DNA from: Lama guanicoe
Lineage: Eukaryota
DNA: 29,965 bases
Direction of reading: 5' to 3'
Assembly: GCA_013239625.1 (NCBI GenBank)
Contig: MU053881.1
Coordinates: 16,856,373-16,886,337, forward strand
Position numbers and translations under genes: made by a program. Shown here in pieces: positions 1-29,965 of this stretch (its first letter is position 1; every line of letters begins with the position of its first letter). Below the pieces are notes generated by a model. The model searched no databases. It had not been told where the DNA came from and saw only the letters and a program-made list of their open reading frames with translations.

Positions 1-149
1 AACCCAAATGTCAACACTGACAAGGTTGAGAAAACTTATTCTAAATAAACTAACATGAATATCACTCCAAAATGATGAGTAAAAAAGCCAAGTTGCAGAA
101 AGGTACCTACAGAATAATCAAATTGTGTAAAATCACGTGGTATGAAAAG

Positions 150-760
150 CAGCCTGGTGGTTCATCAAAAAATTGAATATAGAATTACTATATGACTAAG
201 GACTTTCCTGGGAATGTACCCCAAAGGAATTAAAAGAATTCAAAAAAAATTCCTTGTACACAGATATCCATGGCAACACTACTTACGTAGCCAGAAGGTG
301 GAAATAACCCAAATGCCCGTCAGTGGGCGAACAAGTAAACAAAACATGGTCCAGCCATAAAATGACATATTAACTCAGTTATTAAAAAGAATGAAGCACT
401 GATACATGCTATCTGACAGGCGAATCTCAAAAATACTATGCTGAGTGAAAAAAGCCAGACCTCATAGGCTACAAATTGTATGATTCCATTTATATGGGAT
501 GTCCAGATCAGGCAAACCCTCAGGGGCAAAAAGCAGATTAGTGATTGCCAGGGGCTGAGGGAGGAAGACTGCTAATGGGATGGCATCTCCCATTTTTAGG
601 GGGTGATGAAAATGTTCTAGAACTAGGAAGAGACGGTGGTTGAATAACATTGTGAATGTGCTAAATGCCACTGAATTGTTCACTTTAAAGTGGTTAATTT
701 TAAGTTATGTGAATTTCACCTAAAAATAAAACAAAACAAGCAAGCCAAAAGCACAACAAA
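150..760 (+). mobile_element. L1 (L1MB-like) 3' end
   Basis: Typical L1 3' text (gaattactatatgac, tggaaataacccaaatgccc, atgctgagtgaaaaaagccag, gttgaataacattgtgaatgtgctaaatgccactgaattg) with an A-rich tail. Confidence 0.8.
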
Positions 761-1119
761 GCTCTATAGCAGTATCTTATTGATGTATTTGTGTCTGTTC
801 ACTTCCTCCTGCATGCAAAGTTCTGCAAGGATGCCCATCAAATTCACCATCGTGATCCCATAGCTGGCCATTGCATGACTTTTAGCCTTATTTGTAGCAT
901 CTCAATGATTTAATAGGAAGAAACATATTTATGTACTGATGTAAAAAATTTTTAAACACATGTAATTGGACAAATGATCCGATCAGGGAAGAAAGGAGAT
1001 GGAGAGGCATGTGGGGCAGCCTCCTCAGCCCCAGCAGGCAATGGCAGGACTGCTTTCCTGCCGAAGTCAGGAACCAGGGCCTCAAATGCCAAATTTGTGA
1101 AGCATTAAATTCTGCTCAA

Positions 1120-1481
1120 GCCCCTGAGAAGCCCAGGTAATTGACTCACCCCTGGCAGGCAGGGAGGGAGGGAAGGAAAGTGAGAAAGTATCCCTGAGGT
1201 GTCCAACAACTTGCAGGGTCCCCAGGGGTCCCAGCATCCTTGTAGCAGAGGGAAGATGCAGAGGCAGTGGGACCACAGCAAGAGAAGGCAGCAGGCAGGG
1301 AGCAGAGGCAACATAAATAATGATGGTGAGGTTCAGGTAGCCCTTCCCCCTCTACCCTGCTGGCAAACTCAGGGTGGCAGGCTCCTTGTCTTGCAGCTGT
1401 CACCTGCAAGGAAACATCAAACCAGGACCTCCAACTGGAGTGAGGCAGAAGCAGGTGCAGAGCCTGGAGCCCCAGGTGAGT
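1120..1481 (+). promoter_or_regulatory. Candidate promoter and 5' exon(s) of the OR10H1-like gene
   Basis: Non-repeat GC-rich island with homeodomain core TAATTG (1138-1143), O/E-like TCCCCAGGGG (1219-1228) and a consensus donor CAG|GTGAGT (1475/1476). Confidence 0.4.
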
Positions 1482-2045
1482 CATTTCTCCTCCCTCCCAC
1501 TTGACCAGGAGAGACCTGGGGAACATGCATCTGCTACAGACTCAGAAAAGCCACTCTGTCTATATAACTCCTTGGGCAATTCGAGTCTACGGGATGGGAG
1601 CAGAAGGCAGGGCTCCACTTCCTATTTTCAAGGTGACGGGATGATTGCTTCTCAGGACAGGTGAAGAAACTGAGGTGCAGAGAGGGGAGCTACTGCTTTC
1701 AGTTACCCAGAACATCTGCTGGCGTTTTAACTTCTCTCCCCTCTCCATCCTGGCCAAAAAAACAGAGGTAAAAGGATTGAGGGGAGGCAGAGAAAAGAGA
1801 CAAGAGGATTTAGGACTGAGAGTCTCCAGTCACCCACCAAGGGTGTAATGTATCCGGGGGCACCAGGGCGGACAGGTGCGGTGACAGTAAGGAGTTAGGG
1901 ATGAAAATGGGGAGAGAAAAGGGAGGCAAGGGTGGCAGAGATGGGAGGGAGGATGCAGAAGGGCATCCTAAAGAACTTCACTGAGAAGAGAGAGCCAGGA
2001 TGGGGGCAGATGGGTAAGGCAAGATGGAGACAACACAGACCTCGC

Positions 2046-2252
2046 TTGTGGTTCTTAACCAGGGGCAGTTCTGCTCCCTAGGGGACATGAGACAGTACGT
2101 GAGGATACTTTTGATTGTCACAATTGGGAGAAGCTACCTGCACGTAGTGGGCGACAAGAATGCTGCTCAACACATTATAATGCACAGGACAGCCCACAAC
2201 CACAAAAATTATCAGCCCCCAAAGTCCCTAAGGCTGAGGTTGGAAAACCCTG
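2046..2252 (+). mobile_element. MER20-like hAT-Charlie DNA transposon fossil
   Basis: gtggttcttaaccaggggcag...aatgcacaggacagccc...gctgaggttggaaaaccctg matches the recalled MER20 consensus over ~205 bp. Confidence 0.75.
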
Positions 2253-2486
2253 CTGCAGGGGTATACGAGAACAAGATCTGTCCACAGGTGGCCTTGGCCC
2301 CTGTGTTCCTTGGTGGAGAGCTGGCCCGCTGTGGATTCCTCTAAGTGTCAGACGGCCAGATTGCACTCTCTCTGGGGCTGTTCAAATGCTTGCAGAGGAA
2401 CCCACTAGGTATTCTGGTGGACCAGTGCCAGGTTTCAGTCCATTTCATCCAAACCCACACCCTCCATGGTCCTAAGGCTCTTTGTT

Positions 2487-2898
2487 TACTTTAAAAAATT
2501 GACAGACTTTACTTTTCAGAGCTTTAGGTTTACTGAAAATTGAGCAGATAACGCAGAGGATTTCCACATATCCTCTCCCTCCCCGACCACAGCTTCCCCT
2601 GTTATTAACCTTCTGCGTTCCAGAGGTAACTGTGTTACAGTTACTGGACTTATATTGACATGTTCTTATTAACCACAGCCCACAGTTTACATGAGGGCTC
2701 ACTTTTAGTCCGTACATCCTATGAATTTTGACAAACGCACAATGTCATGTAGCCACCATTATAGTATCACACAGAATTGTTTCCACCCCTTAAAAAACCC
2801 CGAGTTCCACCTATTCATCTTTCCCTCTCTCTCCTCCCGAGGTCCTGACAACCACCAATCTTTTTACTGACTTTACAGTTTTGCCTTTTTCCAGAATG
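2487..2898 (-). mobile_element. L1 (L1MC-like) 3' fragment
   Basis: Antisense L1 3' UTR text (aaattgagcagataacgcagaggatttcc, tttgacaaacgcacaatgtcatg, acagttttgccttttccagaatg-like). Confidence 0.7.
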
Positions 2899-3164
2899 AA
2901 CAGACACCAGTCTTAGCTGCCTTCTGCATCCCTGTCATCCCAGAAGATGGATACGCAGCCCTGGACCACCTCCCCCAGACATGGTGAGCTCTTATGTCCT
3001 CACAGTGCCTCTCTCTTTCTTTATTCATGGCTGTGGAGTTTTGTGCTCTTAATTAATACAGGGAGGGAGTGTGTGGATGGTCTGGTATGGTGAAGCTAAC
3101 AGCTCTTTGGTCCTGGGAGTGGCTCTGACATTCATTAACAGCCACCAGTAAGTGGTGAGTGTAA

Positions 3165-3390
3165 CAGAGAGGTTAGGAAAAGGTAGGCTTTTGGGTCATT
3201 CAGGTGCAGGTTCAGATCCTGGCTCCCCCACTCAGAAGCCATGGTCCTTTGGGCAAGTAATGTGTCCTGTGTGGGATGCAGCTGCCACTTCTATAAAACA
3301 GGGCTCAGAGTAGTGCCTCACAATATTGGGGTAAATACTTAATAGGAAACATATGAGCACAGGTGCCATGTCCAATAGAGGGTAGCCGTT
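3165..3390 (+). mobile_element. MIR SINE fragment
   Basis: ggttcagatcctggctccc...tgggcaagtaa...ctataaaacaggg MIR core-like sequence. Confidence 0.5.
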
Positions 3391-4007
3391 CTCATCAAGG
3401 ACTCAAAATCCAGTGCCAGAGATAGTTGAATCTCCAACATGACACATTATTATATTGGTCATGAAAATGTTAAGATGCTAGGACCTCCAAACTCACTCAG
3501 AAGTTTGGAAGAACACAGGAATGAGTAACTAAATCTATTTGGGGAAGAGATGTCCAGAAAGGCTGCACTGTGCAGGTGACATTTAAATTGAGTCTCAAAG
3601 ATGAACAGGTGTTTGCCAGTTGGAGAAGGGGAAGAACTGAGATCCTGTCAGACAGAGCATGCTGACTGTACTCTCTAGATCATGTCTCACCCATTCAGTC
3701 TTTTCTTGGAGGTTCTTGTTTCTACATCATTGACTTTGACTCACCCTCTGCAATATCTCAGAGTATCTGGACTGAGTGGGGCTTTTGGAGCTACCACCCT
3801 GGAAACCGAGGTCAGGTACTGACCCAGAAGTGAGTGAAAGAAACAAGGGACTCCAAAGGAGGGAGGCCAAGGAACTCTGGAAATTGATGACATTTGGGGA
3901 AAACAGCTTCCAGTCACCAAACGTCTGATTGTGTCTTGTGCTCAAACTGTCAGGGCTTGATCAAGGTCAAGAGTGCACTTAATAGGGTTTTCATTACATT
4001 TTCCTAT

Positions 4008-4222
4008 TGTTTTTTACTGTGGTAAAATACACAGAACATAAAATTGACTATTTTCTCCTTCTTATAACAATTCAGTGGCATTAAATACATTCAATGTTCT
4101 GCAACCACCACTTCCACCTAGTTCCAGAACCTTCTCAGAACGTCTAAAGGAAACCCAACACCTATTAGCAGTCACTCCCTGTCTCCCCTTCCCCCAGTCC
4201 CTGGAAACCGCTGCTATGCTTT
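4008..4222 (-). mobile_element. L1 (L1MB-like) 3' end, antisense
   Basis: tttttactgtggtaaaatacacagaacataaaatt...attcagtggcattaaatacattc...cagtcactccc. Confidence 0.7.
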
Positions 4223-4227
4223 AAACT

Positions 4228-4500
4228 CCTGCATGAATGTTCATAGCAGTGCGATTCACAAGAGTGAAAAATGCAAACAACCTCAATGTCTATTAGGGGG
4301 TGAACGGATAAAGAACATGTGGTCTATCCATAAAGGAACATTGATTGGCTGTGAAAAGGAATGACGTTCTCATGCACACTATGACATGGAAGAGCCTCAA
4401 AAACATCATGTTGAGTGAAAGAAGCCAGACCTCAAAGGCCACAGATTAGTGGTTTACTGTCTTTAAAAATTACCTAATAAAAATCACTTAAAAACAGTTA
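4228..4500 (+). mobile_element. L1 (L1M) 3' fragment
   Basis: gaatgttcatagcag...aacaacctcaatgtc...catcatgttgagtgaaagaagccagac. Confidence 0.7.
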
Positions 4501-4624
4501 TTTATAAAGAAAGATTGAAATGTTATTAAATGGAAGTGATTGACTGAGCACAGACCATGTGCATCTGCTCACTTAGTGTATTGATTTCATTATCACAGGC
4601 CGCGCCTGCTGTTTTCCAGGTCAC

Positions 4625-4800
4625 AGTCCCAGAATAGTTCATTTAGTTCCCACAACAGTTCTCTGAGGGAGGTAGAGAGAAATGGAGGTGCAGAGAGGTG
4701 AAGAAACTGGCTCAGGTTTGCACAGTGGGCAGAGCAGGGATTTGCACCCAGTGGACTGACTCCCATATCCCTTGGTCTGAAGGCTATGTTGCATTGCCTC
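4625..4800 (-). mobile_element. MIR SINE fragment
   Basis: gaggtgcagagaggtgaag...gctcaggtttgcacag...gagcagggatttgcacccag. Confidence 0.6.
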
Positions 4801-5104
4801 AGGAGGGGCAGCTGGGCCTCATGGGAGCTGGAAAACAACCAGAACATTATCTCTATACAGCGTCCTTCCTTTAATTTCTTGCATGGATGACTCTAGAGGA
4901 AGAATCTGCTTGATTCATATGAAGTTAGAGGTGCACACTACAAAGTGTTGTAGACCCCAGGTAGGGATGTCTTGCGGTATCTGAAGCTCTGGGAGGATCA
5001 GAATTTATCAGAAGGGAGGAGAAGAGCAGAGTAGCAACAGCTGGAAATTCAGTGAAGGAACATTTTCATGTTTGGAAGCAAAATCCCTAAGAGGATAGAA
5101 GGGT

Positions 5105-5330
5105 AGAGTCTTTGGGGACAGCCAGCCATGGGGTCAGGTTTTGGATCTGCCATTTTGACAGCTTCATCTTAAACAAGCTGCTTAGCCTCTCTGTACCCCA
5201 ATATTCTTAATAAGTATTCTAAAAATACTCAAAACAAGGTGAAAAAAACAGCACCTCCCCCACTATATTGATGAGAGGATTAAATCATAGGAGGCACAGA
5301 GTAAGAACTCAACTGATGTTACCTGTCATT
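5105..5330 (+). mobile_element. MIR SINE fragment
   Basis: aacaagctgcttagcctctctgtacccca...gagaggattaaat. Similar MIR-like sequence precedes the acceptors of copies 1 and 2 (~9800-10000, ~17310-17530). Confidence 0.5.
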
Positions 5331-5438
5331 TACCAGGAATAGCCCCTTGGGCAGGGCCAGCAGTGGTGGAAGCTGATGGCTGTCCTCCAGCCAGGAGTTG
5401 ACCACTCCATGTCACACCTCACTTCAGGCACAGCCTCC

Positions 5439-6386
5439 ATGCAGGGAGCCAACCTCTCAGCAGTGACTGAATTCATCCTCATCGGCTTCTCCACCTTCCC
5501 CCACCTCCAGCTGATGTTCTTCCTGCTCTTCCTGCTCATGTACCTGTTCACGCTGCTGGGCAACCTGCTCATCATGGCCACCATCTGGAGCGAGCGCAGC
5601 CTCCACACCCCCATGTACCTCTTCCTCTGCGCCCTCTCCATCTCTGAGGTCTTCTACACCTTCACCATCATCCCACGCATGCTGGCCGACCTGCTCTCCA
5701 CCCACCGCTCCATTTCCATCACTGCTTGTGCCAGCCAGATGTTCTTCTCTTTCATGTTTGGCTTCACCCACTCCTTCCTGCTCACCATCATGGGCTATGA
5801 CCGCTACGTGGCCATCTGCCACCCCCTGCGCTACAACGTGCTCACGAGTCCCCGTGGCTGTGCCTGTCTGGTGGCCTGGTCCTGGGTTGGAGGCTCAGTC
5901 ATGGGGCTGGTGGTGACATCAGCCATTTTCCAGCTCACCTTCTGTGGCTCTAATGTGATCCATTATTTTGGCTGCCACGTGCTACCTCTCCTGAAGTTGG
6001 CCTGTGGGGGCAATGTCTACACAGTGGCCATGGGCGTGGACCTAGTGTGTATCACGGCCTTGCTGGGATGCTGTCTCCTCATCCTCCTCTCTTACGCCTT
6101 CATTGTGGCCACCATCTTGAGGATCCCCTCTGCTGAGGGCCGGCACAAGGCCTTCTCCACCTGTGCGTCCCACCTCACCGTGGTGGTTGTGCACTATGGC
6201 TTCGCCTCCGTCATCTACCTCAAACCCAAGATTCCCCAGTCTCTGGAAGGAGACACGCTGATGGGCATCACCTACACGGTCCTCACTCCCTTCCTCAGCC
6301 CCATCATCTTCAGTCTCAGGAACAAGGAGCTGACGAATGCCATGAGGAAGACCTTCCTCAACAAGCTCTACCCAGAAAAAATGTGA
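5439..6386 (+). CDS. OR10H1: Olfactory receptor, OR10H1/H2/H5-like, 315 aa (MQGANLS...KLYPEKM)
   Basis: Intact ORF with OR motifs GNLLI, LHTPMYLFL, MGYDRYVAICHPLRY, KAFSTCASHL, PFLSPIIFSLRNKE and an N-terminal NLS sequon. Resembles OR10H1 as recalled. ATG 5439 lies 11 nt after a candidate acceptor (cacctcacttcAG, 5426-5427). The ORF track start at 5376 is probably intronic. Confidence 0.93.
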   Translation: MQGANLSAVTEFILIGFSTFPHLQLMFFLLFLLMYLFTLLGNLLIMATIWSERSLHTPMYLFLCALSISEVFYTFTIIPRMLADLLSTHRSISITACASQMFFSFMFGFTHSFLLTIMGYDRYVAICHPLRYNVLTSPRGCACLVAWSWVGGSVMGLVVTSAIFQLTFCGSNVIHYFGCHVLPLLKLACGGNVYTVAMGVDLVCITALLGCCLLILLSYAFIVATILRIPSAEGRHKAFSTCASHLTVVVVHYGFASVIYLKPKIPQSLEGDTLMGITYTVLTPFLSPIIFSLRNKELTNAMRKTFLNKLYPEKM

Positions 6387-7189
6387 TTACTGGGAGGAAT
6401 CCCTTGGACGTAGCTAAACTGGGTTACCAGATGCTACCATTAAAGATGGCCCCCTGTAAACATGTAATACCATACCTGTCTGATGCTTTAAGGCTTATAA
6501 GGACCCTTGTCTGCAACATCCAAAGGTGCCCACAATGGTTAAGCAGCATCATGTCTGTACTCAGGGTGGAAAGCTGTATGAGGTGATCAATCACTCAGAG
6601 AAAATACGATTCGATGATTCCTATCTGTTGCAGGACACTTTGTCAGGTAGCTGTAAAGCCAGAATCTGTTCTTCTTCTGCCAGATGCAGGGGTGGTGTGA
6701 TTCCTCCCATCCCAAAAACCCACACTTCAAAGAGAAATGGAACACACCAGACCTTCCCCCTGTGCTAGGCAGCACCAGGTAGCTACAACACAGATTTGGC
6801 AAGGCTGCAGGAGACTAACCCAGGTTACAGGGGAGGAGAGCAAAGCACCATAAACCCTAGCATTGCTCATCTCTGTAATAATCAGCCTCAGAAAAAGTTG
6901 AGAAAACCTCCACATTTTCAGTGTGAATCTTGAGCAGCTGCAGAGAGACAGGGAAGTCGCTATACTTAGGTCAAGGAAAGAAGTCCCACCTTGGAAATGG
7001 CCTGCTGTGTCAGACTGACTTGGCTCATGGGCCAGTGGTGAATTCTTTGGTCTCACTAATGAGTGCAGAATCCAGAATGAAGGTGTATCCCATGGTCACA
7101 CTGATTCAATGTTCCCCCTTGGTACGAGGGGGGATTTAAGGTTCATCACACTTCATAGTGCTTATAATCTTTTGAAAATACATGTACTC

Positions 7190-7625
7190 GAGACAATGAC
7201 AAATATGGTGTGATATCCCTTAAAAGTGGGATCAAAGAAAGATAAACTCATAAAAACAGATTGCAATGGTTGTTGCCAGAGACTGAGGGGTGGGGGAACT
7301 GGGGAGATTTTTTTTTAAGGGCACAAACTTTTAACCAGTAGATCAACCAGTAGATGAGTAGACCTGGAGTTCTGATGCACAGCCTATAGACAATAACAGT
7401 ATGTTATAAACTTCAGAGTTGCTAAGAGACTAGATCTTAATTGTTCTGACTACAAGAAAGATGTGATGGTTATGTGACATGATAGAGGTGTTGCTAATAC
7501 TAACTGTTAGCTAACACTGTAGTGGTCATCAAACTGCAAATTATAAATGTATCACATCAGCATTTTATATATATTAAAGTTACACATTGGTATATGTCAG
7601 TTATAACTCAATTAAAAAGTTTTCT
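7190..7625 (+). mobile_element. L1 (L1MA-like) 3' end
   Basis: gacaaatatggtgtgat, aatggttgttgccagagactgagggg, gttgctaagagactagatcttaa, tatatgtcagttataactcaattaaaa. Confidence 0.75.
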
Positions 7626-8411
7626 TGACAAATGTATATTGTTTCAGAATGTGGATTCATCCATTTATTTTAAAATAGCAATTTATAAAATTTACTGGAC
7701 ACTAGTTGATGGTAGTACTGTTGTATACAACAATGAACATAATTAAAACACACAAGCAATAAATTAACCACACTAACTCTTTCACAGTGAGCCACAGTAA
7801 TGAGAAAGTAACACTTTACATAATGTTATGTGTAGGAGATGGGGAAAGGGATTTGCAATCAGCTAGACACACCCTTTAAGCATGCTTTTTGTTCTTACTT
7901 AAGCGATGATCCCTCTTCATTTTTCTCTCCCTCTCCTGTCTCTCTCTTTCTCGCTATCTTTTCTTTCTCTCACTCACTCTCTATTTCACTCCCTCACCCT
8001 CTCCAGCCCCATTTCTAACTCCCTTACATTTCTTCTCTTTCCTCTTCCTCCTATGCAAATAGACCTATTATAGACAGCATCCTTCTACTTTCCTTTCCCA
8101 TATGTTTCCCGATTTCTTACTTTATCCAATTTACTTTACAGATCAATTTTAAGGATTTCTGTCTCACTAGCTCATTATCTTCCAGTCTTTCTCTCTCCAT
8201 TTGCATTCTAACATCCTTCACTCAACTCCACTCAGCATAGAAAACCCCGCTTTGGTTCTATCCCTTCCAGAGGCAGTTAGGAACTGTAAATAATAAACCA
8301 TTATCTTGAAACAAATAATTTTCTTATTTTACATTTATTATAACTAAGATGATAATAATTAAAAAAATCGGACACTGTGTTTCATATATAAAGGTACTCA
8401 GTGTTTTTTTA

Positions 8412-8417
8412 TTTATT
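8412..8417 (-). terminator. Candidate polyadenylation signal of copy 1 (paralogous AATAAA at 15772-15777 and 26434-26439)
   Basis: AATAAA on the - strand 350-390 nt past the stop codon in all three units. The region is AT-rich, so chance occurrence is possible. Confidence 0.35.
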
Positions 8418-8805
8418 GGTATTTATTATTTTTAATGTTTTTCTTTTTATTCTTGTATGGGCAAAGGGAAATAAAATATACTCTTGCTTGTCTATTTGGA
8501 AAGAACCATGGGCATCAGTGCCTAGACACACCCATCTGGGGCACCCCACCTGCCTATAGACAGATAGCAATTCTAAGACACAAATAATAAGATGAAGTTC
8601 ACCACACCAGGTATAAACAAGAGCTCATGATGGTTCAGGTCTATGCAAAAAAGAGATAAACAAGTTGAGGATAAAGAAATAGCTAGTATGCATCAAACTC
8701 CTATGGGGTGTGGATAGATTCACACACCTGAATCTTTACAACAGTTTTGAGACAGATTTATTATCCTAGGCTTTCTTTCAAATTTCTTCATCACCTAACT
8801 GGCCA

Positions 8806-9756
8806 TCAGGAGCTTAGAGGAGAGAATTTTCTGTGGAAATTTCTCTTTATGGCATTCTTCAGCTCCTTATTCCTGAGGCTGAAAATGATCGGGCTAAGAA
8901 AAGGGGTGAAGACTGTATAGGTGGTGGCCATCAGAGTGTTGCTGTCCATGGAATGGGGGCCCTTGGGCTTGAGGTAGATGATGGAGGCAAAGCCGTAGTG
9001 CACGATCACTATGGTGAGATGGGACACACATGTGGAGAAGGTCTTGTGCCGGCCCTCAGCTGAGGGGATCCTCAAGATGGCGGCCACGATGAAGACATAC
9101 GAGAGGACGATGAGGAATAAACACCCCATCAAGGCTGTGACACAAACCAGAATCACAACCATGGTGAGAGCAGATGTTTCCTTCCCACAAGTCAATTTCA
9201 AAAGAGAAAATACATGGCAGAGGAAATGCTGAATCACATTAGAGCCACAGAAGGTGAGATGAAAAACTATCAATGTCAACATCATCCCCATGACTGAGCC
9301 ATCAGCCCAGGACCAGGACACAAGATGAGCACAACCACCAGGGCTCATGAGCTCGTTGTAGCGCAGGGGGTGGCAGATGGCCACATAGTGGTCATAGCCC
9401 ATGCTCATGAGCAGGAAGGAGTGAGTGAAGCCAAACGTGAAGGAGAAGAACTTCTGGCTGGCATAGGCCACGAAGGAGATGGAGCGGTGGACGGAGAGCA
9501 TGTCGACCAGCATTCGAGGGGTGACAGCAACAGTGAACAGAATCTCGGAGATGGAGAGGGCACACAGGAAGAGGTACATGGGTGTGTGGAGGCTGTGCTC
9601 CCTCCAGATAGTGGCCATGATGAGCAGGTTTCCCAGGAGCGTGAACAGGTACATCAGCAGGTACAGCAGGAAGAAGGTAGGCAGGAGATGCTGAGGGAAG
9701 TTGGAGAAGCCAATGAGGATGAATTCAGACATTGTGCTATAGTTCTGACCAGACAA
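8806..9756 (-). CDS. OR10H4: Olfactory receptor OR10H4/OR10H3-like, copy 1 (open frame but damaged key residues; begins at TTG, predicted exon start 9767)
   Basis: 316-codon open frame with OR motifs. First codon is TTG (plus-strand caa 9754-9756); in-frame ATG at codon 9. C98Y, M102K and DRY>DHY relative to the paralogs in this window. Confidence 0.85.
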   Translation of the reverse strand: MSGQNYSTMSEFILIGFSNFPQHLLPTFFLLYLLMYLFTLLGNLLIMATIWREHSLHTPMYLFLCALSISEILFTVAVTPRMLVDMLSVHRSISFVAYASQKFFSFTFGFTHSFLLMSMGYDHYVAICHPLRYNELMSPGGCAHLVSWSWADGSVMGMMLTLIVFHLTFCGSNVIQHFLCHVFSLLKLTCGKETSALTMVVILVCVTALMGCLFLIVLSYVFIVAAILRIPSAEGRHKTFSTCVSHLTIVIVHYGFASIIYLKPKGPHSMDSNTLMATTYTVFTPFLSPIIFSLRNKELKNAIKRNFHRKFSPLSS

Positions 9757-11159
9757 GGATGCTGCATCTGGTGAGATCAGGAACAGAATGAAAGCACAGT
9801 GGTTAAAACAGAGGTTCTAACATAGATTAAACAGCAGTTGAAGAAGTCTATACTATATAACTATTTGCTTAACTTGTCTGAGTCAAAATCTTCATCAGTA
9901 AGATGGATTAAATCATAGCAGTTCCTACCATTCAGCATTGTGATAAAGATAAAGTGAATCAGTATATTAAGTGCTTAAAACATAATTTGACCACTGGGTT
10001 CTTATTAACAGTGTCAAAAATAAAGAAATGCTCTCATTTTTGAAACCACTAAAAACAGACATGCAAAAGCAAGGTCATATGCTATTGAACAGTGTGCCTG
10101 TTATAGAAAATGTATTTGGATCTTGGGGTTAAAAAATTCCTTCAGCGTCCTGTGTTTAAAGTGATTGTTGAACCCATTACATGTATTTTATTGGTACTCA
10201 TTTATGTCATCTTATTTCATATTTGTATTTATTTATAGTAAAGGAACTGAAGAGAAAGTTTCAAAGTAAAAGGATGGACAAATATATGGTAGGCAAATAT
10301 GTACAAAAGGAAGGCTGAAGCAGCAATCTTCAAAACAGAAAAAAATGAGATTGAAAGAAACAACAATTACAATAACTATATTTCCGTATTCCACTAAAAG
10401 GACCAGTGTTCCTGGAGAGATGGTCTGGGCAAGGAGCACGCCTTGTACATCTTGTGCCAGAGTAAAATAAAACTTTCACTGTAAAAGGTTAATGTTAAAA
10501 GAAGGCGGCAACCGGATTGAAAACGTGTCCATTGGCTTAAGCTGATCATCAAAGCAAATGATCGTTGTACGGATGATGGAGGAGAAAAGTAAATGACACC
10601 ACAAGGAAGCAACTAGGCAAATCCAAAGGTGGAACATTCCACAGAACAATTAATTTAGTCTCATCAATGAGCCAACGTCATGAAAAGAATGACCAGAATT
10701 CCGAGCGACATAACAACCGGATGCAATATAGGGTACCAGATTGAATCTTGATTTAGATAAACCAGCTATAAAGTATTGTTAAAGGAATAGAGACAACATT
10801 GTTTATGATATGAATGAATGATGAGGTATGAATAATATTAAGGGGTTCTTATTTATTTAGTTATTAGTTTTATGTGTGATCATGTTATTTTGGCTGGGAA
10901 GGAAAATATTCTTAGTTTAAGTGCATCCCTGAAATGTACAAATCACACGTGTACGTGTGCCAAGGGACAAAGAGGATTATTTCATACAGGTTAGAAGAAC
11001 ATCGTAGTTTCCATCATAAATACAATTAATCGATGTAACAATATACTCTGGCATATTAAGTAACAAGTAATCGGTACAATTCTAGTGAAAGAGATATAAA
11101 ATAAAAATAGTTAATGAATAATAGACAGATTTAAAAGTTTAGCTAGAAATTTAAATACA

Positions 11160-11952
11160 TGCTATGGAAAACAGTATGTATATTCCTCAAAAAATTAAAA
11201 ATAGAACTATCAGATGATCCAGCAATTCCACTTCTGGGTATATATTAAAAAGGAAACCAAATCACTGTGTGGAAGAGGTATCTGTACCCTTTGTTAATTG
11301 CAGCATTATGGACAATAGTCAAGATATGAAAACAGTCTAAATGCCTATTGACAGATGAATAAAAAAAATGTAACATATATATTGAACATATATAATGGAA
11401 TGCTCCTTGGCCGTAAGAAGGAGATCATGCATTTGCAATGGCTCAGATTGGCCTTGATGGCATCCTGCTAAGTGAAGTAAGTGAGACAAAGACTATATGA
11501 TCTCACGTATATGAAAAAAGTGACATGTGAAAAAAAAAAGTGAATATGAAACAAACAAACCAACCCCAAATCAAAAAAAGACATCTTATTTGTTGGGCTG
11601 TGGGTTGGAGGTTGGTAGGGGAACTGGATGAAGGTGTTCAAAAGGTACAGACTTCCAGCTATACGAGAAGTAAGTCCTGGGCATGTGATGGACAACATGA
11701 TGACTATAGTTAACACTGCTGCATTGTAGATTTGAAAGCTGCTAAGAGAATAGATTCTAAGATTTCTCATCACAAGTAAAGACAACTTTTTTCTTTTTTT
11801 TTTTTGATATCTATATGAGATGATGCATTAACTAAACTTAAATTGGTAATCATTGTGCAACTTATGTAAGTCAAGACATTATGCTATACACCTTAAACTT
11901 ACACAATGTTGTATGTCAGTTACATCTCAATAAAACCAAAAGGGAAAAAAAG
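11160..11952 (+). mobile_element. L1 (L1MA-like) 3' end, specific to unit 1
   Basis: gctatggaaaacagtatg...gatccagcaattccacttctggg...ccttaaacttacacaatgttgtatgtcagttacatctcaataaaa. Not seen at the matching position in units 2 and 3. Confidence 0.8.
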
Positions 11953-11959
11953 AATTCAA

Positions 11960-13560
11960 CTTATGCAATAGTAATTACTACAATGCAATTAATAATATTC
12001 AAACATTAACTGACAAATATTTTTAGACTCCTCAAACAACAGAAATATTTTTTAAGCACTCAGAGGACTCTCATAAAAACTGACCTGACATTAGACATAA
12101 AATAATCTTCCATCAATTCCAAAGTATAAATATTATATGTATTATAATGCACTAAAATTACAATTCAGTAGAGAAGGAATAGCTTTTCAAACCCCACATA
12201 TTTAAGAGCAAAATAATTTAGTAAGCAAACTTTTCTTTCAATGGTAAATCATGAAATAAATTAAGAAATATTTCTAATTAAATAATTTAAGCGTCTCATG
12301 TTAGAAGATCAGGCTAAAATAACATTGAAGGGAAATACACAAGTTTAAATATATTTATCAAGAAATTTTATCCAGAAAAAAATCATGCTTAAAAAAAGTT
12401 AAGTTTAGGTTATCGAAAAAAGATTAATAAGATAGAGAGAAATAAGGAGAAGATACCAATAACAAAATATGAAATTAAAATTGGGGAATAAATGCAACAA
12501 TAATGAGTATTTAAAATTAATTTAAAAATAGTAAGAAAATACACTGACAAATATGAGACTGTAGATGAAATGAATGAATTCTTAGAAGAATATAAAATTC
12601 CAAAACTGACACAAGAAAAAATAGGGGTCCCAGATACATAAATATGTTATTTTTTAATTGAAAGTTTTAGTTATAGACCTTCCTTCTCTATAATCATCAG
12701 CCCCAGTGAGTTTGCAAGTGAGCTCTCCTAAACGTCTAAGGAATAGCTGCTGAGTATCTTACACATGTTGTTCAACAAACAGAAAAATACATGAAGTTGC
12801 CCAGCTCATTTCATTAAGTTGATGTAATCTTGATTCCAACACTAGGTAAGAATATTTGTAAGAAAAAAATAATTATGGGTTCATTTGATCTACCCATGCA
12901 GGTTTTAAAAATCTGTAATAAGACATAACCTAGTAAAATTCTATGGTAATTAAAAACAGTGCATTATGATCATGTAGTTTTGGTTTATCCCATGAATGAC
13001 AAGGATGGTTTAGCATCAGAAAACCTATCATGTGAATCCTTACAGAAACACACTAAAAAAGAAAAATCATATACGCATTTCCTCCAAGGTAGGAATAATT
13101 TTCTAAAATTCAACTCCTACTCATGATTTTCAAAAAAGCCTCTTTGTAGCATGCAGGGAAGGTGACTTTCTTCGCTAGTTAAAGAACACATACCACAAAA
13201 CTGGCAAGTATTATACTAGTTGGGAAACTAGATGCATTGTTTTAGGACCAGGAACAAGCCAAGGATACTCACTGCCTCTGCTGTTCTTTAACACCGAACT
13301 GAAAGTCATGAACGGTGCTAAGGGAAGAAAAAGAAAGAACATGTATAAAAATTGGAAGGGAAGAGAAATTATCATCCACCCAGAAAAGATAAAAGAATTA
13401 GACGAATAAACTAGAACCATAAGACAGCATAAGGCTGCCGAATGTAAGATCAACTTCTGAAAGTCACAGTATTTCTCATAGTATTGCACCAGTAATAATC
13501 ATTCAGAATTTATAACTGGAGTTAAAATTAAGACTCCCAATAGTGACACAAACTATAAAG
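11960..13560 (+). mobile_element. Ancient, degraded L1 ORF2-region fragment shared by all units (paralogs ~18900-22190 and ~28500-29965)
   Basis: A-rich decayed L1 text (gatgaaatgaatgaattcttag, ccaaaactgacacaagaa, caaggatggtttagcatcagaaaa, ggaacaagccaaggata) collinear in the three units. Confidence 0.65.
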
Positions 13561-13564
13561 AGAG

Positions 13565-14030
13565 AGCTTTCAAGCATTTTGGCCTTGGGATCCCATTACA
13601 CGCAAACATTATTGAGGTCCCTAAAAGGTTTTTGTCTGGGTGGATTATAACTATCAATTTTTTACTATATTAGAAATTAAAACTGAGAATCTTTAAAAAT
13701 ATTTAGTCATCAGTACATTTAAAAGAACAATAATAAACCTAGTATATGTTAATATAAGCAACATTTTTAGTAAAGTAACTACATTTTCAAAAAAAACTTT
13801 ATTGAGAAGAGTGGCTTCATTTTTCATTTTTGCAAATATGTCTAATGTAAAGACAACACGATGCTCATGTCTGCTTCTTCACTCAGTCTGTGGCTACATG
13901 TTGTTTTAGTTGACGTGGATGATGAAAAATATCCTCATATGTAATTGGAAGAGTAAGAACCTTGTGGACACCCCAGAAAAGGTCCCAGGGACCCCCAAGT
14001 GTCCTCATATCACACTTTGAAAACCCCTGT
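13565..14030 (+). mobile_element. hAT-Charlie-type DNA transposon fossil (paralog at ~22193-22655)
   Basis: Charlie-like ends (ctttcaagcattttggccttgggatccc ... cacactttgaaaacccctg). Subfamily not certain. Confidence 0.55.
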
Positions 14031-14275
14031 TATAAAATACCTGAGAACTAACAAGAAGCATAAATACCTTCAGAGACCCTGGTCTGAGGACCACTGACAT
14101 AGAAGCCGCAAAGGGCACCTACGCTGGGTGAACACGGGGACCCAGATGGGAAAAATGAAAAGACCCCCGACAGCCTCGAAGGTTGAGATCTTCTCTTACT
14201 ACCCTTCTCCCCAGCCGTGACCCCATTCCCACGCTGGGCAGCACTACCCACAGCTGCAGGATTCTTCCTTCCTAC

Positions 14276-14318
14276 CCTCTCCCTCCTGGTCCCCCTCAGG
14301 CTGGCCTGCCTCTTCCAT
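14276..14318 (-). CDS. Predicted upstream coding exon segment for OR copy 1 (MEEAGQPEGDQEGE + 1 nt)
   Basis: ATG at 14318, 43 nt open, then GTAGGA donor at 14275. Phase 1 matches acceptor CAG|AT GCA GCA TCC TTG at 9768/9767. Conserved in the paralogous unit. Confidence 0.55.
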
Positions 14319-14399
14319 GAAGTGGCCAGCAGAGGAGAGCAGAAGAAACGCTCCTGCTTGATGCTGTCAGCAGTACCCACAGGCGGGGGTGGGTGAGGC

Positions 14400-14770
14400 C
14401 TCCTAGAACGGATACAGTCTGCTTTATCCCTGCTGTATCCTTCCCTGCTGGCTGCTCCCAAGGGCATCTTCAAGATGCTAACCTAAAAGATCCGTCCTCA
14501 GGGTCTAGAGAAGCTGGGAAGGACCTCAAGGGGCTTCAGGGACCTGCTGCCTCTAGACCCTCCCCCAGCCATCCACACAGAAAGACTGTTGCTGCCGCTC
14601 TTCGCCCAGAGAGACTCCAGCCCATGCTGAGGGCTGCAGGGCTCCCAGTTACTGGAGAGACTGAGCTGGACACAGATGCCCTCATTACCTTGGGGCCAAG
14701 GCAGGGTCAGAGGGAAGGTGAGAGCTGGAGGGGTCCCAAGTGGGAACTGAGGGCTCTTCCCTGGGTTGAG
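14400..14770 (-). promoter_or_regulatory. Candidate promoter of OR copy 1 with clustered O/E (EBF)-like sites
   Basis: TCCCAAGGGC 14456-14465, TCCTCAGGGT 14495-14504 and CCTCAAGGGG 14524-14533 are all retained in the paralogous block. Conserved GATAAA on the - strand at ~14422-14428. Confidence 0.45.
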
Positions 14771-14963
14771 AGCAGCTGGAGGACTTCCCAGACAAGGATA
14801 ATTTGGAGCTGGGTCTTACAGACTGGTTTCTTTTGGGCAATATAAGTGTTCAGGTTCTTCTGGCCAATTGGATAGCCTCACCTCTATTCCCAATCAAATT
14901 CTACCCTAACCCCCGTGGTCCTGGTGATCCAGCCAGACAGTCTGACATGCACACATGCCTCCC

Positions 14964-15063
14964 TGTGATATAATAAAACATAAATATTTGGTCTTTTGGT
15001 ATTGCCCTTGGTTCCTGACTCCCTGATAAGAGGGTCTTTTGTAGGCTAATGAGATGACTGATG
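14964..15063 (+). mobile_element. MER21-like LTR 5' fragment (paralog at 25208-25320)
   Basis: tgtgatat...atatttggtctt...gtcttttgtaggctaatgagatgactg resembles the recalled MER21 5' consensus. Confidence 0.55.
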
Positions 15064-16151
15064 CCTGTGAGTTTATCCTTATAAAATATCTCTGCCTCCA
15101 GCTCAATTATTTGGCCTCATCTTTGAGTTAGCAATTTACACTCCACAGAGGGCCCAAGTCCTGGATCCTCACTCATATATTCCAAAAACCAGCATAGGAG
15201 TCAGACAGACATAAAGGTCCATGGGACTCTATTTATTCACATGTTATGTGACCTCCACCTACATTTCCCATCTGCATAATGAAGGTACCCATAGGTAGGT
15301 AACCTCTGATCTCTCTTTGTGCCATCTTGAAATAGCACTCTGCCTTTCAACACACTCCTCAAATAAGTGCAGCTTTAACACAGTAATGAGAAATTGATGT
15401 TTCATTGAAAGTTACATGTTGGAAAAGGGGAAAAGATTTCCGTAAGATGTGAGATAACAACACCCTTTAATATGTCTATGTTCTTACCTAAGCCCTGGTC
15501 CCTCTTCCTTCTCCCAGTCCCTCATCTCTCTCGGTGTCTCTCTTTCTCTCCTCCAAATCACTCTTTCTGTTTCTTTTATATTTTCCCTCCCTTATCTTCC
15601 TTTCTACTTCTTCTTTCTTATATCTCACATGCAAACAGCCTTATAATTAGCAAATGATTTCCTTGGAGACAGATAGCTTATTACTTTTTACATTTGTTAT
15701 AACTAAAAGGATAATTATAAAACACTGGACACAATGCTTGATATGTAGAAAATTCTCAATTCTTGGTGGGTTTTATTATAATTTTATGTCATTTTAATCT
15801 TATATTGGTGAGGGGAGGGGAAAATGAAGTGTTCTCTTGCTTGTCCATTCAGAAAGAACCATGGGCATCAAGGCCAAAACTCATTCACATGATGCTCCTA
15901 CCTGCCCATAGATAAAGTAAATTCTAGAGCATAGATAATAAGATGGAGTTCATCACACTGGGTCATACGTGAGAGATCATGACGGCAAAGGGGTGGCAAA
16001 CAAACTGAGGAAAAACAAATAGATAGTATGCATCAAACTCCTATGAATTGTAGGAATTTTAACACAACTGAAGCCCTACCATAGTTCTATGGAGACAAAT
16101 GTTATTATCTCCAGCCCTTCTATCATATTTTTTCCACCATCAAACTGGCCA

Positions 16152-17267
16152 TTAGTAGCTTAGGGGACAGAATGTTCTGTAGAAGCTTCTCTTTATGGCA
16201 TTCTTCAGCTCCTTATTCCTGAGGCTGAAAATGATCGGGCTAAGAAAAGGGGTGAAGACTGTATAGGTGGTGGCCATCAGAGTGTTACTGTCCATGGAAT
16301 GGGGGCCCTTGGGCTTGAGGTAGATGATGGAGGCAAAGCCGTAGTGCACGATCACTATGGTGAGATGGGACACACATGTGGAGAAGGTCTTGTGCCGGCC
16401 CTCAGCTGAGGGGATCCTCAAGATGGCAGCCACGATGAAGACATACGAGAGGACGATGAGGAGTAAACACCCCAGCAGGGCTGTGACACAAACCAGGATC
16501 ACACCCATGGTGACAGACAATATCTCCTTCCCACAGGCCAACTTCAATAGAGAAAGCACATGACAGACAAAGTGGTGTATCTCATTAGACCCACAGAATG
16601 TGAGATGAAAAACTATCAATGTCAACATCATTCCCATGACTGAGCCACCAGCCCAGGACCAGGACACAAGATGGGCACAGTCACGTGTTCTCATGAGCAT
16701 GTTGTAGCGCAGAGGGTGGCAAATGGCACAGGCAAAATGGTGGATCTCATTAGACCCACAGAAGGTGAGATGAAAAACTATCAGTGTCACCATCATTCCC
16801 ATGACTGAGCCACCAGCCCAGGACCAGGACACAAGACGAGCACAACCACCAGGGCTCATGAGCATGTTGTAGCGCAGGGGGTGGCAGATGGCCACATAGC
16901 GGTCATAGCCCATGATCATGAGCAGGAAGGAGTGGGTGAAACCAAACGTGAAGGAGAAGAACGTCTGGCTGGCACAGGCAGTGAAGGAGATGGAGTGGTG
17001 GATGGAGAGCATGTCGACCAGCATTCGAGGGGTGACAGCAACAGTGAACAGAATCTCGGAGATGGAGAGGGCACACAGGAAGAGGTACATGGGCGTGTGG
17101 AGGCTATGCTCCCTCCAGATGGTGGCCATGATGAGCAGGTTTCCCAGGAGTGTGAACAGGTACATCAGCAGGTACAGCAGGAAGAAGGTAGGCAGGAGAT
17201 GCTGAGGGAAGTTGGAGAAGCCGATGAGGATGAATTCAGACATTGTGCTATAGTTCTGACCAGACAA
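16152..17267 (-). pseudogene. OR10H4: OR10H4/OR10H3-like copy 2, 371-codon open frame with a 55-aa internal tandem duplication (probably non-functional)
   Basis: All OR motifs present. Segment AICHPLRY...IHHFxC occurs twice (16892-16728 and 16727-16563). First codon is TTG (17265-17267). Confidence 0.75.
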
Positions 17268-18437
17268 GGATGCTGCATCTGGTGAGATCAGAAATAGGAT
17301 GAAGGCACAGTGGTTAAAGCAGAGGCTCTAACCTAGATTAAATGCCAATTGAAGACCTCTATATAACTATTAGAAGAAGACTTATAAGTATTTATTTAAG
17401 TTATCTAGTTGTCACAATCTTCATCAGTAAGATGGAGTCAATCATAATTGTTCTTATCATTCAATAATGTGATAAAAATAAAATTAGATCAGTATTTTAA
17501 ATGCTTAAGATACAGTTTGGCTAGTGGGTTTTTATTAATTACAGTGACTAAAAAATTAAAATTTAGCATTTTTGGAGGCACTGAAGACAAACATAGATGA
17601 TCAGGGCCATAATCTCTTGAATAGTGTTCTTGTTCTAGAAAATCTTTATTTGGATCTTGGGGCTCTAAAAATGTTTTCCTCTAAGAGACTTTGTCTTTTA
17701 ATTGATGATTTAACACATTTATCTTTATTTTAACTATTTTAATGCTACACTTTTTTCCGATGTTGTTTCATATTCATATTTACTATTCTAAATTAACTGA
17801 ACAGAAAGTCTGAAAATAAAAGGGTGGAATAATATATGCCAGGAAAAAATGTATCAAATGAAAACTGAGGCAGAACTCTTAAAAACAGACAAAATTAAAT
17901 GCAAGGAAACAATACTTATAACATCTCCATTAACATTTGTCACTCAAAAACATCAGGCTTCTTTGGAGAAATTGTCTAGGGCAGGAAGTAAGCTTAGGAC
18001 ATCTTGTACCAGCATGAAATGAAACTTTAAAGTGAGTAATGGGTTAATGTTAAGTGGATGCCAGGACCAGATTGCAAATATGCCCATTCACCAAAGCTGA
18101 TTGCCAAAATGAAGGATTATGTTACAAAGGATGGAAGAGCAAGCTAAATGACACTATAAGGAAGCAATCAGACAAATCCAAAGATGGAACATGCTGCAGA
18201 ACAATTGGTCTTGTCTCATGGATACCAGGGTGATGGAAAGAATAAGGAGAAATTCAGGAAATATAACAATCAGACGCAATATAGGGTACTAGCTTGGATA
18301 CTGATTAAGATAAAACCAGTGCAAACTAATTTTAAGGCAATAGAAAAAACTTTGATATGGTTTGTATGAATAAGTAGATATGAACAATATGAGATTATTA
18401 TTAACTTAGCTATTAATTTTGAATGTTACCTTGTTAT

Positions 18438-18593
18438 AAAAACAAATTTCTTCTGTATAGCACAGGGAACTATAGTCAATATCTTGTAATAACCTTTAAT
18501 GAAAAAGAATATGAAAACAAATATATGTATATATATGTATGATTAAGACAGTATGTGGTACATGAGAAATTGACACGTTGTAAATGATTTAAA
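18438..18593 (+). mobile_element. Short 5'-truncated lineage-specific L1 3' end
   Basis: ctgtatagcacagggaactatagtcaatatcttgtaataacc... Absent in units 1 and 3; degenerate cttgttat direct repeats flank it. Confidence 0.75.
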
Positions 18594-19811
18594 AATGTAT
18601 CTTGTTATTTTGGCAGTGAAGAAAAAAATTCTTAGTTTAAATGTATACTGAAATTAAATATTACACAAACACACCCCCCCATACTCCAAGAGAAAATTAA
18701 GAATATTTTATTAAGCACAGAAGAACATTGAAATGATTGGCATATCATTAATCTATGTAACAATATACCCTGGAATAGTAAGTTATAAATTAATCAACAG
18801 AATCTCATTGAAATAGCTATAAGTAGAAAGAGATAAATCAATACTAGATAGGTAGATGAAACTTGTAGTTAGATATTTTCACAGAGTTTAGAAAGGCAAT
18901 TTATGAATTATTATAATGCAATTTATAATATTTAGACATTAGCTATTGGACATATTCAGACTCTTCAGCAAAGAGAGATTAAACATTTTTTAAGCCTACA
19001 GGGAACTTTTTTCCCCCAAAATTTACCTCATATAAGGACATAAAAACATTCTCCAATCCAAGTATAAATATGATACAGATTATAGTGTATTAAAAGTAGA
19101 AATTGATAGAGGAGTAACTTTTCAAACACCCTGTGTTTAGAAGCTAAATGTATTATTAAATAATCTTTTGTTACAATAGTAAAACAAAGTAAATTTTAAC
19201 ACGTTTATAATTAAATAGTTCAAGCATCTAATGTCAAATATTAAGCTAAGAGTATGATGAAAGATCTACATAGCTTTATAATATACTTATCAAGAAGAAA
19301 GTCATGCTTAATAAAACTAAAATCAGGTTGGAAAAGATTAATAAGATAAAAAGAAAGAGAAAATGCCAACAAGAAAATACAAAAAATTAAAATTGAGAAA
19401 TAACTACAGAATTAATGGATATTTTTAAATTAATAAGAATTGTAAGTAAAATACAAGTTGGTAAATTTGAAACAGTAGATTAAGTAAATTCTTAGAAAAG
19501 TATAAAATTCCAAACCTGGTGCAAGAAAAAATAGGGATCCTGGAGACTCAAGTAATTTTAAAGAAACTGAAAAGGTTAATGAAATGCTGTCCCTCCCCAA
19601 TATCCTTGGTCCCAGTGGGTTTACAGGTGATCTCTCTTAAACTTTTAAGAAAGAGTTGATAAGTATCTTATACTTATTCTTAAAAACCAGAATAAGCATA
19701 TGAAATCTGCTCACTTCATTTCATTAGCTTAATGCAATCTTGATTTTAAACCAGGTAAATTGTTAATAAGAAAAGAAAATTACGGGCCCACCATTTCATC
19801 TATCCATGCAG

Positions 19812-19971
19812 GTTTTTTTTAACATTTGTTTATTGAGTTATAGTCATTTTACAATGTTGTGTCAAATTCCAATGTAGAGCACAATTTTTAAGTTATACAT
19901 GAACATACATATATTCATTGTCACATTTTTTTTCGCTGTGAGCTACCACAAGATCTTGTATATATTTCTCA
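19812..19971 (-). mobile_element. Short L1 3' end, antisense, with 12-bp TSD
   Basis: Poly-T start and L1 3' text. TSD CTATCCATGCAG at 19800-19811 and 19972-19983; single copy in units 1 and 3. Confidence 0.85.
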
Positions 19972-20356
19972 CTATCCATGCAGATTTAAAGTCATAAGAA
20001 GACATAACGTAGTAAAACCCAATGGTTTTTCAAAAATGGTATATTATAAGCAAGTGGTTTTGGTTTCTCTCATAAATGACATGGATGGTTCAGCATCAGA
20101 AAACCTATCATGTGACTCATCAGGTGAATACACTAAAACAAACAAACCATATAATTATTTCAATTAAGGCAAGAATATAATTTTTAAAATTCACGTCCAA
20201 TTTATGATTTTAGAAATTGGTGCGCAATATTATTTTAGTTTTATACCTACAACATAATGATATGATAGATGTACAACTATTATGCTTTTTAAAAAAAACT
20301 CTTTGCAACATGTTACGGAAGGGGACTTTCTTAACTAGGTGAAGAATATATACTAC

Positions 20357-21807
20357 CGATACTGGCACAAAAACAGACACATAGATCAATGGAACAGAAC
20401 AGAGAGTCCAGAAATAAACCCATGCACCTATATTCAATTAGTCTACTACAAAAGAAGCAAGAATATAAAATGGAGAAAACACAATCTCTTCAACAAGTGG
20501 TGCTGGGAAAACTGGACAGCTGCATGTAAAAAATGAGATTAGTACATTTCCTCACAATATATTCAAAAATAAACTCTAAATGGATTAAAGAGTTAAATGT
20601 AAGACCTAAAACCATGAAACTCCTAGAAGAAAGCACAGGCAGAACAGTCAGACATAAATTATAGCAATATTTTTTTGGATCTGCCTCCTAAAGCAAAAGA
20701 AATAAACACAGAAATAAATGGAATCTAATTAATCTTAAAAGCATTTACACAGTGAAGGAAACCATCAACAAAATAAAAAAAGAACCTATGGAATGGGAGA
20801 AAATGTTTGCAAAGTTTATCACCAACAAGGAGTTAATATTCAAAATATATAAACAGCTCATACAACTTGATTTCAGAAAACAATCTATCAAAAATGTGCA
20901 GAAGACAAGAATGGACATTTTTCCAAAGAAGACATACAAATGGCTAACAGGAACATGAAAAGATGCTCAACACTGTTAATTACTAGACAAATGCAAATCA
21001 TAACAACAGTGAGATACCATCTCATACCTGTCAGAATGGCTATCATCAAAAAGTCTACAAATGAAAAATGTTGGAGATGATGTGGAGAAAAGGGAACACT
21101 TGTACAGTGCTGGTGGGAATGTAAATTGATGCAGCCACTATGGAAAACAGTGTGGACGTTCTTCAGAAAAATTAAAAATAGAGCTACCATATCATCCAAC
21201 AGTTCCACTCCTGAGTACTTACTTGGTAGAAATGAAAACACTAATTTGAAAAGATACATGCACCTTAGTGATCATAGCAGTACTATTTACAATAACCAAG
21301 ATTTGAAAGCAACCCAAGTGCCCATCAGCAGAAGGATGATTGGCTTAAGAAGATGTGGTATATATAGTATTCAGCCATAAAAAAAGAATAGAATTCTGCC
21401 ATTTGCAGCAACGTGGACGGACCTAGAGAACATTATGCTAGTGAAATAGACAATGATAAATACTGTATGATATCACGCATATGTGGAAAATGTAAAACAG
21501 TGCAAAAGAGTGTACATGCAAAACAGAAACAGACTCACGATATAGAAAACAACTAGCAGTTACCAAAGAGGAGGAAGATAGGGAACAGGAAAATTCAGGA
21601 TATGGGATTAAGAGATACAAACTACTATGTATAAAATAGATGTGCAGCAAAGATGTATCGTATAGCACAGGGAGTTACAGCTATTATCTTGCAATAACCT
21701 TGAATGGAGTATAATTTGTAAAAATACTGAATCACTATGCTGTACACCGGAAACTAATACAACATTGTAAATCAACTATACTTCAGTTTAAAAAAAAAAC
21801 CTTAAAA
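20357..21807 (+). mobile_element. 5'-truncated L1 (end of ORF2 + 3' UTR) with 15-bp TSD
   Basis: ORF2 fragments [31 protein letters not shown] and a poly-A tail. TSD AAGAATATATACTAC (20342-20356) / AAGAATATGTGCTAC (21808-21822); empty site in units 1 and 3. Confidence 0.92.
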
Positions 21808-23397
21808 AAGAATATGTGCTACAAAACTAGCAGGTAGCTTACTAATGGGGAACTTTTGACGCATTATTTTAGGATCAAGAATCCAAGGTTACTTACTGTC
21901 TAGGCTGTTCTTTAAAATTGAACTGAAAGCCATGAGCAGTGCTCTAAGGAAAGGAAAAGAGAGAAGCTATATAAGGTTGGGAGGGAAGAAACATGGTCAG
22001 GTACCAAGAAAGGGTGAAAGAATCAAGATGTAATATGTTAGAACAAAAAAAAGCACAAAGCTGCGGAAGGCAAACCGACTTCCCCAAAACATAGTATTTC
22101 TCGTGGTATTACGCCAGCAATTATCTCTCAAAACATAGAACTGAAGTTAAGCAGGCGAAGACTCTTAAGAACGATACAAACTGTGAAGTAAAAGCCCTCA
22201 ACCATTTGCTCTTAGGATCCTCTCACAATAAAACACTGAGTTCCCAAAGGGCTTTTGTTTGAAGGGGATCAGAACTATCAATCTTTCCCATTTCAGAAAT
22301 CGAACCTGAGGATCTTTTAAAGGATTTGTATTAGTGTATCTAAAATAACAACAATAAATCTATTACATTTTAATATAGTGACATTTTAAGGAAAGTAATC
22401 ACATTTTCAAATAATAAGTAGTGATAATAGTGGTCCTGTTCTACATTTTCGCAAGTACGTTCCTCGTCTGGCCTGGTGGTAGACGACCTAATGCTGTGTC
22501 TGATTCTCTGTCAGCCTGTGACGGTATGTCGTTTTACTTGACACATGTGACAAAAATATATCCTCACGTGTACTGCCAAGGTAGGGACCTGGTGGACCCC
22601 CAGAAAGAGTATCAGGGAACCCCGGGGGCCTCATATTATATTTTGAAAACCTTTGCTATGAAATATCTAGGATTCAACAACAAACATGCAATACCTCCGA
22701 AGACAAAAAGGTTAGCGAACAATAAAAATGTGGAGGATGATCTGAATACATGGAAGCTGTTTACTTTCCTGGATGGGATGATCTAATATGATAATGGTGT
22801 CACTTCTTCCCCCAAATAACACCATCAGTCCAATTGCATTTACGACTCCAGTGAATGGACTGTAAATTTAGTAACTATCCTAAATTTCCTCTGAAAAATA
22901 AAGTCAGTGCAAAACGATACTCATCTTATCATTATTACTGTGAGCAGGAGAGATTTGTCTTCCCAGGGATTATGGCACATTCTAGAGTCGTAATCATTTT
23001 TAAAAATGTGAAACAGGAACAGGCATAGACATCCATTAAATTGACTGGATATCTCAGAAAATATCTCATTATTATTCATAATGTAATATGTGATAAAGGT
23101 GGCAGCACAAATAAAGGAAAAGACGCATTGTTTCCCAGTTTGTGGTAGGAAAACTGTTCATTTTATGAAGCAAAGTAAATCCGAATTTCTGCCAAAGACC
23201 ACATGCAAAGGTGGAATCCAGATGGATTCAAGACATAAATGTGAAACAAAGTATAAAGTTAATATGAGAAAGTGAAAGAGAATTACTTTGTGGATCTTAG
23301 TAGTGAAGAAGGACTTCCTAAACCAAACTTCTAAAGCACAAACGTTAAGTTGATTTTTAAAAGACATGAAAATGTCAACGTTAAGAATTTCTGTTCC

Positions 23398-23604
23398 TGC
23401 TAACTACTATACGTAGGCTAGATAAACAAGTTGATCCTATATAGCTCAGGGAACTATATTCAATATCTTGTAGTAACCTATAATGAAAAAGAATATGAAA
23501 AGGAATATATGTATGTATCCGTATGACTGAAACATGATGCTGTACACCAGAAATTGACACAACATTGTAAACTGACTATACTTCAATTAAAAATGGAAGA
23601 AAAG
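23398..23604 (+). mobile_element. Short L1 3' end with perfect 14-bp TSD
   Basis: tatagctcagggaactatattcaatatc...actgactatacttcaattaaaaa. TSD AGAATTTCTGTTCC at 23384-23397 and 23605-23618. Confidence 0.88.
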
Positions 23605-24110
23605 GAGAATTTCTGTTCCCCAAAGATATCCTTAATAAAGTTAACAGGCAAATGGAAAACTGGGACAAGATCATTTGCACTGTGTAAAACCGACAAGAGA
23701 ACACTCTGGAGAAGAACAAACAAGAAGAAATAGGACCCTCAATACAGATGTGAATGAAGGATATGAGCAGAAAAGTCGCAGAAGGATTTACTCAGGCAAA
23801 TGAAAGGATGCTCAAAAAAAAAAAGTTGGGGAGATGAATAAAAGCAATGAAATTTTACTGTATATGTATTCAGTTCCCCAGGTTAGAATTGCTTTCTTGA
23901 TGTGCAAATGGGGAGAAAGGAATCCTCCTGCATTGCTGGTGAGAATGTAGAATGGTGAAAATCCAAACTACACCAGCAAATTCATACCATATCATTAAAA
24001 ATTGGTTAAAATCCACAGAAATTACAACACAAAAAGTGAGCCAGAAGGTAAGCTATGGACTTCAGTAATAATAATAGATCTATTTTCTATATAGTAGTGT
24101 GTATCTATAT

Positions 24111-24157
24111 AATACTACTACTACTACTACTACTACTAATAGTAATAATAATAATAA
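24111..24157. repeat. Compound microsatellite (TAC)n(TAA)n
   Basis: aatactactactactactactactactaatagtaataataataataat. Confidence 0.9.
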
Positions 24158-24204
24158 TCTGTAACGGTTCATCAGTTGGAACAAATGTACCACGCTAACA
24201 CATG

Positions 24205-24352
24205 TTTGTACAATATTTAACAGCATCCCTGACATCAGCCATCAGATGTCTGTAGCATCCCCTCCCTCCCACAATCATGACAAGCAAAACTGCCTCCAGA
24301 CATGTCCAAACATCCACTGTGGGGCAGAATGACCCCAGGCTAAGAACCCCTG
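24205..24352 (-). mobile_element. MER20-like fragment
   Basis: cagcatccctg...ctccagacatgtccaaa...ggggcagaat...aagaacccctg is the reverse complement of the MER20 5' half. Confidence 0.65.
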
Positions 24353-24533
24353 ACGCAGAAGCTGCAAAGGGCACCTAGGCTTGGTGAGAACCTGGAAGTC
24401 AGAGGGGTAAACAGAGAAGACCCCCAGCTGCCTCCCAAGCCTGAGATCCTCTCTTCTGGCCCTTCTCCCCAGCCCTGACCCCATCCCCAGGCTTGGCGGT
24501 GCTGCCCACAACCGTATGGTGCTTCCTTCCTAC

Positions 24534-24576
24534 CCTCTCTGTCCTGGTTCCCCTCTCCCTGGCCTGCCTCTTCCAT
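24534..24576 (-). CDS. Predicted upstream coding exon segment for OR copy 2 (MEEAGQGEGNQDRE + 1 nt)
   Basis: ATG at 24576, 43 nt open, GTAGGA donor at 24533. Phase 1 matches the acceptor at 17279/17278. Confidence 0.55.
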
Positions 24577-24679
24577 GAAGTGCCCAGCAGGAAAGGGCAG
24601 AAGGAGCTCTCCTGTTGGATGCTGTCAGCGGTACCCACAGGCAGGTGTGGGATTGGACCTAGGGGCTCCTAGAACTCAT

Positions 24680-24980
24680 CCTGTGTGCTTTATCCCTGCT
24701 GCAGGCTGCCAGCAGGCTGCTCCCTAGGGCCTCTCCAAGACAGCAACCTAGAAGATCTGTCCTCAGGGTCTGGAGAGGCTGGGAGGGACCTCAAGGGGCC
24801 TTTGGGAACTTGCAGCCTCTACTCCTTCCTCCAACTGTCCACACACAACAAAGGTCTCTGGTGTCACCTCTTCCCAGAAAGAACCCAGCCCTTGCTGAAG
24901 TCTGAGGAGCTCCCAGTCTAGGGGGTGGGGTTGGAGGACAGGGCTTGAAATAGATGCCCTTAGTCCCTTGGGGTGTAGGG
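24680..24980 (-). promoter_or_regulatory. Candidate promoter of OR copy 2 with clustered O/E (EBF)-like sites
   Basis: TCCCTAGGGC 24721-24730, TCCTCAGGGT 24760-24769, CCTCAAGGGG 24789-24798 and TCCCTTGGGG ~24964-24973. Paralogous to 14400-14770. Confidence 0.45.
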
Positions 24981-25706
24981 ATAAGGTTAGAGGGAAGGCA
25001 GGAGCTGGAGGAGCCTAGAGTGAGATTCCAGGGCTGGATGGCTTTTCAGAATAAGAGTCATTTGGGACTGGGTCCTGGGGACTGGTTTCTTATGTGCAAT
25101 GTGTCTTCTGGCCAAACTAGACGGCCCCACCTCTCTTCCCAAATTCTGCTCTATTCCTATTGTCCTGGTGATCCAGGGAGACAGTCTGACATTCGCATGT
25201 GCCTCCCTGTGATAAGATGTAACGTAAAACAAACATAAAAAAAATTTGGTCTTTTGGTGGTGTCTTTGGTTCCTGACCCTCTGAAAAGAGTGTCTTTTTA
25301 TGCTAATGAGATGACTGATGACTATGGGTTTATCTTTATGAAATCACTTTTGCCTCCAACTCAAATATTTGGTCTCATCTTTGAGTTAATAGTTAACATG
25401 CCACAAAGGGCCCCCTTCCTGGATCCTCAGTGACATATATTCTCAAACACCAGTGTGGGAGTCAGATAGACCTAAACCTCCTTGTGACTCCCTTCATTCA
25501 CATTTGTGTGACCTCTGCCAACGCTTCTCATCTTCATAATGAAGGGACCATCTCTGACCTCTCTCTGTTCCATATTGAGATAGCACTCTGCCTTTCAACT
25601 CACTCCCCAAACAGCTGCAACTTTAACACAGTAATAAAAATGGATGTTGTATTGAAAATTATGTGTGGGAAAAATGGAAAGGGATTTCAATAAGATGTCA
25701 GCAGCA

Positions 25707-25874
25707 GGGGGGGAGGGTTTAGCTCAAGTGGTAGAGTGTGTGCTTAGCATGCATGAGGTCCTGGGTTCCTTCCCCAGTATTTCCTCGAGAATAAATAAAA
25801 TAAATAATTTAATTAATTAATTAATTAATTAACCTAATTACCGTCCCCCCCGAAACATAACAAAACAAAACAAA
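25707..25874 (+). mobile_element. tRNA-derived SINE (camelid Vic-1-like)
   Basis: G-rich 5' end, A box TAGCTCAAGTGG, B box GGTTCCTTCCC, (TAAT)n tract and (CAAAA)n tail. TSD AAGATGTCAGCAGCA (25692-25706) / AAGATGTCAGTGGCA (25875-25889); empty site near 15443. Confidence 0.85.
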
Positions 25875-26790
25875 AAGATGTCAGTGGCACACTTTTACAT
25901 GCCTGTGTTCTTACCTAAGCACTGACCCCCTCTTCCCTTTCTCTCTCCTCCCTTTCTTTCTTCCCTCTTCCTTCTTACCTCCATCCTCTTCCCTTCTTCC
26001 CCATCCTCATATGCATATTGCCTTAGTACCAACCTCCTTCTCCTTCCTTCCATCTTGCCCAGATTCTGCCCCATATATTTTTTAAATGATCAATTAAATA
26101 ATCAATTAAATGGTCAGATCTCTTTAAAGGACTTTATTCCCCCTAGCCTAGCACTCTCTTGTCTCTCTCTCTCTGTCTCTCTCTCCCTCTTGCTCTCTCT
26201 TCACTTTGCATTCTAACTTCCTTCACCCAGTTCAGCGCAACAGAAAAACTTGCCTTGCAGTCTATAGCTCCAAAACCTAGCACAAAACTGTAAAGAACAC
26301 ACCATTTTCTCTAAGGCAAGAACTTTTTTTTGTACATTTGCTGTAATTAAGATATAATAATAATAAAACATTAGGCACAGTACTTTATACATAAAGACTC
26401 AATTCTGGTGGCACTTATCACTATCCTTGTAATTTTATTCTTATTTTGAGGGGTGGGGGAACGAAGCCTTCTTGTGCTAGTCCATTCAAGAAGAATCATG
26501 TCCATCAGGGGCCTGACACTTCCCTGTGATGCTCTCCACCTGCCTATAGATAGATAATGCATTCTAAGGCACAGATAATGTGATGGAATTCATCTCACTG
26601 GGTAAAAATAAGAGACTTTGATGGCTTGGGCCTATGCAAGAGGGGAAAGCAAGTTGGAGAAAAGCAAACATCTAGTACACATCTAACTCCTATGGAGTGG
26701 AGGTATTTTCGGAGACCTGAATCACCACAAAAGCTGTATGGACACAGACATTATTAAACCCAAATCATCTGTCACATTTCCATGCCACCA

Positions 26791-27741
26791 TCAGGAGCTT
26801 GAGGGACAGAATGTTCTGTGGAAGGTTCTCTTCATGGCATTCTTCAGCTCCTTATTCCTGAGGCTGAAAATGATCGGGCTAAGAAAGGGGGTGAAGACTG
26901 TATAGGTGGTGGCCATCAGAGTGTTGCTGTCCATGGAATGGGGGCCCTTGGGCTTTAGGTAGATCATGGAGGCAAAGCCGTAGTGCACAATCACTATGGT
27001 GAGGTGGGACACACATGTGGAGAAGGTCTTGTGCCGGCCCTCAGCTGAGGGGATCCTCAAGATGGCAGCCACGATGAAGACGTAGGAGAGGATGATGAGG
27101 AATAAGCACCCCATCAGGGCTGTGACACAAACCAGGATGACACCCATGGTGACAGATGATGTCTCCTTCCCACAGGCCAACTTCAATAGAGAAAGCACAT
27201 GGCAGAGAAAATGGTGGATCTCATTAGACCCACAGAAGGTGAGATGAAAAACTATCAGTGTCACCATCATTCCCATGACTGAGCCACCAGCCCAGGACCA
27301 GGACACGAGACGGGCACAGTCACGTGTGCTCATGAGCACGTTGTAGCGCAGGGGGTGGCAGATGGCCACGTAGCGGTCATAGCCCATGATCATGAGCAGG
27401 AAGGAGTGGGTGAAGCCAAATGTGAAGGAGAAGAACATCTGGCTGGCACAGGCAGTGAAGGAGATGGAGCGGTGGGTGGAGAGCATGTCCGCCAGCATTC
27501 GAGGGGTGACGGCAACAGTGAACAGAATCTCAGAGACGGAGAGGGTGCACAGGAAGAGGTACATGGGGGTGTGGAGGCTGCGCTCCCTCCAGATGGTGGC
27601 CATGATGAGCAGGTTCCCCAGGAGTGTGAACAGGTACATCAGCAGGTACAGCAGGAAGAAGGCAGGCAGGAGATGCTGAGGGAAGTTGGAAAAGCCGATG
27701 AGGATGAATTCAGACACTGTGCTATAGTTCTGACCAGACAA
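26791..27741 (-). CDS. OR10H4: Olfactory receptor OR10H4/OR10H3-like, copy 3 (most canonical; begins at TTG, predicted exon start 27752, first exon outside the window)
   Basis: 316-codon open frame with intact ACASQMFF, MGYDRYVAICHPLRY, KTFSTCVSHL and PFLSPIIFSLRNKE. First codon TTG; no in-frame ATG until Met35 in TM1; in-frame TAG a short distance upstream. Confidence 0.9.
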   Translation of the reverse strand: MSGQNYSTVSEFILIGFSNFPQHLLPAFFLLYLLMYLFTLLGNLLIMATIWRERSLHTPMYLFLCTLSVSEILFTVAVTPRMLADMLSTHRSISFTACASQMFFSFTFGFTHSFLLMIMGYDRYVAICHPLRYNVLMSTRDCARLVSWSWAGGSVMGMMVTLIVFHLTFCGSNEIHHFLCHVLSLLKLACGKETSSVTMGVILVCVTALMGCLFLIILSYVFIVAAILRIPSAEGRHKTFSTCVSHLTIVIVHYGFASMIYLKPKGPHSMDSNTLMATTYTVFTPFLSPIIFSLRNKELKNAMKRTFHRTFCPSSS

Positions 27742-28670
27742 GGATGCTGCATCTGATGAGATCAGAAATAGGGTGACGTCACAGCGGCTAAAACATAGGC
27801 TCTAACATAGATTAAATGGCAATTAAGGACCTCCATACTATATGATCTGGCACTATATAAATGTGCCCATAGGCCACAGCTGAGCACCAAAGAGTGATAA
27901 TATGTAGAGGATGGAGTAACTAGCTAGATGACACCATGAAGAAAAATTAGAAAATCCAGAAGGCAAAATGTTCTATAGAACACCTGGTCTGGTCTCATCA
28001 AGTCAGGACGAAGAAGAGGGTGAAGAGGAATTCAAGGGACATAACAACCATGTGCAATATTGGGAATCAGATATTTAGATAAGCTAGTTGTTAAGTAGTT
28101 TTAAGGAAATAGGTAAGATTTTGATTGTGGTATGAATGAATGATGAGTTAAAAATAATATGAAGAGATTATTCTTAATCTAGTTGTTAATTTTAAGTGTG
28201 ATCTTATTATTTTGGCTTTGAAGGAAAGTATTACTAGCTTAAAAGCATATTGAAATTTAAAATGTACACACACATGCACACAACAAGAGACAAAGAAGAC
28301 CATTTTATGAAGATTATTGGAACATTGTACAACCTGCATGAATATAATTAACCTGTAGAACAATATACCCTAGATTATTAGTAATAAATAAAGAACACCA
28401 CTTCTGTGAAACAGATATGAGATAGGAATAGCTAAATCAATACTAGATAGACAGGCTAAAAAGTTGAAATCACAAATTTTAACAGAATTCAGAAATGTAA
28501 TTTGGGAATTATCAGTTATAATACAATTAATAATATTCAGACATTAGCTCCTGGATATAATTGGGCTCCTCTCCAGAGATCAAACATTTTCTTTTCAACC
28601 AGAAAGAGGGGTTTAACAAAATTTGACCTTGTTTTGGACTCAGAGAAATTCCCCATCCACTTTGAAATGT

Positions 28671-28750
28671 TGTGTGTGTGTGTATATATATATATTTATA
28701 AATATATATATAAGTTATATATATTTTTATAAAAAATATATAGTATATAG
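28671..28750. repeat. (TG)n(TA)n microsatellite / AT-rich low complexity
   Basis: tgtgtgtgtgtgtatatatatatat... Confidence 0.85.
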
Positions 28751-29965
28751 ATTACAGTGCACAAAAGTTGGAAATCAATAGGGAAAATATTCCAAATTCC
28801 GTAAGTTGGAAACTCAATATAGTGCTAAATAATACTTTATTTCAAGAGTAAATCTTTGACACAGCATTGTAAAATGAGTATTGCTCAATAAAAAAAAGTT
28901 TTAAAAAAGATTAAATTATAAAATGAATAAAGAAATGCTTATAATTAAATCATTTAAGCATCAAATGTCAAGTTTTTAAGCTAAAACAGTTCTATGTTGG
29001 GGAACATACTACTTTAAATATATATATCAAGAAATTTTACCCAGAAAAATTGTGCTTAATACAACAAAAATCAGCAATTATAAAAAATTAATAAGATAGA
29101 AACAAGGACAAGATGCCAAGAAAATATAACATTAAAACTCGGAAACAATTAGAGAAATAAATGATATTTTTAAATTACTAAAAAGAGTAAGAAAAATATA
29201 AATGAAGAAATATGAAACAGTAAGTGAAATGATTAAATCATCAGAAACATGTAACATTTCATAACTGGTACAGGAACAAATAGAAACCCTGGATATTTTA
29301 AAAAGTTTTAGAGAAATTGAAGTGGTAAAAGACCTTCTCTTTTATAATCATCGGCCCCAGTGAATCTGCGGTGAGTGCTCCTAAATTTGTAAGGAACAGT
29401 TGATGAATATCTTACACATGTTCTTCAAAAACAAACAAAAAACAGAAAAATATCTGAAACTGCTCAACTCATTTCACTGAGGTAATGCAGTCTTGATATT
29501 AAAACTAGGTAAGAAAAGACAAATTATGGGCCCACTTTACCTATCCATGCAGATTTTAAAATCCATTAAAAGGCATCATCTAGTCAAATAAAATGGTTTC
29601 ATAACAATAGTAAATTATGATCAAGTGGTGTTGGTTTAGCCCAAGAGTGACAAGACGGTGCAGCATCAGATAACCTGTCATGTGATTCATCATATCAACA
29701 AACTAACCAAGAAAGATCATAGAGTTCTTTTGATCAAGGAAAGAAGATATTTTCCAAAATTCAACTACTTGTGTGATTTTTTAAATTTTACATAATGTGA
29801 CATATAACACTGTGTCAGTTTTAGGTATATAAGACAATGATTTGATACAGGTACACCCATTTATGATTTTTTAAAAAGCCTTTTTGCAACATGAAATCAA
29901 AGGGGGCTTTCTTAGGTACTCAAAGAATATATACTACAAAACCAGCACATAGTATCTGAGAGGGG

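Follow-up and report, generated by a model that had tools for sequence, protein, structure and literature searches.

Split olfactory receptor (OR) genes have been described in mouse and human. The first class comprises loci listed as 'pseudogenes' for want of a start codon, for which the start was recovered in an adjacent exon; Olfr104-ps, Olfr1174-ps, OR5D3P and OR4F5 are examples (PMC7055050). Among the 13 human split OR genes published by Barnes et al. 2020 (PMC7055050) is OR10H4, whose isoform 2 (ENST00000641275) has a split coding sequence (CDS) of 305 aa with an intron of 3367 bp after residue 7 (PMC7055050, supplementary files 4 and 5). An untranslated exon of 80 nt lies 1203 bp farther upstream (PMC7055050 supplements). 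In human OR10H3 (ENST00000641646), an acceptor located 11 nt before the ATG is separated by an intron of 3330 bp from a small upstream exon (PMC7055050). Since human OR10H3 retains its ATG, that upstream exon is annotated as untranslated.

We have analysed a stretch of 29,965 nt from Lama guanicoe (the window), which we read as OR10H3/4-like olfactory receptor genes of class II arranged in tandem, with a three-exon transcript and a start at the ATG of a 45-nt micro-exon (13309). We put the probability of this reading, with gene identity, splicing and start taken jointly, at roughly 0.6. As in human OR10H3, the main-exon acceptor lies exactly 11 nt ahead of the start position. The split-start layout is neither new nor specific to the clade, having already been described for this gene family. 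Besides the published split of human OR10H4, two-exon OR10H3/4-like models are known from camel, yak, sheep, dingo, macaque, owl monkey and lemurs; on this point the initial annotation, which ascribed a two-exon CDS to this clade, is not supported as it stands.

Receptor genes of the window and loss of the main-exon start

Three of the copies lie on the minus strand. Their main exons, and an additional ATG at the first acceptor, are located as follows (here and below a slash within a motif marks an exon boundary):

8806..9767, minus strand: main (last) exon of copy 1, to the stop; acceptor CAG at 9770-9768, frame open to the stop at 8808-8806
16152..17278, minus strand: main exon of copy 2; TTG at 17267-17265
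26791..27752, minus strand: main exon of copy 3; TTG at 27741-27739
9765..9767, minus strand: out-of-frame ATG at the copy 1 acceptor, opening a 37-codon frame that overlaps the receptor frame

All three match the Pfam family 7tm_4 (E = 5.5e-49 for copy 1, 2.3e-51 in two stretches for copy 2 and 8.2e-53 for copy 3). The closest named relatives are OR10H3-like and OR10H4-like receptors of camels, pig, cattle and cats, at 81-91% identity, and copy 3 is 95.6% identical to P0004. Copy 2 carries an in-frame tandem duplication of 165 nt (16563-16727 and 16728-16892) that adds 55 residues. The upstream exons of copy 3 fall beyond the end of the contig, which is also the last base of the window.

The first exonic base of copy 1 is 9767, and a TTG (9756-9754) occupies the place where the ancestral ATG stood, at a spacing of 11 nt from the acceptor (ATGCAGCATCC). 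A paralog on the plus strand reads CAG/GCACAGCCTCC-ATG with an equal spacing of 11 nt; this contrast between TTG and ATG, pointed out in the initial annotation, is found when each gene is read on its own strand. Each of the three minus-strand copies has TTG in place of ATG, and over the 35 bases from the acceptor on they are identical. TTG is likewise found in three more distinct paralogs located in other parts of the genome, namely copy 0, L033 and the L028-30 triplet. Among annotated relatives, models from camel, cattle, dog and horse have L, S, V or W as the start-position residue (Ser in cattle and sheep, Trp in horse), and those from cats and primates have M. A non-ATG start position combined with an intact frame is seen again in models of camel, cattle, sheep, pig, horse and dog. 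Repeated loss of the in-exon start is expected where translation already began at an in-frame AUG farther upstream.

Initiation within the main exon, at the TTG or at the ATG of Met9 (9732-9730) with the upstream exons left untranslated, is a reading to which we give hardly any credence. UUG is usable as a weak start codon, Met9 is present in copies 0, 1 and 2, and several database models begin at the Met9 position (P0027, P0028, P0031 and others). The TTG, however, has a T at both -3 and +4, and the Ser codons of cattle and sheep and the Trp codon of horse cannot initiate. Where copies 1 and 2 have the ATG of Met9, copy 3, L033 and L034 read GTG, and most relatives have V; in copy 3 and L033 this leaves no in-exon ATG ahead of TM1. 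Initiation at Met9 would also remove the conserved NYS sequon, which lies 5' of Met9, indeed 5' of any in-exon ATG, and is kept in every copy. Finally, a scanning ribosome would first meet up to three AUGs, one of them the out-of-frame ATG at the acceptor. The latter is common to copies 0-3 and L033 and would capture ribosomes unless an earlier start lay upstream, which makes initiation 3' of the splice site unlikely. As the initial annotation had anticipated, relatives are indeed mislabelled when annotated as single-exon genes: P0058, P0086, P0088, P0099 and P0101 are cut to 279-282 aa and start within TM1.

Evidence for an upstream start

A coding sequence split over exons is well supported: the three copies have lost the in-exon ATG, yet dN/dS among them is low (see below). 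A single-exon reading of the clade is impossible and the start must come from an upstream exon by way of the acceptor at 9767. A start by intron read-through was considered and rejected: 20 codons are open upstream of the acceptor, yet this stretch is free of in-frame ATGs in copies 1, 2 and 3, and the read-through models of pig, cattle and cat therefore have no counterpart in the window.

Chance occurrence of suitable starts was surveyed from 9768 to 15650, a region of 5.9 kb on the upstream side of the acceptor, with donors scored by a crude position matrix and not by MaxEntScan. The region holds 122 ATGs and 134 combinations of an ATG, an open frame and a phase-1 GT, and this bare pattern is not more than chance provides. 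Three combinations (14318, 12091 and 9938) have a donor score equal to or above that of 14318, and 13309 falls just below. Apart from the two ATGs treated in the following sections, the candidates are:

12091: 7 nt with donor CAGGTCAGT, found in the 5.9-kb survey
9929..9938, minus strand: MLN leader, ATG CTG AAT G/GTAGGA, giving MLN and a split codon; distance to the acceptor 161 nt

The candidate at 9938 is the leader of a Bactrian camel model, P0002. It was rejected as the start of the clade: both ATG and GT are missing from copy 2 and L034, the ATG from copy 0, the GT from L028, and the whole region from copy 3 and L033. Among 24 sequencing runs returned for the stretch, no RNA run had more than 0.20 of the sampled words, and a scan of metagenome contigs with the first-exon core and a degenerate version of it gave 0 matches.

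The 45-nt micro-exon

The best-supported exon for donating the start is not the stretch opened by 14318 but a micro-exon closer to the receptor frame:

13273..13317, minus strand: micro-exon ('exon 2') of copy 1, 45 nt; polypyrimidine tract, TTAG acceptor, 8 nt, then ATG at 13309-13307
21897..21941, minus strand: homolog in copy 2; ATG at 21933, MAFSSILKNSLD, donor A/GTAAGT

The acceptor in copy 1 follows a near-pure polypyrimidine tract. From the ATG the exon codes MTFSSVLKNSRG and then opens a split codon with a single base; it closes with a phase-1 donor (A/GTGAGT) at an exon end, GCA/GT, that is non-consensus. Joining 13309-13273 to 9767 gives an open frame of 332 codons with canonical GT-AG sites. 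The ATG and the GT donor are kept in five of five paralogs (copy 1, copy 2, L007, L008 and L009) and the length of 8+37 nt in 4-5 of the five; only L009, which belongs to a pseudogene, has a weaker donor, GTGACT. In copy 2 the acceptor is ambiguous (TTAG/AG/), and use of the first AG would make the exon 47 nt long. The codons appear only mildly constrained, with ~8 non-synonymous and 4 synonymous changes among the five paralogs (counted manually on the alignments), and the 80% identity between copies 1 and 2 is unremarkable beside the neighbouring sequence. A longer, 138-nt form of the exon from the AG at 13412-13411 likewise joins in frame without a stop in copy 1 but was not adopted, because its extra in-frame ATGs sit where the paralogs have indels. 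Neither 13309 nor 14318 has a purine at -3, and by the Kozak rule a start lacking this purine is weak.

The micro-exon leader is matched by 11 of the 166 annotated relatives, which belong to artiodactyls, carnivores and primates. In eight, from three orders, it is joined at the identical point:

Protein models with equal leader and junction: camel P0001, sheep P0025, yak P0029, dingo P0041
Primate models with equal leader and junction: macaque P0043, lemur P0057, owl monkey P0060, slow loris P0083

In P0095, P0097 and P0100 the same leader is joined to an internal acceptor. The camel, yak, sheep and dingo models also resemble the window in having the leader placed before AAS(L/S/V)SGQNYS, with a residue other than Met at the old start. 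These four are automatic predictions, and other models of the same genes carry unrelated leaders or intron read-through. The leaders of the annotated relatives as a whole are heterogeneous, falling into at least five unrelated kinds, so that many of them are prediction guesses, and the recurrence of one leader could reflect its spread by homology-based annotation. The two-exon public models are thus leads rather than proof.

The probable first exon and the ATG at 14318

The features considered at the upstream end of the transcript are:

14276..14318, minus strand: ATG-to-donor stretch of 43 nt in copy 1, MEEAGQPEGDQEGE plus 1 nt; donor GAGAGG/GTAGGA, with GT at 14275-14274
24534..24576, minus strand: homolog of this stretch in copy 2, MEEAGQGEGNQDRE, 43 nt, identical donor
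14465-14456, minus strand: O/E-like site with one mismatch, 138 nt upstream of 14318; positional equivalent in copy 2 at 24730-24721
14427-14422, minus strand: ATAAAG box, ~105 nt upstream of 14318; invariant in three aligned paralogs

The ATG at 14318, the 43 nt that it opens and the phase-1 donor that ends them at 14276 are all as the initial annotation had them. That annotation proposed a direct splice from 14276 to 9767, with a start at 14318 and an acidic leader of 18 residues. By coordinates this join is indeed in frame, open for 334 codons, with the N-terminus it had proposed and the NYS sequon retained. Three of four distinct homologs retain this ATG together with the donor and the length of 43 nt (copy 1, copy 2 and the orphan contig C2199, which holds the first-exon island only; L002 duplicates the copy-2 region at 99.5% identity and was excluded as an independent homolog). 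Such conservation among paralogs raises the site above chance. In addition, 14318 would be the first AUG after the putative promoter elements, and 45-nt micro-exons with a non-consensus end such as GCA/GT can be skipped. Nevertheless we hold direct splicing as the main form to be very unlikely. It would pass over a well-formed exon, with its polypyrimidine tract and GTGAGT, whose counterpart is included in the human OR10H4 model, and the resulting leader (MEEA) occurs in 0 of the 166 annotated relatives. The codons of the stretch differ between paralogs almost wholly non-synonymously (~12:1, by manual count on the alignment), and the surrounding island is equally conserved beyond the proposed donor, which points to a promoter-proximal first exon and not to a constrained coding exon. 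Of the earlier proposal of a two-exon CDS with an 18-aa leader, the need for an upstream start stands, but the micro-exon had been missed and the stretch itself, described there as a conserved coding micro-exon, probably forms part of the first exon of the transcript (14276-14318).

Since the length of the micro-exon is a multiple of three, the ATG at 14318 is in frame with the receptor both directly and through the micro-exon. Translation from 14318 could therefore run through three coding exons, the symmetric 45-nt micro-exon included, and put 33 additional residues ahead of the start position. With exon skipping, and with leaky scanning as far as 13309, one gene could then have three N-termini (full, micro-exon-skipped and micro-exon-started). 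On this reading, such an upstream frame would have let the in-exon ATG be lost repeatedly (to TTG, TCG, GTG and TGG) across Laurasiatherian lineages. We entertain this only tentatively and regard it as unlikely. The three-exon join gives 349 open codons in copy 1, and its frame is open in copy 2 too with the second AG, and the micro-exon keeps its 45 nt in nearly all of the paralogs; with the first AG, however, the first-exon frame of copy 2 stops after 24 codons. The O/E-like site and the ATAAAG box precede 14318 and occupy homologous places in the paralogs, and copy 1 has no further ATG between the box and 14318. This arrangement fits OR promoters, O/E and TATA sites being enriched near OR transcription start sites (PMC3247239). 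Across the window the O/E-like sites number 7 against 9.9 expected, which is no excess over chance, and weight attaches only to two of them, which stand at homologous places ahead of the first exons. Against a coding first exon, L005, the fourth homolog, which lies upstream of a pseudogene, has TTA in place of the ATG yet retains the donor; the first-exon codons are free of amino-acid constraint; the camel and yak models start at the micro-exon ATG and not farther upstream; and the transcription start assumed is a guess.

Selection and integrity of the receptor frames

Among copies 1-3, dN/dS is 0.23-0.36 at a dS of 0.12-0.22. Integrity was scored over 185 columns that are at least 90% conserved among 141 relatives. 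Copy 3 departs from these at 1 column, L033 at 2 and copy 1 at 6. The substitutions in copy 1 include C98Y (the TM3 cysteine), R123H (DRY to DHY) and G152D. The DRY Arg is found in 134 of the 141 relatives, and copy 3 and L033 retain both this Arg and the Cys, whereas copy 1 has neither. To judge from these positions, the substitutions probably cripple the receptor. Copy 1 is a member of the family by descent and shares the architecture of the array, but as a receptor it is doubtful. Copy 0 is frameshifted, L028-30 and L034 are also broken, and part of the array is decaying.

Taken with the 55-residue duplication of copy 2 and the 3-4 ATG/donor pairs that chance supplies per 5.9 kb at such donor strength, these defects would suit a reading in which copy 1 yields no functional protein. 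Perhaps the whole TTG group would then be young pseudogenes, their frames persisting by recency or gene conversion and their upstream ATGs coincidental. We consider this improbable. The dN/dS values are low for sequences at a dS of up to 0.22, copy 3 and L033 are intact at 184 and 183 of the 185 conserved columns, the pairing of a non-ATG start position with an intact frame recurs from camel to dog, and the NYS sequon is retained although it lies 5' of Met9.

Proposed model and its consequences

The three-exon reading with a start at 13309 starts from observed sequence features, paralog conservation, purifying selection and a match to annotated and published models; from the sequence we infer the splicing, the transcription start and the choice of AUG. 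The ancestral start codon of the main exon has turned into TTG, and the receptor frame would be read from an AUG in an upstream exon. Three exons are most likely, namely a first exon ending at 14276, the micro-exon at 13317-13273 and the main exon from 9767, with introns of 958 nt and 3505 nt between them. The conserved start would be the micro-exon ATG at 13309, and the codon split at its phase-1 donor would be completed by two bases from the beginning of the main exon. The product would carry a 13-residue leader before AASLSGQNYS and keep the N-glycosylation sequon. A transcription start 5' of 14318 could add ~17 more residues, and skipping of the micro-exon could give the 14276>9767 product.

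If the model is true, a start that is optional upstream in primates would have become obligatory elsewhere. Counts of 'functional' OR genes usually rely on searches for single-exon open frames, which would take the whole OR10H3/4-like group for pseudogenes or shorten its members, and the conserved micro-exon could serve as an annotation rule for these genes in artiodactyls, carnivores and horses. The principle was published in 2020 with human OR10H4 on the list, and the value of the present analysis lies in corrective annotation, not discovery.

Comparison with known split olfactory receptor genes

The window resembles the first class of split OR genes in its predicted obligatory two-exon CDS, whose first coding part is very short (1-13 residues) and whose intron, a few kb long, falls in the extracellular N-terminus. 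It differs in having an extra in-frame ATG in the first exon, so that the coding exons may number three. The cases of the first class rest on RNA-seq and on a conserved orthologous start and junction, whereas the junction in the window is deduced from its sequence.

The layout corresponds closely to that of human OR10H4: a short first exon, a small start-codon exon with a phase-1 donor and then an intron of 3505 nt, compared with ~3.4 kb in human. The first spacing is 958 nt against ~1.2 kb. The monkey OR10H4 models P0097 and P0100, which have the length and the junction of the human isoform, begin with MLKNSRD, the micro-exon leader of the window. This spacing and these monkey protein models suggest that the exons of the window are equivalent to the human ones. 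The macaque OR10H3-like model P0043, unlike that of human OR10H3, reads the leader in frame. In the human OR10H4 isoform the acceptor is situated 55 nt inside the coding exon, the glycosylated N-terminus is lost and a single-exon isoform coexists. In the window, by contrast, the acceptor precedes the old start by 11 nt and the N-terminus would be retained, and replacement of the ATG by TTG rules out a single-exon form.

The lost start codon of the minus-strand receptors

The window covers a cluster of olfactory receptor (OR) genes of mammalian type, with four open receptor frames.

5439–6386, plus strand: OR10H1-like receptor gene with a normal ATG and an in-frame upstream extension from 5376
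8806–9756, minus strand: open receptor frame, copy 1
16152–17267, minus strand: open receptor frame, copy 2
26791–27741, minus strand: open receptor frame, copy 3

The three minus-strand copies sit in diverged tandem units and match Pfam 7tm_4 (E 5.5e-49 to 8.2e-53). Among named proteins, their closest relatives come from camels, pig, cattle and cats and are labelled OR10H3-like or OR10H4-like (81–91% identity to copy 1); the annotated protein P0004 is 95.6% identical to copy 3. In the plus-strand gene, further in-frame ATGs precede the canonical start (5376–5438), and the alpaca OR10H1 model P0160 (325 aa) begins at the corresponding extension, MSHLTSGTAS. Two O/E-like sites (1219–1228 and 2075–2084, plus strand, one mismatch each) lie 3.4–4.2 kb upstream of this gene and may mark its promoter region.

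In copy 1 the acceptor reads CAG/ATGCAGCATCC followed by TTG (9756–9754, minus strand), and in the plus-strand paralog CAG/GCACAGCCTCC followed by ATG. The first 35 exonic bases do not differ among copies 1, 2 and 3, and the start position is also TTG in three more distinct paralogs of this genome: copy 0 just outside the window, locus L033 and the triplet L028–30. The frame stays open for 20 codons upstream of the acceptor but holds no ATG. Initiation at the next in-exon ATG, Met9, would drop the conserved NYS sequon, and copy 3, L033 and L034 have GTG at this codon. An out-of-frame ATG exactly at the acceptor opens an overlapping 37-codon frame, in which ribosomes without an earlier start would be trapped. 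Comparison of copies 1–3 gives dN/dS of 0.23–0.36 at dS 0.12–0.22, and their frames are under purifying selection. Of 185 columns with conservation of 90% or more among 141 relatives, copy 3 departs from one and L033 from two. Because of the TTG, the lack of an ATG in the upstream frame, the problem with Met9, the ATG at the acceptor and the purifying selection, the TTG clade needs an upstream start, in agreement with the initial annotation.

The same position is Leu in camel, pig, bison and donkey models, Ser in cattle and sheep, Val in dog, seals, fox and tiger, and Trp in horse; Met is kept in primates and in cat models other than tiger. Multiple distinct losses of one codon with the frames intact fit a pre-existing in-frame start upstream. 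As had been anticipated, single-exon annotation mislabels these genes: five public models (P0058, P0086, P0088, P0099 and P0101) are truncated to 279–282 aa and start inside TM1, others (308–310 aa) start at Met9, and at least five unrelated kinds of leader have been invented. The practical point is that relatives are mis-annotated in public databases.

A conserved micro-exon carries the probable start

Upstream of the acceptor, 5.9 kb of sequence contain 122 ATGs and 134 combinations of ATG, open frame and phase-1 GT. On a crude position matrix (neither MaxEntScan nor SpliceAI), three candidates (14318, 12091 and 9938) have donors scoring at least 6.07, the value for the exon of the initial annotation at 14318, and 13309 ranks fourth (5.97). 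With 134 combinations and four at similar donor score, chance should be enough to supply an upstream ATG that is in frame and has a passable donor, and only conservation can single one out.

13317–13273, minus strand: 45-nt micro-exon; near-pure polypyrimidine tract, TTAG, 8 nt, ATG at 13309, GTGAGT donor

ATG 13309 and eleven more codons (MTFSSVLKNSRG in all) plus one base precede the donor, which is phase 1 and joins 9767 in frame, with Asn as the split codon and 332 open codons. The ATG, the 8 + 37 nt length and the GT donor are kept in all five micro-exon homologs of this genome.

Leaders encoded by the micro-exon homologs
Copy 1: MTFSSVLKNSRG
Copy 2: MAFSSILKNSLD
L007: MTFSSMSKNSRD
L008: MTFSSMLKNSRD
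L009: MTFSSMLRNNRD (weaker donor GTGACT; part of a pseudogene)

The same leader and junction are found in eight species at the level of annotated proteins (dromedary, sheep, yak, dingo, pig-tailed macaque, lemur, owl monkey and slow loris) and the leader is joined to an internal acceptor in three further primate models, making 11 of 166 retrieved relative proteins. We put the probability that the coding sequence is split, with ATG 13309 as its conserved start, at roughly 60%. The initial annotation had overlooked this exon, and its own is probably not the conserved start exon.

The upstream stretch as a probable first exon

That proposal was accurate in its sequence facts: besides the TTG, ATG 14318 opens 43 nt (minus strand) ending in GAGAGG/GTAGGA, and the join from 14276 to 9767 leaves 334 codons open and yields the N-terminus described. 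As the main form, this direct junction is nevertheless quite improbable, as a well-formed micro-exon lies between the two sites and the MEEA leader begins none of the 166 relatives.

14465–14456, minus strand: O/E-like site, recurring in copy 2 at the homologous position (24730–24721)
14427–14422, minus strand: ATAAAG box, invariant among three aligned paralogs

Young et al. (2011, PMC3247239) found an enrichment of O/E sites within 200 bp upstream of OR transcription starts, and TATA boxes in a subset. O/E-like sites in the whole window (7 against 9.9 expected) are not above chance. The stretch is most likely part of a first exon. If transcription begins ~30 nt past the ATAAAG box, the mRNA has its first AUG at 14318, and because the micro-exon is 45 nt this AUG stays in frame through it, with 349 codons open in copy 1. 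The micro-exon of copy 2 has two adjacent AGs, and splicing to the first would end this frame after 24 codons, a point against a constrained coding role of the stretch.

The homologs on the orphan contig C2199 and upstream of copy 2 retain the ATG, the 43-nt length and the donor; L005, which precedes pseudogene L028, retains the donor with TTA in place of the ATG. L002 duplicates the copy-2 region at 99.5% identity and was not counted as independent. Also against a constrained coding role, between paralogs the codons change ~12 times non-synonymously to once synonymously (our own count from the paralog alignment) and conservation beyond the donor is as high as before it. Use of the first-exon ATG as well, within or beside the micro-exon start and giving three coding exons, is unlikely; the exon is probably untranslated or weakly used. 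Metagenome contig scans gave no matches to orthologous first exons, and the RNA runs found by a sequencing-run search each matched at most 20% of the words sampled.

Decay within the array and assembly

In copy 1 (protein positions; window 8809–9756) the TM3 cysteine is replaced by Tyr (C98Y), the DRY arginine, which 134 of 141 relatives have, by His (R123H), and a conserved Gly by Asp (G152D). Changes of the TM3 cysteine and the DRY arginine should impair folding and G-protein coupling in class A receptors. Copy 1 may be a functionless receptor with an intact frame, a decay separate from the question of the start mechanism. All three positions are unblemished in copy 3 and L033. Copy 2 has an in-frame 165-nt tandem duplication (16563–16892, units 90% identical) adding 55 residues across the DRY/TM4 region; its frame remains open (371–374 aa), but the Pfam match falls into two parts. 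L028–30 and L034 are broken, and copy 0 has a frameshift. The genes that carry the split-start architecture without such damage are L033 and copy 3; the upstream exons of copy 3 lie beyond the contig end.

The window ends (29965) at the end of contig C1866, an assembly break 2.2 kb upstream of copy 3. The first-exon island on C2199 (3221 nt) could belong to copy 3 or L033. L028, L029 and L030 (G000:C7075:1410817-1415705) are three identical receptor 5' ends spaced by 2.3 kb, each with an in-frame TAG where the Gln of FPQ is expected, and represent either a tandemly repeated pseudogene fragment or an error of the assembly. L002 (G000:C7075:1406179-1409342) and L003 (window 22988–26151), 3.2 kb of the region upstream of copy 2 on different contigs, stem either from a segmental duplication of very recent date or from a separately assembled second haplotype.

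Relationship to known split OR genes

The arrangement is neither new nor confined to this clade, but a further case of an already published kind. In Barnes et al. (PMC7055050), one class of split OR genes had been called pseudogenes for a missing start codon, and human OR10H4 is among the split genes listed, its isoform 2 (305 aa) having a 3367-bp intron after residue 7. Its model there starts with an untranslated exon of 80 nt and an intron of 1203 bp, and an exon of 114 nt bearing the start follows, before the 3367-bp intron; the spacings in the window are 958 nt (14276 to 13317) and 3505 nt (13273 to 9767). The OR10H4 proteins of baboon and gelada (P0097 and P0100, 305 aa) begin with MLKNSRD before the junction, and spacing together with these proteins ties human exon 2 to the micro-exon as its probable counterpart. 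In human OR10H3, from the same paper, an upstream exon of 67 nt is followed by an intron of 3330 bp whose acceptor lies exactly 11 nt before the ATG; the window shares the 11-nt spacing, but has TTG where the human gene keeps its ATG. An upstream start that is optional in primates appears to have become obligatory in the genes of the window.

Follow-up and report, generated by a model that had tools for sequence, protein, structure and literature searches.

We find that the second of three olfactory receptor units (unit 2) in a 29,965-nt window of Lama guanicoe DNA is an OR10H3/4-like gene with TTG at the usual start. Its translation probably begins in a 45-nt micro-exon (exon B, 21941-21897), and the 43 nt further upstream for which a coding role had originally been predicted (24576-24534) are probably the 3' end of a leader exon (exon A). 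As judged from the sequence, exon B appears to be the better-supported coding exon of the two. In the predicted mRNA, read like all three units from the minus strand, exon A (donor 24533) would be spliced over 2592 nt to exon B, and exon B over a further intron of 4618 nt to the main exon (17278). A start at ATG 21933 would add 16 residues to the usual length of 316 and keep the N-terminal N-Y-S glycosylation site. ATG 24576, further upstream and in frame, would be optional and may capture some ribosomes, its peptide not being under selection.

The main exon of unit 2 (16152..17278) encodes an OR10H3/4-like protein that matches the Pfam family PF13853 (7tm_4) with an E-value of 2e-51, identifying it as an olfactory receptor. 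The closest named relatives of unit 3 are likewise OR10H3/4-like, with identities of up to 96%. In unit 2, TTG replaces ATG at 17267-17265, and the acceptor AG (17280-17279) lies 11 nt above this position, as in the annotation of human OR10H3. TTG occurs 11 nt 3' of the acceptor in all three genes of the window and in three of the four other units examined, the fourth having ACG. More widely, the usual start position lacks Met in 33 of the 87 scored proteins, and in many mammals frames without this Met stay open. The original prediction that the receptor requires an upstream start in phase 1 is supported.

We consider it decidedly unlikely that the upstream exons are non-coding, with translation starting at TTG 17267 or at an internal ATG (17243), or with unit 2 a dead gene in which both upstream ATGs are leftovers. 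The internal ATG of units 1 and 2 has A at -3, an in-frame duplication within unit 2 would suit a dead gene, and Barnes 2020 left out genes whose full-length ORF can begin at a conserved Met further downstream (PMC7055050). However, the internal ATG lies downstream of the N-Y-S sequon near the N-terminus, which a start there would lose. It is also preceded by an out-of-frame ATG at 17278 that opens the main exon with a frame of 37 codons, and unit 3, three further units and those camel models that cover the position have Val or Ile instead of its Met. The frequency of open frames without the usual Met argues against this reading as well.

Exon B (21897..21941) is predicted to be a phase 1-1 micro-exon, with 8 nt followed by 37 coding nt that begin with the ATG at 21933 (MAFSSILKNSLD plus one base). 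Its donor GTAAGT (21891..21896) matches the splice donor consensus MAG/GTRAGT at seven of nine positions. Micro-exons measure at most about 51 nt and are flanked by an acceptor and a donor; exon B, with acceptor and donor 45 nt apart, falls within this limit, and its inclusion in the mRNA is predicted. The acceptor AG, the ATG, the length of 45 nt and the GT donor are all kept in five of five paralogous copies, including that of unit 1 (13273..13317, ATG 13309), and pyrimidines occupy 16-19 of the 19 positions before the AG. The pN/pS ratio of exon B is 0.44, a value resting on 36 nt. Two counts speak against exon B: units 1 and 2 share 36 of the 45 positions, a level matched by 5.5% of windows, and 25900-17279 contains 17 candidates combining an ATG with a phase-1 donor. 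Whichever of exon A, exon B and the main exon are joined, the frame is maintained.

The exon B peptide starts 10 of the 120 proteins listed (primates, dingo, yak, dromedary) and 6 further proteins of 40 from hand-picked clusters, these models being predictions that may copy each other or the human annotation. A search with residues 1-40 of one protein (P0031) returned seven proteins, none additional to the 120 listed. The dromedary model P0001 contains an exon B orthologue with both boundaries identical, followed by a receptor of the unit 2 type with Val instead of Met at the position of the internal ATG. Against the conservation criterion for split olfactory receptors (Barnes 2020), exon B is present in all five paralogous copies and in camel, yak, canid and primate models, while exon A keeps its donor in five of five copies and its ATG in only three. 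Other camel and bovid first exons (P0002-P0004, P0010, P0019, P0121, P0158) differ from one another and were set aside as inconsistent predictor picks; two of them map to single unrelated places and the rest map nowhere. Above OR10H1/2-like genes we found no convincing homologues of exon A or B.

A split isoform of human OR10H4, ENST00000641275, is 305 aa long with an intron at residue 7, 22 coding nt and an RNA-seq tag (Barnes et al. 2020, PMC7055050, supplementary files 4 and 5). It belongs to the same subfamily as unit 2 and likewise places a short coding exon with a phase-1 end upstream, with a further non-coding exon ahead. The 305-aa models of baboon and gelada, in which seven residues precede an FPQ stretch, match this layout, and the peptide in the primate models of the isoform matches exon B. 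From these models we infer that exon B is homologous to the human exon and would correspond to the 22-nt coding exon of OR10H4 (Barnes 2020). The two genes differ in that human OR10H4 retains the usual ATG and splices to an acceptor located 55 nt into the coding region, whereas the predicted acceptor of unit 2 lies 11 nt above a TTG. The human exon is 114 nt long and the start is at its second Met, whereas exon B has 45 nt and Ile in place of the second Met. A non-coding 80-nt exon (chr19:15944299-15944378) lies 1.2 kb above the human coding micro-exon; the spacing from exon A to exon B in unit 1 is 958 nt. OR10H4 is listed among the transcripts with a disrupted frame (Olender 2016), which weighs against the parallel. 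Human OR10H3 (GENCODE) has an RNA-supported main-exon acceptor 11 nt above the start, as predicted for unit 2; unlike unit 2, it keeps its ATG, and its single upstream exon, 3.3 kb away, is annotated as untranslated.

The flagged 43 nt (24534..24576) run, as described originally, from an ATG at 24576-24574 down to 24534 (MEEAGQGEGNQDRE plus one base) and end at a GTAGGA donor starting at 24533 (24528..24533); their first six codons are identical to those of the unit 1 copy (14276..14318). The segment is free of stops and stays in frame when joined directly to the main exon. Its donor, in phase 1 relative to ATG 24576, agrees with the consensus at six of nine positions and reads GTA(A/G)GA in five of five copies; one Bos javanicus model continues across the homologous site.

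Conservation beyond the surroundings, which had been taken as a sign of coding constraint, did not emerge. Identity between units 1 and 2 is 37/43, against 81.5% ungapped over the block (binomial P 0.29). Scores of at least 37/43 are reached by 12% of 1390 sliding 43-column windows and by 34% of the gap-free ones, which make up 25% of the windows; adjacent windows score 37, 36 and 35. The pairwise alignment with sliding identity places the 43 nt no higher than their flanks, the first half of what had been set beforehand as evidence against the prediction. A gap-free plateau (24613-24518) begins 37 nt before ATG 24576 and is equally conserved there. Invariance over five copies is raised (28/43), with 5.6% of windows equally high. 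The retained frame and donor do not amount to coding constraint either: pN/pS over five copies is 0.77, and invariant columns divide 9/9/9 among the codon positions. Between units 1 and 2, 4 of the 14 residues of the peptide differ. The ATG is replaced by TTG or TTA in two of the five copies, close to the one to two losses or so estimated for neutral change on branches of 0.12-0.18 substitutions per site. Nor do the 43 nt have the boundaries of a micro-exon, as they have no acceptor in front and no AG with a good pyrimidine tract within ~190 nt of the donor; the best AGs upstream would give an exon A of 199-236 nt, and otherwise exon A would be a first exon. The 43 nt probably form the 3' part of a leader exon, with an in-frame ATG that is optional.

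Direct splicing of the 43 nt, as a coding micro-exon, to 17278 over a single 7255-nt intron appears very improbable. Such a join would be in frame in phase 1, with the donor present in all five copies, and as the length of exon B is a multiple of three, skipping it would do no harm and a minor form without it may exist. What speaks against this model is the missing acceptor, an identity not above that of the flanks, and the presence in between of a stronger exon with cross-mammal support, exon B. It is also unlikely that, within the three-exon mRNA, ATG 24576 as the first AUG met is the working start, making exons A and B coding and the N-terminus 33 residues longer. In its favour, the 43 nt together with the 8 nt of exon B bring ATG 24576 into the frame of both ATG 21933 and the receptor in units 1 and 2, no other ATG comes earlier after the predicted start site, and the exon A frame is stop-free over 43 nt in five of five copies. 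Both copies of exon A without the ATG lie above evident pseudogenes (one with a frameshift, one with a stop codon), a coincidence of about 1 chance in 10 that lends mild support. On the other hand, the ATG is absent in two of five copies, near the neutral expectation, pN/pS shows no third-position excess behind it, and it has T at -3; the Kozak contexts of both ATG 24576 and ATG 21933 are only moderate. As weak evidence, the peptide starts none of the 160 OR10H proteins collected, and a search of longer proteins, with the 40 N-terminal residues encoded by the unspliced frame from 24576 as query, gave one candidate and none at E <= 10. Finally, the unit 2 copy alone has a second AG 2 nt upstream of the exon B acceptor, whose use would shift ATG 24576 out of frame (24-residue ORF).

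The leader exon would be about 130 nt long if it begins below a TATA-like box, GATAAA (24689..24694), which is found 161 nt above the exon A donor and in five of five copies. An alternative 5' boundary is an AG (24762..24763) preceded by 14 pyrimidines in 19 positions, which would give an internal exon of 228 nt; the best-conserved pairwise window, 24801-24759, spans it. Olfactory receptor promoters are enriched in O/E sites within 200 nt above the start, with a TATA-like box nearby (Young et al. 2011, PMC3247239). Three O/E-like sites fitting a relaxed pattern occupy matching places in units 1 and 2, with no significant enrichment (P 0.23-0.56 against shuffles).

Split starts are a known layout of olfactory receptors, and the camelid OR10H3/4-like unit 2 would add a case. 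In Class 1 split receptors (Olfr1174-ps, Olfr1175-ps, Olfr1177-ps; PMC7055050) the main exon lacks a conserved start, as in unit 2, and the ATG and initial residues lie in an adjoining upstream exon with the intron in the N-terminal domain, as predicted for unit 2. The predicted 4618-nt intron falls in the Class 1 range of 550-22628 nt (PMC7055050). Unit 2 differs in having two in-frame ATG-bearing upstream exons instead of one, in the internal duplication of its coding region, and in that its splicing is a prediction from the sequence. In-frame upstream ATGs occur in 13.6% of human and 21.5% of mouse coding receptors (Barnes 2020 Table 1, PMC7055050); ATG 24576 would join them, with the difference that it is located two exons upstream of a main exon that has no start codon of its own. 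In our literature search, which covered few subscription journals, no study of camelid split OR10H genes came up.

When the main exon has no ATG, OR10H3/4-like genes in camelids and elsewhere are often modelled as 282-aa truncations or with inconsistent first exons. Such models affect both the tally of functional smell receptors and the choice of sequences to clone for odour screens; with the 45-nt exon B identified, there is a single N-terminus to test. Should both ATGs upstream of the main exon serve as starts, the gene would offer a compact case for studying whether one receptor gene gives several N-terminal forms, a question left open by Barnes 2020 (PMC7055050). A broader scenario, which we regard as rather doubtful, is an early loss of the main-exon start by the OR10H3/4 clade, in hoofed mammals and carnivores, which would have left it dependent on upstream exons. 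Tandem phase-1 exons of camelids, each with an in-frame ATG, would then yield three N-termini through splicing and leaky scanning (16, 18 or 33 extra residues), many of these receptors being catalogued as truncated 282-aa proteins.

The three units differ in their state. In unit 1 the main exon (8806..9767) has an open frame with Cys changed to Tyr in TM3 and DRY to DHY. The open main exon of unit 3 (26791..27752) has TTG and no internal Met before TM1. The upstream exons of unit 3 fall beyond the end of the contig, which is also the window end; by collinearity with C7075:1457054, its exon B would sit about 85 nt past this end. The frame of unit 2 is open for 387 aa from ATG 21933, including an in-frame tandem duplication of 165 nt (55 codons; 16563..16892) whose copies are 90% alike, resemble two different paralogs and would add a helix. 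Split receptors as described by Barnes 2020 lack the conserved start codon in the main exon, as unit 2 does, and have an intact ORF of 300 aa or more and the seven-helix layout, which unit 2 does not have. They also have a junction covered by three RNA-seq reads or more; the RNA runs listed share a fraction of 0.05-0.10 of the window's words, which we count as no evidence. The Bactrian camel model P0058 is without the duplication, which may be an assembly error. Because of the duplication we regard the coding region of unit 2 as assembled as broken or mis-joined, and the split-start layout is thus best taken as a family trait.

The distance from exon A to the main exon is, as calculated originally, 7255 nt in unit 2 (24533-17279) against 4508 nt in unit 1 (14275-9768). 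Its reading as one intron is not supported, as the 45-nt exon candidate sits inside it. Its attribution to L1 content holds for about half of the difference, contributed by a unit-2-specific L1 of 1451 nt. The segment 24331-22704, missing from unit 1, is largely common to the other paralogs and so most likely reflects a deletion in unit 1. The L1 (20357..21807) is 5'-truncated, lies on the plus strand, antisense to the gene, and is absent at the unit 1 site. Pfam gave no match for any of six frame fragments of the element; a PDB search with the fragments recovered L1 ORF2p (E 1e-17 and 1e-21). A 15-nt target-site duplication (20342-20356 and 21808-21822, 13/15 alike) flanks the element, so that ORF2 homology, an A-rich tail and a target-site duplication, the marks of a LINE-1, are all present at 20357-21807.

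The window carries three OR10H3/4-like frames on the minus strand, unit 1 (9767-8806), unit 2 (17278-16152) and unit 3 (27752-26791), and an OR10H1/2/5-like frame on the plus strand near 5439; its contig, C1866, stops at the window end. Among the best 120 of 380 matches, the nearest named proteins belong to Camelus and Vicugna, with identity up to 96%. In all three minus-strand genes a TTG stands 11 nt past the acceptor of the main exon. For human OR10H3, GENCODE likewise places the RNA-supported exon start (15741382) 11 nt ahead of the coding start (15741393). This shared spacing makes it very likely that the acceptor is genuine and that the usual ATG has been lost. Among 87 OR10H proteins that were scored, Met is missing at the usual start in 33, from bovids, carnivores, horse, pig and camels; databases assign these many differing first exons or a 282-aa truncation. 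The unit 1 receptor (8806-9767) has Tyr in place of the conserved TM3 Cys and DHY in place of DRY, and may be inactive despite its open frame.

The original prediction took 43 nt at 24576-24534 for a probably constrained coding micro-exon of unit 2; here they are treated as the end of an upstream exon, exon A. ATG 24576, the 43 bases without a stop, the GTAGGA donor at 24533 and the AG at 17280-17279 are all present as claimed, as are the six initial codons shared by units 1 and 2 and the distances of 7255 nt (unit 2) and 4508 nt (unit 1); the computed join of exon A straight to the main exon is in frame. Coding constraint is not borne out: 37 of the 43 positions match unit 1 against an ungapped block identity of 81.5% (binomial P = 0.29), a score equalled or beaten by 12% of 1390 windows and by 34% of gap-free ones. 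Adjoining windows of the same alignment score 37, 36 and 35, and 4 of the 14 encoded residues differ between the units.

A genome search with the exon A piece gave nine matches: five distinct copies spanning it, one identical copy on contig C7075 and three that end short. The five copies are 75-79% alike, with a near-star tree. All keep the 43-nt length and GTA(A/G)GA; three have the ATG, the others TTG and TTA. Summed over pairs of copies, the 43 nt give a pN/pS of 0.77, with 9, 9 and 9 of 14 columns invariant by codon position; the receptor body gives 0.24, with 91, 91 and 74 of 100. The main exon itself yields 1.02 over its initial 36 nt, so OR N-termini are weakly constrained and the test has low power here. 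Invariance across the five copies is raised (28 of 43, top 5.6% of windows); it belongs to a gap-free plateau, 24613-24518, in which conservation is equal upstream of the ATG, and this fits an exon end rather than an ATG-bounded coding piece. Against a leader-exon end counts the position of both ATG-less copies above evident pseudogenes (one with a frameshift, one with a stop), a pattern with a chance of about 1 in 10. However, on five branches, each 0.12-0.18 substitutions per site long, two losses are by our own estimate the neutral expectation, and no unit that has the ATG is demonstrably intact. The exon A peptide is found in none of 160 OR10H-type proteins checked, and a protein database search, a weak test, returned no match. 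In Bos javanicus, one model continues its reading frame across the sequence directly past the donor (13-14 of 20 residues), so the block is older than the camel-cattle split. On these comparisons, the 43 nt are likely the end of a leader exon.

Within ~190 nt of the exon A donor there is no AG preceded by a good pyrimidine tract, so exon A would be either a first exon below the TATA-like GATAAA box at 24694, kept in all five copies, or an internal exon of 228 nt running from AG 24762. No enrichment of O/E-like sites, candidate OR promoter motifs, was found around exon A. At the GATAAA box the start of contig C2199 and the end of C2660 overlap by ~49 bases, all identical; C2199 probably continues C2660 as a further cluster copy carrying the exon A ATG.

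A different short peptide precedes the main exon in database models from several mammalian orders. It occurs in 10 of the 120 best-listed models (dromedary, yak, dingo, macaque, lemur, loris, owl monkey, gelada, baboon, marmoset) and in 6 more of 40 models from hand-chosen clusters. A DNA scan with this peptide led to position 21933 (unit 2), position 13309 (unit 1) and three further units. In every copy, a pyrimidine tract (16-19 of 19) and AG are followed by 8 nt, then by 37 coding nt that begin with the ATG, then by GT. The candidate exon (exon B; 21941-21897) is 45 nt long, with phase 1 at both ends and a pN/pS of 0.44, computed on just 36 nt. Outside support matters, because 25900-17279 holds 17 candidates of the ATG-plus-phase-1-donor type, a chance background that is not small. 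In the dromedary, model P0001 fuses two adjacent genes and includes ALLMAISSVLKNSLDNAASL. This is the exon B orthologue, bounded by the same acceptor and donor as in unit 2, and the receptor after it shows the residues diagnostic of unit 2. On this evidence, the coding micro-exon of unit 2 is likely 21941-21897 rather than the 43 nt of exon A. In unit 2 only, a second AG (21943-21942) stands 2 nt above the exon B acceptor; its use would make ATG 24576 a 24-residue upstream frame and leave ATG 21933 intact.

Human OR10H4 is listed as a split gene of 305 aa with an intron at residue 7; its split isoform, tagged as RNA-seq-supported, has an exon of 114 nt, 22 of them coding, and an 80-nt non-coding exon 1.2 kb further upstream (PMC7055050). 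Seven residues of the 305-aa baboon and gelada models match the second half of exon B, and it is through these models, not the human letters, that the human coding exon appears homologous. The layout of unit 2, a probable split start, is real and of an already known kind.

The most likely mRNA would comprise exon A, a 2592-nt intron, exon B, a 4618-nt intron and the main exon. All joins among the three exons are in frame, and the predicted unit 1 products have 332 aa from exon B, 334 aa from exon A directly and 349 aa with both. Starting at the internal ATG 17243 would lose the N-Y-S sequon; a single N-terminal glycosylation site is usual in ORs and is regarded as important for surface targeting (PMC4626375). 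This Met is Val in unit 3 and the dromedary orthologue, and the out-of-frame ATG 17278 stands ahead of it. An upstream in-frame start therefore appears to be needed. The conserved candidate is the exon B ATG (21933); ATG 24576, which would be the first AUG of the three-exon mRNA, may see partial use. Among OR genes, in-frame upstream ATGs are reported for 13.6% in human and 21.5% in mouse (PMC7055050). An out-of-frame ATG (37-codon frame) opens the main exon in six of seven units examined (17278, 9767 and 27752 in the window); it would have A at -3 behind either upstream exon and could shield downstream starts.

The original prediction attributed the longer unit 2 intron to L1 content. The interval does hold an antisense L1 of 1451 nt that has a tail and a target-site duplication, but it makes up only part of the 2747-nt excess, which also includes a 1.6-kb segment absent from unit 1, mostly common to other paralogs, and two short repeats, offset by ~0.8 kb of insertion in unit 1. 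Short interspersed repeats in or above unit 2 lie at 25701-25900, presumably a camelid SINE by resemblance, 23413-23603, 19815-19968 and 18440-18576.

The 6.4-kb block 21021-27400 recurs at G000:C7075:1404200-1410600 with 6 substitutions and one 15-nt indel (99.9% identity; flanks ~93% alike), which suggests a doubly placed haplotype block or very recent gene conversion between two OR10H clusters. The linkage of exon B to unit 2 seen in the window is favoured by P0001. An in-frame duplication of 165 nt occupies 16563-16892 in the coding region of unit 2, and each copy resembles a different paralog. The second copy matches a Vicugna paralog and both ends match the Bactrian camel model P0058, itself lacking the duplication; this is either a mis-join or a broken gene. 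C7075 has a different 373-nt duplication at 1400286 and one 5' end in three copies, 2.3 kb apart, at 1410956-1415645; all three arrangements are probable assembly artefacts. The region 16700-26000 exists widely, given a word share of 0.73-0.80 in 15 DNA runs from four organisms, a measure of word content and not of joins. At C7075:1415222 receptor coding sequence joins straight onto the latter half of a copy of exon B, a chimera that is probably also an artefact. Another OR10H3/4-like unit with both upstream exons lies 13 kb left of the window (C1866 ~16843400), frameshifted by a 10-nt loss and head to head with the plus-strand OR10H1-like gene.
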